Shown in pieces: positions 1-64,000 of a stretch of DNA of 64,000 bases. This stretch comes from an uncultured Gammaproteobacteria bacterium. Its GTDB lineage: Bacteria > Pseudomonadota > Gammaproteobacteria > UBA9214. The position numbers and the translations under genes are program-made. Within the stretch, counting starts at the first letter, position 1; each line of letters begins with the position of its first letter. The notes under the pieces were generated by a model, which worked only from the letters and a program-made list of their open reading frames with translations, made no database searches and was not told where the DNA came from. The stretch lies in contig CAVYZN010000032.1 in assembly GCA_963773065.1 (NCBI GenBank), positions 160,001-224,000 of the forward strand, given 5' to 3'.

Positions 1-855
1 GTTGGAACCGCCGCCGACCAGCGCCACGGCCGAGGCGGTGTGATGCGGCGCCCGGTAGGCGCGCCGCCGCCAGCTGGCGGTGCTGATCACATGCCCGCTG
101 ATCGAGGTGATGGCGGCCGCCTCCATGGCTTCCTCTTCGGTCAGTTCCGGGAGGATGCTCGGCAGGCGGCTGGCCAGCAGGGATTTGCCGGTTCCCGGCG
201 GTCCGATCAGCAGCAGGCTGTGGCCGCCGGCGGCGGCGATCTCCAAAGCGCGCCGCGCGTGATGCTGGCCGCGGACATCGGCGAGATCCGGGAGCGGGGT
301 ATCACAGGCGGTGGCGCGCGGTGCTGCCTGGCGCTCCAGCGGGCGCGTTCCCGTCAGGTGGGCGCTGATATCGAGCAGATGATGACCGGCATAGACACTC
401 GCCGTTCTGACCAGCACCGCTTCCGCCACGTTTTCCACGGGGACCACGAGGGCCCGTCCCGCCCGCTGGGTGTGCACTGTCATGGGCAGTATCCCGTGCA
501 CGGGGCGCAGTTCCCCGGACAGGGCCAGTTCACCGGCAAATTCGTAGCGCGGTAAATCCTGTCCCGGAATCTGGCCGGAGGCGGCGAGTATGCCCAGCGC
601 GATCGGCAGATCGAAGCGCCCGCCCTCCTTCGGCAGGTCGGCGGGCGCGAGGTTGATGGTGATGCGGCGCGCCGGAAACGCGAACCGCGAATTCAGCAAC
701 GCCCCGCGCACCCGGTCCTTGCTTTCCTTGACCGCCGTTTCCGGCAGGCCGACGATGGAAAGACCCGGCAGGCCGTTGGAGAGGTGTACCTCGACCGTGA
801 CCAGCGGGGCGTCCATCCCCACCTGGGCGCGGCTGTAGAGTATCGCCAGTGACAT
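1..855 (-). CDS. comM: YifB/ComM family Mg-chelatase-like AAA+ ATPase (runs off window)
   Basis: Manual translation of minus strand from ATG at 855: MSLAILYSRAQVGMDAPLVTVEVHLSNGLPGLSIVGLPETAVKESKDRVR...NLAPADLPKEGGRFDLPIALGIL...GPPGTGKS (Walker A). Confidence 0.93.
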   Translation of the reverse strand, partial: MSLAILYSRAQVGMDAPLVTVEVHLSNGLPGLSIVGLPETAVKESKDRVRGALLNSRFAFPARRITINLAPADLPKEGGRFDLPIALGILAASGQIPGQDLPRYEFAGELALSGELRPVHGILPMTVHTQRAGRALVVPVENVAEAVLVRTASVYAGHHLLDISAHLTGTRPLERQAAPRATACDTPLPDLADVRGQHHARRALEIAAAGGHSLLLIGPPGTGKSLLASRLPSILPELTEEEAMEAAAITSISGHVISTASWRRRAYRAPHHTASAVALVGGGSN

Positions 856-921
856 GGTGTTCCTTCCGTGGTTGTTTGCGTGGTGGCTGGCCACGCGGTG
901 GCTTCATTGCCGGTTATGCCG

Positions 922-1206
922 TCAGGTCTGGTCGTGTCGTTTGTTACCTTGTGGTTCGTTCGGCGGTGTCTGCCCTTCCAGTGTGGCAATCATACTTTCC
1001 AGTTTGTCGAGTTTCTCGCGCGTGCGCGCCAGCAGGCGTGACTGTACATCGAACTCCTCGCGCGTCACCAGGTCCAGTTTCGACAATGTCGCCTGCAGGA
1101 TGCTGCGCAGGTTTTTTTCCACGTCCTGCTGGATTTCCCGGACGCCGGGCGGAACGGCATCGGCCAAGCGCCTGGCAAGGTCATCTAGGAATTTGGTGTC
1201 AATCAT
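922..1206 (-). CDS. ubiK: Ubiquinone biosynthesis accessory factor UbiK (YqiC/BMFP family)
   Basis: LSKLDLVTREEFDVQSRLLARTREKL motif; usual position between comM and glnK. Confidence 0.88.
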   Translation of the reverse strand: MIDTKFLDDLARRLADAVPPGVREIQQDVEKNLRSILQATLSKLDLVTREEFDVQSRLLARTREKLDKLESMIATLEGQTPPNEPQGNKRHDQT

Positions 1207-1300
1207 TTCGATCACCATAGACCAAGCCGTTGAGGTGTGTCCAGTGAGGCGTGAACCGATGCCCCGATGAAGTGCGTTTGTTGGTTATATGCATCATCAA

Positions 1301-1396
1301 GCGCCCCATAATGGCGCATCGTTTATTATGGTAGTTCTCGGCATTACTGCAAGCAACTGTTTATTAATTAATTATTATTGTGGCACGCTGATTGCT
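1301..1396 (+). promoter_or_regulatory. Sigma-54 promoter with upstream NtrC-like site for torF-glnK-amtB
   Basis: TGGCAC-N5-TTGC at 1381-1395; GCGCCCCATAATGGCGCA at 1301-1318 resembles the NtrC consensus TGCACC-N5-TGGTGCA; AT-rich spacer between them. Confidence 0.8.
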
Positions 1397-1511
1397 TTTG
1401 TCGGCTTGTGAGCCAAAACAGCAACAACGCCTTGCGTTCTGTTCACGGCGGCAAGGGTTACTTTCTTTCGAAGAACGCTTTTCAGCTAACACCTTAACAG
1501 GAGTCTATGAC

Positions 1512-2221
1512 ATGAACACCTTTACCAAGACCTTGACCGCGGCGGCGCTGGCGACTGTTTCCGGCTTCGTCGCGGCGGCGGATGACATCGCCGCCAACGT
1601 CTCGATGGCGAGCGACTACATCTGGCGTGGCGTTTCCCAGACCAATGAGAAGCCGGCCATTCCAGGGGGTTTCGATTACAGCCACGACTTCGATCCGATC
1701 ACCTGGTATGTCGGTACCTGGGGCAGCAACATCGATCCGACCTTCTTCGGCGGCATCCACAGCCCCACCATGGAACTGGACCTCTATACCGGCATCTCCG
1801 GCAAGAAGGACGACTTCAGCTATAACGCGGGCTGGTTGCGTTACTTCTATCCGGGCGGTTCTTCCAATGCCACGACCGAATGGAAGGTCGGCGGTGGCTG
1901 GAAGTGGTTCGGGGTGGAGTACTACTACAGCAAGGACTGGTTCGGTACGAGCGACAACTCGAGCCGCATCGAAGGCTCATTCAACTATGCGCTGCCTTAT
2001 GAGATCGCCCTGTCGGCCGTCGTTGGCAACAACTACGGCGACGGCACCGAGGATTTCTTCACCGACAGCTACGTCGACTGGAAGCTGGGGGTGAGCAAGA
2101 AGTGGCTGGGCGTCAACTGGGGCCTGGCCTATACCGACACCAACATTGATAAGGAGGACTGCGGCAACTCGGATCTGTGCGACGCCCACTATGTGGCTTC
2201 CCTGAGCAAGGAAGTTTCTAA
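1512..2221 (+). CDS. TorF family putative porin (TIGR02001-like)
   Basis: Signal peptide, SDYIWRGVSQT...GGFDY and ELDLYTG motifs; probable true end KEF* near 2221 masked by an indel. Confidence 0.85.
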
Positions 2222-2614
<393 letters not shown>

Positions 2615-2645
2615 TCTCAATCCATCAGCAGAAGAGGAGAGCATT

Positions 2646-3976
2646 ATGTTTAAGCAGATCAAGGGGCGTTCAGGCGCCCTGATGGTGGGATTACTCGGCC
2701 TGCTGCCATCCCTGGCGATGGCCGAGAACGCCCCCCCACCTTGAATTCCGGTGATACCGCCTGGATGCTGACGTCAACCGCACTGGTGCTGTTCATGACC
2801 ATTCCGGGCCTGGCGCTGTTCTATGGCGGCATGGTGCGTGCCAAAAACGTGCTGGCGACACTGATGCAGTGCTTCGCCGTCACCTGTCTGGTCACGGTGC
2901 TGTGGACGCTGTATGGCTACAGCATGGCCTTTGACACGACGGGTATGGAGAAGGGCGTCACGAACCTCTATTCGTTCGTCGGCAGCCTCAACAAGGCATT
3001 TCTGAGCGGCGTAGGTCTGGATAGCCTGACCCTCACCATTCCTGAAACGGTGTTTATGTGCTTCCAGATGACCTTCGCGATCATCACCCCGGCGCTGATC
3101 GTGGGCGCCTTCGCGGAGCGCATGAAGTTCTCGGCGCTGCTGTGGTTCATGGGCATCTGGTTCACCGTCATCTACGCGCCGATTGCGCACATGGTGTGGA
3201 GCGGCGACGGCGGCCTGCTGTGGGATCTGGGCGTGCTGGACTTCGCCGGCGGCACCGTGGTGCACATCAATGCCGGTATCGCGGGGCTGATGGCATGCCT
3301 GGTGATGGGCAAACGCAAGGGTTACCCCACCACCGCCATGCCGCCGCACAACCTGGGCTATACCGTGATGGGCGCCTCGATGCTGTGGGTCGGCTGGTTT
3401 GGCTTCAATGCGGGCAGCGCGGTGGCCGCAAACGGCACCGCGGGCATGGCCATGGCCGTGACGCAGATCGCCACGGCAACAGCGGCGCTGGCGTGGATGT
3501 TCGCGGAGTGGATCTCGCATGGCAAGCCCAGCGTGCTGGGTATCGCTTCCGGCGCGGTCGCCGGTCTGGTCGCGATCACGCCGGCCTCGGGTTTCGTCGG
3601 TCCGATGGGCGCGCTGGTGATCGGCGTTGCCGCCGGCGTCGGCTGCTACCTCGCCGCCGCCAAGCTCAAGCGCGCACTCGGCTACGATGACTCGCTCGAC
3701 GTGTTCGGCGTGCACGCGGTCGGGGGTATCATCGGCGCGCTGCTCACCGGCGTATTCGCCGCGGCGAGCTTGGGCGGCTCCAAGGCCGATCTCGACATCG
3801 GCGGCCAGGTCTGGATACAGACACTGGGCGTGCTGTTCACCCTGGTGTACTCGGGCATCGGCAGCTTCATCATCCTGAAGATCGTCGATGTGATCATCGG
3901 TCTGCGGGTCACGGAGGAACAGGAAACCGAAGGTCTGGATGTCAGCCAGCACGACGAGCGAGGTTATATCCTGTAA
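2646..3976 (+). CDS. amtB: Ammonium transporter (indel in poly-C near 2735)
   Basis: GDTAWMLTSTALVLFMT, DFAGGTVVHINAG and DDSLDVFGVH motifs. Confidence 0.96.
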
Positions 3977-3994
3977 CACCGTATCACCAACGGG

Positions 3995-4026
3995 AAAACG
4001 ACGGGCGCTACGGCGCCCGTTTTTTT
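3995..4026 (+). terminator. Rho-independent terminator after amtB
   Basis: ACGGGCGC-TACG-GCGCCCGT hairpin followed by a T tract. Confidence 0.8.
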
Positions 4027-4063
4027 GCATCCATGGATGGATGCAGGTCGCGGTAGGCAGGGA

Positions 4064-4282
4064 CGATGCATAGGGATATGCAAGTGTCGCGGGAGGCAGG
4101 ATGCCGGGAGCGGCGGCCGGGAGCGACCCTTCAACGACGCGATGTGGGTTGTAAGTGTCGGGAGCGATGAGCCGTAAGGGAAGGCCGCTCCGGACATCCT
4201 CGGTAACTGCTCCTGCGTTACCCTACCTCCTGCATCCCTGCAGTCGTGTCCTCACGCGGCACTCGTACATCCATGTACATCG
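4064..4282. repeat. Dispersed MITE-like repeat (inverted pair of units), homologous to 48392-48492
   Basis: Reverse complement of 4197-4282 aligns with 48392-48492 (CGATGTACA..GCAGGGATGCAGGAGGTAG..CGCAGGAGCAGTTACCGAGGA); a related unit starts at 4064 on +. Confidence 0.75.
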
Positions 4283-4432
4283 TAGGCACGGTCGTTCTCG
4301 CACTTCCGTGTGCTTCGCGACACTCGGACCTTCTGTCCATCGCCGGGCACCCTATATAGGAAATGAGAGTTTGAATCACTATACTGCGTTGTGCATCTCC
4401 CAAGACCCAGCGGTAACCACAAGGACACAACG

Positions 4433-6555
4433 ATGGGAAAAGTGTTGAAAGTCATCTTAGGCTTGGTAGCGGTTGCCATCGGATTAATCATCGTGCTGGC
4501 AGTAGCGCTGCCATTCATCATCGATCCGAATGATTACAAGGACCAGATCGCGGCGGCGGTGAAAGACAAGACCGGTCGCACCCTGACCATAGACGGTGAT
4601 ATCAACCTGTCCGTGTTCCCCTGGCTGGGGCTGGATATCGGTCCCACGCGCTTGAGCAACGCGGAGGGCTTCGGCGAGCAGCCTATGGCCAGCATGGAAA
4701 AGGTGCAGGTGCGCGTAAAATTGCTTCCGCTGCTGCACAAGCAGATGGAGATGGACACACTCAGGCTGTCCGGCCTGCGCCTGCAGCTTGGCAAGGATGT
4801 CAGCGGCCGCAGCAACTGGGATGATCTGCGGGGTGAACCCGGCGAGCAAACGCAAACCGGCGCGCAGCAGCCGGGCGAAGCGGCGGGCAGTCCTCTCGCC
4901 GGTCTGGCAATCGGCGGTGTGGAGGTGGCCGATGCCGAAGTGCTGTGGGATGACCGCGCCGCCGGGACGCGTTACGAGATCAACGACCTGGCATTTACCA
5001 CCGGCGCCATCGATCCCGGTGAACCGTTCGATATCGATCTGCATTTCCGCATGAACGCCAGGGAGCCCGCCATTGCCGGGGAGATAACACTGCGCGGCAA
5101 GATCCTGGTGGCCACATCATTGCGTGCTATCAACATGGACGGCGTTGATCTGAATGTCGACCTGCAGGGTGAAGGCGCGCCCGGCGGCCGGCTGCGGCTT
5201 TCGCTGGATGACCGATATCGCCGTCGATCTCGATCGGCAAACGCTGCAGATGCCGAAGCTGGCGCTGGAGACGCCGGGGCTCAAAATCACCGGCAATGCC
5301 AGCGGCACCGGGATCAGCGGCGAGGATCCCCGTTTCACCGGCGCGCTGAGTGTGGCGGAATTTGTGCCGCGTGATCTCATCAAGGCGCTGGGCCAGAAGC
5401 CGCCGGTCACCGCGGACAGCACGGTGCTGGGCAAGGCCGGCGCCGCGTTGCAATGGGAGGCCATCGAAGCGCCAAGCGTCAGCCACGTCCCTGCAGTTCC
5501 AGCTCGATGACACGCACGTGAACGGCAAGCTGCGCGTGGACAATTTCGCCAAGCCCGCGATTGACTTCGCCTTGCAGGCCGACCAGTTCGACCTGGATCG
5601 CTACCTGCCGCCGCCCGCCAAAGAGGCGCAGGCGGCCGCCGCCACGCCCGCCGCCACCGCGGCAGGTGGGGCGGGCGCCTTGCCGGTCGAGACCCTGCGC
5701 GGCCTGAACCTGGCCGGCAGCGTGAAAATTGGCAGGCTGAAGGCCTTTAATCTACGCTCCACGGACATCGAGTTCACGCTCAAATCCCAGGACGGCTTGC
5801 TGCGCGTGCACCCGGCCGTCGCCCGGCTGTACCAGGGGCAATACAGCGGGGACATCAGCATGGATGTGCGGGGAACTACCCCGCGTCTTTCCATGAATGA
5901 GCACGTGAAGACCATCCAGGCCGGGCCGTTGCTCAAGGATCTGACCGGCGATGACAAGATGAGCGGCACCGGCACCGTCGATGTCCAACTGGCCGGCAGC
6001 GGGACGACACCGGAGCAACTGCGCCGCACCCTGAATGGCAACGCCGCGTTTTCCTTCACCAACGGCAGCGTCAAGGGGGTGAACATCGCCTCCCTGCTGC
6101 GCAATGCCCAGGCAAAGCTCCAGGGACAGCCGCTGCCCGCGGACAACCAGCCCAATCAGACCGACTTCGCCGAGCTGCGGGGAACCGCGACCGTGACCGA
6201 TGGCGTGGTCAGGAACAACGATCTGTCCGTCAAGTCACCGCTGCTGAGAATCAACGGTGAAGGCCAGGCGAGCCTGCCCGCCGAGACCATTGATTACCTG
6301 TTGACGACCAAGATCGTCGGTTCCCTGAAAGGTCAGGGGGGCAAGGCGCTCGATGAGCTGAAGGGCGTCGCGATCCCGGTGCGCATCGGCGGAACCTTCA
6401 ACAAGCCGACCTACACGCCGGATCTCGCCGCCGCACTCGGCGACGTCGCCACGGAAAAGGCGAAGGAGAAGATCGAAAAGAAGACACAGAAGCTGCTGAA
6501 GGACAGGCTCGGCGATGAATCCACCAAGCAGTTGCTGAAGGGCTTGTTCAAATAG
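4433..6555 (+). CDS. asmA: AsmA family protein (two apparent sequencing frameshifts)
   Basis: N-terminal anchor plus DPNDYKDQIAAAVKDKTGRTLTIDGDINLSVFPWLG; C-terminal TDFAELRGT...NNDL; synteny with mutY. Confidence 0.88.
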
Positions 6556-6569
6556 ACAGGCGGCCGGCA

Positions 6570-7124
6570 GTGCGCCTGATCCTGTGTGCGCTGCTGCTGG
6601 CGCCGCTCCTCGGCCACGCCGGTGGCGTGCTGGAGTCGTCCGTAACCTATCATGAGGGCGTATATTCGCTGTCCCTCGAGGCGCGCATCGACGCCCCGGT
6701 GGCCATGGTCTACCGCCTGATCACGGACTATGATCACCTCTCCGACATCAATCCGGCCATCAAGTACAGCCGGGTCCTGCGTACCGATAGCCCGGTAAAA
6801 CACCGTATGCGCAGCGTCACCCGCGTCTGCGTCCTGTTTTATTGCCGGGAGGTAACCCAGGTGCAGGACATGACGCAGCAGGCTGATTACGGTATTGATG
6901 CGCTGATCCTGCCGCAGGGAAGCGACTTTCGCCGTGGCCGCGCGCACTGGCGGCTCAAGGCTTCCGGCGATGCCACCCTGATGCATTTCGATGCCGAACT
7001 GGTACCGGATTTCTATATCCCGCCGCTGATCGGGCCTTGGCTGATCCGGCGTGAAATGGTCGGCCAGATAACGGAAATAATCAGGATCATCGAAGACCGC
7101 TACCAGCGGCGGAAATCGTCATGA
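6570..7124 (+). CDS. SRPBCC/START-like secreted protein
   Basis: Signal peptide, IDAPVAMVYRLITDYDHL, PDFYIPPLIGPW. Confidence 0.65.
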   Translation: MRLILCALLLAPLLGHAGGVLESSVTYHEGVYSLSLEARIDAPVAMVYRLITDYDHLSDINPAIKYSRVLRTDSPVKHRMRSVTRVCVLFYCREVTQVQDMTQQADYGIDALILPQGSDFRRGRAHWRLKASGDATLMHFDAELVPDFYIPPLIGPWLIRREMVGQITEIIRIIEDRYQRRKSS

Positions 7125-8186
7125 TGCCCAGGGATTTCAGTGGCCGGATACTCGACTGGTTTGACGTGCCATGGCCGCAGGGATCTTCCCTGGCAGGCAA
7201 ACCCCACGCCCTACCGCGTCTGGGTCTCGGAGATCATGTTGCAGCAGACCCAGGTGGCCACGGTCATTCCCTACTATGAGCGCTTCCTGGCGCGCTTTCC
7301 CGATGTGCATGCCCTGGCCGGCGCGAGCCCCGACCAGGTGCTGCACTACTGGTCGGGTCTGGGGTACTACGCGCGGGCGCGCAATCTGCATGCCGGTGCG
7401 CGCCTCGTCGCCGCGCGGTTTCGGGGCGGTTTCCCCGAAGACCTCGACGAGGCGATGGCGTTGCCCGGCATCGGCCGTTCCACCGCCGGGGCGATCCTGT
7501 CCCTGGCGTGCGGGCAGCGCCATGCCATACTGGACGGTAACGTGAAACGGGTGCTGGCCCGTTTCCACGCGGTGGAAGGCTGGCCGGGGCAGGCGTCCGT
7601 GCAGAAAAAGCTCTGGGCGCTGGCCGAGCGCCACACGCCGCCTACCCGCGTGGCGGACTACACCCAGGCGATCATGGATCTCGGCGCGACGCTGTGCACC
7701 CGGGGGCAACCCGCGTGCGGACAGTGTCCGCTCGCGCCGGACTGCAAGGCCCATGCCGCGGGACGACAGCGGGACTTCCCGGCGGCGCGCCCGCGCAGGG
7801 ATCTGCCGGTACGCAAGACGCGCCTGCTGCTCCTCAGTAACGAGGCTGGGGGAATACTGCTGGAGCAGCGTCCGCCGGCCGGTATCTGGGGCGGGCTGTG
7901 GAGTCTCCCCGAGGTGGCGCACGGACAGCCGCTGGATGCCTGGTGCCGCGAGCACATGGGACTGCGCGTGCGCGTAATCGAGGAATGGCCGTGCGTGCAG
8001 CATACCTTCAGCCATTTTCATCTGGAGATTACGCCGGTGCTGGCGCTGGCGGAGGCGCCGGCGGATGGCGTAAGGGAAGGGCGTAACCGGTTCTGGTTTA
8101 ATCCGGAGAACGCGGATGAGCGGGGTCTTGCGGCGCCGGTGGAACGGCTGCTGCGGCGTTTTAATCAACGACGGAAAAAGGAGTAG
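7121..8186 (+). CDS. mutY: A/G-specific adenine glycosylase (indel near 5' end)
   Basis: [28 protein letters not shown] (HhH) and C-X6-C-X2-C-X5-C 4Fe-4S motif. Confidence 0.96.
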
Positions 8187-8190
8187 CGCC

Positions 8191-8469
8191 ATGAGCCGAA
8201 TGGTGAAATGCGTCAAGCTGGGAAAGGAAGCCGAAGGACTGGATGCGCCGACCTATCCCGGCGAACTGGGGCGGCGGATTTTCGAGCACGTTTCGAAGGA
8301 GGCCTGGCAGCTCTGGCTGCGCCACCAGACCATGCTGATCAATGAAAACCGCATCACGCCGGTGGATCCCAAGGCGCGCAAGTTTCTGGAGCAGGAGATG
8401 GAAAAGTTTTTCTTCGGCGGCGGCTCGACGCTTCCCGGCGGGTTCGTGTCGCCGGATACCTTGAAGTGA
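8191..8469 (+). CDS. yggX: Fe(II)-trafficking / oxidative damage protection protein
   Basis: [44 protein letters not shown]. Confidence 0.94.
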
Positions 8470-8589
8470 TGGGTGTTCGCGATGTCAAGGAACTCCCCGG
8501 CCATGACCGGCGCTGTTTCCGCCCTCACTGCGATGGATTATCAACAGACTGTTCATTCCACCCGCCAGGGTAAATAATACCGTCCCGCC

Positions 8590-8618
8590 TTGACTCGCCA
8601 TGGGTCTGCGGCTTTAAT
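8590..8618 (+). promoter_or_regulatory. Sigma-70 promoter of tRNA-Phe
   Basis: TTGACT-N17-TTTAAT immediately upstream of the tRNA. Confidence 0.7.
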
Positions 8619-8628
8619 ACACACCCCC

Positions 8629-8704
8629 GGCCAGGTAGCTCAGTTGGTAGAGCAGGGGACTGAAAATCCCCGTGTCGGCGGTTCGATTCCGTCCCTGGCC
8701 ACCA
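8629..8704 (+). tRNA. tRNA-Phe (GAA)
   Basis: GGCCAGG acceptor stem, anticodon loop CTGAAAA, GGTTCGATTCC T-arm, 3' ACCA; 76 nt. Confidence 0.98.
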
Positions 8705-9149
8705 TATTTCCAGTCACTTACGTCATTTGCAAACGTTACGGTATTTCCCCTCGCGGGAGTTTTGCAGGGAGCTATCTCACGCTCAGTCATCAGCCCACGT
8801 CGTTCTCACCGCTCGCAACTCCACGCCCCTTAGTGGGTTCTATACTGATATCACCGCCTCAGCCTTTCAGTCGATCCGCGACTGTTGGAGCCCGACATGT
8901 CTGGCAGATGAAAGCGACGCAAAAAATTCTTCAGCGTGTCGATTTTACGGGACCTCGTTCGTCTACAGTTAGAGCGAGGGTCAGAATCCGTCCGGGATTA
9001 TCCGGAAGCCTGGCTCGAAATCCAAGCAACAAGGGGAAGTTACGATGCGATTCATGATTATCGTCAAGAGGAGGAAGGGGGAGGAGGAGATGAATGCGTT
9101 AGAAAGGAAGGGTTAGAGGCGGCGTGTGGCCCGCTCGTGGATTAACGAC

Positions 9150-10427
9150 ATGAATGCCGACCTCATCAGGCACGAACTAGCAGGAATCAAACCGTCTTTG
9201 AATTTCATCGCCGCATTGGCGCTGGTGTTATCGATAGGTACGCTCGGAGGCTGCAAACAAGGGGGCGGCACCCAGGCCCCGCAGATGCCGCCTCCTGCCG
9301 TCAGCGTGGCTGAAGTCATCACCAGAGAAGTGACGCAGTGGGATGAGTTCACCGGCCATATCGAGGCCGTGGAGACAGTCCGTATCCAGCCGCGGGTGGC
9401 GGGTTATCTAGAGACGGTCAACTTCCAGGAAGGCAAGGAGGTGAAGAAGGGAGACGTACTGTTCGTCATCGACCAACGCCCTTTCCAAGCCGAACTCGCG
9501 CGCGCCACGGCCGAACTCGCGCGCGCGCAAACGCGCTCCGAACTTGCCCGGGCCCAGGCATCGCGCGCCAAGAAACTCTTGGAACGGCACCTGACCTCAG
9601 AAGACGAATACGATGAACGCACCGCCGCGGACGCACAGGCCAAGGCCGATGTTCGCGCCGCCGAGGCGGCGGTCGAGGTCGCCCGTCTCGATCTTCAATA
9701 CACGGAGATCCGCTCGCCCATCGACGGCCGCACCAGTCGACGCCATCGTGACACCGGGTAATCTGGTGGCGGGTGGCGAAATGGTGCCCGATGCGACCTT
9801 GCTCACCACGGTGGTGTCGCTGGACCCGGTATACGTGTACTTCGAAGCGGACGAACAGACCTATCTCCGTTACGGCGCCATGGCGCGCAACGGCGAACGG
9901 CCGGGTTCGCGCGAGGTCGCGAACAAGGTCATGGTTGGATTGGCCAACGACGAGAATTTTCCGTACGAAGGACAGCATGGACTTCATCGATAATCAAGTC
10001 GATCCCGCGACCGGTACGATCCGCGCCCGCGCCGTGCTCGACAACAAGGAGCGCATCTTCACCCCTGGCCTGTTCGCGCGCATCAAGCTGGCCGGCAGCG
10101 GCAAGTTCCCGGCCGTGCTGATGGACGATAAAGCCGATCCTCACTGACCAGGACCGGAAGTATGTTTATGTGCTCGGGCCTGACAAGACCGCGCAGCGCC
10201 GCGACGTTAAGATCGGCCGCAAGGCCGAGGGCCTGCGCATCGTGACCGATGGCCTGACAGCCGGAGACAAGGTGATCGTGCATGGCGTGCAGAAGATCTT
10301 CTTCCCCGGCATGCCGGTGATGCCACAAACGATCATCATGGGCGACCCGCCGCCGTCGCCCGGACCGCCGGCCGCCGCGAGTGGTGAGTCGGGGCCGGCG
10401 AGTACGGTCCAGCCGCCTGGCACATGA
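9150..10427 (+). CDS. RND efflux membrane fusion lipoprotein (MexE/OqxA-like; frameshifted in assembly)
   Basis: Lipobox LGGC, WDEFTGHIEAVETVRIQPRVAGYL, FIDNQVDPATGTIRARA. Confidence 0.88.
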
Positions 10428-13400
10428 AAGATTTTTCCGCTCTGTTCATCGACCGGCCGATCTTGGCGGCGGTGCTTTCGATCATCATCTTCGCGGTGGG
10501 ACTGATTGCCATACCGCTGTTGCCGATCACGGAATATCCCGACGTCGTGCCGCCATCGGTTCAGGTGCGCGCGGTCTATCCGGGCGCTAATCCGAAGGTG
10601 ATCGCCGAGACGGTCGCCACGCCGCTCGAGGAGGCGATCAACGGCGTCGAGAACATGATCTACATGAAGTCGATCGCCGGCGTCCGACGGCGTGATGCAG
10701 TTGACCGTCACGTTCAAACCGGGCACCGACATCGATCTCGCCCAGGTGCAGGTGCAAAACCGCGTGAGTCAAGCGAGCGCGCGCCTGCCCGAGGACGTGC
10801 GCCGGCTCGGGGTCACCACGGAAAAGCAGTCACCCAATTTGACCATGGTGGTGCATCTGTTGTCGCCGGATCAAACCTACGACGCCTTGTACTTGCGCAA
10901 CTACGCCACCCTGCGCATCAAGGATGAGCTGGCGCGTTTGCCCGGCGTCGGTCAGGCGCATGATCTTCGGCGGCGGCGACTATTCGATGCGCATCTGGCT
11001 GGACCCCAACAAGGTCGCGGCACGCGGCATGACAGCCGGCGATGTCGTCCGAGCCGTCCGCGAGCAGAACGTGCAGGTCTCGGCCGGCACGATCGGCGGG
11101 CCTCCACAGCCGGGCGCCAGCGACTTGACGCTCTCGATCAACGCGCAAGGCCGGCTCGTCACCGAAGAGGAGTTCGCCAACATCATCATCAAGACCGGCG
11201 CAAACGGCGAGGTCACGCGCCTGCGCGACGTTGCGCGTATCGAGCTCGGCGCCGTCGGAATACGCATTGCGCTCATTGCTCGACAATCAGCAGGCCGTCG
11301 CAATCGTCATCTTCCAGGCGCCAGGCTCCAACGCCATCGCCTTGTCGGACAGCGTCCGCGCCAAGATGCAAGAGCTGGATCGCTTTTTCCCCAGCGGGTG
11401 TGACATGGGACGTGGTCTACGACCCGACCGTATTCGTGCGCGACTCCATCAAGGCGGTGGTCACGACGCTACTGGAGGCCGTGCTGCTGGTGGTGCTGGT
11501 GGTCATCCTGTTCCTGCAGACCTGGCGCGCCTCCATCATTCCGCTGCTCGCGGTGCCGGTGTCGATCATCGGCACTTTCGCGGTACTGCTGGCGCTGGGC
11601 TTTTCGATCAACACGCTGACCTTGTTCGGCATGGTGCTCGCCATCGGCATCGTCGTCGATGACGCCATCGTGGTGGTCGAGAACGTGGAGCGTAACATCG
11701 GCAACGGACTCACGCCGAAGGCGGCCGCGCACCAGGCGATGCGCGAGGTGAGCGGACCGATCATCGCCATCGCGTTGGTGCTGTGCGCGGTATTCGTGCC
11801 GATCGCGTTCCTCTCCGGCGTGACGGGTCAGTTTTTCCGCCAGTTCGCGGTGACCATCGCCATTTCGACCGTGATCTCGGCGATCAATTCGCTGACCCTT
11901 TCCCCCGCGCTGGCCGCCGTGCTGCTGCGCGCGCATGGCGCACCGCCGGATCGCTTCACCCGCTTGTTGAATGCGCTGTTCGGCTGGGTGTTCCGGCCGT
12001 TCAATCGTTTCTTTAACGGCGCCGCCCACGCCTATGCGGGCGGTGGGCAGCGGGCGATCCGGCATGCGCCGCTCATGCTCGCACTGTACGCGGTGTTGAT
12101 CGCCTGGCACGATGGTGATGTTCCGTGCCGTACCCGGCGGATTCATTCCGACTCAGGACAAGCTCTATCTTATCGGAGGCCTGAAGCTGCCCGAGGGCGC
12201 CTCGTTGGATCGCACCGAGGCCGTGGTGCGCAAGATGAGCGATATGGCGCTATCGACCGATGGCGTCATCGATGCGGTGGCGTTTCCTGGACTCAATGCG
12301 CTGCAGTTCAGCAATACGCCCAATACGGGCACGATCTTTTTTGGTCTGAAAAGTTTCGATCGGCGGCACCGGCCGGCAACCGAGATCGTCGCAGAGCTCA
12401 ACGGGCAAGTTCTCATCCATACAAGAGGGATTTGCCTTTGCGTTCATGCCGCCGGCGATCCTCGGCATAGGCACCGGCTCGGGTTTCTCGCTGTACGTGC
12501 AGGACCAGGCGGGTCTGGGCTACGGTGAGTTGCAAAATGCCGCGGGCGCGCTGATCGGTGCGCTATCGCAAAGTACCGGGCATGGGTTTCCCGGTCACGT
12601 CCTATCAGGCCAACGTGCCGCAGCTCACCGCTGAAATCGATCGCATCAAGGCCAAGACCCAGGGGATTGCGATCACCGATTTATTCGAATCGTTGCAGGT
12701 CTATCTGGGTTCGGTCTACGTGAACGACTTCAGCCGCTTCGGCCGCACCTACCAGGTCTATGCGCAAGCGGACGCGGCGTTCCGCGATCAGGTCGAGGAC
12801 ATCGGTGTTCTGCGCACCCGCAATCAGGCCGGGGAGATGGTTCCGATCGGCAGTGTCGTAAAGGTCGGTCAGACCTACGGTCCGGATCCGGTGATCCGCT
12901 ACAACGGCTATCCCGCGGCCGATCTGCTGGGAGAGGCGGACCCGCGTGTCATGTCATCCGATCAGGCCATCGCCGCGATTAGCGACATGGCGCCGCGGGT
13001 GCTGCCCGCCGGCATGGGTTACGCGTGGACCGATCTGAGTTTCCAAGAGGTCAATGAGGGTAAGGCCAACCTCGTGGTATACCCGCTCTGCGTGTTGCTG
13101 GTATTCCTGGTGCTGGCGGCGCTTTACGAGAGCTGGACGTTGCCATTGGCCGTGATCCTCATCGTGCCGATGTGCATGCTCTCGGCGCTCTTCGGCGTTT
13201 GGTCCAGCGGCGGCGATAACAACATCTTCGTGCAGATCGGTTTAGTGGTCTTGATGGGGCTCGCGTGCAAGAACGCTATCCTCATCGTCGAGTTCGCCCG
13301 CGAGCTGGAGCATCAGGGCCGCGGACTCATCGAGGCGGCGCTTGAGGCGTGCCGCTTGCGGCTGCGGCCGATCGTGATGACCTCGGTGGCTTTCATCGCC

Positions 13401-13580
13401 GGTGTGGTGCCGCTCGTGCTATCGAGCGGTGCGGGCGCCGAGGTACGGCAGGTGATGGGGATCACCGTGTTCTCGGGCATGATAGGCGTGACCCTGTTCG
13501 GCCTGTTCCTGACGCCCGTGTTCTACGTAAGGATACGCGCGTTGTTTTCGCGACGCCCTGCATCCGTACCGGCCGTATGA
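10424..13580 (+). CDS. RND multidrug efflux permease (MexF/OqxB-like; multiple indels)
   Basis: FIDRPILAAVLS, AIGIVVDDAIVVVENVER, GLACKNAILIVEFA, RLRPIVMTS motifs across consecutive frames. Confidence 0.92.
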
Positions 13581-13699
13581 CACTGGACCACACGATCCTG
13601 CGCATTAGCGATCCGCTCGAATCCGAGCGCTTTTATCGGCAAATCCCGAGATTCGAACACGAAGGCCGAGTGGGACTCTTCGTTATTAGGCTCAAGTGA
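13577..13699 (+). pseudogene. N-terminal fragment of a VOC/glyoxalase family protein
   Basis: MTLDHTILRISDPLESERFY then stops after about 40 aa. Confidence 0.5.
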
Positions 13700-13808
13700 C
13701 AATGGCTGAGACATTACATTTCATAGAGCGTGCCTGCATCTGCGCCGGTGAGTCAAAGGAACAGGCGGCCCGGGACGAACCGAAGGCACGACGGCAGGTC
13801 GAACCCGC

Positions 13809-15612
13809 ATGAAGCGTAGTTATCAATCTCCGCTAGTGTTACCCAATCCGGCGCGCCGGCGGTTCCTTCAAGGGCTGGCCGCCGGGGGTGTCATGCTGGG
13901 CCTGTCGCCCTGGCTCGGTTCGGCCCGGGCACGGGAAGCGGCCGGCACGGTCACCGGAGTCGTCCCGGTGCTAGGCGGCACGGAGTTCGACCTCAGCATT
14001 GCGGAAACACCGGTCAATTTCACCGGTACGCCGCGCCTCGCCACGACCATCAACGGCTCCCTGCCGGGTCCCATCCTGCGCTGGCGCGAGGGCGATACGG
14101 TGACGCTGCGGGTCACCAACCGGCTCGCCGAGGACACCTCCATCCACTGGCACGGCATCCTGCTGCCGTTTCGAGATGGACGGCGTGCCGGGCATCAGCT
14201 TCACCGGCATCGCCCCGGGCGAGACCTTCGTCTATCGCTTCAAGGTGCGGCAGTCGGGCACCTACTGGTACCACTCGCATTCGGGTATGCAGGAGCAGAC
14301 CGGCATGTTTGGCGCCATCATCATCGATCCCGCGAAGGGTGATTCGATCCGCGCCGACCGTGATTATGTCGTCCAGTTGTCCGACTGGACCGATGAAGAC
14401 CCGATGACGGTCTTGGGCAAGCTCAAGAAGCAGAGCGATTACTATAACTTCAACGAGCCGACGGCGGTCGATTTCTTTCGCGATGCAGCCAACCTGGGTC
14501 TCGGCGCGGCGCTCGACAAGCGGCGCATGTGGAACCAGATGCGCATGAGCCCGGCCGATCTGGCCGACGTTTCCGGCTATACCTACACCTATCTCATGAA
14601 CGGCGCCACGCCCGCGGGCAACTGGACGGGGCTGTTCCGCCGCGGCGAACGGGTGCGGCTGCGCTTCATCAACTCCGGCGCGATGACGTTCTTCGACGTG
14701 CGTATCCCCGGGCTCAAGATGACGGTGGTTCAGGCCGACGGCCAGGACGTCGAGCCGGTCACGGTGGACGAGATCCGCATCGGCGTGGCCGAGACCTATG
14801 ACGTGATCGTCGAGCCCCAGGATGACCGGGCTTATACCATTTTCGCGCAATCCATGGACCGCACCGGCTTTGCGCGCGGCACGCTCGCGCCGCGCGCCGG
14901 CATGGCGGCCGAAGTCCCGGCACTGGATGCGCCCGAGCGGCTCACCATGGCGGACATGATGGGCGCGCATGCCGCACGGCGACATGGCCGGCATGGAACA
15001 TGGGTGGAATGGACATGGCGGATGGACATGAGCGGCATGGATCACGGCAGCATGCCATGCACGAGGGCATGGCCATGGGCGCCGCCCCGGTGCGCGCGCG
15101 CCACGCCAAAACCGAATACGGTCCCAGCGTCGACATGCGCGTCGACTACCCCCGGACCAATCTGGACGACCCCGGCATCGGCCTGCGCGACAACGGCCGG
15201 CGGGTGCTGACCTATGCCGATCTGCACACCCTCGGCGGGCCGCTCGATGCCCGCGACGCCGGAGCGGGAGATCGAGCTGCATCTGACCGGCAACATGGAA
15301 CGCTACAGTTGGTCGATCGACGGGCTGGAGTTCGGCAGATCCACGCCCGTGCATTTCCGCCCCAACGAGCGCCTGCGCGTGATTCTGCACAACGACACCA
15401 TGATGACCCATCCCATGCACCTGCACGGCATGTGGCAGGAGCTGGAAAGCCCGGACGGGCGCTTCCAGGTGCGCAAGCACACCCTCAACGTGCAGCCGGC
15501 GCAGCGCGTGAGCTTCCTCGTCACCGCCGATGCGCTCGGCCGCTGGGCCTGGCACTGCCACCTGCTCTATCACATGGATGCGGGCATGTTCCGTCAGGTG
15601 GTCGTGGCGTGA
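13809..15612 (+). CDS. copA: Copper resistance multicopper oxidase CopA (Tat-exported; indels)
   Basis: RRRFLQG Tat motif, IHWHG, YWYHSH, HPMHLHG, WAWHCHLLYHM; Met/His-rich linker. Confidence 0.95.
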
Positions 15613-15636
15613 ACGCGGCGCAAGCCGGCCAGCGGA

Positions 15637-16584
15637 TGGAAGTCGCGGCGAAATACAAGCGAATCGCGCGGATCGCCCCGGTGGTTCTGGTCGTTGCGGC
15701 CGGCTGGCCTGTGCCGCCGGCGTGGGCGCAGGACCAGCCGACGACAGACCCGCATGCGGAACACCAGATGATGTCGTCTCCCGCTACGCCACCGAACCCG
15801 GACGGCGATGCAGCCGGGACAGCCGGAGCGACAAGCGAGGCGGGGATGGACATGGGCTCGATGCAGGGTGGTTCCGCCCCGCCCGACGCGCGCGATCCCC
15901 ATGCCTATAGCGACGGCTACGATTTCGGCCCCTACCCGTTGCACATGGCGGATACGCACAGTCTCGCGTCATTACTGGTGGACCGGTTCGAGGCCGTGCG
16001 CGGCGACGACAACAGCTTCGCGGCGTACGACCTGCAGGCCTGGTACGGGCGCACCTACGACCGCGCCGTGCTGAAATCCGAAGGCGATGTCGACGGCGGT
16101 GAAATCAAGGAGGCGCGCAGCGAGCTGCTCTGGGGGCACGCCGTCGCGGCCTACTGGGATACCCAGCTCGGCGCTGCGCCATGACAGTGGCGAAGGGCCG
16201 AACCGGGACTGGCTGGCGTTTGGCGTACAGGGACTGGCGCCCTACTGGTTCGAGGTGGAGCTTACCGGTTACCTCGGAGAGGGGGGACGCACGGCGCTGC
16301 GGCTTGATACGGAGTATGAATTGCTGTTCACCCAGAAACTGATCCTGCAGCCGCGCATCGAGGCGAATGCCTACGGCAAGGACGACGCCGGGCGCGGGCT
16401 GGGCAGCGGCTTGTCCGACCTCACCGCGGGCGTGCGCCTGCGCTACGAGATCCGGCGCGAGTTTGCCCCTTACGTTGGTGTCGAGTGGGGGCGCAGGTTC
16501 GGTGAAACGGGAGACCTGGCGCGGGCCGCGGGCGAAGATGCGAGTGAGACGGCGTTCGTCGCCGGGCTGCGGTTCTGGTTTTAA
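15637..16584 (+). CDS. copB: Copper resistance outer membrane protein CopB (one indel)
   Basis: GLAPYWFEVE, LILQPRIEAN, RLRYEIRREFAPYVGV..AGLRFWF. Confidence 0.93.
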
Positions 16585-17102
16585 GTGATCCAGATGGAGA
16601 GACTGATATGAAAACGATGATTTCGGCTCTGATGCTGGGTGTCTTGCCCGCGGTGGCGAGCGCCATCATCAAGAACGCGTCGTTTTTCTACAGCCATCGC
16701 ATGATGCGCCGCCACGCGAGCGACGCCTATGTGCGTTGACCGGCAACGAGGAGGTAGCGATCATGCCCACCCATACGCTGAATCGGTGACGTATGCGGGA
16801 TAGCCCACCGCGTTGCATTCGCACCAGCGGATCAACCGCTGGCCGCAGTACCCCCCTTACGGTTTGACTTCGACACTCACATGGTAAGGGGAAAACGGTT
16901 TCACCGATCTTCTCTCGTGAAATATCCGGACTATACTTAGCGATGCCATGAGGGCATCACATTGCGCGCCAACATGGTGCAGCAAACCATGCAGTACCAG
17001 AGACAACAGTGACCGAATTGCTACGCAAGACTCAGCGGGTAGGCGGGCATCGCCTATACCATTGACACGGTTACCACCTCATAAATCACCAAGGAGACTC
17101 TC

Positions 17103-17393
17103 ATGAAGAAAACACTGATCGCAATGGCGCTGGCTTGCTTGGTTGGGTCGTTGACGGCGGTTCATGCCACCGAGCCGCCGGCAGAGCAGTTGAAACTCAA
17201 GGACGGTTCGACGTTGTACCTCCATCCGGATGGCACCGGGCGGATGGTGGACGCGCACGGCAAGCCGATGAGCATGGCCGATGGCGAGGAAATGGAACTC
17301 AAGGATGGCCGGATGATGATGATGAAGAACAAGAAAGTGTGGGTCACATATGGTCCACCGGGGAAAGGGAAAACCACCCTGAAACCCTACTGA
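17103..17393 (+). CDS. copK: Periplasmic Cu-binding protein, CopK family
   Basis: Signal peptide; LKDGSTLY...GKPMSMADGEEMELKDGRMMMMKN Met-rich pattern; next to copAB. Confidence 0.75.
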   Translation: MKKTLIAMALACLVGSLTAVHATEPPAEQLKLKDGSTLYLHPDGTGRMVDAHGKPMSMADGEEMELKDGRMMMMKNKKVWVTYGPPGKGKTTLKPY

Positions 17394-17407
17394 TGCCTCA
17401 GCCGGAT

Positions 17408-17540
17408 GTAGCGTAGGGTTAGCGTTTTTCGCGTAACCCACCAAGCGTTGCGCAGCAACACAACGCATATTTTAGTGAATGCCTGGCGGCACGGCGGGTG
17501 GGCTTACTGGCGACCAACGGCGTGCCTAACCCACCCTCAC
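17408..17540. repeat. Inverted pair of GTAG-type REP sequences (REPIN-like)
   Basis: GTAGGGTTAGCG..CGCGTAACCCACC and the opposite-orientation GGTGGGCTTAC..CTAACCCACCCTCAC. Confidence 0.55.
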
Positions 17541-17937
17541 ATCGATTATGAAACCGCTTAAGGATCATCCGAAGAAGTGTCGAACATGTTCTGGTGATGT
17601 CTGGTATCGAGTCTCCGGAGGTGAACTGTGATCACTTCCATTATCCTTGGCACGCCGAAATCCCGTTGTTACTCAGCATACGATTTCCTGTGAAGCAAGT
17701 GTCATTGATAGCGACATCCGCCTTTCGCGGCTCCTTTTTCAGTACAGCGGAAGTCGATGGAGCGGCGCATCCGATTGCCCTCGATAATCACTACGGGCGA
17801 AAAGAACTTGGTGGCCGAATTTCCCGACGCAAAATGGGTTGGCCTGGGTGGGGAACAGATTTCCGTGATCACTATGCTAAGGCTCCCGGAGAAGCACTAT
17901 GAGAATCGGGAAGTTCTCTACCTCACATAGCAAGTTC

Positions 17938-18130
17938 AATGAAGGCAGATACGGGGAAACCACAAGGTATTTACCATCGAATACCACTTCGTGTGGATTC
18001 GGAGCATCATTTTGAGCCGAATCCCAATGATAATTTTCAGATGGAGCCTGATTAAGACGCGTCGTTCAGTCGACGCGTATCCGGACGTTCAGTTCATAGC
18101 CTTAACCCACCGGTTCTCAGCCTGGTAATT
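17938..18130 (+). mobile_element. Internally deleted IS200/IS605 TnpA remnant
   Basis: GNHKVFTIEYHFVW (TnpA N-terminus) joined to EHHFEPNPNDNFQMEPD*, then hairpin GACGCGTCG..CGACGCGT. Confidence 0.65.
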
Positions 18131-18483
18131 GTTGACTCATGGTTCGTAACACGGCGACCGCAAGGAAGCCGCCCCAGGGAATGCGGTGAGGCACGGCATA
18201 TTCCGTCAATCGCGATACCCGGTTCCCGCCCGGCAGGAAAATGCCATAGCGCGTTTTCATATGCGTGACCGGCGCGCGCAGGGATGTTACGTCGCCACTG
18301 CGCGCGCCGAAGGAGCGCAGCGCTCGGTACACCGTTGAGTCTCTGTCGATCATACCGAAAGTCTACCCGATGTTGAGCCTCTGTCGATCACCCCGAAAAC
18401 ATAGCCCGGATATTTCGTCACGACGCCGGGACGTGTGCTGAAAGGCGTGAAACACGAGCACGGCTTCCGATGATCTGCGATGG

Positions 18484-19122
18484 TTAAGTAACCAACGGGC
18501 ATTTCCCGGATTCCAGGCGCAGCTCACATTCCCCGTAGAGCACCGGGTCCTCCGTGAGGGACGGCGGTATCCGCCGGTCTGCATAGACATCCGAGAAATA
18601 AAACTCGCCACCGGCTTTGAGCAAGCGATAAACCTGCTGTAGCACCGCGCGTTTGTCCGGCACAAGATTGATGACGCAGTTGGAGACGACCAGATCGAAG
18701 GTTCCGGCCTCGAGACCGGATTCCTCCAGGTGTTCTACCGTGCCATCGATAAAGTCCACATTGGGCCGATCGTATCCGAATCGGCTGGTGTGGTACGCCA
18801 CATGGCGGCGGGCGAAGTTTATCTGTTCGGGTGTCATGTCAATCCCGACGACGAACCCCTGTCTTCCCACCAGCTTCGACAGCAGAAAGGTATCGCGACC
18901 GCTGCCGCAGCCAAGGTCCAGTACCCGCAATCCTTCCAGTCCTTCAGACACCACCAGACCGCAACCGTAGTAGCGGGCCTGAACCTCCTCGTGGATCTGC
19001 TCCAATACGGCCTTGACATGGGTCGGCATGGCCGTGGTGGTGCAGCAGGCATTGGTCTTGAGGTCGGCCGTGCTCTGCAGCACCTGGCCATAGTAGTGTT
19101 TAACCATCTCATGTTGCTTCAT
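18484..19122 (-). pseudogene. arsM: ArsM-like SAM-dependent methyltransferase, C-terminally truncated
   Basis: YYG..LKTNACC, RYYGCG, VLDLGCGSGRD, SNCVINL, DPVLYGEC then an abrupt switch to unrelated sequence. Confidence 0.75.
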
Positions 19123-19248
19123 GGGTTTTTCCTGAGGTTTCGAATGGCAATTATCTTACTGAAGAGCCAAGGCTTGGATATCAACCTGGAAACACGCGAT
19201 CCGATTCATGGCCTGTGCTTCGGGGCGAGCAGCATTTTTTACGTAGGG

Positions 19249-20510
19249 TCATTGAGCGAGGACTTCTAGGCAGGGTTCGCTGTTCACGTAACCAATCCGC
19301 TGGCGGCGTGTTTCATCGAGCAGGTGGTAGCGCACCACCGCTTCCACCGCCGCGGGCCGCTGCCCGTCATGCATCGGGAAGGTGAATTGATAGCTACGGG
19401 ATTGCCAGCGCGGCAACCGGGTATCCCACAGATCGACGATGAACGGCCGCCACATCACGGTCCGCCTCAAGGTATGGTTCTGCTCATCGATGAGTTCTTC
19501 CCGGCTGTTCAGCAAGCGCAACTGGACGGTGAGATGGCGATCGGGTGTCCCGGTCGGGAGGTAATGCGCCGCACCGACATTCGTCAGCGTCACGGCGAAG
19601 GTTCGAGTGTCGGAAGCGGCGGAGGAAATTTCCGCGAAGCGCACTTCCAGCCCCTTTTTCACCATCTCCGGATCGTGTCCGCCCCGCCACAGGTGGCGCC
19701 GGACCGGGCGCGCCTTGCCGCCTTTGACCAGTGGCCGCTCAACGAGCGGCATGTGGCACTGCACGCAGCCGAGCGATCCCGTAGCCGGTCGGTTGATCAC
19801 CAGTCTTCTCGTCCGGCGGTATGGCGGGAACGGGTGCCGTCGATCCCACGTGATTCGCAGCGCTGCATGATCCTCAACGGTCAACCTGCCGGAAGTGGAT
19901 GGCCTGAATTTCCGCGACCGTGCCACAGGGCGGAAAGCGGAAGAAGCGTGTCCCACCGTTCGCCTGTCGACCACATGGCAGCGCACACAGACCTGTGTTT
20001 GGATCATCGAGTTTACTGTACCGGGTGCGGGTGCATCGGTGATCGCCGAAGCACGCCCACGATCCTGCCCTCACGCAGATGACAGGCCGTACAGGTCACA
20101 CCCTCGTGCTGCAGCGGGGGATCGAAGCCGGGATTGGGCGCCAGGATCGGGTCCCATTTGTCCTTGTCCCGGAACCCGAGGATCGTATGCTCCTGCTGGC
20201 GGTCCAGCGGGATATGACAGTTCTTGCAGATTTGTTGCGAGCGGTCGAAGGCCCAGTCCGACTGGAAATAGGGATCGGTCCAGGCCTGGCTGTGCATCGT
20301 GGTGCGCCATTCCTCGTAAATGTCGCGATGACAGCCCGCGCATTCAGCGGCGCGGAGTGTCCGGAATTGCGCCGGTGCATCGGTGGTGGAGACCGGGCGT
20401 TCGAAGGCATCCGACACGACGAAAATATTCAGCGGCCGGAGGAAGCGCCAGCCGAGAAATCCAGCCAGCGCCGAGGCCAGCAGCAGAATACCCTTGGTGC
20501 GCCGCTTCAT
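19249..20510 (-). CDS. Membrane-anchored multiheme c-type cytochrome (indels)
   Basis: Five CxxCH motifs (CAGCH, CKNCH, CTACH, CVRCH, CVQCH); WRTTMHSQAWTDPYF; HYLPTGTPDR. Confidence 0.85.
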
Positions 20511-20534
20511 CTGCCGGGGCTGGTTTGTTCGTGT

Positions 20535-20888
20535 TCAGAACACCATGACGTGATCGCTGTCCTTCACCCAGTTCGCCAGCGCCTTCATGGAACCGCGCTC
20601 GATTCCCGGCAGCATGGCCGACTCGTCGATGCCGCAACCATCCAGCGCCATGCCACAGGCCCTCACTTCCAGACCGCAGTCGATGAGTTCGGCGAGCAAC
20701 GCTTCCAGGTTGGCCGCGCCCTCCGGTACCTGCTGCCCCCGGTAGCCCACTTGAACGCCATCGTCCAGCAGGTGAACGCGGACCCGCAGATCCTCCGCCA
20801 GCGCCGCACCGGCAAACCGCAGCGCGTGCCACGCCTTGTTATTTTCCTTGTAGGGTGCGTTCTGAATCACGATGGTGACGGTGGTCAT
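20535..20888 (-). CDS. DsrE/DsrF-like sulfur relay protein
   Basis: VTIVIQNAPY..ALRFA..LLDDGV..ACGMALDGCG..SMKALANWVKDSDHVMVF. Confidence 0.85.
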   Translation of the reverse strand: MTTVTIVIQNAPYKENNKAWHALRFAGAALAEDLRVRVHLLDDGVQVGYRGQQVPEGAANLEALLAELIDCGLEVRACGMALDGCGIDESAMLPGIERGSMKALANWVKDSDHVMVF

Positions 20889-20976
20889 GGCAAGCCTCCT
20901 TACACTACGAAGTACAACATCCGTCATGCCTCCTGCCCTTGGCCCATTAGATAATGTTCATCCATAAACACCGTTT

Positions 20977-21051
20977 TCACCGCAAAGACGCAAAGTTCGC
21001 GAAGAAACTTATTGACAAAAATAATTAAATGGCTTTGCGCCTTTGCGGTGA
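20977..21051. repeat. Palindromic element with short internal tandem units
   Basis: TCACCGCAAAGACGCAAAG ... CTTTGCGCCTTTGCGGTGA. Confidence 0.6.
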
Positions 21052-22050
21052 GTTTGTTTCTTTATGGAGGCGTGGCCTGGCATAGCGCTTCACCGGCAGG
21101 CCGGCCTCGTTCCACTTCGTCATGCCGCCGCGCACCACATGCACGTCGGCGAAACCCTCCTCCGTCAGCAGCAACGCGGCCTTTGCCGACATCCTGTCCG
21201 TTCGGCAAACGATGGCCACGGGACGTTCCAGGTAATCGCCCAGTTCAGCCATGCGCCGCTGCAGGTCCTCCAGCGGGATGTTTACCGCTCCGTCGATGTG
21301 TCCCTGTTCGCCGGTAAAGGCTTCGGCGGGGCGCACATCGAGCACCAGCAGGCCGTTGCCGGCATCGAGCCGTCGCTTGAAATCCTCAAACTCGATCATG
21401 GCACCGCGGCGCAGCTTGCCGATGAGGCGCGGCAGGAAGGCCACGACCGCGAGCAGCGCCAGCGCCAGCAGCGCCTTCTGGATCATCCCTTCGCCGCCGG
21501 CGACCGCCTCGCGGCCCGCGTAACCCAGATAGGTATAGGCGATGGCGCCGGGCAGCATGAAGACATAGGTGGCGATGAGGTAGTGGCTGAACTTCAGGCG
21601 CGTCAGGCCGAGCGCGTAATTCAGCAGGTTGAACGGGAACAGCGGCACCAGCCGCACGAAGGCGACGAAGCGCCAGCCCTCATTCTCGACGCCGTTGATG
21701 AGCTGCTTCACGCGCCCGCCCGCCTTCCGCGCGACCCAGTCCGAGGCGAGGTAGCGTGCGATCAGAAACGCCAGGGTGGCGCCGAGGGTGGCCCCGGTCA
21801 GGTTATAAAAGGTACCCAGCACCGGGCCGAACAGGGCGCCGCCGGCCAGGGTGAGGACCGATCCCGGCAGAAACAGCACGGCGGCGAGCGCATAGATCAG
21901 CATGAAGAGCAGCGGCGCAACCGCCCCGGCCTCATGAATCCAGGTCTGCAGCGCCGCCGCGTCAAAGCGGTCGCGGTAGAGCACCGCCAGCGCCACGCCC
22001 GCCACGAGACCGAGGAGCAGCACAATACGCATGAGGCGGTTATTGTTCAC
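21025..22050 (-). CDS. TVP38/TMEM64 (VTT/DedA-like) membrane protein fused to a rhodanese domain
   Basis: LPGSVLTLAGGALFG, RLVPLFPFNLLNYALG; C-terminal LDVRP..GHIDGAVNIP..IVCRTDRMS. Confidence 0.88.
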   Translation of the reverse strand: MNNNRLMRIVLLLGLVAGVALAVLYRDRFDAAALQTWIHEAGAVAPLLFMLIYALAAVLFLPGSVLTLAGGALFGPVLGTFYNLTGATLGATLAFLIARYLASDWVARKAGGRVKQLINGVENEGWRFVAFVRLVPLFPFNLLNYALGLTRLKFSHYLIATYVFMLPGAIAYTYLGYAGREAVAGGEGMIQKALLALALLAVVAFLPRLIGKLRRGAMIEFEDFKRRLDAGNGLLVLDVRPAEAFTGEQGHIDGAVNIPLEDLQRRMAELGDYLERPVAIVCRTDRMSAKAALLLTEEGFADVHVVRGGMTKWNEAGLPVKRYARPRLHKETNSPQRRKAI

Positions 22051-22903
22051 GCGCCTTCTCCCATTGACGCCGGTTGATGGCATAGTCCTGCACCTTGCCG
22101 ACGAAGGGAATCGAGAGCATGCCGGGCAGCCAGCTGCACCACTTGTCCGCGCGGAAGGTGCGTATGCCGATGGTCATGGTCTCGTGGCCGGCGCGCGGTT
22201 GCGCGCGGTAGGTCCCGAACAGGCGGTCCCACCACGGCAGATTGAAGCCGAAGTTGCTGTTGGTCTCGTCGTCCTCGACGGAGTGATGCACGCGGTGCAT
22301 GTCCGGCGTCACCACGATGAGGCGCAGCAGCCGGTCGAGCGCCGGCGGCAGCCGCACATTGCCGTGATTGAACATGGCCGTGGCATTGAGCAGCACCTCG
22401 AACAACACCACCGCGACCAGCGGCGGACCCAGCAGCAGGATCACCGCGAACTTGATCAGCATCGAGAGCAGAATCTCCAAGGTGTGAAAGCGCGCGCCGG
22501 TGGTGACGTCGAAGTCGAGGTCGGCATGATGCACCCGGTGCAGCCGCCACAGCACCGGTATGGCATGCACCATCACATGCTGGAGCCAGATGAAGAAGTC
22601 GAATGCCATGACCGAGGCCACTACCGCAACCCAGTAGGGCGCCTCGATAACATTGAACAGACCCCAGCCCCGCTCACCGGCCTGCAGCGCCATGCCCACG
22701 GCGGCGGCCGGGAAGGCGAGGCGCACGATGAAACTGTTCAGGAACACCAGGCCGAGATTGTTGGCCCAGCGCACGGCCTTGGAGGTCCGCGGGCGGCGGC
22801 GCGGGGTCATGATCTCCCACAGCGCCATGACGGCGAAGACGCCGAAGAAAAACCCCAGCCGGATCGGCAGCTCGTTGGTCAAGACAAACTCATTGAAACC
22901 CAT
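22040..22903 (-). CDS. Sterol desaturase / fatty acid hydroxylase family protein
   Basis: His boxes QHVMVH, HRVHHAD, HRVHHS; NSNFGFNLPWWDRLFGTY. Confidence 0.9.
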   Translation of the reverse strand: MGFNEFVLTNELPIRLGFFFGVFAVMALWEIMTPRRRPRTSKAVRWANNLGLVFLNSFIVRLAFPAAAVGMALQAGERGWGLFNVIEAPYWVAVVASVMAFDFFIWLQHVMVHAIPVLWRLHRVHHADLDFDVTTGARFHTLEILLSMLIKFAVILLLGPPLVAVVLFEVLLNATAMFNHGNVRLPPALDRLLRLIVVTPDMHRVHHSVEDDETNSNFGFNLPWWDRLFGTYRAQPRAGHETMTIGIRTFRADKWCSWLPGMLSIPFVGKVQDYAINRRQWEKAREQ

Positions 22904-23019
22904 CGGTACGTTTCCTCCGCCACGGTGCAATTGCCTGCCCCCGGGCAACTGTTATAATGAATCGTGTTAACAACTAATCAATCGAATAGTTGAATAGTAG
23001 ATTAGCCGTTCGAGGTAGG

Positions 23020-23692
23020 ATGTCAAGCGCGCATTTCAAACACGATCTGTTCACCCAGTTCGCCCGCATCGCCAAGGCGATGAGTCACGGTAACCGGCTC
23101 GAACTGCTGGAATATCTGGCCCAGGGCGAGCGCAGCGTCGAGGCGCTGGCGACGGTGTCGGGATTGACGGTGGCCAATACCTCGAAACACCTGCAGCAAC
23201 TGCGCCAGGCCGGACTGGTGGAAACCCGCAAGGTCGGCCTGAACGTGATTTACCGCCTGAGCGGCGACGATGTGCTGGACCTGTTCGAGTGTCTGCGCGC
23301 GGTCGCGGAACGACCGTCTGGCCGAGGTGGAGCGCCTGATCAATACCTATCTCACGGTCAAGGACAGTCTGGAGCCGGTGCCGGCCGGTGAGCTGTTGGA
23401 GCGCGCCCGCCAGGGGCTGGTTACCGTGCTCGATGTCCGGCCACCAGAAGAATATGCCGCCGGACACCTGCCGGGCGCCATTAATATCCCGCTGGCTGAA
23501 CTGGAAGCCCGACTTGAAAGCCTGGATTCGCACAAGGAAGTCATCGCCTACTGCCGCGGTCCGCACTGCGTGCTGGCCTTCGATGCCGTGGCTCGTCTGC
23601 GTGAACAGGGACGTCTGGCACGCCGCCTGGAAGGCGGATTTCCCGAATGGCAGCGCGCCGGCCTGCCGGTCGAAACAGCGGGCGAGAACTGA
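23020..23692 (+). CDS. ArsR/SmtB regulator fused to a rhodanese domain (one indel)
   Basis: KAMSHGNRLELLEYLAQGERSVEALA..HLQQLR; LDVRPPEEYAAGHLPGA..AYCRGPHC. Confidence 0.9.
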
Positions 23693-23790
23693 ACCGCTGA
23701 CCGGCTGTTGAAAAATCCCTTTTCATAGGCGCACAACTGCGCCCCGCAAGGTAGCCAATCGCGAAAAGGAGCTTGTCAGAAAAATATAGA

Positions 23791-23820
23791 AATGATTATT
23801 ACATATATGTAATAATCATT
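23791..23820. promoter_or_regulatory. Perfect 30-bp palindrome, likely ChrB operator
   Basis: AATGATTATTACATATATGTAATAATCATT, 4 nt before the chrB ATG. Confidence 0.7.
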
Positions 23821-23824
23821 ACAT

Positions 23825-24790
23825 ATGTCTGATACTACCGCGCCTCGTTGGTTGCTTTTCGCCGCCAGCCTGTCGGGTCGCTTAGCCAGCACCCCGCGGG
23901 TGCGCTTGTGGCGTGCGTTGAAAGAGCGGGGCGCCGCAACGTTGCGGGACGGCGTAACGCTGCTGCCGGCGACCGCTGCCCACTTCGACGCCTTGAAGGA
24001 GATTGGCGCGCAAGTCGAGTCCGAAGGCGGGTCTTCCTGGCTGTTCGAGCTGGCGGCGCAGGCGCCTACGACGGAAGAACGACTGTCGACGCTGTTCGAC
24101 CGCTTCGAGGGCTACGCTGGACTGAGGTCGGCCATTGTCGAACTGCAAGCCGAATCAGCGCGGCTCGACGAGGCCACCGCCAGGCGACGGCTGCGACAGC
24201 TCGAGCGCGAGTTCGAGGCGATTGCCGGTATCGATTTCTTTCCCGGGGAGGCCAGGGCCCGGTCGCGGCAGGCGCTGGAGGCGGTGATTGCCTCGCTCAA
24301 TCGCCGCTACTCCCCCGCGGAACCTTCGGAAGTCGCCGGCGAGGTGCGGCGACTCGACCGTTCCGGTTTCCAGGGCCGGTGCTGGGCCACCCGCAAGCGG
24401 CTCTGGGTCGACCGGGCGGCGAGCGCCTGGTTGATCCGGCGGTTCGTGGATACGCAGGCGCAGTTCATCTGGCTGGAACGGCCGGAAGATTGCCCGGATG
24501 ACGCGCTCGGCTTCGACTTCGATGGGGCTTCGTTTACCCATGTCGGCGAGCGCGTGACCTTCGAGGTCCTGCTGGCGAGTTTCGGTCTCGAGGCCGATCC
24601 GGGTCTCGTCCGCCTCGGGCGACTGGTCCATTACCTGGACGTGGGCGGGGTGCCCGTCGCCGAGGCGGCGGGTTTTGAGGCCGTGCTGGCCGGGCTGCGC
24701 GAAAGCGCCCCGAACGACGACGCCCTGCTGGCCGCCATGGCGCCGGTGCTGAATGCCCTCCACCGCCGTTTTTCGTCGGTGGAGACCTGA
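23825..24790 (+). CDS. chrB: Chromate resistance regulator ChrB
   Basis: RVRLWRALK..LRDGV; WATRKRLWVDRAASAWLIRRFVD; GFDFDGASFTH. Confidence 0.93.
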   Translation: MSDTTAPRWLLFAASLSGRLASTPRVRLWRALKERGAATLRDGVTLLPATAAHFDALKEIGAQVESEGGSSWLFELAAQAPTTEERLSTLFDRFEGYAGLRSAIVELQAESARLDEATARRRLRQLEREFEAIAGIDFFPGEARARSRQALEAVIASLNRRYSPAEPSEVAGEVRRLDRSGFQGRCWATRKRLWVDRAASAWLIRRFVDTQAQFIWLERPEDCPDDALGFDFDGASFTHVGERVTFEVLLASFGLEADPGLVRLGRLVHYLDVGGVPVAEAAGFEAVLAGLRESAPNDDALLAAMAPVLNALHRRFSSVET

Positions 24791-24832
24791 TCTCGCCGGA
24801 TTTTTCGAACAACGCGTACCGAGGAACCAACC

Positions 24833-26207
24833 ATGTCTATAATTACCGAGGCGCTGGCGGCAGAGCCGGCGCCGCCGGCACCGGTCTCTCTCCGGGAAGC
24901 CTTTCTCTACTGGCTCAAGCTCGGCTTCATCAGTTTCGGCGGTCCGGCCGGACAGATCTCGATGATGCACGCCGAACTGGTGGAGCGGCGGCGCTGGATC
25001 AGCGAGCACCGTTTTTTGCACGCGCTCAACTACGCCATGGTGCTGCCGGGACCCGAGGCGCAACAGCTCGCCACCTACATCGGCTGGCTGATGCACGGCA
25101 CCCTGGGCGGCATCATGGCGGGGGTGTTGTTCGTGCTGCCCTCACTGGCCATCCTGATTGCGCTGACCTGGATTTATCTCGCCTACGGCGACCTCCCCGT
25201 GGTCGCCGGCGTGCTCTACGGGATCAAGCCGGCCGTCACCGCTATCGTTGTCTTCGCCGCCTATCGCATCGGCTCGCGGGCGCTGCGCAACGCCGTGCTC
25301 TGGGCCATGGCGGCGGCGGCCTTCGTCGCCATCTTCGCCTTCGACATACCTTTTCCCTCCATCGTACTGGCGGCCGGCATCATCGGCTATATCGGCGGCC
25401 GTATCGCCCCTGGCAAGTTCAAGACTGGCGGTGGCCACGGCGCCGCCGGCAAGTCCTTCGGCCCGGCGATCATCGACGACCACACGCCCCCACCCCACTG
25501 GGCCCGCTTCACCTGGCGTTCCATCTTCGTCCACCTGGCGGTTGGACTCGGACTCTGGGCTCTGGCGGAGGGGCTCCTTTATATGACCTATGGCTGGCAA
25601 GGTCCGCTCACCCAGATGGGCTGGTTCTTCACCAAGGCGGCGCTGGTGACCTTCGGCGGCGCCTATGCGGTGCTTGCCTTATGTCTACCAGGGTGGCGTT
25701 GAACACTACGGCTGGTTGACCGGCACCCAGATGATCGACGGCCTCGCGCTCGGCGAGACCACCCCCGGTCCGCTCATCATGGTGGTCGCCTTCGTCGGCT
25801 TCGTGGGCGGCTGGACCAAGGCGCTCTTCGGTCCGGAGAGTCTCGCGCTCGCCGGCATCGCCGGGGCGACGGTGGCCACCTTCTTCACCTTTCTGCCCTC
25901 GTTCCTGTTTATTCTGGTGGGTGGCCCAGCAGTAGAGGCCACGCGCGATGACATCAAATTCACCGCGCCCTTGACCGGCATCACCGCGGCGGTGGTCGGC
26001 GTGGTGTTGAACCTGGCGGTGTTCTTCGCCTGGCATGTGTTGTGGCCGGAGGCGACCAAAACCACGCCGTTCAGCGGTCGTTTCGAATGGTTTTCGCTCG
26101 TCATCACGATTGCCGCCTTCGTCGCCCTGTGGCGTTACAAGGTCGGCATCATCCCGGTGATCGGCGCCTGCGCGGCGGCCGGTCTTGCGTACTCGCTGCT
26201 TTTCTGA
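24833..26207 (+). CDS. chrA: Chromate efflux transporter ChrA (one indel)
   Basis: WLKLGFISFGGPAGQI, LPGPEAQQLA, GETTPGPLIM. Confidence 0.95.
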
Positions 26208-26618
26208 GGTCCTGTCATGAATTATGCGATGAAACCCCTGGCGAAGTATGGGTTCACGGCAGATTATTCCCGGCAATCCGATCCCTGCGCTGGCCTACCC
26301 GGAGGCCGCAGTCGGCGCCTCGTCACGCCGGCGCGCGAAGGTTGCGCGGCGCGGCGCATTGTGAAAGCGCAGCGACTCGGGATAGGGAAACACGTCCGCC
26401 GCTTCGATCGGATACCAGGGCTCAGCCGCGAGTTCGTACTCGGGGTATGGCGGTTCCGCGATGCGCCCTGCGCCTCGTGTACTCTGGCGCCTATGGAGTC
26501 GCTTCGCCTCACTGGCAACTGGCGCTCCAGGTGGCGTCGCATCCGCTCTGCGATTGCGCGACTTCGCGATGCTGCGCTTCTCGCGGAACGGTGGGCGCCC
26601 CCTGGCGCGATGATGCTC

Positions 26619-26834
26619 TTACGGGATCGAGACCCACCCCTCGAGGGACTGGTGGGCGGCCTCGTCGAGGGTTTTGGGGCCGAACGGATCGCCGTAATTG
26701 CGATCTTGGTCGTCCTCCAGCATCTGGCCAAGCATACCGAGGCGGTTGGAATAGTCCCACACGCCGCCGCGAATCTCGGCCATCGAGCTGACGTCAAGCT
26801 CTCTGCTCAAATCATAGATACGAATGTTGCTCAT
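26619..26834 (-). CDS. Small protein with a double-glycine-type leader
   Basis: AGGAGG RBS; MSNIRIYDLSRELDVSSMAEIRGG|VWDY... Confidence 0.6.
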   Translation of the reverse strand: MSNIRIYDLSRELDVSSMAEIRGGVWDYSNRLGMLGQMLEDDQDRNYGDPFGPKTLDEAAHQSLEGWVSIP

Positions 26835-27113
26835 GGTGCCTCCTGAAAAGTTACCTGGTTACGTTGCGGTTGGCACTCCACAGTGAAAATCCCGAGATGC
26901 ACAGCAACTGAGTCACATTTCGTGCCACCACAGCAACTGAACGTGGGTATATCTGCAAGTCCTTGGGAGAAAATCGGTTTTTGTTGTAGAGCCGTTGCGC
27001 TCCAGCTCTGCTTGCGGCACCCGCTTCGAAGGTGAGTTGGATAGGAAACGCCATTCGCCAGTCGAAAGTCCGGTCGGATCCAACATCAACACCCGATCGC
27101 GTCGCACCGCATA

Positions 27114-27402
27114 GGGGTCAGGTCTTGCAATCACGCATACCCCGATTTTGCTTGCTCGTCGGCACGGATGTTAGATCGCTCACCCCTGCTTCGAGCCGGT
27201 GCACTGCGTGGATGACCGTTGAGTAATGCACTCGGGAATAGTCTGCGATCTCCTGCAGGGTGTAAACACCGCTGAGAAAGGCGTGTGCCATAGCTCGCGG
27301 CGAACGGAATGGATTCGCTTGAAGACGGCGAGCTCGATGCTGAGAGGTTTTGCCATATGGCGAAGCATAAATCTCGAATGCTTGATTGCAAGACCTGACC
27401 CC
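27114..27402 (-). mobile_element. Miniature derivative of a Y1/RAYT-like transposase element with 20-bp inverted ends
   Basis: GGGGTCAGGTCTTGCAATCA / TGATTGCAAGACCTGACCCC; interior encodes MAKPLSIEL (N-terminus) and SGVYTLQEIADYSRVHYSTV (C-terminal HTH). Confidence 0.7.
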
Positions 27403-27743
27403 CTGTCTTGTGTCTTGTGTGTGGCGATCTATACGCTACGGGATTTTACCGTTTATACGTAGTTCTACGTACGATATTCCCTTATCCATGATATAGAAAA
27501 TAACAATGACCATGCGGTGTTTCATTTGACAGATGTCAATGTCAAGTAAGCAGCACAACGTTACGCTTCTCACGCAATCCCGCCAACTCTCTAGCCCTCG
27601 GCTCCGACCTGGTTGGGCTGATTGGAATTGCGCCAGAAGAAGACCAGAAGGAGAAAAAAGGCTGAGTAACGTAAGCATAACGAGTCATCGAAATACACAG
27701 GAGACTGGCAACCAAGAATTAAGTATTTACGGAGGAACTAACC

Positions 27744-28406
27744 ATGAAAAGATCAAATCTGGTAGGTACCTTATGCAGTGTAGTGTTAGCTACTGCGACT
27801 GATTGGGCATTGGCAAGTTTCGTAACGTACACGGGAAACTTGTCCGCCGAATCGGCTTGGCAGGCGGCTGCGGGTACTACGGTACTAGAGGACTTCGAGT
27901 CCTATCAAGACGATACACAGATATCGATTTTACCGGCGCTTGGGATTGGTTTTGATCCGTTAGCCGGAGGCGGATTTCCCAATACCTATCTTTTTAGTGA
28001 AGGTCCCCCGCACGGCCCAATGCATTTGGCGAACTTCCCTAACGGGATTAATGACACTAATCGCTGGGATGATGTTGTCCTGCATGTGCTCCCCGGTTAC
28101 GAAATTACCGCACTCGGGTTTTGGAACGGAGATGGTCAAAGCGATACTTTGGTGGCAACAGCTTACGACGCGGCTGACAACATCCTGGGTTCCGTAGGAG
28201 CTTTTAAAGATACCTTTGCGGGTTTCATCTCAGATGTTTCCATACCACGGGTTGTATTTGCTGAAAATACGGGTGATGGATGGAACCATCTGGATGGACT
28301 CCAAACCAACGCTGTAGAAGCTGTGCCAATACCGGCAGCCGTATGGCTGTTCGGTTCCGGACTGCTTGGCTTGCTTGGCATTACCCGGCGCAAGCAGACA
28401 GAGTAA
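27744..28406 (+). CDS. VPLPA-CTERM (PEP-CTERM-like) exosortase substrate
   Basis: Signal peptide; C-terminus AVPIPAAVWLFGSGLLGLLGITRRK. Confidence 0.88.
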   Translation: MKRSNLVGTLCSVVLATATDWALASFVTYTGNLSAESAWQAAAGTTVLEDFESYQDDTQISILPALGIGFDPLAGGGFPNTYLFSEGPPHGPMHLANFPNGINDTNRWDDVVLHVLPGYEITALGFWNGDGQSDTLVATAYDAADNILGSVGAFKDTFAGFISDVSIPRVVFAENTGDGWNHLDGLQTNAVEAVPIPAAVWLFGSGLLGLLGITRRKQTE

Positions 28407-28509
28407 CCATTAATCAGTGTTACAAGCAGCGGCTTCTTCGAAAGCCGTGACTCAGGTGAAAGCATATGAACCTGTAAATTTTTCATATCAAAGCATGGAG
28501 GAGACGAAG

Positions 28510-29813
28510 ATGAATAAAAGTACTGTTACATACCGTATAAAGCGGGCTCTGATTGGCAGTGTAGCATCATTGGTTTTTCTTTCTGTTGCAAATGTAAGCT
28601 GGGCCGATACGTGGACGGGTACGGTTGATGATTTATGGTCAACGAACGGTAACTGGCTGGATGGCAGCGCGCCAACAAGCACGGATTCGGTTACATTTAA
28701 TTCCGGCGATACAGGTGGTACAAATTTCGTCGATACGAATTTCACAATTACCGGCCTTGAATACCTCATCAATGGTACTCACACGACTAACCTCAACAGT
28801 GGAATCACCCTGCAAGTCGATCAATATCTCAGCCTCGGTTTCCGAAAACACCACCAGTAGCGCAGGCACGGCCGATGGCACGCTGGTGTTGGGCGGCAAT
28901 TCGGTGCTGAATGTGGGCACACCGACGGTGCGGGCGGATCTCGAACCTGGGCTGGAACGAGTCGAGCAACGCGGCGAGTGACGCCACGGGCGTGCTCAAT
29001 GCGCTGGACGGCACGGCGAATCTACGGCTCAACGAGTTCAACATCGGGCGTTCGGTGCGCGGGCAGAGCGCCACGGGGACGCTGCTGTGGGATCAGCCGG
29101 GAGCGATCGATGCGGATGTGATCTATCTGAGCCGCGGTGCAGGTGCGGTGGGCACGATTGCGACGCCGGCCGGCGGGACGTTGAAGCTCGGCTCGGCCAG
29201 TGCGCCGGTGGGGTTTCTGCGCCTTGGCTGGAATGACACCGGTTCTGCGGGAGCGGCCAGCGGCACGCTGGATTTGAGCGTGAACAATCCGACCTTCGAG
29301 GCGGTGATCAGCAACGAGCTGAGCCTGGGTCATAACGGCATTCCCACTGGTGTGGGCACGGCCGATGGCACGCTGGTGCTGGGCGGCAATTCGGTGCTGA
29401 ATGTGGGCACACCGACGGTGCGGGCGGATCTGAACCTGGGCTGGAACGAGTCGAGCAACGCGGCGAGTGACGCCACGGGCGTGCTCAATGCGCTGGACGG
29501 CACGGCGAATCTACGGCTCAACGAGTTCAACATCGGGCGTTCGGTGCGCGGGCAGAGTGCGACAGGGACGTTCTCGATGGGCAGTAACGCTAATGTAGAC
29601 GTCAACGTCGTCAATATTGGGACCGGGACTAACGCTACTGGAACAGTTAATCTGACCGGTGGTCTGATGACCGCAAACATCATCAATCTCGATCAAGGAG
29701 CGTTTAATTTTACCGGTGGCCGGTTAGCGGTCAATACCTTCAACGGCACGCTCACTGATAAAGGTGGTACGCTTGCGCCCGGTGTAGCGCCGAACACGAC
29801 CTCGATTGCGGGG
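28510..29813 (+). pseudogene. Secreted beta-repeat (autotransporter-like / probable PEP-CTERM) protein, truncated by group II intron
   Basis: Signal peptide, WTG..WST.GNW, Gly/Thr/Asn-rich repeats, GGTLAPG; frame runs into the intron and no 3' half is found. Confidence 0.7.
28865..29570 (+). repeat. ~215-bp near-identical direct repeat (28865-29080 and 29355-29570)
   Basis: GGCACGGCCGATGGCACGCTGGTG...CGTTCGGTGCGCGGGCAGAG occurs twice, 490 bp apart. Confidence 0.92.
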
Positions 29814-31808
29814 ATGCGACCTGGCAAGGTCGCGTAATCGAGTGGGTGCGAATCCCACCCGGGTAGCCGCTAGCCACGGGCCCGGTATTGAGCCTTGCAG
29901 TCAGCGGGGTAACTTGCTGATTGATGCGTAGGTACGAAAGGAGGCGAGGTGCAAAGGTAACAGGTGATGCTGACCCTGAAGACGTTGAGTCCCGAAAACG
30001 GCATCGTTGGAATCGGCCGATGGGTTCCCGCACCCAGCAGGCAACAGTTCCTGACGCGTGAGAGGCAAGTGTCAGGGAACGCCCCGGGATCTAAGGTCGC
30101 TTCGAGCCTCACAAGGCGATTGCGCGGTAACCAGGGAGATCCGACAGTCGGCGCAGAGGGATCTGCGTACCCTCGGACAAGCCTAGCAAGCGAGGAAGAG
30201 GGCGGTGGCGGTCGGAAGTCGGGGGTGCCCATACGAGCGATGAAGCCCGGTAATGCGGGTGGAGCAAAGGGGCACCGGTTTGAGACAACGGGTAAGGGCA
30301 ACATGGCCCGACACTGAGCGGACTGTGACCATGACAACGAAGTTTATCCGTTTCACCGAGAAGGCGCGTGCGGAACCGCAGTTGCGGTTCAATGCCCTGA
30401 TGGGGCTGCTGTTCGACCCGGAGGGGTTGCACGCCAGCTTCGGGCGTCAAGATGGAAAGAAGGCGCCCGGAGTGGATGGAATCAGGAAAGTGGACTATGC
30501 GGAAGGGCTGGAAAGCCGGCTAACGGAGCTGTCGTGTAGCCTGAGGCAAATGGGCTATCGGCCGCAGCCGGTGCGGCGAGTATACATCCCGAAAGGGAAT
30601 GGCCGTCGTCGTCCGCTGGGCATTCCTTGTTTTGAGGATCGCATTGTGCAGGATCGACTGAGTCTGATTCTGCAGGCGATATGGGAGCCGGAGTTTCAGG
30701 ACTGCTCTTTTGGTTTTCGTCCCGGGCGCAGCGCGCACGATGCGCTGCGTCGAGTGGCGGAGGTCATTACCAACGAGCGCACGCAGTGGGTGGTAGAGGC
30801 CGACATTAAAGGCTTCTTCGATCATGTTTCGCATTCCCACCTGCTACGGTTTCTGGAACACCGCATCGCAGACCCGAACGTTCTGCGAATCCTGAAGCGG
30901 TTTCTCAAGGCAGGGGTAATGGAAGATGGGGTGGTCAACGAGGTGAATGAAGGGACCCCACAAGGTGGGTTGGTATCACCGGCATTGGCTAATATTTACC
31001 TCCATTACGTGCTGGACCTGTGGTTCGAGCGGCGTTACAAGAAGTCCTGTCGTGGTAAAGCCTTTTTGGTGCGCTACTGCGACGACTTCATCGCCTGCTT
31101 TCAGCACGAGGATGAGGCGCATCGCTTTCACCGGGAATTGGGGGAGCGAGTGGCTGCCTTTGACCTGGAAGTCGAGCCCAGCAAGACGGCTGTGCTGCGT
31201 TTCGGTACGCAAGCGAAAAGGGATTGCCATCGGGATGGGCTAGGTCGTCCCCAGACGTTCAGCTTCCTGGGGTTGACCCACTACGTCGGTCGCAGTCGTC
31301 GCGGCCGCTTTGTGGTGGGTCGCAAGACTGAGCGGAAGCGGTTCAATGGCAAACTCAAGCAGTTGAACGAGCGTCTGTGCCGGCTACGGATGGCCGGTGG
31401 CAAGGCCATGATGGACTATGTGCGGCGGCATCTTGAAGGGCACATCCGTTACTATGGGGTGAGTGGCAACTACCGGGCGTTGAGTCGCTACGTCATGGCG
31501 GCGAGCCGCCTACTGTACAAGTGGCTCAACCGGCGTAGTCAACGCCGTTCTATCCCTTGGAAGCGGTTCCGTCCGATATTGCTGGAACGCGTGTTGCCGC
31601 GTATACGCATTGTTCACAACCTCTATCCTAAGCCGATCGGAATGACTCAATCTGGGAGCCGGATGGTGTAACGCACCTTGTCCGGTTCTACGAGGGGTCG
31701 GGGACGTACTGCTGTGTGGACACGCTATTGTGGCACCGCCGGGAAACCAGGCGGAACAGAGAAAACAAACAGTGTCCGGGCATGGCGGGAGGAACCGACC
31801 TACTCACC
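29814..31808 (+). mobile_element. Group II intron (complete), RT/maturase-encoding, extended domain VI
   Basis: 5' ATGCG (GTGCG-like); DV GAGCCGGATGGTGTAACGCACCTTGTCCGGTTC at 31656-31688; DVI basal stem GAGGGGTCGG/CCGACCT[A]CTC with bulged A, ending AC(C). Confidence 0.9.
30331..31671 (+). CDS. ltrA: Group II intron reverse transcriptase/maturase, no endonuclease domain
   Basis: KAPGVDG, RPLGIPCFEDRIVQ, SFGFRPGRSAHDAL, ADIKGFFD, GTPQGGLVSPALANIYLH, RYCDDF, FSFLG, X/thumb domain. Confidence 0.95.
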   Translation: MTTKFIRFTEKARAEPQLRFNALMGLLFDPEGLHASFGRQDGKKAPGVDGIRKVDYAEGLESRLTELSCSLRQMGYRPQPVRRVYIPKGNGRRRPLGIPCFEDRIVQDRLSLILQAIWEPEFQDCSFGFRPGRSAHDALRRVAEVITNERTQWVVEADIKGFFDHVSHSHLLRFLEHRIADPNVLRILKRFLKAGVMEDGVVNEVNEGTPQGGLVSPALANIYLHYVLDLWFERRYKKSCRGKAFLVRYCDDFIACFQHEDEAHRFHRELGERVAAFDLEVEPSKTAVLRFGTQAKRDCHRDGLGRPQTFSFLGLTHYVGRSRRGRFVVGRKTERKRFNGKLKQLNERLCRLRMAGGKAMMDYVRRHLEGHIRYYGVSGNYRALSRYVMAASRLLYKWLNRRSQRRSIPWKRFRPILLERVLPRIRIVHNLYPKPIGMTQSGSRMV

Positions 31809-31866
31809 AAAACCGCACGTCCGGGACTGTGCCGGGAGCTCCGGGTAACCGGAGTCCCTACGGCGG
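31809..31866 (+). mobile_element. 3' remnant (distal DV plus DVI) of a second group II intron
   Basis: AAAACCGCACGTCCGG matches the 3' half of DV with the AC bulge; GCCGGGAGCTCCGG-GTAA-CCGGAGTCCCT[A]CGGC is a DVI hairpin with bulged A. Confidence 0.8.
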
Positions 31867-31944
31867 AGGCGGCAGAGGTATTACGATGCGTGAGAACCTG
31901 CCCCAATGGTAGAGGGACATGGACAGAACGAGGAGACAAGAGCG

Positions 31945-32712
31945 ATGACAAAGCACAAGACCGGAACACGTGAAGAGTGGCTCGCAGCGCGGCTCGAGCT
32001 GCTCAAGGCCGAGAGGGAACTCACGCACCGCAGCGACGAGCTGGCGCGGCGGCGACAGGAACTCCCGTGGGTTCGGATCGACAAGGAGTATCGATTCGAG
32101 ACCGATGAACGCAGCGCCTCGCTGGCAGACCTCTTTAGAGGGCGCTCGCAGCTCCTCATGTACCACTTCATGTTCGGGCCCGACTACACGGCGGGGTGTC
32201 CCTCCTGCTCGGCAATCGCGGACGGTTTCAACGGGTCCGTCGTGCACCTAGCCAACCATGACGTGACGCTCTGTGCGGTGTCGCGGGCGCCACTCGCGAA
32301 GCTTCAGGCGTACAAGCGGCGGATGGGCTGGAGCTTCCCTTGGGCTTCGTCGTTCGGCAGCGACTTCAACCACGACTTCGGTGTGGAGTACACGGAGGCC
32401 GAACAGCGGGCAGGAGTGCTCGATTACAACTTCGCAACGACCGAGTGGCCACCGGTGCCGGTGGACCAGCAGGAAGGGCCGCTCGCAGAGATCCCAGCCA
32501 GCGTCGGTTTGGACTGGGCGACGTACGCGCGCGAGAGGTTTGGCGTGAGCGCGTTCGTGCTCGAGGATGGCGTCGTCTACCACACCTATTCCGCCTATTC
32601 GCGCGGAGTGGACGGCCTCTGGGGCGCGTACCAGTGGCTCAATCGTGCCCCCAAGGGACGCAACGAGACCAACTACTGGTGGCGCCGCCATGACGAGTAC
32701 GACAAGCGCTGA
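31945..32712 (+). CDS. DUF899 thioredoxin-like protein
   Basis: TREEWLAARLELL..RRQELPWV..LFRGRSQLLMYHFMFGP..GCPSCS. Confidence 0.9.
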   Translation: MTKHKTGTREEWLAARLELLKAERELTHRSDELARRRQELPWVRIDKEYRFETDERSASLADLFRGRSQLLMYHFMFGPDYTAGCPSCSAIADGFNGSVVHLANHDVTLCAVSRAPLAKLQAYKRRMGWSFPWASSFGSDFNHDFGVEYTEAEQRAGVLDYNFATTEWPPVPVDQQEGPLAEIPASVGLDWATYARERFGVSAFVLEDGVVYHTYSAYSRGVDGLWGAYQWLNRAPKGRNETNYWWRRHDEYDKR

Positions 32713-32757
32713 GCCAAGTAGTGGTGTCATGTTGATGGCACAACCTGGGGGCAGGAA

Positions 32758-33561
32758 ATGTCACGACGCATGATTCCCGAGCGAGCATCCCAGCGAACCT
32801 TCTTCGGCGTCTCAGCGCTGCTCGTTGCCGCCAGCGCGGCGGTAACTATCGTCTGGTGCACATCCATGTCGGCAATGGGCGGTATGCCCATGCCCGGCGA
32901 CTGGACGATGTCGATGGCGTGGATGCGGATGCCCGGACAGACGTGGCCCGGCGCCGCGGCGTCGTTCCTCGGCATGTGGATCGTGATGATGGTAGCGATG
33001 ATGCTACCGTCCTTGGCCCCAATGCTGTGGCGCTACCGCCAGGCCGTAGGCAGCACAGGCGAGACGCACCTGGGTCCGCTGACCGCGCTCGTGGGCGTGG
33101 GTTACTTCTTCGTCTGGACCATCTTCGGAATGGTCGCTTTTCCGTTGGGCGTCGCGCTGGCGGCGGTTGAGATGCAGATGCCGGTGCTGGCGCGCACCGT
33201 TCCGATCGCGGTCGGCGTGTTAATCGTCATCGCCGGCGCGCTCCAGTTCAGCGCGTGGAAGGCGCGTCACCTCACCTGCTGCCGGGAGGCGCCCGGGCGC
33301 GGTCGTACGTTGCCGACCGACGCCGGCACGGCCTGGCGACATGGCCTGCGCATCGGACTTCACTGCAGCCGCTGCTGTGTCGGTTTCATGGCGATTCTCC
33401 TGGTCATCGGGGTCATGGACCTTCGCGCGATGGCTGTCGTGGCCGCAGCCATCACCGTCGAACGGGTTGCACCGGCCGGTGAGCGCGTCGCGCAAGCCAT
33501 CGGGGCCGTCCTCGTCGGGGCAGGGTTGTTCTTGATCGCGCGAGCAGCTGGGCTCGGATGA
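32758..33561 (+). CDS. DUF2182 predicted metal-binding membrane protein
   Basis: MWIVMMVAMMLPS, QFSAWKARHLTCCR, GLHCSRCC..GVMDL; usual partner of DUF899. Confidence 0.88.
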   Translation: MSRRMIPERASQRTFFGVSALLVAASAAVTIVWCTSMSAMGGMPMPGDWTMSMAWMRMPGQTWPGAAASFLGMWIVMMVAMMLPSLAPMLWRYRQAVGSTGETHLGPLTALVGVGYFFVWTIFGMVAFPLGVALAAVEMQMPVLARTVPIAVGVLIVIAGALQFSAWKARHLTCCREAPGRGRTLPTDAGTAWRHGLRIGLHCSRCCVGFMAILLVIGVMDLRAMAVVAAAITVERVAPAGERVAQAIGAVLVGAGLFLIARAAGLG

Positions 33562-33691
33562 TGATCTGCGTCCACTCGACAGGAGGTCCGCAAACGTAGC
33601 GGAGACGGCGGCGTTTCTGGCCTCGGACCGGGCTCGCGCTATGACCGGAAGAGTCACAAGACGTGTGGATCACTCGTGGATTGACCAAACC

Positions 33692-33775
33692 GCCTAACAC
33701 ATATGAGGCCTCCGCTTTGCGGGGGTTCCCTCGTTCGCTTCGCTCACTCGGCACCGGTGAGCGCGGGCGTTAGAG
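33692..33775 (+). other. attC site (carries an IS110-end footprint)
   Basis: GCCTAAC ... GGTGAGCGCGGGC-GTTAGAG. Confidence 0.75.
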
Positions 33776-33818
33776 CACTCTTTTAAGCCAATCAGATTCT
33801 GGCTATAATCTGGCCAGA

Positions 33819-34109
33819 ATGCGATTCGAAATCATACTTTCGCCAGAAGCGGTTGAAGACCTTCGAAGGCTCAAGGCGAAGTTTCGGTCTGAGGTTCGCG
33901 ATGCACTTACCCACCTACGGAACGAGCCCAAGAAGACAAGTCGAAGCCGAATCAAGCGGTTACGTGGTCTCACCAAGCCGCAATATAGGCTTCGAGTTGG
34001 TGAATGGCGTATCTTCTATGATGTGTCCGGATCGACGGTGGAGATTCTGGCGATAGTGCAAAAATCGGAGGCAGAGTCATGGCTGGCCCAGTTCGGAAAT
34101 CACGAGTAA
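33819..34109 (+). CDS. RelE/ParE family toxin
   Basis: IKRLRGLTKPQYRLRVGEWRIFYDV; own TATAAT within an inverted repeat upstream. Confidence 0.88.
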   Translation: MRFEIILSPEAVEDLRRLKAKFRSEVRDALTHLRNEPKKTSRSRIKRLRGLTKPQYRLRVGEWRIFYDVSGSTVEILAIVQKSEAESWLAQFGNHE

Positions 34110-34354
34110 AGAAGGCTTCCTTATCGGAAGTTAAAGATGATCTATCCAGGTTTCTCCGTGAAGCGGAGAAACAAGATGTTCTCATAACCCGTCATGGCAA
34201 GCCGGCAGGCATCCTGATTGGGTTTGCATCTGAAGAGGATTGGTTTGATTATCGCTTGGAAAACGATCCAAGTTTTCTGGAGAGAATTGAATCTGCCCGA
34301 GCAAGTTTGCGTGCTGGGCGCGGAGTGAGGCTTGAAGATGTAAAAATCAAGTGA
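34106..34354 (+). CDS. Phd/YefM family antitoxin (start codon unclear)
   Basis: LSEVKDDLSRFLREAEKQDVLITRHGKPAGILIG. Confidence 0.85.
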   Translation, partial: VKKASLSEVKDDLSRFLREAEKQDVLITRHGKPAGILIGFASEEDWFDYRLENDPSFLERIESARASLRAGRGVRLEDVKIK

Positions 34355-34361
34355 CGCCGCG

Positions 34362-34430
34362 CTCTAACAACACGATTGACTGGGACGCGTCGCAAAAGAC
34401 ACGCCGCGCCCGTCATCGTAGTCGTTATGC
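34362..34430 (+). other. attC site
   Basis: CTCTAAC..ACGATTGACTGGGACGCG / CGCGCCCGTCATCGT..GTTATGC imperfect palindrome. Confidence 0.8.
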
Positions 34431-34524
34431 GCTGGGTGCTGTCGAAATTGAGCCTGCTCGTTCGTCTACTACATGCCACTTCCGGCGTATACCCGCTTCA
34501 CGGACTACTCTATAAAAAGGAAAT

Positions 34525-34977
34525 ATGCTCATGACCACGAACACCGTCCAGTTCCACCGCGTGCTCCGCGCGACGCCCGAAAAAATCTACCGAGCCTTCC
34601 TTGACGCGGACGCAATGGCAAGGTGGCTTCCACCGAGCGGATTCACTGCCAAGGTTCACCATATGGACGCAAAAGTCGGTGGCACCTATAAGATGTCGTT
34701 CACGAACTTCACCACAGGCCACAGCCACTCTTTCGGCGGCACATATCTCGAACTCGCGCCACACAACCGCATTCGTTACACGTCGAAATTCGACGATCCG
34801 AACTTGGTCGGAGAAATGCAAACGACGATAACCTTGAAGAAAGTATCCTGTGGGGCTGAGTTAAACATCGTGCAAGAAGGCATCCCCAACGTCATTCCCA
34901 CTGACGCGTGTTATCTCGGCTGGCAGGAGTCGCTCGCTATTCTGGCGAAACTTGTCGAACCAGAGATTCCAGACTAG
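34525..34977 (+). CDS. SRPBCC (AHSA1-like) family protein
   Basis: HRVLRATPEKIYRAFLDADAMARWLPP..CYLGWQESL. Confidence 0.88.
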   Translation: MLMTTNTVQFHRVLRATPEKIYRAFLDADAMARWLPPSGFTAKVHHMDAKVGGTYKMSFTNFTTGHSHSFGGTYLELAPHNRIRYTSKFDDPNLVGEMQTTITLKKVSCGAELNIVQEGIPNVIPTDACYLGWQESLAILAKLVEPEIPD

Positions 34978-36139
34978 TGTACTGCTTCGTAATTAATGGA
35001 ACTAAAAAGTGGGCTCTGTTGTCTCACCACCAAATGACAGGCAGGAGCCTCCTGATGCGCATAGCCCCGAAAATCATGCTGAGCAGTGAAGAAGAAAAGA
35101 CACTGAGGCGACTCGCGCGCTCGAATACGGCGAGTGTACGCATGGCGCGGCGTGCGCGAATGATCTTGCTGGCGGCGGCCGGCAAGGACAACACGACGAT
35201 TGCCACTGAGCTGGGCATTGGCCGGGTGCAGGTGGGGCGTTGGCGGGAACGCTATGTCGAAGGCGGGTTGGCGGCCATCGAACAGGATCTGCCCCGTGGT
35301 GGGCGCAAACCCACGGTGGATGCGGCCGAGATTGTCCGCTTGACCACCCAGACCACGCCCAAGGCGGCGACCCACTGGAGCACGCGCACGCTGGCCAGGG
35401 AAGTCGGGGTGAGTGACACCACGGTATTGCGGGTGTGGCAGGCGCATGGCCTGAAACCGCATCGCGTCGAGACCTTCAAGGTTTCTCGCGATCCGAGGTT
35501 CATCGAGAAACTGGAAGACATCGTCGGGCTTTATCTCTCGCCACCGGAACACGCCCTGGTGCTGTGTTGCGATGAGAAAAGCCAGGTCCAGGCGCTGGAC
35601 CGAACCCAGCCGGGGCTGCCCCTGAAGAAGGGCCGGGCGGCCACCATGACGCATGACTACAAACGCCATGGCACGACCACGCTGTTCGCCGCCCTCAACA
35701 TCCTGGATGGCCAGGTGATCGCCAGTTGCCAGCAACACCACCGTCATCTCGAATGGCTCGACTTCCTGAAGAAAATCGACCGGGAAACGCACAAGGGAAA
35801 GGAACTGCACTTGGTGTGTGACAACTACGCCACCCATAAGCACCCCAAGGTCGTGGAATGGCTCGATAAACATTCGCGCTTCCACATCCACTTCACACCG
35901 ACTTCGGCCTCCTGGTTGAACATGGTTGAACGCTTCTTCCGTGACATCACCACCGAGCGCCTGCGCCGCGGCGTCTTTACCAGCGTCCCGGAACTCACCG
36001 CCGCCATTCATGAATACGTCGCCGCGCACAATGAAAACCCGAAACCCTTCATCTGGACGGCAAAGGCCAACGACATCCTGCAGAAAGTCGTTCGCGCCAA
36101 TCGCCGTTTAAGTTCCAAACAGAATGAAGCACTACACTA
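34975..36139 (+). mobile_element. IS630 family insertion sequence
   Basis: Inverted ends CTAGTGTA(C/G)TGCTTC...TGGAACT, CTAG/TA target at both sides. Confidence 0.92.
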
Positions 36140-36140
36140 G
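35055..36140 (+). CDS. IS630 transposase
   Basis: HWSTRTLA, CCDEKSQVQALDR, THDYKRHGTTTLFAAL, DNYATHK, PTSASWLNMVERFF. Confidence 0.95.
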   Translation: MRIAPKIMLSSEEEKTLRRLARSNTASVRMARRARMILLAAAGKDNTTIATELGIGRVQVGRWRERYVEGGLAAIEQDLPRGGRKPTVDAAEIVRLTTQTTPKAATHWSTRTLAREVGVSDTTVLRVWQAHGLKPHRVETFKVSRDPRFIEKLEDIVGLYLSPPEHALVLCCDEKSQVQALDRTQPGLPLKKGRAATMTHDYKRHGTTTLFAALNILDGQVIASCQQHHRHLEWLDFLKKIDRETHKGKELHLVCDNYATHKHPKVVEWLDKHSRFHIHFTPTSASWLNMVERFFRDITTERLRRGVFTSVPELTAAIHEYVAAHNENPKPFIWTAKANDILQKVVRANRRLSSKQNEALH

Positions 36141-36201
36141 CTTGAGCGTTATGGCTTTAATGTATACATTGTGCTGCAACAATCCCTACGGAGGTGATCA
36201 G

Positions 36202-36430
36202 ATGCGACCGGATCAAATCAAAAACGAAATTAACAGGCTGGATTTATCGGAAAAGTTGCTTCTCGTTTAAGATATTTTGGACTCTATCGCCACCAGCAAT
36301 TCTGAAATCCCCATGCTGGAGTGGCAAAAACAAGAGCTGGATAGAAGATACAAAGAATACAAGGAAGGGAATTTGGGGCTTCATGATTGGAAGGCGGTAC
36401 ACGAGGGTCTGCGTGATAACTACAAATGGA
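36202..36430 (+). pseudogene. Addiction module component (TIGR02574-like) with internal stop
   Basis: MRPDQIKNEINRLDLSEKLLLV*DILDSIA..EWQKQELDRRY. Confidence 0.65.
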
Positions 36431-36509
36431 ACTACGTTACTCGGACAGCAAAAAGCGCCGCGCCTTCGTCGCTCCGCTTTTGACTGCCGGTTATAGCGAG
36501 CGGTATCAA
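36430..36509 (+). other. Degenerate attC site
   Basis: CAGCAAAAAGCG..CGCTTTTGACTG palindrome; core degenerated to GGTATCA. Confidence 0.5.
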
Positions 36510-36542
36510 CCATAAGTCGAGCACAACCATCCGGAGATAAAC

Positions 36543-36926
36543 ATGACACGAGATCAAAAACTCAAATACCTCAGTGTTGCTCTGTGGATTTTCGGTATCA
36601 TTTTCATCGTTGGTATTTATGCCATGATGATGTGGATCTGGCCATCGGGCTGGGGCTGGGAGCCTCGTCAGCCGGAGTATGAACAGATGATTATGGGGAT
36701 ATATGCAACTTTGGGTGTATTTCTCATCCTTGCAGCAAGAAATCCAATGGAAAATCTGAGCCTGATATGGTTCACCATCTGGTCAAGTTTCGTGCATGGC
36801 GGAATCATGCTTGTTCAGGCTATTGAGGACGAAAACGAGCGAGCAAACCTTCTCGGTGATGTTCCAGCACTATTTCTGGTCGCAATTGTACTGTGGGTTT
36901 TGGTACCTAAGAAGCGTGAAGCATAA
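36543..36926 (+). CDS. Small membrane protein (DUF6632-like)
   Basis: WPSGWGW..EYEQMIMGIYATLGVFL..WSSFVHGGIM..LLGDVPAL. Confidence 0.7.
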   Translation: MTRDQKLKYLSVALWIFGIIFIVGIYAMMMWIWPSGWGWEPRQPEYEQMIMGIYATLGVFLILAARNPMENLSLIWFTIWSSFVHGGIMLVQAIEDENERANLLGDVPALFLVAIVLWVLVPKKREA

Positions 36927-36934
36927 CCACAGGC

Positions 36935-37010
36935 TGCTAACAAAGGGCTCCACGCGGATTGCCTGCAGCGCTGGCGCGCTTTCGGGAATTGGTGAGCCCT
37001 CGCGTTGGGC
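36935..37010 (+). other. attC site
   Basis: TGCTAAC-AAAGGGCTCCAC ... GGTGAGCCCTCGC-GTTGGGC. Confidence 0.82.
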
Positions 37011-37105
37011 ATCCAAGAATCTAGGAGATTTCGCGCCGGAGTTGATCCTGGCTAAAGCCTGCGCTCTGGACCTCGTCGTCGTGCAAACCACCAAGGAGGT
37101 GCATC

Positions 37106-37540
37106 ATGAGCAACGAAAAAGTTTACAAAGGTAGCTGCTTTTGCGGCGCGGTTCAGTTTACGGTCAGCGGTGAGCCGGCCGCAATGGGTTATTGCCATTG
37201 TGAGTCGTGCCGAAGCTGGTCGGCAGGGCCTGTCAACGCCTTCACTTTATGGAAACCCGAAGCGGTGCAGATCACGCGGGGAGCAGACAACATCGGCACT
37301 TACAACAAGACGCCGCGCAGTTATCGCAAATGGTGCAAGACGTGTGGAGGCCACCTCTTCACTGAGCATCCCGGCTGGGGACTCACCGACGTGTATGCAG
37401 CGGTCATTCCTGACTTCCCGTACCACGCCGGCATCCATGTCAACTATCAGGAGACGAAGCTGCACATCAAGGACGGGTTGCCGAAGATGAAGGACTTTCC
37501 GAAGGAAATGGGTGGATCGGGCGTCAGCGTAGCGGAATAA
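37106..37540 (+). CDS. GFA (CENP-V) family Zn-binding protein
   Basis: GSCFCG..CHCESCR..WCKTCG. Confidence 0.9.
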   Translation: MSNEKVYKGSCFCGAVQFTVSGEPAAMGYCHCESCRSWSAGPVNAFTLWKPEAVQITRGADNIGTYNKTPRSYRKWCKTCGGHLFTEHPGWGLTDVYAAVIPDFPYHAGIHVNYQETKLHIKDGLPKMKDFPKEMGGSGVSVAE

Positions 37541-37574
37541 CACATTCGGCTCTTCAAGCTCCACTATCCCAGGC

Positions 37575-37651
37575 GCCCAACAAGGCGCTCCAGCAGCCGT
37601 CTTGCCTTAGCTTCGCTGCGGCAAGACGGCGGCTGAGCTTCGTCGATAGCC
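37575..37651 (+). other. attC site (core mutated GTT>GAT)
   Basis: GCCCAAC..GCCGTCTTGCC / GGCAAGACGGC..GATAGCC. Confidence 0.8.
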
Positions 37652-37698
37652 AAAAGAATCAGCTTGCATCGTGTAATCCAGTGGATTACCTTTAATGC

Positions 37699-38055
37699 GT
37701 GCTGACTACTATCACCGAAATGCCTGAGTATATTCGCCGCGCCAATGAACTCCTCAGCGAATCAGAACGTAAATCGGTCATTGACTACTTTGCTGCACAT
37801 CCGCGAGCTGGCGACCTCATGGAGGGTACTGGCGGAATTCGGAAATTGCGCTGGTGGCGTGGAACCAAAGGTAAAAGTGGTGGCGTTCGCGTCATCTTTT
37901 ACTACCACGATGAACGTATTCCTTTATATCTATTGACTGTTTTTGGAAAGAACGAACGCGCTAACTTGTCAAAAGCGGAGCGAAACGAGTTGGCCAAATT
38001 GGTAAATGTGCTGGTACGTACCGCACTGGAGAAATCTCATGGCAACAGCATATGA
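37699..38055 (+). CDS. HigB/RelE-type toxin
   Basis: GTGGIRKLRW..GKSGGVRVIFYY..LLTVFGKNERANLS; operator GTAATCCAGTGGATTAC upstream. Confidence 0.88.
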   Translation: MLTTITEMPEYIRRANELLSESERKSVIDYFAAHPRAGDLMEGTGGIRKLRWWRGTKGKSGGVRVIFYYHDERIPLYLLTVFGKNERANLSKAERNELAKLVNVLVRTALEKSHGNSI

Positions 38056-38323
38056 CAGCATCGCGAAAGGTCTGCGTGAGGCCATTGACCTCAACAAGGG
38101 CAAGCCTGTCGCCGCAAAGACCCACCGCCCTGAAGAAATTGACGTTGCACAGTTGCGCCATAGCTTAGGTTTGACGCAGACTGAGTTTGCAGCCAAATTC
38201 TGCATCAGCCTTGGCACGCTTCGGCATTGGGAGCGAGGCGATCGAAAGCCTCATGGCCCTGCACTTGCCTTGCTGCACATCGTAGCCAAGGAGCCTAAAG
38301 CCGTTCTTAGAGCTTTGGGCTAA
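38039..38323 (+). CDS. HTH-XRE antitoxin (HigA-like)
   Basis: DVAQLRHSLGLTQTEFA..TLRHWERGDRKPHGPA. Confidence 0.88.
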   Translation: MATAYDSIAKGLREAIDLNKGKPVAAKTHRPEEIDVAQLRHSLGLTQTEFAAKFCISLGTLRHWERGDRKPHGPALALLHIVAKEPKAVLRALG

Positions 38324-38325
38324 CA

Positions 38326-39912
38326 CATATGAGGCCCCCGTCTGTCAACGGGCACGAACAAACGATACCGGTGACTAAAGTGCCAGTACCAATAACATCC
38401 GGCGTTACAGGTGATCTGCCTTTCAATTCAAGGACAGGTTCTGCCCTAAACACATATAGAGAGTCATAGTCAGGCCCATTGGACCTGTTGCTCTAGAATC
38501 AATTCAAGTTCTCCTTCTACCGGCTCATTCATGAGTGACAAGGGCTTGATCATAGGAATGATCATCCAGTTAGTACCGAGCTCGGGTAAGGCGCAGGACC
38601 TGAAAACCGGGTAAAGGGTGGAAGCACATGCAGGCACTAATCAATGCGCAAAGGCTATCACGCGGCGCAGACGGACAGGATTGAGTAGTCGATGCTACAA
38701 AGGTCGCGGTCCGCACGTGCTTTCGCGTATCGACGCCAGTTAGACGAGGAGTTGCCTGCATGCCTTCCATTAACTGTTCAGAAAACGCTGCTGGTCGAAC
38801 ACCGTTTTCCGCTGCAGCATAAAATAAACCGCCCGCCCCAGCTTGTGGGCCAGGATGGTTAAGGCCCGGGCCTTGTTGTGCTTGTTGGCCATCTCTTCCA
38901 ACCAGGCTTGCGCATCGGGGTTCTTGCGCAGAAAGAGCACGGCGGCTTCACTGAAGGCCCACTTCAGGTAGGCGTTGCCGATCTTCCTGCCAGTGGTGCC
39001 ATAGGACTTACCGGCAGACTCTTTCTTGCATTTGATCAGCCGGCTGTAAGAGGCGAAGTCCTGCACCGTCGGGAAGCGTTCAATGGTGTGGATCTCATAG
39101 AGGATGACCAGTGACAGGATTTCACCGATGCCGGGTACGGTGCGCAGGAGAATCAGGCTGTGCTGGTCACAGCTCCTGGCGTGCTGGAGGATATGCCATT
39201 CCACCTTGCTGAGTTGTTTATCGTAGAAGTCGATGAGGTTCAGGTCCAGTTCGATGCTTTTTTGCACACTGGGATCGGCGAAGCGTTCGGCGATGCCAGC
39301 CCGATTGAAGGCATAACGGAGATTCTTCTTGATTTCCGGAAGGTTGTACTGGCTGTTGGTGTTATGCACGTGTGCCAGCAATTCCGAGCGCTTGCGCATC
39401 AGGTGCATGCGCCGGCGCATAAGGTCACGAGTGCCACGCATCTCGCGCGGGTAGACATAGGCTTGTGGGAACATGCCGCCGCGCATGAGGACGGCGATTT
39501 TGTTGGAATCGATCTTATCGTTCTTTGCCTTGCCACCGTGGATGGCGCGCATATACAGGGCGTGCCCAAGAATGAAGGCGATGCCTTTCTCACGGCACAG
39601 GTCAGCGACCCAGTACCAGGAGAACATGCACTCCACCCCGATCACCAGATCATCCCGATAAGGGGTAATGAGTTTCAGCAGCGCTTCGGGATTGGCTTTG
39701 ATGTTCTTGTGGACCAGCAAGTTACCCTCCTGGTCCAGGATACAGACATAGAGCATACGGGCATGCAGATCGATACCGCAGTAATATTTGTGTGGTTGCG
39801 TGTAGAATTTCATCGAGGTCTCCTCCTTCGTCGTAGTGCATGTGACACTAATAGGATGGTAGGTTATACCTCCCAAGCCTGAAATCGCGGGGGGAGGCCT
39901 CAATGAGTATCA
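38326..39912 (-). mobile_element. IS110 family (IS1111-like) element inserted in an attC site
   Basis: Subterminal IR TGAGGCC(C/T)CC; CA dinucleotide at both junctions; removing it restores attC GGCTAACAAGTCATTC...GTTAGGC (ends 39991). Confidence 0.88.
38770..39813 (-). CDS. IS110 family recombinase/transposase
   Basis: GIDLH, VEC, KNDKIDS (DEDD domain); TVPGIG, ESAGK, GNAYLKWAFSEAA. Confidence 0.94.
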   Translation of the reverse strand: MKFYTQPHKYYCGIDLHARMLYVCILDQEGNLLVHKNIKANPEALLKLITPYRDDLVIGVECMFSWYWVADLCREKGIAFILGHALYMRAIHGGKAKNDKIDSNKIAVLMRGGMFPQAYVYPREMRGTRDLMRRRMHLMRKRSELLAHVHNTNSQYNLPEIKKNLRYAFNRAGIAERFADPSVQKSIELDLNLIDFYDKQLSKVEWHILQHARSCDQHSLILLRTVPGIGEILSLVILYEIHTIERFPTVQDFASYSRLIKCKKESAGKSYGTTGRKIGNAYLKWAFSEAAVLFLRKNPDAQAWLEEMANKHNKARALTILAHKLGRAVYFMLQRKTVFDQQRFLNS

Positions 39913-40012
39913 AGTCATTCAACAGGACGTTTTAAAGCGGCGCTCCTTCGTCGCCACCGATTTAAAGCGTCTGTTAATTCTTTCGTTAGGCGTTCAACCG
40001 AAGTGGCGTGAA

Positions 40013-40468
40013 ATGAACATATGGGTGGACGCGGATGCATGTCCCGTGGTGATCAAGGATATTCTGTTCAGAGCGGCGGAACGTGCCGGGGTGCAGTTGA
40101 CGCTTGTGGCTAATCAGCCTGTGCGCATACCGCCATCGCGCTGCATTAAATTGCTTCAAGTAACATCTGGTTTTGATGTCGCTGACAATGAGATAGTTAA
40201 AAGGCTTGGCGCTGGCGATCTTGTGATCACAAGCGATATACCATTGGCGGCGGAGGTGATCGATAAAGGGGGCCATGCGCTCACACCTCGCGGCGAACTG
40301 TATTCATCTGACAATATTAAAGCTCGTCTAGATATGAGAAATTATATGGATGCTCTACGAGCCAGTGGCATAGATACCGGTGGTCCGCCGGCGCTAAGCC
40401 AAAGTGATCGGAAATCTTTCGCGAATCACCTGGATAAATTATTAACCAAGCATGCAAGAAATGCCTAA
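40013..40468 (+). CDS. yaiI: YaiI/YqxD family protein (DUF188)
   Basis: [39 protein letters not shown]. Confidence 0.92.
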
Positions 40469-40519
40469 CGAGGAAAATCCAGCCGACCTCCTTCGTCGCC
40501 GGCTGGTTAGACGTTAGGC
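40463..40519 (+). other. attC site (57 bp)
   Basis: GCCTAAC..CCAGCCG / CGGCTGG..GTTAGGC. Confidence 0.8.
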
Positions 40520-40538
40520 GCAAACAAAGGAGGCAAGC

Positions 40539-41924
40539 ATGAAGCCGTTACAAGAAACAACGATCGACGAGTTCAAAGCGCACTTCCAAGGGGACGTGCT
40601 TCTTCCTGGCGATGCGGGCTACGACGAGGTGCGCCAGATCTGGAACGCCATGATCGACCGCAGGCCCGCGCTGATCGCCCGTTGCGCGTCGCCTGAAGAT
40701 GTCGTCCAGGCCGTCAAGTTCGCGCGCAAGCATCACCTGCTCGTCTCGGTCCGAGGGGGCGGGCACAACATCGCGGGCAATGCCGTCTGCGACGACGGCC
40801 TCATGATCGACCTCTCGCCGATGAAGCGCGTCCAGGTGGACCCGAACGCCCGCCGGGCGAGCGTCGAGCCCGGCTGCACCCTCGCCGACTTCGACGCGGC
40901 CGCGCAGGCGCACGGCCTCGCCACGCCGCTGGGCATCAACTCGACCACGGGCGTGGCCGGCCTGACGCTCGGCGGCGGCTTCGGCTGGCTGAGCCGGAAG
41001 TACGGCATGACCGTCGACAACCTGCTCTCCGCGGATGTCGTCACGGCGGATGGCAGTCGGGTGCACGCCAGCGAAACGGAAAACGATGGCCTCTTCTGGG
41101 GGCTGCGCGGTGGCGGTGGGAACTTCGGTATTGTCACCAGCTTCGAGTTCCAGCTCCATCCCGTCGGGCCGAACGTGCTGAGCGGGCTCATCGCCTTCCC
41201 GTTCGACCAGGCGAAGTCCGTGCTTACGCAGTTCGCCCGCTTCACCGAGACGATGCCGGACGACCTCAACGTCTGGATGGTCACTCGGAAGGCGCCCCCG
41301 CTGCCCTTTCTGCCCGAGGACATCCACGGGAAAGAGATCGTCGCGCTCGCCCTGTGCTATGCGGGCGACCCCACTGAGGGCGAGAAGCTGATCGAGCCGC
41401 TGCGCGGGTTCGGCACGGCGCACGGCGAGCACATCGGCGTGCAGCAGTATACCGCCTGGCAGCAGGTCTTCGATCCGCTCCTGACGCGGGGTGCGCGCAA
41501 CTACTGGAAGTCGCATAACTTCTCGCGGCTCGGCGACGGCGCGATCGACGCCATCATCGAATACGCCGGCACGCTGCCGTCGCCGCAGTGCGAGATCTTC
41601 GTCGGCACGATCGGCGGCCAGACGACCCGCGTAGCACCCGAGACGATGGCCTACTCGAGCCGGGACGCCAACTACGTGATGAACGTGCACGCCCGCTGGG
41701 AGTCGGCCGCCGAGGACGAGCGCTGCATCGCCTGGGCGCGCGAATTCTTCGCCAAGTCACAGCCGTTCGCCAGCGGCGGCGCGTACATCAACTTCCTCAC
41801 CCAAGACGAGACCGACCGCATCGCGTTCGCGTACGGTGCCACGTACAACCGGCTGGTGGATCTCAAGAAGAAGTACGACCCGACGAACCTCTTCCGGATG
41901 AACCAGAACATCAAGCCGGTCTGA
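40539..41924 (+). CDS. FAD-binding oxidoreductase, berberine-bridge-enzyme-like
   Basis: VRGGGHNIAG, GLTLGGGFGWL, LRGGGGNFG, AYINF..KKKYDPTNLFRMNQNI. Confidence 0.92.
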   Translation: MKPLQETTIDEFKAHFQGDVLLPGDAGYDEVRQIWNAMIDRRPALIARCASPEDVVQAVKFARKHHLLVSVRGGGHNIAGNAVCDDGLMIDLSPMKRVQVDPNARRASVEPGCTLADFDAAAQAHGLATPLGINSTTGVAGLTLGGGFGWLSRKYGMTVDNLLSADVVTADGSRVHASETENDGLFWGLRGGGGNFGIVTSFEFQLHPVGPNVLSGLIAFPFDQAKSVLTQFARFTETMPDDLNVWMVTRKAPPLPFLPEDIHGKEIVALALCYAGDPTEGEKLIEPLRGFGTAHGEHIGVQQYTAWQQVFDPLLTRGARNYWKSHNFSRLGDGAIDAIIEYAGTLPSPQCEIFVGTIGGQTTRVAPETMAYSSRDANYVMNVHARWESAAEDERCIAWAREFFAKSQPFASGGAYINFLTQDETDRIAFAYGATYNRLVDLKKKYDPTNLFRMNQNIKPV

Positions 41925-41935
41925 AATGGGGACTC

Positions 41936-42358
41936 ATGAAGGCTCGGATTACCGTCATTACCATTGGCGTTGACGACCTGGAGCGCGCGCTTCGGTTCTA
42001 CCGCGATGGGCTTGGTTTGAAGACGGAAGGCATTGTCGGCAAGGAGTTTGCACACGGAGCGGTGGCCTTCTTCGACTTGCAGGACGGTTTGAAGCTCGCG
42101 CTCTGGCCGCGCCAGAGCATTTCCCATGATTCGGGCCTTCCTTTAGGCAGCCCGAGTCCTACCGAATTTACCCTCGGGCATAACGTCTCGTCTAAAGCGG
42201 AAGTCGACGCGGTAATGGAGCAAGCGAAAAATGTGGGCGCCGTGATCGTCAGGCCGGCTCATGACACCTTCTGGGGCGGATATGCCGGCTACTTCCAGGA
42301 TCCCGATCGGCATCTGTGGGAGGTTGTATGGAATCCCCAGTGGATCGTCGGAGATTGA
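41936..42358 (+). CDS. VOC/glyoxalase family protein
   Basis: ITIGVDDLERALRFYRDGLG..FWGGYAGYFQDPDRHLWEV. Confidence 0.9.
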   Translation: MKARITVITIGVDDLERALRFYRDGLGLKTEGIVGKEFAHGAVAFFDLQDGLKLALWPRQSISHDSGLPLGSPSPTEFTLGHNVSSKAEVDAVMEQAKNVGAVIVRPAHDTFWGGYAGYFQDPDRHLWEVVWNPQWIVGD

Positions 42359-42458
42359 ATAACCCGGGTCGGTTACAGCATCCTCTGGGGGCTGCGACGC
42401 CCCGCGATGCCGTGATCGTCGACAGGCTCCGGTAACCGGCCGGACAACCAACACGCGT

Positions 42459-42932
42459 ATGACTGTTCATAGCGGCGGAATTCTATTATTCAGGTACCGA
42501 GCCGGCCGGCTACAGGTGATGCTCGTGCATCCGGGAGGACCGTTTTGGGCAAAGAAAGACGAAGGCGCGTGGTCTATACCGAAGGGTTTGTTTGAAGAGA
42601 ACGAAGGGCCGTTGGAAGCCGCAAAGAGGGAATTTGCCGAGGAAACCGGGTTTGCTGCGGAGGGGGAGTTCATCGCGCTTGGCGAATTAACGCAGCCGAG
42701 TAATAAAATAGTCCACGCATGGGCTCTGGAAAGCGATTTGGACACAACAGAGATAAAGAGCAATACGTTCACTCTGGAATGGCCACCAAATTCGGGTCAT
42801 GTCGAAGACTACCCGGAGATCGATAAGGGTCAATGGTTCGATATCGATGCAGCTAAAAAGAAAATCACGAAGGGTCAGGTTGGATTCATAGACCGGCTGA
42901 TCGATAGCCTGAAGGCCACTTCGAAATATTGA
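42459..42932 (+). CDS. NUDIX hydrolase
   Basis: HPGGPFW..WSIPKG..AAKREFAEETG Nudix box. Confidence 0.9.
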   Translation: MTVHSGGILLFRYRAGRLQVMLVHPGGPFWAKKDEGAWSIPKGLFEENEGPLEAAKREFAEETGFAAEGEFIALGELTQPSNKIVHAWALESDLDTTEIKSNTFTLEWPPNSGHVEDYPEIDKGQWFDIDAAKKKITKGQVGFIDRLIDSLKATSKY

Positions 42933-43095
42933 GATATCTCCTGCAGGCGCAGGCTTGCTCGCTCCTGCGAAAGATTCGGTACGAATTTTCGTGAGCCCGG
43001 CAGTATCCCGGATTGAAACACAAAATATTTTATTTGCGAGTGATCGTGAACAGGCATATCGTGCATGCGGTTTAACTATTTCAAGGAGGGCTGTC

Positions 43096-44454
43096 ATGTC
43101 ATTACGCAAATGGTTTGGCGTGCTCAACGCGTGCACGCTCGTCGCCGTGGTGTCCCTGCCGGGCACGGCACAGGCCGTGCCGAGTTATGCCCGGCAAACC
43201 GGGATGCCCTGCGCGGGGTGTCACACCACCCCGCCGGAGCTGACGCCGTTCGGACGCAATTTCAAGATTAACGGTTACACCCTGACCGGCATGCAGCAGA
43301 TCGAAGCCGAAAGCAAGGGTACCGGGGCAGGACTGAAGATCAGTGAAGTGCCGCCCCTGTCGGCGATGCTGCTCACCTCGTTCACCCGCACCAGCAAGAA
43401 CCAGCCGGATACGCAGAACAACGATACTTCCTTCCCGCAGGAGCTAAGCCTGTTCTTTGCCGGCGAGATCACCCCGCATATCGGCTCGTTCCTGCAGCTC
43501 ACCTACGCCCAGGAGAGTGACAACTTCAGCCTCGACAATACCGACATCCGCTACGCGAATCACACGACGCTCGCCGACAAGGACACCGTCTACGGTGTGA
43601 CGCTCAACAACAGCCCGACCGTGGAAGATCCCTGGAACACCACCCCGGTCTGGGGCTACCCGTTTATAACATCCGATGTGGCGCCGTCGCCGGCGGCGGC
43701 CCCGCTGGTCAGCGATGCCCTCGCCCAGCAGGTCGCCGGCCTGGGTGGCTATACGTTCTGGAACGACCATCTGTATGCGGACCTGACAGTGTACCGTTCC
43801 GCGCACCTCCTGGGCAGCGGCCCGGGTGGCGCCCCCAGTGGCGACCCCACTAATCCTAGCGAGAATACCATCAAGAATGTATCGCCCTACTGGCGGCTGG
43901 CCTGGGAGCAGAAACTCGGCGAGAATAATCTCGAGGTCGGCACCTTCGGGCTGTGGTCGGAACTCTATCCACTAGGCATCTCGGGCAGGACCGACAAATA
44001 CACGGACCTCGCGCTCGACAGCCAGTTTGAACACCCCATGGGGGACAACATGCTCACGCTGCGCGGCACCTATATCCATCAGAACGCGAGTCTGGATGGT
44101 TCCGTTCAAGACGGTTTGGCCGCCAGCGACTCGAATACGCTCGACACCCTGAATCTCAATGGAACCTATCACCTGGGGACAAGCGCGGCATTTTCCATCG
44201 GGGGGTTCAATACGACGGGTGACAAGGACGAGCTGCTTTACGCGCCCGCTTCACTCGATGGCAGCGCCAATGGCAGTCCGGACAGTCGTGGCTATATACT
44301 GCAGGCGACCTATCTGCCATGGCAGAACACGCAGTTCACGCTGGAGTACGTCGGCTACAGCAAGTTCAACGGCAGTGATCATAACTACGACGGCAGCGGG
44401 CGCGACGCCTCCGATAACAATACGCTGTACCTCGCAGCCTGGCTGGTCTGGTAA
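43096..44454 (+). CDS. Cyc2-like monoheme cytochrome fused to outer-membrane beta-barrel
   Basis: Signal peptide then AVPSYARQTGMPCAGCHTTPPELTPFGRNFKINGY; beta-strand-rich remainder; C-terminal aromatic W. Confidence 0.8.
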   Translation: MSLRKWFGVLNACTLVAVVSLPGTAQAVPSYARQTGMPCAGCHTTPPELTPFGRNFKINGYTLTGMQQIEAESKGTGAGLKISEVPPLSAMLLTSFTRTSKNQPDTQNNDTSFPQELSLFFAGEITPHIGSFLQLTYAQESDNFSLDNTDIRYANHTTLADKDTVYGVTLNNSPTVEDPWNTTPVWGYPFITSDVAPSPAAAPLVSDALAQQVAGLGGYTFWNDHLYADLTVYRSAHLLGSGPGGAPSGDPTNPSENTIKNVSPYWRLAWEQKLGENNLEVGTFGLWSELYPLGISGRTDKYTDLALDSQFEHPMGDNMLTLRGTYIHQNASLDGSVQDGLAASDSNTLDTLNLNGTYHLGTSAAFSIGGFNTTGDKDELLYAPASLDGSANGSPDSRGYILQATYLPWQNTQFTLEYVGYSKFNGSDHNYDGSGRDASDNNTLYLAAWLVW

Positions 44455-44588
44455 TGGGGTGTCCGGGGGGCGGGCCGCAATGGCTCGCCCCTTGAATCGC
44501 AGGTTACCCCGACGTCTGTTGAATCCTTACGCGTGACGTCCGCGCTGCTGTCATGGCGCGGGGATCCAACCCAACAGAGGGAGACAAG

Positions 44589-45227
44589 ATGAAGATCGGG
44601 CGGGTTGCATTGTTGCTGGCAGTTCTGGAGTTGGCGGGAATGACAGCATGGATACCGGTGGCGCAGGCCGGAGAAGGCAACGAAGCCGAATTGAAGCGCC
44701 AGCTTGAAGAGGTTCAGCAGCAGCTCCACGAACTCGAGCTCAAGGTGCAGCGTATGGAGACGGAGCGCCGCGCCGCACAGGCGCCGTCTCCGGCGGCAGT
44801 TCCGGTGCCCATCGTGAGCCCAACGGCCGGCAACCCGCCGCCCCCCGCGCCGGCGGCTCCGGTTGGGACCGGAGCGGCGCCCATGCCGTCATCGACGGTA
44901 GTCCCGGCCGCCGCGGTCCCATCGACCGGCAGTCAGCCTTCCCCCGCACCGGTGCGGGTGGAAGCTTGGACATCCCCGTCGCCGGCCGCCGTGCCTGAAG
45001 CGTTCCAGTGGCGCGAGACGCTCAAGGACCAGTGGCATAGCGTCAAGGCCGGTATGAGCGGTGTGGAAATCAGGGGACTGCTGGGAACGCCGTCACGCGA
45101 GTTCACACTCGACGGAAAACCCGTGTGGTACTACTCCTACCCCGGCATCGGCAATGGCTCGGTGCTGTTCAGCCGGGACGGCCACACCGTGGCGGGTTGG
45201 CAGCACCCGCCGTTCGGGTTATGGTGA
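44589..45227 (+). CDS. Secreted protein: coiled coil, Pro/Ala linker, SmpA/BamE-like C-terminal domain
   Basis: W..VKAGMSGVEIRGLLGTP..WYYSY pattern. Confidence 0.55.
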   Translation: MKIGRVALLLAVLELAGMTAWIPVAQAGEGNEAELKRQLEEVQQQLHELELKVQRMETERRAAQAPSPAAVPVPIVSPTAGNPPPPAPAAPVGTGAAPMPSSTVVPAAAVPSTGSQPSPAPVRVEAWTSPSPAAVPEAFQWRETLKDQWHSVKAGMSGVEIRGLLGTPSREFTLDGKPVWYYSYPGIGNGSVLFSRDGHTVAGWQHPPFGLW

Positions 45228-45439
45228 ACGACACAAAAACCTTGGGGTTACCCGCTTACTGGATCACGATCATCAACTCGCTGTTGCCGCGGATGATATT
45301 CAACAACAGGCCGTTGGGGTTGCTATTCTGGCGGCTTGCCATGGCGCTCGGCGAACGCGCAGCCTGACCGCACTCACACGGACCGCGTCTCAACATCGTG
45401 CCGCCACCGCAAAACCGAACCGCGAATGAGGACACGGGT

Positions 45440-46129
45440 ATGCATCATTTCGAACGCCATTATAGTCAACGGGCCGGCTGGCTGCGCGCCGCGGTATTGG
45501 GAGCGAATGACGGGATCGTTTCTACCGCCAGCCTGGTCTTGGGCGTCGCCGCCGCCAACGCGGACCGCACCGACATCTTACTTGTCGGCGTTGCCGGACT
45601 TATGGCGGGTGCGATGTCGATGGCGGCGGGCGAATACGTCTCGGTGAGTTCGCAAGCCGACACCGAGGAAGCCGATCTGGCGCGCGAGCGCAAGGAACTC
45701 GGATCCAATGAAGCATTGGAGCGCGAAGAACTGGCAGGCATCTATGTGGACAGAGGCATCGACGCGGATCTGGCGAAACAGGTCGCCGCACAGTTGATGG
45801 CGCATGATGCCCTGGCCGCTCACGCCCGGGATGAACTGGGCCTGACGGAAATGCACAGGGCGCGCCCCATCCAGGCGGCTATGGCATCGGCCGCAAGTTT
45901 CGCCGCGGGCGCGGTGATACCGGTATTGCTGGTCGCCCGCGCACCGCTGTCGGGTATAGCCGCGATGGTCGCCGGTGGTTCGCTGGTGCTGCTGGCCTTT
46001 CTCGGCGGTTTGGCCGCGAGAGCCGGGGGTGCCAGCGAGCTTATCGGCGCCGTGCGGGTCACTTTCTGGGGCGCGCTTGCCATGGGACTCACCGCGGCCG
46101 TCGGTGCTTATTTCGGGACGAATGTCTAG
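45440..46129 (+). CDS. VIT1/CCC1 family Fe/Mn transporter
   Basis: WLRAAVLGANDGIVST..GAMSMAAGEYVSVSSQADTE..HARDELG. Confidence 0.93.
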   Translation: MHHFERHYSQRAGWLRAAVLGANDGIVSTASLVLGVAAANADRTDILLVGVAGLMAGAMSMAAGEYVSVSSQADTEEADLARERKELGSNEALEREELAGIYVDRGIDADLAKQVAAQLMAHDALAAHARDELGLTEMHRARPIQAAMASAASFAAGAVIPVLLVARAPLSGIAAMVAGGSLVLLAFLGGLAARAGGASELIGAVRVTFWGALAMGLTAAVGAYFGTNV

Positions 46130-46401
46130 GCCGCGCGAGGTAGCGGAAAAATCACCCGGGATTCCGTGAGCCGCCTGGGGAAGATAAAAAGCGCCCGGCA
46201 GGGGCAGTTCACTATTGACGACCGGGACAGCAGTACGCCCTACATCAAGAAGGTGCGTGTCGTCTCGACGGTTGAGTACTACCTGTCCGACTAGGTGGGG
46301 CAATGAACATGCGGTTTCTTTTGCATCGCCGGACGCTTAATATCGGCATGTCGTTAATTACCGGACCGGGTTCTGACTGTCCAACCTATCAAGGAGGGGA
46401 A

Positions 46402-46632
46402 ATGAAAGCATTAGCGCAGGCATGTTTTTGGCTGGGAATACTCTCGATACCGGCCTCGTGGGCGATTTGGTATATCGGTCCTGAACTCGGTCGACAGGTG
46501 ATGGAGGGTATAACGGATCCTTTGTTGAAAGCGGCCTTGCAGGAGGCCCACTCGGAGCGCTTCGGCCTCTATGTCGGTCTGTGGGCGCCGACACTGCTGA
46601 TATTGAGCACTATTCTCGAAAAGAAGGGCTAG
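46402..46632 (+). CDS. Small membrane protein
   Basis: AGGAGG RBS; ERFGLYVGLWAPTL. Confidence 0.55.
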   Translation: MKALAQACFWLGILSIPASWAIWYIGPELGRQVMEGITDPLLKAALQEAHSERFGLYVGLWAPTLLILSTILEKKG

Positions 46633-46812
46633 CGGGATAATCGTCGTGAGGGGCGGGAGCCTGTCTGGGAGCACTCTTGCACGATCTTTCCGACCGCCAT
46701 CCCTGTGGGGAGAGACCGACTCGGCCACGTCGCCGTCGCGATTCGCGCCCGTGAACCGAGCGGTCTCTCCCTCACCCGGCGAATCAACCATCCACCCTCG
46801 TAGACATTCCGT

Positions 46813-47100
46813 ATGAGCGAGGCCGTGCAGCTATTCATGCTGTTTCTGGCCTGGCTGGCCATCGCCCTCGGGTGTCACGCGACCATCCGGAATTATTACC
46901 TCGCCTCGTTTACGGCGGCCTGCGCCATGGTGGCGGTGTTGCAATTGGCGAGTTATCTCCAGACCGGGAGACCGGACCCGCTCTGGCCGCTGTCATCCCT
47001 GGTCGGTTTCTGCCTGGCGGGCATCGTGGCGCTGGCGGCCGGGCTGCCGTTTCGGGTCAGGCGGATCATCCGGGACCATCACGAGAACGACAGCATCTGA
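46813..47100 (+). CDS. Small membrane protein
   Basis: Three hydrophobic segments, ATG start. Confidence 0.5.
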   Translation: MSEAVQLFMLFLAWLAIALGCHATIRNYYLASFTAACAMVAVLQLASYLQTGRPDPLWPLSSLVGFCLAGIVALAAGLPFRVRRIIRDHHENDSI

Positions 47101-47241
47101 TACCACGACCGGGGACACTATCAGGTACGCTGTGGCCGTTCACGCGTGGGACGGTTTCTGGCTGTTCCGGCCGGATCCGAAATCCCGTCACACGCGTAGC
47201 ATGTCCAAGCTCGTCCTGTCTGGCTGCCAGCGTCCCCTCGT

Positions 47242-48400
47242 ATGACCCTCCCCAGGGGCATCTGGGCGCTTGGCCTGGTCAGCGCGTTCATGGACATCTC
47301 CTCGGAGATGATCCATGGCCTGTTGCCGGTCTTCCTGGTGACGGTGATCGGCGCCGGCGCGACCAGCATCGGCCTGATCGAAGGCGCCGGCGAGGGGCTT
47401 GCCCTGATCACCCGGGTGTTCTCGGGCTATCTCAGCGACCGGCTGGAAAGGCGCAAGGGCCTGATCGTATCCGGTTACCTGCTCGGCACGCTGACCAAGC
47501 CGCTGTTCGCCCTGGCCGCCGGCGTGGGTCTGGTATTCACCGCGCGGCTTCTCGACCGGTTCGGCAAGGGCCTGCGCGGCGCGCCCCGGGATGCCCTGAT
47601 CGCCGAACTGGCGCCGCCGCATCAATGGGGTTCGGCCTACGGTCTGCGACAGGCGCTCGATTCCGTCGGCGCCTTTCTCGGGCCGCTGCTGGCGGTCGCG
47701 ATCATGACGCTGACGGGGGGTGATTATCGCGCCGTATTCTGGCTGGCGGGACTGCCCGGCGTCATCGCGGTCGCCATTCTGGTTTTCCGGGTGCATGAAC
47801 CCGCCGGGCGTGCGGTCGAAGCCGGCACGCTTGCCAGTCAACGCCACCGACATCCGCCGCCTGGACCGGGCCTACTGGCTGGTCCTCGCCGTGGGTGTCG
47901 TGTTCTCCCTGGCGCGTTTCAGCGAGGCCTTCCTGCTGTTGCGCGCCGAAGCCGTCGGCCTGTCGCCCAACCTGGTGCCGCTCGTGCTGGTGATCATCAG
48001 CCTGGTCTATGCTCTGGGCGCCTATCCAGTGGGGCGGCTTTCCGACCGGATCGGGCGCCTGCGCCTGCTGAGCGCGGGTCTCGCCTTTCTGATCGTCGCC
48101 GATCTGATCCTCGCCGGCGCCACCGGCGTGTTGGAGGTGGCGGCGGGCGCGGCATTGTGGGGATTGCACCTGGCGTTTACCCAGGGTTTGTTTGCCGCCC
48201 TGGTGGCGGACACCTCCGCGGCCACGGTCAGGGGGACCGCCTTCGGCGTGTATGGTCTGGTGACCGGTGTGGCCGTGCTGCTGGCGAGCGTGCTGGCCGG
48301 CTGGTTGTGGGATCGCTACGGCGCGCCGGCCACCTTTCTTGCCGGCGCGCTGTTCTCACTGCTGGCGCTGGCGGGTTTTGAGGCTCTGCGGCGATGTACA
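47242..48400 (+). CDS. MFS transporter (one indel; 3' end runs into a repeat element)
   Basis: FMDISSEMIHGLLP, DRFGKGLRGAPRDALIA, RFSEAFLLLRA. Confidence 0.88.
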
Positions 48401-48492
48401 GGGAAGTACAAGTGTCGCGGAAGGCACGACTGCAGGGATGCAGGAGGTAGGCAAGTACCAAAAGAGGTAGACGCAGGAGCAGTTACCGAGGA
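48392..48492 (+). repeat. Dispersed repeat unit homologous to 4197-4282
   Basis: Direct alignment by eye; differs mainly by a ~15-nt insertion. Confidence 0.78.
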
Positions 48493-48580
48493 AGCCGTGA
48501 GCGACCGGATCCGGGATCCCGGTGAGAAATCCGGCTGGCCGGTCTTGGCGGCGGTGATGATGGCGACAGAATGGCCGGCA

Positions 48581-49240
48581 TCATTGCCTGATCATCACGG
48601 GGGTGCTCTCGATGCCCTGCTGGCGCAGCAGCGTACGGGCCTGGTTGAGTGCGCTGAAATCGCGATAGGGGCCCACGCGCACACGGTGGTAGGTGTCCTT
48701 GTTGTTGATGGTGATCTTCTGGACGCTGGTTTCAAGGCCAAGCAGCGTGAGCCTGGCCCGGAACTGGTCGGCCTGCGCCAGACTGCGGAAGGATCCGGTC
48801 TGCAGGAAGTAGGTTCCTCTGGCCTGTGCCGCCGGTTTGGCGTCCGCTTCGCGCTGGAGCAAGCCGGCGGCGGGCTTTTCCTGCGGCTTGACGGCGTCCT
48901 GCCCGGTCTTGCCGCTGATTTCCTCCTCCGGAATGACGACCTCCATTTCCGGGAGGATGGTATAGAAGTCGAAGCGCGGCTTGGGTGGTGACGGGGCGGC
49001 GGTCTTTTCTTCCTCCTTCACCTCCTTGGGGGTGGCGGCCGCAGCCGGCGGCTCCGTGGTCTCGGGCATGAAGGCAGGCGCCGCGGCTTGCTGCTGCGGC
49101 GTCTGCGGGGCCAGCAGCTTGAGGTAGACGATGGCGGCGGCAAACAGCCCGATCAGCAGCCCCGCGAACATGCCCAGCCAGGGCGAGACCGGCTTGCGCT
49201 GGCGCCGGTGGATGACGTGGTACTTGTAATCCCTGGGCAT
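48581..49240 (-). CDS. SPOR domain cell division protein (FtsN-like)
   Basis: MPRDYK, TM helix, PRFDFYTILPEMEV, YFLQTGSF..HRVRVGP; follows argS. Confidence 0.88.
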   Translation of the reverse strand: MPRDYKYHVIHRRQRKPVSPWLGMFAGLLIGLFAAAIVYLKLLAPQTPQQQAAAPAFMPETTEPPAAAATPKEVKEEEKTAAPSPPKPRFDFYTILPEMEVVIPEEEISGKTGQDAVKPQEKPAAGLLQREADAKPAAQARGTYFLQTGSFRSLAQADQFRARLTLLGLETSVQKITINNKDTYHRVRVGPYRDFSALNQARTLLRQQGIESTPVMIRQ

Positions 49241-51001
49241 TACATGGCATCCGGCGTGGATACGCCAAGCAGTTGCAGTCCGTTGGCGATGACCTGGCGG
49301 GTCGCCTCGATCAGGTTGAGGCGCGCATTGCGCAGCGCGTCATCGGCGACCAGGAAGGTGTGCGCGTTGTAGTAGGTATGGAAATCATAGGCGAGTTCGC
49401 GCAGGTAGTGCGTCAGCAGATGCGGTTCATGATTGAGCGCGGCGGTCTCGACCACTTCCGGATAGCGCGACAGGTTGATCATCAGTTGCTGTTCATGGGT
49501 CTCACCCAGCAATGCCAGGTGGCGCTCGCCCAGCGCCCGGTCCCAGCGGTAGCCCTTGTCGGTGAGTTGCCGGAAGACGCTCATCACGCGCGCATGGGCG
49601 TACTGGACGTAATAGACCGGGTTGTCGCTCGACTGCGACTTGGCGAGATCCAGATCGAAGTCCATGTGCTGCTCGCACTTGCGCATGACATAGAAGAAGC
49701 GCGCCGCATCGTTGCCGACTTCCTGCCGCAGTTCTCGCAGGGTGACGAATTCACCGGAGCGCGTCGACATCTGCGCCTTGGCCCCGCCGCGGTAGAGCAC
49801 CGCGAACTGCACCAGCAGCACATCGAGCCTGGCGGGATCGTCACCGAGCGCCTTAAGGGCCGCCTTGACGCGCGGCACGTAGCCATGATGGTCCGCGCCC
49901 CAGATATCGATCACCCGCGCGTAGCCCCGCTCCAGCTTGTTCGCGTGGTAGGCGATGTCGGAGGCGAAATAGGTCTTCTGGCCGTTCTCGCGGATGATGA
50001 CGCGGTCTTTCTCGTCGCCGTAATCGGTGGAGCGGAACCACAGCGCGCCATTCTGCCACATAGGTATGGCCGCTGTGCTCGAGCCGCGCGATCACCTTTT
50101 CCACGGCGCCGTTTTCCGCGAGCGAGCGCTCCGAGAACCATTCATCGTAGACGACGCCGAACTCCTTAAGGTCCTGGCGGATGTTGTGCAGGATGGCGTT
50201 AAGCCCGGCGTCGAAGACCAGGCGATAGTCCTCCCGCCCAAGCAGCGCCTGTACGCGGGCGATCACGCCGTCGATGTGGGTTTCCTTGTCGCCGCCCGCC
50301 GGTTCATCCGCCGGGACGCCGGCGAATACTTCGGCGGCCGGGCGGCGCAGGCGCTCGCCCTGTTCACGGTGGATGGTGGCGCCGATGTCCCAGACGTAGT
50401 CGCCCTGGTAGCCGTTGGCCGGAAACGGGACGTCCTCCCCGCACAACTCGAGGTAGCGCAGGTAGACGCTCGCCGCCAGGATGTCCATCTGGCGCCCGGC
50501 GTCATTGACGTAGTATTCACGGTGCACGCGGTAGCCGACGGCCTCGAGCAGGTCGGCCACCGCGGCGCCATACGCCGCGCCGCGCCCGTGACCCACGTGC
50601 AGCGGCCCGGTCGGGTTGGCGGAAACGAATTCGACCTGGATGCGCTGTCCCGCGCCGAGGCTGCAGCGGCCGTAACGTGACGCCTGTTCCAGGATCGCGC
50701 CGATGACGGTCCGGTAGGCGCCCGGGCCGAGGAAAAAGTTGATGAAGCCCGGGCCGGCGATTTCAACCCGTTCGATGTGTGCGTCGGCCGCGATGGCGGC
50801 CACGAGGCGTTCGGCCAGCTCGCGTGGTTTGCAGCGCGCCGCCTTGGCGAGCGTCAGCGCCAGGTTGGAGGCGAAGTCGCCGTGTTCGCGCTCGCGCGCG
50901 CGCTCCACCAGGATGACGGGCGAAACGTCCCCGGGAAGCGCGCCGTCGCGCTGCAGTTTGGCGACGGCGTCAGCCAGGATCTTCGCTATGTGTTCTTTCA
51001 C
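49240..51001 (-). CDS. argS: Arginine--tRNA ligase (one indel)
   Basis: [55 protein letters not shown]. Confidence 0.97.
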
Positions 51002-51222
51002 GGGTGGCGCACTGCTATGGGTGTGTTGATTCTGATAATTAAAACCTGCCGCAAGGTCGCTAAGAAACGCTGTAGCGCAATGTCGCGGAAGATTATTGCG
51101 GATGCTCCGCGGCTTTGGGCCGTACCGGAGTCGAGTACGCGACCTTCGCGTCCGCGCGGTGAATAAAGCCGGTTAAACGGGCAGCCTATTATCCCCTGCG
51201 ACCGCGATCTTGCAAGCCGTGA

Positions 51223-53427
51223 TCAGAACAAGTCCGCCGGATCGACATCGACGGACCAGCGCACCTTGCGGGCCTCCTTGGACTGTTCCAGCCGGCGGAC
51301 CAGGCTGCCCAATACGTGTTGCAGGCTGCCACGCTGCGCCGACTGCAGCAGGAGCTGGGCGCGAAAGCGGCCGGCGCGCCGTTCCATGCTGGCCGGCACC
51401 GGACCCCAGACCTCGACATCGGCCGCGTCAAGTTCTTGAATCTGCCGCCTGACGCTATCGAGGAAGCCCGACGGCAGGGACGCCTCCGTGGCCTCGGCGC
51501 GCAACAGGGCGATGTGGCTGACCGGTGGCAGCCGGGCCGCCTCGCGCTCGGCCAGCGCGGCGCGGGCAAAGGCTGCATAACCCTGCCGGACCAGCGTCTG
51601 CAGCAGGGGATGGTCCGGGTGATGGGTCTGGATGACCACAAGCCCCGGCCGGTCACGACGGCCGGCCCGGCCGGCCACCTGCACGATCAACTGGGCCATG
51701 CGTTCACTGGAGCGGAAGTCGGTTCCGAACAGGCCCTGGTCGGCATTGAGGATGCCGACCAGGGTGATATCCGGAAAATGGTGCCCCTTGGCCAGCATCT
51801 GGGTGCCGAGGAGGATGCGCCCGTGGCCGGCGCGCGCCTGCTGCAGCAGGCTGGCGAGCTGGCCCTTGCGGCGCGTGGTGTCACGGTCGATGCGCAGCCG
51901 CTCCACCTCTGGAAAGTGTTCGGCCAATGCCTGCTCGACGCGCTCGGTCCCCTGGCCCAGCGACCGCAGGTCGCCGCCGCCGCATGCCGGGCAGCGCGTG
52001 TCGAGCGGCCGCTGGCTGCCGCAGTGGTGACAGCGCAGTTGCCGCTCACCCTGGTGCACGGTCATGCGGGCGTCGCAGCGCGAGCACCCGGCGATCCAGC
52101 CGCAGTCATGGCAGATGAGCGTCGGGGCGTAGCCGCGGCGGTTGAGAAACAGCAGCACCTGGCCGTCGTCGGCGAGGTGGCCGCGTATGCGCGCGATAAG
52201 CCCCCGGGACAGGCCGTGCTCGAGCGCTTGTTTGCGGAGATCGAGGATCTCGTAGGATGGCAGGCCGGCGGCGCCGGTGCGCTCCGGCAGCGCCAGGTGC
52301 CGGTAGCGCGCCTGGGCGACATTGAAGAGACTTTCCAGGGAAGGCGTCGCCGAGCCCAGGACGACCGGCACGGCCAATTGACGCGCGCGCCATACGGCGA
52401 GATCGCGCGCCGAATAGCGCAGCCCTTCCTGCTGTTTCAGCGAGGCGTCGTGCTCCTCGTCGACCACCAGCAGTCCCGGATTGGCGAGCGGTGTGAAGAT
52501 GGCCGAGCGCGTGCCTATGATGATGAGGGCCTCGCCGCTGCCGGCCCGCCGCCAGGCGGCGAGGCGTTCCCGGTCGTTGAGGGCGGAGTGCAGTAGCGCG
52601 AACGGCGCACCGAAGCGGCGCCGGAAGCGCTCCACCAGTTGCGGGGTCAGGCCGATTTCCGGCACCAGGATCAGGGTCTGGCGCCGTTGCGCCATGACCG
52701 CGGCGATGATCCGCAGGTAAACCTCGGTTTTCCCGCTGCCCGTGACACCTTCGAGCAGAAAGGCGGTGAAATCTCCCAGACTGCCCAGCACCGTGTCGAC
52801 GGCCGACTGCTGGGCGGCATTCAGCACATGGCCCGTGTCGCTGGGCGGTGTCGCCGGGAGGACTGTGGCCGCGAGGGTGCAGGCCTCGATCCAGCCCTTG
52901 TTCTGGAGTGTTCGCAGCGTATCGGACGTTACCTCCAGCGCGGCGCGGCGCACGCCCTCCGGATGATCGCGCAGTTGCAGCAGCATCGCTGCCTGCCGCG
53001 GCGCCCGCTTCAGGGTGGCGGGATCGATGTGCCATCCGGCGGCGGTGAGCCGCCAGCCGGTCTCGTCAGTGTCCGCCGGCGGCTGGCCACGACGTAGCAG
53101 TGTTGGCAACGCCGCGCTTAAGGTCTCGCCAATCGGATACTGATAGTAGGCGCTGGCCCAGCGAGCCATGGCGAGAACGTCCGCGGAAAGCACGGGTGAT
53201 GGGTCGAGGATCGCCAGCGCCCGCTTTAAACGCGGGTGGTCGATGCTGCTGCGTGCCGCTACCTCCAGGAGGATGCCAATGGTTATGCGGGCGCCGAAGG
53301 GTACGCGCACGCGCATCCCCGGGAGCAGCGTGTCGGTGTCCGTCGCTGGTGGTGGGAGGTAGTCGAAGCTGCGGTGAAGCGGGGAGGGAACGGCAATGCG
53401 GAGTATGGCTTCGTTCACGGTTTTCAT
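51223..53427 (-). CDS. priA: Primosomal protein N'
   Basis: GVTGSGKTEVY, VDEEHD, Cys-rich Zn region, GTQMLAKGHHFP, QVAGRAGR, WSVDVDP. Confidence 0.97.
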   Translation of the reverse strand: MKTVNEAILRIAVPSPLHRSFDYLPPPATDTDTLLPGMRVRVPFGARITIGILLEVAARSSIDHPRLKRALAILDPSPVLSADVLAMARWASAYYQYPIGETLSAALPTLLRRGQPPADTDETGWRLTAAGWHIDPATLKRAPRQAAMLLQLRDHPEGVRRAALEVTSDTLRTLQNKGWIEACTLAATVLPATPPSDTGHVLNAAQQSAVDTVLGSLGDFTAFLLEGVTGSGKTEVYLRIIAAVMAQRRQTLILVPEIGLTPQLVERFRRRFGAPFALLHSALNDRERLAAWRRAGSGEALIIIGTRSAIFTPLANPGLLVVDEEHDASLKQQEGLRYSARDLAVWRARQLAVPVVLGSATPSLESLFNVAQARYRHLALPERTGAAGLPSYEILDLRKQALEHGLSRGLIARIRGHLADDGQVLLFLNRRGYAPTLICHDCGWIAGCSRCDARMTVHQGERQLRCHHCGSQRPLDTRCPACGGGDLRSLGQGTERVEQALAEHFPEVERLRIDRDTTRRKGQLASLLQQARAGHGRILLGTQMLAKGHHFPDITLVGILNADQGLFGTDFRSSERMAQLIVQVAGRAGRRDRPGLVVIQTHHPDHPLLQTLVRQGYAAFARAALAEREAARLPPVSHIALLRAEATEASLPSGFLDSVRRQIQELDAADVEVWGPVPASMERRAGRFRAQLLLQSAQRGSLQHVLGSLVRRLEQSKEARKVRWSVDVDPADLF

Positions 53428-53528
53428 CACGCCAGCGGCAAGGGCGGAGCCTCCGCAGTTAGCGTACATGCCTGAGGCGGATTATTACTAAATTGTGCTA
53501 ACTCCTTCATTCGATTGATTCCCGCCTG

Positions 53529-53743
53529 TTATCCACAAATCCTGTGGATAACTCTGTGGATGAATTGTTGTCAATCGCGCCTAACCCAGATTTTTCCTGC
53601 CTTGTTGTTAAATTGACTAATTTTTATCCATAAAGTAATAATTATATAAATCAATAATCATATAGTTAATTATAACTTTCTCATATAGCCCAAACAACCA
53701 CCCTATGGCTTAAAATCGGCATTCGCACCCTGACTGTGCATAA
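53529..53743. promoter_or_regulatory. DnaA-box cluster with DARS-like core
   Basis: TTATCCACA-5bp-TGTGGATAA-3bp-TGTGGATGA (53529-53563); further boxes at 53624 and 53735; AT-rich interior. Confidence 0.8.
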
Positions 53744-53821
53744 ATCTTCGTTCGCCGGACTAAGTAAGACTACGTACAAAAAATAGGCAGGCGGGAAAAA
53801 ACGCATTTCCAGGCACGGGGT

Positions 53822-55189
53822 TTACAACTGCTTGATGGCCTGGATCAGCTCCCCGGTCATCCCCTGTCCGTCACCGTAGAGCATGCGTGCGTTGTCGGCA
53901 TAAAACAGGGCATTCTCGACGCCCGAGAAGCCCTTGCCCTGGCCGCGCTTGATGATGATGACATTCCTGGCCTGATCCACATTCAGGATCGGCATGCCGT
54001 AGATGGGACTGTCCGGGTTGGTGCGGGCCATGGGATTGACGACGTCATTGGCGCCGATGACCAGGGCGACATCGGTCTGCGCGAACTCGGCGTTGATCTC
54101 GTCCAGGTCATAAAGCCGGTCATAGGGCACGTCAGCCTCGGCCAGCAGGACGTTCATGTGGCCGGGCATGCGGCCGGCCACGGGATGGATCGCGAATTTG
54201 ACTTCGATGCTCCGGTCCAGCAGCAACTTCATCAACTCCTTGATCTTGTGCTGGGCCTGGGCCACGGCCATGCCATAGCCGGGGACGATGATGACCTTCT
54301 CGGCGTAGGCCATCATGATGCCGGCATCGTTCACGTCGATCGGCTTGAGGCTGCCTGCCACCGAGCCTTGTTCTTCTCCATGTTCCCCGCCAAAGGACCC
54401 GAACAGGACATGGCCGATCGAACGGTTCATCGCCCTGGCCATCAACTGGGTGAGCAGCGTGCCGGCCGCGCCCACGACGGTGCCCGCGATGATCATGGCG
54501 GCATTATCGAGCACGAAACCCTCGACGCCGACCGCGAGACCGGTCAGGGCGTTATAGAGGGAGATGACCACCGGCATGTCGGCGCCGCCGATCGGCAGGG
54601 TCTTCAAAACGCCAAAGGCGAGCGCCAGGGCGAAGAAAATCAGCAGGGTGATGCCGGCGGTGTCACCCGACTTTATGATCCAGCCGCCGGCCACGACGGC
54701 CAGAGCGAATATGACCAGATTGATGTGGTGCTGAAACGCAAAGCGCAGCGGCTTTTTCATCAGGCCCTGCAGCTTGGCGAAGGCGATGATGGAACCGGCG
54801 AACGACACCGACCCGATCAGGGCGCCCAGTAGGGCGAGCGTGAGCAAGCCCCCGGAATGAAAGTCACCCTTGAGCAGTTCCACGGCGGCGATCGCGCCGG
54901 CGCCGCCGCCGCCCATGCCGTTGTAGAGCGCGATCATCTGCGGCATGTTGGTCATGGCCACCTTCCTGCCGGACCACCAGGCGGCCACCCCGCCGATGGC
55001 CAGCGCCGCGGTCATGAGCAGGTAGTTTTCCATGCCCGGCCAGAAGAAGGTGATCAGGGTGGCGACCAGCATGCCGCTGCCGGCCCACAGGATGCCGCCG
55101 CGCGCCGTGACCGGAGAGCTCATGCGCTTAAGGCCGAGGATGAAGAGCATGGCCGCGAGGAAATAACTGATCTGGATGACGGCATCCAT
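53822..55189 (-). CDS. pntB: NAD(P) transhydrogenase beta subunit
   Basis: PIGGADMPVVIS, VPGYGMAVAQAQH, HPVAGRMPGHMNVLLAEA. Confidence 0.96.
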   Translation of the reverse strand: MDAVIQISYFLAAMLFILGLKRMSSPVTARGGILWAGSGMLVATLITFFWPGMENYLLMTAALAIGGVAAWWSGRKVAMTNMPQMIALYNGMGGGGAGAIAAVELLKGDFHSGGLLTLALLGALIGSVSFAGSIIAFAKLQGLMKKPLRFAFQHHINLVIFALAVVAGGWIIKSGDTAGITLLIFFALALAFGVLKTLPIGGADMPVVISLYNALTGLAVGVEGFVLDNAAMIIAGTVVGAAGTLLTQLMARAMNRSIGHVLFGSFGGEHGEEQGSVAGSLKPIDVNDAGIMMAYAEKVIIVPGYGMAVAQAQHKIKELMKLLLDRSIEVKFAIHPVAGRMPGHMNVLLAEADVPYDRLYDLDEINAEFAQTDVALVIGANDVVNPMARTNPDSPIYGMPILNVDQARNVIIIKRGQGKGFSGVENALFYADNARMLYGDGQGMTGELIQAIKQL

Positions 55190-55485
55190 CAGCGTTTTCC
55201 CTTGCCCTTGCTGCTCTTGAACATTTCCAGCATGCGGTCCGTGACCACATAGCCGCCGACCGCATTACCGGCCGAGAGCATGACGCCGAAAAAGCCGATA
55301 ATCCGTTCCAGGGTCGTATCGGCATGCCCCAGGGCGACCATGGCGCCGACCAGTACGATGCCATGCACGAAATTCGAGCCCGACATCAGCGGGGTGTGCA
55401 GGATGACCGGGACCCGGCTGATCACCTCGTAACCGGTAAAGGCCGCGAGCATGAAGATATACAGCGCGGTAAAGCCCTCGATCAT
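55189..55485 (-). CDS. pntA: NAD(P) transhydrogenase alpha subunit, membrane part
   Basis: VPVILHTPLMSGSN..GGYVVTDRMLEMF. Confidence 0.94.
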   Translation of the reverse strand: MIEGFTALYIFMLAAFTGYEVISRVPVILHTPLMSGSNFVHGIVLVGAMVALGHADTTLERIIGFFGVMLSAGNAVGGYVVTDRMLEMFKSSKGKGKR

Positions 55486-56612
55486 GATTTCGCCTCCACG
55501 AATTCCCGCGTCTGCGGATGCCGGATCTCGCCGGCATGGGTCATCACCGAGCTGCGGACTATTTCGTCATCCCAGTCCGGCCGGATTTCCCCGTTGCGCA
55601 CGATCAGCGGCAGGAAGTTGACCAGGTTCTTGGCGAACATTTCGCTGGCATGCACCGGCAGCATGGCCGGGACATTGAGGGGGCCGTAGATGATGACGCA
55701 ATCGTGCATGATCTTTTTCCCCGGACGGGTCAGTTCGCAGTTGCCGCCGCTGTAGGCGGCCGTATCGATGATGACCGAACCGGGTTTCATCGCCTCCACC
55801 ATGGCCTTGGAAATGATGCAGGGGGCGCGCTTGCCCGGGACGCCGGCGGTGGAAATGATGGCGTCGGCCTGGGAGACGTGCTGGCTGAGGACCCCCACTT
55901 CCTGCCGCTTCTCCTCTTCCGTGAGTTCCCGGGCATAACCGCCGCTGCCGAGCGCGGTTACGTGGACATCCACGAATCTGGCGCCGAGCGACTCCACCTG
56001 CTCGCGGGTTTCCGGGCGCACGTCATAGGCCTCGACGATCGCACCCAGACGTTTCGCCGTGGCGATGGCCTGCAGTCCGGCCACCCCGACGCCGACCACC
56101 AGTACCCGCGCCGGGCGGATGGTGCCGGCGGCCGTGGTCAGCATGGGAAAGAAACGCGCCGTCAGCTCGGCCGCCAGCAGGGCGGCCTTGTAGCCGGCGA
56201 TATTGGCCTGCGAGGAAAGCGCATCCATGCCCTGCGCGCGCGAGAGGCGCGGGATCAGTTCCATGGCAAAACTGGTGATGCGCCGGTCGCGCAGCAGCGC
56301 GGTGCGTTCCGGATATTCATAGGGATGCAGGAAGCCGATGACGATCGTCCCTTCCCGCAGCCGGGCGATGGCCTCAGGTGTCAGCGGTTGCACCGTGAAC
56401 ACGATGTCGGCCTCGGCGAAGAGCGTGTCGGCGTCGGGGACGATGCGGGCCGAGGCGTATTCGCTGTCACGGTAAAAGGCGCCCAGCCCGGCATCGGACT
56501 GGATCAGTACCTGCAGGCCTTGTTTGGCGAGCTGTTCGGCGACACCGGGCACCAGGGCGACGCGCCGTTCTCCCGGAACGGTTTCTTTGGGTACGGCCAC
56601 GCTTATCGGCAT
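55482..56612 (-). CDS. pntA: NAD(P) transhydrogenase alpha subunit, NAD(H)-binding part
   Basis: KETVPGERRVALVP, MDALSSQANIAGY, GVGVAGLQAIATA, GGNCELT. Confidence 0.95.
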   Translation of the reverse strand: MPISVAVPKETVPGERRVALVPGVAEQLAKQGLQVLIQSDAGLGAFYRDSEYASARIVPDADTLFAEADIVFTVQPLTPEAIARLREGTIVIGFLHPYEYPERTALLRDRRITSFAMELIPRLSRAQGMDALSSQANIAGYKAALLAAELTARFFPMLTTAAGTIRPARVLVVGVGVAGLQAIATAKRLGAIVEAYDVRPETREQVESLGARFVDVHVTALGSGGYARELTEEEKRQEVGVLSQHVSQADAIISTAGVPGKRAPCIISKAMVEAMKPGSVIIDTAAYSGGNCELTRPGKKIMHDCVIIYGPLNVPAMLPVHASEMFAKNLVNFLPLIVRNGEIRPDWDDEIVRSSVMTHAGEIRHPQTREFVEAKS

Positions 56613-57020
56613 CTTGATCTCCGCTTGCACTTGTCGTGTGAGTCATGGGACCGGGTAACAATGCGGCTGGGCGCCAATCCTGTCCCGGCATGCGCATCGC
56701 GTGTGCAACGCCCGCCACTCCGCCAGAGAACGGCGAATATTAGCGGATTTTAATGAGCGGTGACAGGGTGATACGCATCCGAAAACACCGATCGCACGGT
56801 CACGCCAGGATTAAAGCGTACGTTGATATGGGGTTATGAACGCCATCACCAGCGGCGCGCTCTTATGCTGCGAGCAGACACGGGTCTGGGTATAGTGCGA
56901 ATCGAACCGCCCGGTTCCCGGGCGCAATTCGCGGCGGTGCCACAGCCGGGCGATCGCTCCCGGATGGAGGGTGGATGGCATCGGAATGCCTCTACCCATT
57001 AATACCCGGAGGGATCGCCA

Positions 57021-58640
57021 ATGCATAGCAACGCCGCACCGACCTCTGCCTGGGAGCCGCTGCGCCGCCCGGTATTTCGCAGCCTGTGGATCGCCGCCCT
57101 GGTCTCCAACATCGGCAGTTGGATGCAGACCATGGGCGCCGGCTGGCTCATGACCGAGCTGACCCATTCGCCCGTCCAGGTGGCACTGGTGCAGGCGGCC
57201 CAGTCGCTGCCCATGTTCCTTCTGGCGCTGCCGGCCGGTGCGCTCGCCGACATCATCGATCGTCGCCAGCAACTGATCGTGGCGCAGGTGTGGATGCTGG
57301 TGTTCGCCGGCTTGCTTGCCGCCAGCACCTTCGCGGGCCTCACCACGCCGTGGTGGCTGCTCGTCATGACCTTTCTCATCGGTTGCGGTGCGGCGGCCAT
57401 GACGCCTGCGTGGTCGGCATCGGTGCAGGAGTGGGTGCCCCGCACGGAGCTGCAGCCGGCGATTGCCCTGATCTCGCTATCCATCAACCTATCGCGCGCG
57501 GTGGGACCGGCTCTCGCCGGAGTGATCGTCGCCGTGGCCGGCACCGCCATGGTGTTCCTGCTCAACACGCTTTCGTTCCTGGCGGTCATCGTCGCGCTGC
57601 TGCGCTGGAAGCGTTTGCCGACCGTCGTGGGGATGCCCGCGGAGCGGCTGTTCGGGGGATTGAAGAGCGGGTTCCGCTACGCCCGGCATGCGCCGCTCCT
57701 GCAACGGGTGCTGCTGCGGGCGCTCATCTTTTTCCCGTTCGCCAGCGCGGTATGGGCGCTGCTGCCGGTCCTGGTCAGCCAGGAACTGCAGGGTGGGGCG
57801 AGTCTCTACGGCGTGCTCCTCGGCTGCATCGGCATCGGCGCGGTGGCCGGCGCGCTGCTCATGCCACGCGTCCACGCCCGCGTTTCCCGGGATCGCCTGG
57901 TGGCCTACGCCACCATCGTATACGCCCTGGCTAGCGGCCTGCTGGCGGCCGCTCCGAACGCCTGGATCGCGGGCGTGGCCATGCTGATGGTGGGCGCGAG
58001 TTGGGTGGCGATACTGTCGTCCCTGCAGGTGGCGGCGCAGATGGCGCTCCCGCCCTGGGTGCGGGCGCGGGGCCTCGCCATGTACTGGGTGGTGCTGATG
58101 GGAGGCATGACCGCCGGCTCGGTGGGCTGGGGCCAGATCGCCGAATGGCTCGGCATCCCGTGGGCTCTTGCCGCCGCGGCGGTATGCCTGGTGGCCGGGA
58201 TCGTCGGCAGCTACCGGCTGCGCATCGGCGGTCACGACGCGGTGGACCTCACGCCCTCCGCCCACTGGCCCATGCCGATGCCGGCGGGTGAGCCGGAACT
58301 CGACGCCGGGCCGGTGCTGGTCACCGTGGAGTATCGAATACGATCCGAAAATGTCGGACGCTTTCTCAAGGCGATGCGCTCACTGCGGCGCGTACGGTTG
58401 CGCGACGGCGCGGTGTACTGGCAGGTCTTTCGCGATATGGAGCAGCCCGACCGTTTCGTCGAACATTTCGTCACCGAATCCTGGGCCGAGCACCTGCGCC
58501 AACATGGCCGGGTAACGGTTGCCGATCGCGATGTCCAGGAACGCATCCTGGCGTTGCACGCGGCGGGCGAGCGCCCCAAGGTCATACATTACATCGCCGG
58601 CTATGCGACGCAGCAGACGCTGGCGATGCCAGGCAAATGA
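57021..58640 (+). CDS. MFS transporter (DUF894/MFS_3 type with C-terminal soluble domain)
   Basis: LWIAALVSNIGSWMQ..GPVLVTVEYRI..RLRDGA..SWAEHLRQH. Confidence 0.9.
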   Translation: MHSNAAPTSAWEPLRRPVFRSLWIAALVSNIGSWMQTMGAGWLMTELTHSPVQVALVQAAQSLPMFLLALPAGALADIIDRRQQLIVAQVWMLVFAGLLAASTFAGLTTPWWLLVMTFLIGCGAAAMTPAWSASVQEWVPRTELQPAIALISLSINLSRAVGPALAGVIVAVAGTAMVFLLNTLSFLAVIVALLRWKRLPTVVGMPAERLFGGLKSGFRYARHAPLLQRVLLRALIFFPFASAVWALLPVLVSQELQGGASLYGVLLGCIGIGAVAGALLMPRVHARVSRDRLVAYATIVYALASGLLAAAPNAWIAGVAMLMVGASWVAILSSLQVAAQMALPPWVRARGLAMYWVVLMGGMTAGSVGWGQIAEWLGIPWALAAAAVCLVAGIVGSYRLRIGGHDAVDLTPSAHWPMPMPAGEPELDAGPVLVTVEYRIRSENVGRFLKAMRSLRRVRLRDGAVYWQVFRDMEQPDRFVEHFVTESWAEHLRQHGRVTVADRDVQERILALHAAGERPKVIHYIAGYATQQTLAMPGK

Positions 58641-58740
58641 CCTTCCCCGCTGCAACGGGGCGCCTGGTAAGGCGGCAGGAATGATCCGATTACTCGAATG
58701 GCACTTACCTAAAGGATATCGTTTACACAACCGTACCATT

Positions 58741-58813
58741 GGCCACGGAAGCACACGGAAAAACACGGACTACATACTGATAATTTCAGTGTCTTCCGTG
58801 TGTATCCGTGGCT
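58741..58813. repeat. Palindromic element with tandem CACGGA units, between convergent genes
   Basis: GCCACGGAAGCACACGGAAAAACACGGA ... TTCCGTGTGTATCCGTGGC. Confidence 0.6.
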
Positions 58814-58867
58814 ATTTACCGGGTTAGGGATTAAGCGCGCGAAAAACCGAGGTCTGTCCCGCATCCC

Positions 58868-60582
58868 CTACTTGTGTTTGCCGGTGAACAGCCGGATCAG
58901 GTCCGGCCGGGAAACGACGCCGATGACCTCATTGTCGGTATTGGTGATGATCAGCCGCTTGATCCGGTTCCTGTCCATCAGGTGGATGGCGGTTTGCAGG
59001 GTGTCCTCTTCCTTGACGGTGATGGGCTTGCGGGTCATCAGGCTGTCCACCGTCGTGCCGTGGGTCTTGGACGGACGGCCGGCGGCGGATGATGGTGGTG
59101 AACATGTTCATGACGCCCGATCCTTCATCGATACGCAGTGAGGCGAGGAAGTCGGCCTCGCTCAGTATGCCGACGAGTTTCTTGTTGGCATCGATCACCG
59201 GCAGGCTGCTGATGCCCTGTTGCGCCATGATCTCGGCGGCCATATCGAGCGAGGTGCCCTCGTGCACGGTGATCACGTCACGCGTCATGATCTCGCCCAC
59301 CTTCACCGCCTGGGATTGCCGGATCTTGGGATGCGTGCTCATGTCCTTGCCGACGAAATTCATCTGCGAGGGCAGCATCGGCACCATCGGCAGGTAGCCG
59401 GGCAGGAGCATGTTCCAGTAGATCCAGTCGAACATGATCTTGCCCATGTGGTTCATGTAGGTTTCCTTCAGCAGATCGAACGGCCCGACCACCGGCATGG
59501 GGAACTTGCCTTCCAGCGGTTCCATGTCGTAGTTGAAGTCGATCAGCAGGGCCTTGTGATAGCCGGACTCGATGTAGCAGTTGGAGTGCCCGTCGAAGCT
59601 CGGCCGCGGCTTCTTGCCTTCGATCTCCAGCAAGTATGTTTTCCACCACGGTTTCCGCCTCGAAGTGGGCCACGGAACCGGCCTTGGAGGTGGAGACATT
59701 GGTGTTGTCGCCCAGCAGGTAGATGAAGTCGGCCTTGCGGTGCTTGAGCGTCTTGGGGTCGGTCAGCGCGTAGCCGGTCCCATCGCCGAGTCCCGAGTCG
59801 TCGATGACCCGGGGTCCCAGATTGGGCGGAATGATGCACAGCAGGTCGTATTCCACCGTGGTGCCCTCATAGGAATGGATGCTGTGGTTCTCCCCGTCGA
59901 CGCGCTCCAGGGCGAAGTTGGGCACGATATGGATGTGTTTATCCCAGGCGATCTTGGTCAGCACCCGGTTGGCGTTGGGTTTGGTGAAGGCGCCGGAGTA
60001 GGGCGTGACCAGGGAGATATCGATCTTGTCGCGCACCCCCTTGAGGGCGAAGTAATAGTCGGCGAGAAACGCGAACTCGATCGGCGCCACCGGGCACTTG
60101 ATCGGCATGTCCGCGATGTCGATGACCAGTTTGCCGGATTCCATCTTCTCCATATCCGGCTGCATCGCCAGCGCCGCATCCAGATGGTAGAAGCTGTGCA
60201 CGCCGTTTTTGCCATAGGTCTCGGGCAGTCCCTCGACCTCATCGACCACCGCCTGGCAGCCGAGCGCGACGACCAGGTAGTCATAGTCATGGCTGCCCCG
60301 GGTCGAGACGACTTTCTTGTTCTTGTGATCGATGAGCTTGACCTCGGCCTTGATGAAATCGGCGCTCTTGGGCAGCGGGTCGGTGATGTCGCGCGCGATT
60401 TGTTCCCGGGTTTCATAGCCGTAGAGCTTGAACGGGATGAACAGGTTACCGGGCTGGTAGTGGTGCTCGGCGGCCTTGTCGATCACCGTGATCTTCCACT
60501 CCTTCTGGTTGAGCTTGTGGCTCAGCATGTTGGCCACGATGCAGCCACCCGTACCGGCTCCCAGTACGACGATATTTCTCAT
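58868..60582 (-). CDS. sqr: Sulfide:quinone oxidoreductase-like flavoprotein fused to a CBS pair (indels)
   Basis: GAGTGG, HYQPG, KCPVAPIEF, SKAGSVAHFE, FDGHSNCYIESG..LIDFNY; continues in frame into KVGEIMTRDVITV..LPVID..VGILSEADF. Confidence 0.8.
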
Positions 60583-60626
60583 GATTCACTCTCCTGTGAC
60601 GTTGGCGGCAGCGGGCGCCTGGTCCG

Positions 60627-61052
60627 TCAACTGCGCGCGGGTTTTCCGGCGCTGTCGCGGCTTAAGCGGATCAGCGCCTTGAGCAGATCGGAGCGGTTGA
60701 GCTGTCCGACGATGCGCTGGTTGTCCATGACGGGAAACCCGCGCAGCGAGGTATCGACGAACAGCCGGGCCGCGTCGATGATGCTCATGCCGGCGTCGAT
60801 GGTCCGCACGCGCGTCTGCATGTATTCCGAGACGCGCCCACCCCATTCCTCGTAGTAGGCGGCCTTGAGGACCGCCTCGAGGCAGTCCTTCTCGGCGAGC
60901 AGCCCCACGACGTTTCCCAGGTCGTCGATGACGGGCGCCCCGGGTATGCCACGATCCGTCAGGATCTGCACGGCCTCCACCACGTCCATATCGGGATGCA
61001 GGGTGACCACGTGGGTCGACATATAGGACTTTACGGTGTTTGCCTCGGGCAT
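60627..61052 (-). CDS. CBS domain protein
   Basis: VKSYMSTHVVTL..GAPVIDD..FPVMDN..VGQLNRSDLL. Confidence 0.9.
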   Translation of the reverse strand: MPEANTVKSYMSTHVVTLHPDMDVVEAVQILTDRGIPGAPVIDDLGNVVGLLAEKDCLEAVLKAAYYEEWGGRVSEYMQTRVRTIDAGMSIIDAARLFVDTSLRGFPVMDNQRIVGQLNRSDLLKALIRLSRDSAGKPARS

Positions 61053-61068
61053 GGGCTTCTTCTCGCTG

Positions 61069-61272
61069 TCACTTGGCGGCCGCGGGCGGGGTGCCGGCGC
61101 GGCGTTTTTTGCAGGGTCGGCGGCAGGTGCCGCCGCAATCGGATGCTATGCCGGGGATGCGGTTCAGGCCGCCGCAACTGCCCTGGATCGCCCGGCGGCC
61201 GCGCAGCACCCCGATGCCCAGCGCGACGGCGGCCAGGGCGAAGATCACGATGCTGAACAGGATCTCGGCCAT
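61069..61272 (-). CDS. nqrM: NqrM-like Na+-NQR maturation protein
   Basis: TM helix then IQGSCGGL..DCGGTCRRPC; downstream of apbE. Confidence 0.7.
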   Translation of the reverse strand: MAEILFSIVIFALAAVALGIGVLRGRRAIQGSCGGLNRIPGIASDCGGTCRRPCKKRRAGTPPAAAK

Positions 61273-61274
61273 GT

Positions 61275-62332
61275 TCAGCCGCTGTCTTTCGAGGCGATGC
61301 TGGTCGAAGGCCGGGGTTTCCCGGTCGGTGAAACCGGCCTCGGTCTTGATGATGAAGTAGGCGGCAAGCCCCTCCTGTTCGGCAAGGTGATAGCCGTCTT
61401 CGGGACCGAGAACCATCAGGGCCGTGCACAGGGCGTCGGCGCGCATCGTGTTCTCGCTCACCACCGTCACGGAGGCCAGCCGGTGCGTAACGGGGCGGCC
61501 CGTATGCGGGTCGATGATATGCGAATAGCGCTGCCCGTCGCGTTCGAAATAGTCATGATAATCGCCCGAGGTCGATACCCCGACATCGGCGATGCGGATG
61601 ATGGTGTAAACGGAGCGCTCCCCGGGCGTGGGGCGTTCGATGCCGATGCGCCAGTGGCCGCCGAGTTGATTGAGGCCCTTGCCGCGCAGTTCCCCGCCGA
61701 TCTCGACCAGATAGTTGGCGATGCCGAGGGTTTCGAGCCGTTCCGCGACCCGGTCCACGGTATAGCCCTGCGCAATGGAATTCAGATCGACATACATGTC
61801 GGGGATATCCTTGCGGATCGCCGGCGGCGAGGGACGGATGTCGAGGTGGGCGTAGCCGATGCGCGCCTGCGCTGCCGCGATCTCCTGCTGTGCATGGAAT
61901 CCGGTCACCGGTATCCTCCGGTCCGAATCCCCACAGGTTGACCAGCGGTCCGACGGTGACATCGTAGCGCGCCATGGCTGAGTTCGCTGACCTGCCGCGC
62001 TTCGGTGAGCACCCGCACCAGGCCCGCGGAGGCCGGGATCCAGCCGGTGTCGCGGCTCTGGTTAAAGAGTGATAATTCGGAATCGGGCTCGTACGTCGAA
62101 AAGTGCCGGGTGATGTCGTCGAGTTCCGCTTCGATGGCGGTCCTGGCCGTCTCCGCCGTGCAAGCGCCGCCGGCAGGTCGACGACCTTGATGTGGTAGGT
62201 CGTGCCCTGGGTGTCGCCGGTGAATTCCTTCAGCCGGGCTTGCGCCGAATGATCGCCGCAGGCCGCGAGCCACAGGCTCAGCGAGGCGATGGCGAGGGCA
62301 TGGCGCAGCCGATGGTCGACACGGGCGGACAT
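61275..62332 (-). CDS. apbE: FAD:protein FMN transferase (indels)
   Basis: Lipobox LAAC, DVTVGPLVNLWGFG, DLNSIAQGY, STSGDY, SHIIDPHTG. Confidence 0.93.
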
Positions 62333-62336
62333 CAGC

Positions 62337-63560
62337 TTACGCGCCGAAATCGTCTAGCAGGATGTTGTCGCGCTCGACGCCGAGGTCCACGAGCATCCTG
62401 GATGACGGCGGTGTTCATCATGGGCGGTCCGCACAGATAGTACTCGCAGTCCTCCGGCGCCGGGTGGTAGCTCAGGTAGTGCATCAGCAGGACCTCGTGG
62501 ATGAAGCCCCGGTAACCGTCCCAGTGGTCATCCGGCTGCGGGTCCGACAGTCCGACATGCCATTCGAAATTGGGATGTTCCCGCTGCAGCCGGTTGAAAT
62601 CCTCCTGGTAGAAGATCTCCCGCCGGCTGCGCGCCCCGTACCAGAAGGACATCTTGCGCTGGGTGTCAAGCCGCTTGAGCTGGTCGAAGATATGGGCGCG
62701 CATCGGCGCCATGCCCGCGCCCCCGCCGACAAAGACCATCTCGGCTTCGGTCTCGCGGGCGAAAAATTCCCCGAAGGGGCCGGAGATGGTGACCTGGTCG
62801 CCCGCTTTGAGGCCGAAGATGAACGAGGACATGATGCCGGGAGGGGCATCCGGGATGCTCGGCGGCGGCGGTGGCGATGCGCACATTGAGCATGACAATG
62901 CCCTTCTCGCCCGGATAGTTCGCCATGGAATAGGCGCGCGTCACCGTCTGCCGGGTCTGCCGAGACGAAGCGCCACAGGTTGTGGCGGTCCCAGTCCGCG
63001 CGGAATTTCTCCGGGATATCGAAGTCCGTGTATTTGACGGTGTGCGGTGGGCATTCGATCTGGATATAGCCGCCGGCGCGGAAATCCAGTTGCGCGTCTT
63101 GCGGCAGTTCCAGCACCAGCTCCTTGATGAAGGTGGAGACGTTGTCATTGGAGCGCACGCGGCATTCGAGCTTCTTGACGCCGAATACCTCGGGCGGCAC
63201 CTCGATCTGCATATCCTGCTTCACCACCACCTGGCAGGCCAGCCGTTCGCCCGCGGCGGCCTCGCGTTTGTTGATATGCGTGGCCTCGGTGGCCAGGATA
63301 TCGCCGCCTCCCGCGTGGATCTTGACGCGGCACTGACCGCAGGTGCCGCCCCCGCCGCAGGCCGAGGGTACGAACACTCTGGCGTCGGCCAGGGCGTTGA
63401 GCAGTTTCAGGCCGACCGGCACGGGCATGTTCTTTTCACCGTTCAGGGTGAGGGTGACGTTGCCCGTGGTGACCAACTGGGCGCGCGCCAGCAGGATGAC
63501 GCCCACCAGCAGCAGCACGATGGCGGTGAACAGGGCGACACCCAGGCCGATCTCTAGCAT
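62337..63560 (-). CDS. nqrF: Na+-translocating NADH:quinone reductase subunit F (indels)
   Basis: [43 protein letters not shown]. Confidence 0.95.
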
Positions 63561-63579
63561 GTTTGCGATTCCATGCGTG

Positions 63580-64000
63580 TCAGAGCTGGATGCCCGAGAA
63601 GGACATGAAGGTGAGGGACATGAGACCTCCCGCGATGAAGGTGATCCCCAGTCCCTGCAGCCCTTCGGGGACGTCGCTGTATTTGAGTTTCTCCCGGATG
63701 CCGGCCAGGCCCACCAGGGCGAGGGCCCAGCCCAGGCCGCTGCCGACGCCATAGACGACGCTCTCGCTGAAGGTGTAGGAGCGCTCCACCATGAACAAGG
63801 AACCGGCGAGAATCGCGCAGTTGACGCTGATCAGCGGCAGGAAGATGCCGAGGGCGTTGTAGAGCGGGGGAAAATACCGGTCGAGCAGCATCTCCAGGAT
63901 CTGCACGATGGCCGCGATCACGCCGATGTAACTGATCAGCCCGAGGAAGCTGAGATCGACATCCGGCAGACCGGCCCAGGCCAGGGCGCCGTCCTTGAGC
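63580..64000 (-). CDS. nqrE: Na+-translocating NADH:quinone reductase subunit E (5' part outside window)
   Basis: [42 protein letters not shown]. Confidence 0.94.

Follow-up and report, generated by a model that had tools for sequence, protein, structure and literature searches.

A group II intron lineage with exon-binding sites suited to domain V of other group II introns

The first twintron to be described, in psbF of Euglena, consists of one group II intron lodged in domain V (DV) of a second (PMC8393795, a review), so that insertion of an intron into DV, which a first-pass annotation of the DNA studied here had left as possibly unprecedented, was already known. In Thermosynechococcus elongatus, identical inner copies are found within diverged outer introns, and the choice of target is reported to be almost entirely a matter of base pairing (PMC2882425). 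Methanosarcina acetivorans is described as showing repeated, site-specific homing into group II introns, offset by deletion through homologous recombination, with the resulting nests serving as a perpetual and harmless homing site (PMC4424553). Introns of classes IIE and IIF, for which the genera Syntrophomonas and Geobacter supplied test introns, have a small ribozyme, lack an endonuclease domain, carry both exon-binding sites (EBS1 and EBS2) within domain Id and have a DV loop of 5 nt that replaces the tetraloop (PMC3753933).

By its sequence features, the element we found in the window (the whole 64,000-nt stretch of gammaproteobacterial DNA that was analysed) is an intact, active-looking group II intron of the RF02005-type family that lacks an endonuclease (Table 1). 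Its boundaries were set by comparing empty with occupied sites, which put the start, in correction of the first-pass annotation, at G29813; the last G of "GCGGGG" is the first intron base. Domain I matches the covariance model RF02005 over its complete length (model positions 1-225; 113.5 bits, gathering score 49). The match of DV and domain VI (DVI) to RF00029 runs over 31654-31808, ending at the last intron base, with 32.8 bits, which is under the gathering score of 40 because DVI carries a long insert (about 78 nt in its loop relative to RF00029). The AGC triad, the bulge and A31802 were read from the window sequence and are conserved among relatives, across which the 3′ terminus ..CTACTC(A/T)CC is kept as well. 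The 5′ end, GAUGCG, departs from the consensus GUGYG; relatives in the family start GUGCGG or GUUGCGG, and it is therefore a one-base variant inside the family. The reverse transcriptase (RT) ORF is intact, encodes a YCDD motif that can be seen in the sequence, scores 121.9 bits with Pfam RVT_1 and 340.8 bits with NCBIfam TIGR04416 (cutoff 300), and is aligned by relatives over residues 1-446. No record in the plasmid collection spanned 80% or more of the intron; the best of them match in RT genes, at 68-71% over some 200 nt. A group IIC assignment was considered and rejected: such introns target hairpins or terminators, have no EBS2 and a short EBS1 and insert downstream of a stem-loop, whereas here EBS2 is present, EBS1 is 6 nt long and the insertion lies inside a hairpin loop.

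Table 1. Features of the intron and its surroundings, in window coordinates
Feature	Position	Strand	Details and evidence
3′-truncated repeat-protein gene, 5′ exon of the window copy, not a DV half	28911..29812	+	C6 paralogue match
IBS2-like CTCG (exon -12..-9)	29801..29804	+	3/4 pairing with EBS2
IBS1 TGCGGG (exon -6..-1)	29807..29812	+	6/6 pairing with EBS1 CCCGCA
Intact, apparently mobile group II intron, 1996 nt	29813..31808	+	Starts GAUGCGAC.., ends ..CUACUCACC; RF02005, RF00029, C5 copy
EBS2 CGGC, internal loop of domain I	29999..30002	+	Pairs with exon -9..-12
EBS1 hairpin TGGGT-TCCCGC-ACCCA; EBS1 is CCCGCA at 30027-30032	30021..30036	+	Covariation across relatives
Intron-encoded reverse transcriptase/maturase, 446 aa, without endonuclease domain	30331..31671	+	Stop codon inside DV loop
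Own domain V	31656..31688	+	GAGCCGGATGGTGTAACGCACCTTGTCCGGTTC; AGC triad, 2-nt bulge, 5-nt loop UAACG with TAA stop inside
Extended domain VI	31689..31808	+	Bulged A31802, 7th base counted from the 3′ end; RF00029 alignment
Host-intron remnant: DV 3′ half 31809-31827 and DVI 31828-31866	31809..31866	+	Likeness to C11 DV-DVI
Unrelated downstream gene (DUF899), context only	31945..32712	+	Pfam DUF899, 307.3 bits

What sequence is this intron equipped to recognize? The first-pass annotation had drawn attention to the domain I hairpin and paired its loop, UCCCGC, with GCGGGA. The hairpin is present, lies at the terminal-loop position of RF02005 domain I and is EBS1, but the register differs, because empty sites and covariation show UGCGGG pairing with CCCGCA. 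Pairs were counted relative to the splice site, the MAFFT alignment A1 shifting the exon by one column between the GUGCG and GWUGCG groups, and 52 of 57 aligned relatives were used (L091, L094, L012, L026 and L108, in which a 20-nt exon or a clear start is missing, were dropped). Across these 52 relatives and their 27 distinct IBS1/EBS1 combinations, 96.2% of cells were paired, compared with a mean of 49.5% in shuffles (none of 1000 reached the observed value) and 40-55% in slid controls; for EBS2/IBS2 the corresponding values were 77%, 46% (0/1000) and 31-42%. The host GUGGG of L085 is matched by EBS1 CCCACA, a compensatory change, and alignment A1 with the flanks shows compensation in EBS2 also, CGGT with ACCG in L005 and CGCT with GGCG in L085. 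TGCGGG itself stands directly 5′ of the C5 copy, a second copy of the intron in the same genome, and of L005, L086, L088 and L089; in the C5 copy, EBS1 is CUUGCA and depends on two G-U pairs to match that copy's exon. As for EBS3/IBS3, the 3′ exon begins with either A or G in each of the 32 rows that include a 3′ boundary, and for that reason many T columns without variation "pair" with this base.

The flanks of RT homologues, when tabulated, revealed recurrent junctions inside DV, as the first-pass annotation had anticipated, and these are confined to one clade. Our RT tree held 47 in-group rows (at least 55% identity) and 8 out-group rows, all of them stop-free RT matches 400 aa or more in length, a threshold that accounts for the absence of L089, the eighth and truncated member of the DV group. 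The seven full-length DV rows, the window intron's among them, fall on one side of a branch with SH-aLRT 88 (100 for the inner six), and a single change suffices to explain the DV-flank label on the tree, a value as low as which was seen in 0/500 shuffles. In the DV group as a whole, L089 included, six of seven 5′ flanks and seven of seven 3′ flanks are half a DV from a different intron, the cut falling just behind the first base of the loop; elsewhere in the family (73 other members, at least 55% RT identity) such halves occur in 0/50 5′ flanks and 0/31 3′ flanks. The hosts vary, being of RF02001 type at C5 and of RF02005 type in L005, and the upstream sequences of L085, L086, L088 and L089 are unlike. 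The C5 copy and L005 are the only coherent complete twintrons, with the outer intron on both sides, and the L005 host, once the inner intron is taken out, is 74% identical over about 800 columns to the empty C11 intron and colinear with it through DV. The flank pairs of L086 and L088 may be assembly chimeras, because their 5′ and 3′ DV halves, read by eye on short metagenome contigs, pair poorly.

Some further features of the family may be recorded here. The DV group has only eight members, several on contigs of 2-3 kb. L110 is nested in domain I of a related intron, where a regular-expression search for EBS1 gave no match, and L119 is a head-to-tail pair whose exon pairs at 1/6 positions. Syntrophomonas and Geobacter supply RT relatives at a greater distance (47-49% identity).

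Within the genome that carries the window, the window copy and the C5 copy are identical but for 2 of their 1996 nt, both at 30028-29, and two copies so nearly identical point, if indirectly, to recent mobility of the intron. The same genome has uninterrupted DV targets, twice on C10 (TGCGGGAGAACCGCACG, RF00029 57.4 bits) and once on C11, the host DV loops being GAAAA and GAGAA. Taken together, the RT clade with L089, the DV-like sequence in 13/14 flanks, the compensation in EBS1 and EBS2 and the empty sites make it very probable that this lineage, its EBS1 and EBS2 complementary to the DV 5′ strand of other group II introns, homes into DV and so forms twintrons, much as the first-pass annotation had proposed. 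It counts against this explanation that three matching DV targets in the same genome stand unoccupied, that the DV group is so small, that the C5 EBS1 needs two G-U pairs on its own exon, and that the window copy is itself no complete example, its 5′ flank not being DV. Alternatively, did one ancestral twintron come to be inherited, or moved as a composite, so that the inner intron never targeted DV at all? Composite mobility of twintrons has been deemed possible for T. elongatus (PMC2882425); here, however, the hosts differ by Rfam type and upstream sequence, EBS1 and EBS2 changes compensate variants of the host DV, homologous sites are present in the empty state, and the inner copies hardly differ, whereas identity between the C5 host and its nearest relatives, the unoccupied introns on C10, is only 74-76%. 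We consider such a passive association very unlikely. Less credible still, to the point that we give it almost no weight, is that TGCGGG and A(A/G)AACCGCACG are not target at all but the termini of an element that extends from 29807 to 31819: this is indeed the span over which BLAST identity of the two genomic copies runs, but in C10 and C11, whose DVs are uninterrupted, these bases directly adjoin each other and form the DV helix and loop, and a C6 paralogue of the window's 5′-flanking gene carries TTGCGGG without any intron.

If the lineage homes into DV, is its own DV protected? That the tip of the window intron's DV lacks GCGGGA, as the first-pass annotation observed, is evident from the sequence, and with GAUGGUGU^AACG where targets have GAUGCGGG^ARAA it presents three IBS1 mismatches, from which an alteration conferring immunity against self-insertion had been deduced. 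However, a GGTGTAAC.. tip with the ORF stop in the loop is common to relatives that do not target DV. Among the 79 DV-region matches listed, those at E <=1.5e-05 nearly all have GG(T/G/A)(G/A/C)TAA.. at the tip (others are weak or cut off), and that tip is also found in lineages that target GGGACA, CCATTT or GTCTTG. The tip is therefore older than DV targeting, and we think it quite improbable that it arose as immunity. The window intron's own tip additionally carries the ORF stop codon.

The two flanks of the window copy are of different kinds. On the 3′ side, the first-pass annotation's distal DV half and DVI of another intron were borne out, with 87% identity over 53 nt to DV-DVI of the uninterrupted, ORF-less C11 intron (RF00029 42.3 bits); the end of this remnant was placed against the RF00029 match L004 1485-1557. 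The 5′ flank does end in TTGCGGGG, as had been read, but it is coding sequence and not a DV half, and for this reason the window does not contain the complete twintron that had been envisaged, the outer intron being found on the 3′ side only. The flanking gene is 82% identical over 911 nt to the C6 paralogue, the match stopping exactly at 29812, and the paralogue reads ..GGTTGCGGG^TAGTACGACC across the site; the ORF of the window gene (28911..29837) extends into the intron. The gene matches no Pfam family and gives only a weak autotransporter-like NCBIfam match (E 0.00098). With IBS1 pairing at 6/6 and IBS2 at 3/4 positions, the gene site is a good ectopic match. A C2 match to the C11 locus proved to be a hairpin upstream of the C11 intron, and its reading as a host-intron fragment was dropped.

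As judged from these junctions, the flank pair of the window copy is chimeric, by recombination or by misassembly. The most likely cause would be homologous recombination between two intron copies with deletion of the intervening DNA, and deletion of nested intron copies by homologous recombination has been described (PMC4424553). Could the arrangement instead be an assembly chimera, in which at least three identical copies existed and a gene-inserted 5′ flank was joined to a DV-inserted 3′ flank through a collapsed 2-kb repeat? The genome, in 33 contigs with completeness of 90.9% and contamination of 6.3%, resembles a metagenome bin, two copies identical save 2 nt would invite collapse, and the short metagenome contigs of L086 and L088 likewise have incoherent flank pairs. 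However, the leftovers that such an error should produce are absent from all assembly contigs: BLAST against the whole assembly returned neither a 3′ remainder of the gene nor a host 5′ part (ending GGATGCGGG) with which the window's flanks could be completed, and there is no third, partial copy of the intron. The junction also lies about 190 kb from the start of C32 (379.5 kb), and both types of junction are biologically plausible, the gene site pairing as well as it does. We therefore allow misassembly a substantial chance while thinking it somewhat unlikely. Among contigs from X1, X2, X3 and X6, four of 20 runs with matches, all of them in the form of DNA contigs, none covers 29502-29804 and no single piece spans the whole stretch; the match in X1 record 1 begins only at 29807, with 84 unmatched bases ahead of it, and the marsh-metagenome contig X2 crosses 31808/31809 to 31819 before continuing into a different DV-like 3′ strand. 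Recurrent mixed flank pairs are also an example of deletions driven, or assemblies broken, by identical copies of an intron.

How might homing into DV proceed? Since EBS1 and EBS2 are complementary to the DV 5′ strand, the intron ribonucleoprotein would be expected to reverse-splice into the DNA for the DV pentaloop (G^ARAA) of resident introns and so produce twintrons; on the target, IBS2 GCCG overlaps the AGC triad and IBS1 UGCGGG extends to the first loop base. Synthesis of cDNA would presumably be primed by replication-fork strands, as described for other introns without an endonuclease, and the inner intron would have to splice first, rebuilding the host DV, in keeping with the order reported for twintrons (PMC4424553, for both). 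Until it is spliced out, an intron in DV would disable the host ribozyme. It is possible, and we raise it only tentatively, that the lineage is hyperparasitic, with guide loops that co-evolve with the DV of other group II introns, and that by splitting DV it makes host splicing and mobility depend on the inner intron. The compensatory EBS1 and EBS2 changes and the U-rich EBS1 variants CUUGCA and CUCGCA, in which G-U pairing would widen the range, fit this idea. If it were true, such introns would naturally curb or hijack the retroelements with which they compete, and would have a ready-made safe harbour in genomes with IIE/IIF-type introns.

The persistence of group II introns in bacteria is attributed to low-harm landing sites. 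No part of a group II intron is more conserved than DV, and a lineage tuned to it would therefore gain a harmless target wherever other introns live. The system is a natural one in which to study competition and dependence among retroelements and obligate sequential splicing, and it tests how far EBS1 and EBS2 alone specify a structured DNA target.

Our literature search retrieved no paper on a bacterial lineage that homes into DV, a weak result since subscription journals lie mostly outside its coverage, and we regard the DV-homing lineage as an apparently undescribed twist on the known intron-into-intron habit. Dai and Zimmerly in 2003 reportedly, to go by their title, placed Methanosarcina sites in related intron ORFs. 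The nests of M. acetivorans belong to an archaeal host, and the passages of PMC4424553 drawn on here make no mention of DV targeting. With IIE and IIF introns the window intron shares a small ribozyme (655 nt outside its ORF), the lack of an endonuclease, the placing of EBS1 and EBS2 and a 5-nt DV loop (here UAACG); its family is IIE/IIF-like by such features, and it differs in starting GAUGCG and not GUGYG. In Euglena gracilis psbF there is just one twintron, fixed in an organellar protein gene and made of degenerate ORF-less introns, whereas the window's lineage encodes an RT and its EBS1 and EBS2 track DV sequences across many hosts. T. elongatus, where TeI3 (F3) lies in TeI4 (F1), shows a like habit, since both are cases of intron-into-intron homing, with inner copies that are identical there and near-identical here in diverged outer introns. 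In TeI3/TeI4, however, insertion is into domain IV, at a point flanked by the ORF's first two ATGs, and the inner and outer introns are closely related, while here an inner intron with its own RT occupies the DV loop, in the catalytic core, of hosts of at least two Rfam domain-I types.

The first-pass annotation proposed that this intron homes into domain V (DV) of other group II introns, and at the level of sequence that reading is supported for the lineage to which it belongs: DV flanks recur, guides track their targets and empty sites exist, while guide-target complementarity, the insertion point and near-identical copies are likewise direct observations. By sequence, positions 29813-31808 make up a complete group II intron, which encodes a reverse transcriptase (RT)/maturase without an endonuclease domain; its DV-domain VI (DVI) match scores below the gathering score because of a long insert in DVI. 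Throughout the family the RT ORF extends into DV and ends at a TAA stop in the DV loop (31669-31671 in the window). Identity between the window copy and a second copy (C5:4890-6902) spans 29807-31819, wider than the intron, and its outermost bases are part of the target. Subtracting empty from occupied DV sites leaves an insert starting G-ATGCGACC and ending CTCACC, and relatives' introns begin GTGCGG or G-TTGCGG; this puts the first base of the intron at G29813, one position upstream of the start first annotated.

Features of the intron, and one unrelated gene, in window coordinates
Feature	Position	Details
Domain I	29849-30099	Rfam RF02005, whole model covered, 113.5 bits
DV-DVI	31654-31808	RF00029, 32.8 bits (gathering score 40)
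RT/maturase ORF, 446 aa	30331-31671	RVT_1, 121.9 bits; TIGR04416, 340.8 bits (cutoff 300)
Intron's own DV	31656-31688	5-nt loop contains the RT ORF stop codon
Bulged A	31802	7 bases from the intron 3' end
tRNA gene, unrelated to the intron	8629-8701	RF00005, 71.8 bits

Which bases guide insertion? We gathered 160 loci encoding RT relatives and aligned the first 320 nt where the 5'-region match was strong. The loop of the hairpin at 30021-30036 covaries with the last six exon bases (exon/loop GGGACA/TGTCCC, GGGTCA/TGACCC, CCATTT/AAATGG, GTCTTG/CAAGAC, TCTGCG/CGCAGA and TGCGGG/CCCGCA). Over 52 rows with 27 distinct combinations, 96.2% of cells were paired, against a shuffle mean of 49.5% (0/1000 shuffles at the observed value) and 40-55% when the partner was slid by 1-3 columns. 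EBS1, the guide for exon target IBS1, is therefore 30027-30032, which bears out the earlier assignment to this hairpin. A weaker second pairing joins 29999-30002 (CGGC) to exon positions -9 to -12 (77% versus 46%; no shuffle of 1000 at the observed value; 31-42% when slid). In the RF02005 consensus these bases fall within the internal loop that precedes the EBS1 hairpin, the place that EBS2 occupies in IIB-like introns.

Tandem 10-17-nt units, in two or three copies, precede the intron in L032, L036, L028, L031, L107, L140 and L046; they end in an IBS1-like motif (e.g., ..ACGGGGAC ..ACGGGGGG ..ACGGGGACA^intron, with ^ the insertion point) and are seen in many non-DV relatives. At L119 two family members lie head to tail (..CTTACTCTCC^GTGCGG), with exon-EBS1 pairing of 1/6. 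The 5' flank of the RF02005-family intron at L110 is domain I of another such intron (..GGTATTGAGCCTTG^G), and several further D1D4 and DV-DVI matches suggest a complex nest.

The DV-associated group has eight members: the window and C5 copies and loci L005, L085, L086, L087, L088 and L089, with RT identities of 87, 93, 91, 86, 74 and 85%, respectively (the L089 RT is truncated). A DV 5' strand (..GAGCCGGATGCGGG and variants) ends six of the seven available 5' flanks, and the DV remainder, A(A/G)(A/T)NC(C/T)GCA.., opens all seven available 3' flanks, followed by DVI where the contig is long enough. Among 73 other family members (RT identity at least 55%) these motifs occur in 0/50 5' flanks and 0/31 3' flanks. 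A maximum-likelihood tree of the RT, built from 47 rows of the in-group and 8 of the out-group (L089 being too short), places the seven full-length members on one side of a branch with SH-aLRT 88, the inner six at 100; one change suffices for the DV label, and 0/500 shuffles were as low. Insertion falls past the first base of the 5-nt DV loop (G^AAAA, G^AGAA). A marsh-metagenome contig (run X2) spans 31808/31809 to 31819, then carries another DV-like strand.

The hosts, the outer introns whose DV is split, vary. On C5 the host is of RF02001 type (42.4 bits) and lacks an ORF; it is 74-76% identical to two full-length introns on C10. The L005 host, likewise ORF-less, is of RF02005 type (113.9 bits); with its inner intron excised in silico, it and the empty C11 intron align at 74% over ~800 columns and stay colinear through DV. 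Sequences upstream of L085, L086, L088 and L089 are mutually dissimilar. Uninterrupted DVs read GAGCCGTGTGCGGGAGAACCGCACGCACGGTTC in both C10 introns (RF00029, 57.4 bits, each intron encoding a 448-aa RT/maturase) and GAACCGGATGCGGGAAAACTGCACGTCCGGGTC in C11. Within the group, the guides follow host sequence: L085 has host GUGGG with EBS1 CCCACA and host IBS2 GGCG with EBS2 CGCT, and L005 has host IBS2 ACCG with EBS2 CGGT.

The C10 introns (L165, G000:C10:17500-24000; 1217-3060 and 3851-5694) are RF02001-type, in tandem, 2634 nt apart, with DV targets unoccupied; five spaced repeats adjoin them (L165 6067-6403; CRISPR-DR32, 33.9-36.5 bits, below the gathering score of 48). The C5 host begins GTGCGTCC (locus L002), immediately after a perfect hairpin, GTCATTCCCGC TTT CGCGGGAATGA. 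A different hairpin, CCGGTCCTGCGCAAAAAGCCGCGCAGGCCGG, lies just upstream of the C11 intron (L004 737-790), and a solitary copy of it, 93% identical, is on C2 (L166 905-958).

The assembly comprises 33 contigs (3.84 Mb; the window is C32:160001-224000). The two intron bodies (1996 nt) differ solely at 30028-30029 (CC versus TT), adjacent positions within the 6-nt EBS1, giving CCCGCA in the window and CUUGCA in C5, which still pairs with UGCGGG, with G-U at two positions. The difference may reflect retargeting or a relaxed specificity, or be a variant of the assembly; speculatively, U-containing variants such as CUUGCA and CUCGCA (L088) may widen the target range via wobble pairing. Intron-body contig pieces (29805-31725; 0-2 differences per 150-850 nt) occurred in all four runs X1, X2, X3 and X6, from four studies of soil, marsh, mangrove and sediment; near-identical forms of the element are thus widespread.

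The window copy itself falls short of a complete twintron, an intron nested in an intron. On the 3' side, 31809-31866 carries the 3' half of a DV followed by DVI, with 87% identity to the C11 element. The 5' flank, by contrast, is not a DV half but a coding gene: ORF 28911-29837 reads into the intron, and as far as 29812 the DNA matches a repeat-rich paralogue on C6 (82% identity over 911 nt) that, intron-free, continues ..TTGCGGG^TAGTACGACC. The interrupted region (27744-29837) comprises three ORFs whose frames differ (27744-28406, 28417-28860 and 28911-29837); the paralogue (C6:236680-239093) has ~489-nt tandem repeats, ~99% identical. The gene site matches the guides at 6/6 IBS1 and 3/4 IBS2 positions, which makes ectopic insertion into the gene credible. 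The rest of the assembly held no 3' remainder of the gene, no 5' part of the host and no third intron copy. The explanation we favor is that two copies, one inserted in the gene and one in a DV, underwent homologous recombination and the stretch between them was lost, a process described for nested introns in the accessible text of PMC4424553; that a repeat-collapse misassembly created the mixed flanks is a live rival. Contigs from the public runs did not extend over the 5' flank.

Does the intron avoid its own DV? That DV (GAUGGUGU^AACG) does mismatch its EBS1. The suggestion that the tip had changed as an adaptation to DV homing was rejected: a GG(T/G/A)(G/A/C)TAA-type tip occurs in nearly all DV-region matches at E 1.5e-05 or better (79 matches listed, the remainder weak or cut off), including lineages with quite different exon targets, so the tip is ancestral and tied to the RT ORF stop codon.

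From established knowledge, a lariat-RT particle would enter DNA by reverse splicing at the IBS2-IBS1^+1 junction and, having no endonuclease, would use replication-fork strands as primers, as sections of PMC4424553 describe for endonuclease-less introns. Because the host has no DV until the inner intron is removed, splicing would have to be sequential, as the same sections report for twintrons. Speculatively, the appeal of DV as a target may be that it is conserved, occurs repeatedly and does the cell no harm.

Was DV targeting undescribed, as the first-pass annotation wondered? A full-text literature search of partial coverage returned no RT-encoding bacterial lineage with EBS1/EBS2 tuned to DV, but an intron within DV has a precedent in Euglena psbF, the first twintron to be described (PMC8393795, in the part available). 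Among bacteria and archaea, homing of group II introns into others of their kind is itself established, in Methanosarcina (PMC4424553) and, at domain IV, in T. elongatus (PMC2882425), and in the other twintrons covered the inner intron sits in domain I or IV (PMC4649490; PMC7049729), according to the excerpts available of these papers. The 5-nt DV loop, called a peculiarity of IIE/IIF introns in the available portion of PMC3753933, is also the length of the loops targeted here.

Follow-up and report, generated by a model that had tools for sequence, protein, structure and literature searches.

A 64,000-nucleotide stretch of DNA from an uncultured gammaproteobacterium (the window) carries, at positions 31809..31867 of its plus strand, what is very probably the 3' remnant of an endonuclease-less, IIB-like group II intron. 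Half of DV and all of DVI are retained, and the clade to which the intron belongs homes to the R' core of integron attC sites on the top strand. The remnant stands at the head of a cassette array and is itself interrupted, in its DV loop, by a complete group II intron of a second lineage.

In the available text of two reviews, the group II introns that target attC sites are treated as an oddity confined to a single sublineage of class C, which enters cassette arrays backwards and blocks cassette transcription (PMC4424553, PMC8876359). The introns in question, called IIC-attC, insert at TTGT/T in the R'' box, on the bottom strand and antisense to the cassettes, according to the accessible sections of PMC7923331 and PMC3001079. 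The findings below lead to a wider proposal, for which we see slightly better than even prospects: a class-E-like (IIB) clade found in several phyla would have taken the integron core independently, on the top strand, at GTTR^RRY and through a 5-nt EBS1, as a spliceable, integrase-carried intron with YCGCG...G-R termini and an AAC triad, and would in turn be the target of a second lineage, which homes into DV loops. If true, retroelements would have adopted integron recombination sites as safe havens at least twice, an unrelated lineage having taken the opposite strand and the other box of attC. For cassette expression and mobility, the consequences of a spliceable intron in sense orientation would also differ.

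A cassette array headed by nested introns

Between 28.4 and 40.5 kb, the plus strand of the window holds, in order, part of an autotransporter-like gene, a complete group II intron, a remnant of 58-59 nt and a cassette array. The gene part, repeat-rich and comprising the 5' portion of the gene (28417..29812, plus strand), was delimited by comparison with an intact paralogue on contig C6 (L003), which is 89.5% identical across window positions 29500-29821 and diverges afterwards; a Pfam search with 28417..29812 returned no family. It ends abruptly at TGCGGG (29807-29812), a 6-nt string that it has in common with the lost 5' strand of the host DV and that is also present in the intact paralogue. 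The gene part contains an internal duplication (28854-29081 and 29344-29570) whose copies lie about 490 nt apart and are 93-98% identical; one copy has an additional base, and the frame is broken by a stop codon at 28858-28860.

The first cassette (31868..33776, plus strand) was defined by Pfam, by sequence and by an R'' match at offset 7. It encodes a DUF899 gene (31945-32712) and a PpoB2/DUF2182 gene (32758-33561), both on the plus strand and assigned by Pfam, followed by an attC (33692-33776, plus strand) assigned from the sequence. This attC is opened by CCGCCTAAC (33690..33698, plus strand), an R'' box with two extra bases that is the reverse complement of GTTAGGCGG, and is closed by GTTAGAGC near 33770. 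Further plus-strand cassettes, assigned by sequence and Pfam, occupy 33773..40520 (ParE/Phd, AHSA1, DUF6632, GFA, RelE-HTH and DUF188), with the second attC of the array at 34362-34430 (plus strand). Cassette 2 starts with GTTAGAGC and has its own R'', GCTCTAAC, and cassette 7 combines GATAGCC with GGCTAAC. An IS630-type element inserted at ~35000-36150 interrupts the attC of the third cassette, and an IS110-type element lies on the minus strand at 38770-39903. Cassettes on one strand, attC sites between them and R'' boxes that match each cassette's own start identify the region as an integron cassette array. In the assembly from which the window comes, estimated as 90.9% complete, the best match to the intI model TIGR02249 scored 81.8 bits against a cut-off of 265; the array is a CALIN as assembled, or else its integrase was left unassembled or has been deleted.

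A scan for attC folds that required an AAC:GTT pair in the MFE structure caught the site at 34362-34430 and missed that at 33692-33776; the majority of its 43 plus-strand matches fell outside the cassette array, and it was dropped. On contig C11 of the same genome, a ParE cassette (L004:2270-2460, compared with window 33960-34110) begins within the ParE frame at GTTACGT, which would fit the use of a secondary recombination site.

The complete intron (29813..31808, plus strand, with boundaries placed to about 1 nt) was recognized by Rfam and by Pfam RVT_1. All of its parts are on the plus strand: D1-D4 at 29849-30099 (Rfam RF02005, 113.5 bits), an RT ORF at 30331-31671 (RVT_1) and DV at 31656-31689 (RF00029, 32.8 bits, below the cut-off of 40), followed by a long DVI closed by GAGGGGUCGG/CCGACCU-A-CUC and a 3' end reading ..CUCACC. 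A candidate EBS1, (U)CCCGCA (30026..30032, plus strand), found at the position that UAACG occupies in the attC-homing family, is complementary to the 5' exon UGCGGG(G), that is, to the 5' strand of the DV upper helix.

Other copies of this inner intron have the same kind of host. A second copy on contig C5 (L002), 99.85% identical across window 29807-31819, occupies the DV loop of another intron, one of RF02001 type. Four copies in genome G009 (L119, L123, L124 and L125), whose RTs are 73-78% identical to the inner-intron RT, lie between GAGCGUAGUGCGGG and AAAACCGCACGCUGCGUUC (a close variant in L125), which are the halves of a DV of a third kind. All six copies examined are in DV loops, at UGCGGG^AAAACCGCA, and their hosts represent at least three intron types. 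The arrangement is a twintron, an intron inside an intron at a site set by base pairing of EBS1 CCCGCA with UGCGGG, and the three nested levels of the original prediction (an integron, an att-targeting intron and a DV-targeting intron) are borne out. In the C5 host intron, the ORF (L002:3560-3760, minus strand) joins the N-terminus of the RT straight to its C-terminal tail, an apparent internal deletion of the RT gene.

Relatives and the rule of insertion

The remnant is homologous to full-length, RT-encoding introns. Contig C11 of the same genome holds an uninterrupted, ORF-less relative (L004:791-1559), whose DV-DVI is 87% identical to the remnant over 53 nt (31809-31861); full-length, ORF-bearing relatives were found at L024:4768-6772 (G048) and L025:4889-6900 (G030), both in genomes of the same family, and others in dozens of public MAGs. 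A protein-seeded scan of public genomes yielded 584 relatives of the L025 RT, and the best 79 of these 584 loci were used. The remnant fragment on its own drew no intron match from Rfam.

Among 33 distinct 5' junctions, 24 directly follow GTT on the cassette strand, as expected from the proposal that the host intron lies in cassette orientation: 23 read GTTR (22 counted by script, with L060 realigned by eye) and one, L050, reads GTTC. The remaining nine follow GCCAUU (three loci, beside an IS4-family transposase), CGCUG, CGCUA, UUUAUU, AUGGUG, UUUGCG or UUUGUG. The sequence upstream of the junction GTT is otherwise unconserved and often attC-like, with YTAAC R'' boxes at several junctions.

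The determinant of this specificity is suggested by the intron itself. In the attC-homing family a D1 loop, ..GGGUUUUAACGUAC.., contains UAACG, complementary to the 5' exon CGUUA. Where the exon differs, the loop differs with it: AAUGGC accompanies a GCCAUU exon (L025, L059, L041), UAGCG a CGCUA exon (L046), UAACU an AGUUA exon (L047) and GAACG a CGUUC exon (L050, the junction after GTTC). The last exon base and the first EBS1 base occur in four combinations, A-U, G-U, C-G and U-A. Comparison thus shows that the intron RNA reads a 5' exon ..CGUUR through an EBS1 loop of 5-6 nt (UAACG) and inserts at GTTR^RRY, and this covariation amounts to a simple targeting rule. Because the same base stands on either side of the intron, GTT^A and GTTA^ are inseparable by sequence alone and are told apart by pairing; as EBS1 and the 5' exon covary down to the last exon base, we place the 5' splice site after GTTR. 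The original prediction had put the host intron in the integron core at GTT^AGGC; the core site stands, and the exact position shifts by one base, to GTTA^GGC. The intron start is the canonical GUGCG in distant members and UCGCG (17 junctions), GCGCG (5) or a similar string in closer ones.

A hairpin of 32-34 nt before GUGNGAGUCCC was considered as a 5'-exon target in the style of class C and was rejected: it is D1 of the intron, because it is conserved with the intron, because in distant members it opens with GUGCG and because EBS1 pairs with the bases that precede it. A subclade after GCCAUU (L025/L039, L059, L041 and L042), with RTs that are 94-100% identical, adjoins an IS4-family transposase gene wherever flanking sequence is present (L025/L039, L059), L041 and L042 being short contigs; it is a retargeted branch of the attC-homing clade.

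A rival reading of these junctions would be that the family homes to a short CGTTR by ordinary IBS1 pairing and is not specialized for integrons, the presence of attC sites being incidental. The conserved 5' exon is just 5-6 nt long, nine of the 33 junctions are elsewhere, and EBS1 retargets easily. A random CGTTR is, however, expected about once per 500 nt, and the junctions are enriched for hairpins. An MFE AAC:GTT criterion applied to the junctions gave few hairpins and was replaced by a looser spanning-hairpin score with controls, 600 GTTs drawn from the same loci. A hairpin spanning from AAC to GTT at or below -15 kcal/mol was present at 17 of 25 junction GTTs, a proportion that leaves some room for incidental sites, and at 146 of the 600 control GTTs, a 2.8-fold enrichment (Fisher p = 8.6e-6).

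The surroundings of the introns bear on the same question. No intI was found within 3.5 kb of the relatives: of 97 ORFs of at least 230 aa, 64 were scanned, leaving out those overlapping the intron or antisense to a longer ORF, and 0/64 exceeded the cut-off of 265, the best scores being 163.8 (L060), 88.1 (L071) and 72.8 bits (L069). Some members of the clade lie beside IS4 or IS91 transposases with no visible attCs. Against this, the array in G048 does adjoin an integrase: about 4 kb upstream of the intron, the other strand carries an intI gene that scores 444 bits (cut-off 265). The junctions are at cassette heads on the cassette strand, and fragments of the same family occur in another cassette array, as reported in the available text of a 2021 paper (PMC7923331). 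As a separate observation, IS91-family transposase genes were seen within 3.5 kb of L050/L077, L056, L060 and L071.

Also against incidental homing, the R'' complement of the cassette's own attC is completed across the intron in three loci. The L024 intron has GTT before it and AGCTGC after it; the R'' of the cassette's own attC, GCAGCTAAC, shows the core to be completed over 9 nt. In L067 the flank GGGGC fits the R'' GCCCCAAC of a visible attC, with the core completed over 8 nt. In the window, GTTA joined to GGCGG (from the AGGCGG flank) fits the cassette's own R'', CCGCCTAAC at 33690-33698; a lost 5' exon GTTA and the first-cassette start GGCGG would together restore GTTAGGCGG. The GTTA exon, whose own copy in the window is lost, is read from the relatives and from R'' and is to that extent putative. 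A match of 6 nt at one fixed place is expected about once in 4096 trials, and the same completion recurs in L024 and L067, so the window match is more than chance. A bulk test for exact 8-mers of R'' at 33 junctions gave 3 matches at the predicted offset and 0-3 at others, weak and not significant alone, and the R'' matches were then judged one by one. The L004 cassette has a paralogue without the intron at window 37644, with GATAGCC in the place of the GTTA[intron]GCT of L004. Taken with the hairpin enrichment, these matches leave homing to CGTTR without regard to attC an unlikely account, and homing to the attC core is preferred.

The remnant and its 3' end

The DVI of a group II intron is a helix in which an A is bulged 7-8 nt before the 3' end, and a complete DV is about 34 nt long, with an AGC triad and a 2-nt bulge. 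The letters of the remnant are as originally described: AAAACCGCACGTCCGGGACTGTGCCGGGAGCTCCGGGTAACCGGAGTCCCTACGGCGG stands at 31809-31866, AGGCGG comes next (31867-31872), and CCGCCTAAC is at 33690-33698. What survives of DV (31809..31827, plus strand) is the loop and the 3' strand, recognized by alignment with the uninterrupted DVs ..UGCGGGAAAACCGCACGUCCGGGAC.. of relatives: an AAAA loop, CCGCA as the 3' strand of the upper helix, a CG bulge and UCCGGGAC as the 3' strand of the lower helix. DVI (31831..31867, plus strand), by contrast with this half DV, is whole. Its helix pairs 31831-31844 with 31849-31858 and 31861-31864 around a GUAA loop (31845-31848); U31859 and A31860 are bulged, and G31865, G31866 and A31867 form the tail. 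A31860, the likely branch point, sits 6-7 nt before the intron end, and we count it as the bulged A expected of DVI.

The limits of DVI were set by covariation, with which an Rfam alignment of L004 agrees. The remnant DVI aligns ungapped with 35 other DVI sequences of the attC-homing family, giving 36 regions and 33 distinct rows. Columns 38-41 (31861-31864) pair with columns 8-11 (31831-31834); pair 9/40 is CG in 18 rows, UA in 8, AU in 3 and GC in 3, and pair 10/39 is GC in 21, AU in 4, CG in 4, GU in 1 and UG in 1. In the 14-pair helix 97.8% of cells are paired, compared with 41-54% after the partner was shifted by 1-3 columns, and 8 pairs have changes on both sides; these values were reached by 0 of 500 shuffles. 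The Rfam DV-DVI model scores 42.3 bits on L004 (cut-off 40), and its last two positions (consensus A-Y) fall on the two bases past the basal helix.

The covariation of the basal DVI helix shows that the intron runs past CUAC, to 31866 or 31867 in the window copy, and that the attC-homing family ends in ..CCUA-CNNC-G(G)-R rather than in AY. This agrees with the suggestion that the host intron ends at 31866 and lacks the canonical AY. In the full-length relatives, too, AGGC stays outside the intron; GTT precedes it at 24 of the 33 distinct junctions, and one of the relatives lies about 4 kb from intI. The first reading had placed the end at 31861, in a canonical ..CUAC (AY), where BLAST similarity to L004 stops; GGCGG/AGGCGG would then be plain exon and the R'' match a coincidence. 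This reading is ruled out by the DVI covariation and the Rfam alignment, and we give it very little credence: the four bases that follow CUA change in step with the 5' strand of DVI, the Rfam model reaches past them, a branch A 1 nt from the intron end would be abnormal, and R'' completion is repeated in L024 and L067. Less credible still is that 31809-31866, which directly follows the complete intron 29813-31808, is a 3' extension or alternative DV/DVI of it, as known in other introns from the available text of PMC4424553, given that the near-identical C5 copy differs from window 31820 onward, that the stretch has the 3' strand of DV alone and that it is homologous to the DV-DVI of another family, with an RT only 43% identical.

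As the 3' remnant of a distinct host intron, the window copy is unable to splice and is a dead copy. Further 5'-truncated remnants of the attC-homing family stand at cassette heads at L024:8335-8397 and L059:6883-6925; only part of DV plus DVI is retained in them, as in the window copy and in the published fragments H.ha.F1/F2.

Class, precedents and proposed history

The lineage is IIB-like. Both the attC-homing family and the inner intron match Rfam RF02005, and their RTs are 43% identical. The L025 ORF matches Pfam RVT_1, with a GIIM match below the cut-off; an endonuclease domain is absent, and the ribozyme part is about 640 nt (531 + 106 nt in L025). In a quick maximum-likelihood tree of 52 RTs, every GTTR junction falls within one 30-row group (SH-aLRT 99) in which the retargeted members are nested, and the inner intron and its G009 relative fall in the sister group. 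The DV triad of the clade is AAC in 26 of 34 distinct DVs where AGC is expected, with AGC in 6 distant members, AAU in 1 and 1 unreadable; Rfam marks the triad pair (L004:1487-1520 and relatives) as non-standard. Ribozyme activity with an AAC triad is not assured on this showing. Many copies nevertheless appear mobile, with intact RT genes, and the AAC triad in them is a small puzzle for ribozyme chemistry.

The IIC-attC group (S.ma.I2 and relatives) resembles this family in lacking an endonuclease, in homing to attC, in a very short IBS1 beside a hairpin and in its residence inside cassette arrays. It is, in contrast, of class C, whereas the family described here matches RF02005; and it enters the bottom strand at R'', in the direction opposite to the cassettes, whereas this family enters GTTR^RRY of R' on the top strand, in sense. 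Neither a class C RNA or RT nor a bottom-strand, antisense TTGT/T insertion was found. That the host belongs to a lineage other than IIC-attC, as had been proposed, is upheld by the RF02005 matches at both introns, the ribozyme part of about 640 nt and the use of R' on the top strand.

Sense-strand attC introns have a precedent from 2021, when IIB introns in sense orientation and fragments of class E were reported next to attC sites. In the available text of their paper, Sonbol and Siam describe H.ha.F1/F2, 5'-truncated 'bacterial class E (IIB)' fragments in a CALIN of Halorhodospira halochloris (PMC7923331). By eye, from sequences printed in the supplement, the H.ha.F1/F2 IEPs are close to the L024 and L025 RTs, about two thirds identical over the C-terminal half, and the match extends to the translated stretch before the ORF (PMC7923331). 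The fragments also lie in cassette orientation, with attC-like structures upstream and their 3' ends alone surviving (PMC7923331). They and the attC-homing family are probably the same lineage, the class E label resting on that by-eye comparison; the accessible part of the paper differs in having no full-length copy and in leaving the site, the EBS1 rule, the termini and the clade undefined (PMC7923331). The same source describes the sense-oriented UHB.I2 (IIB1, CL1 IEP) directly after an attC, with non-canonical ends UUGCG..GU, and cites as 'unusual' a IIC intron on the top strand in an integron of Enterobacter cloacae (PMC7923331). UHB.I2 is like the present introns in its sense position after attC and in its ends; both it and the E. 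cloacae intron belong to other RT classes (CL1 and class C). A literature search, with subscription journals outside its coverage, found beyond Sonbol and Siam no account of the lineage, its site, its clade or the pairing rule.

These observations suggest a history in three steps. The host intron would have entered the first-cassette core at GTTA^GGCGG. The inner intron (29813-31808) would later have homed into the loop of the host DV, at UGCGGG^AAAACCGCA, by way of its EBS1 CCCGCA. The third step would have removed all that lay upstream of that loop, namely D1-D4, the 5' strand of DV, the attC or attI and possibly intI. On its 5' side the inner intron meets the autotransporter-like gene precisely at TGCGGG, and of the host DV only the 3' side is present. 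The loss may have come about by a deletion between two TGCGGG strings; on a second route, the inner intron would have recombined with another copy of itself that had entered the autotransporter-like gene ectopically. A search of the assembly for the reciprocal junction of the 5' loss found none. Nested introns of Methanosarcina acetivorans offer a parallel, in repeated homing into group II introns and loss of copies by recombination (available text of PMC4424553); here, unlike there, the target is the DV loop (6/6) and the outer intron occupies an integron core site. The window copy is of value for the lineage to which it points and for illustrating how nested introns scramble an array.

From insertion at GTTR^RRY it follows that a full-length copy takes a sense position at the head of the downstream cassette. 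Such an intron could be spliced from the cassette transcript and, because the upstream attC keeps its G^TT crossover point, should travel with a cassette moved by integrase; we infer splicing, mobility, travel with cassettes and an effect on cassette expression from this geometry. Among public sequencing runs, 24 contained parts of L004:600-1800, with a word share of at most 0.31. Four of the 24 were examined as contigs (three RNA, one DNA); no contig in these four joined across the intron, and the pieces recovered were relatives at 85-99% identity.
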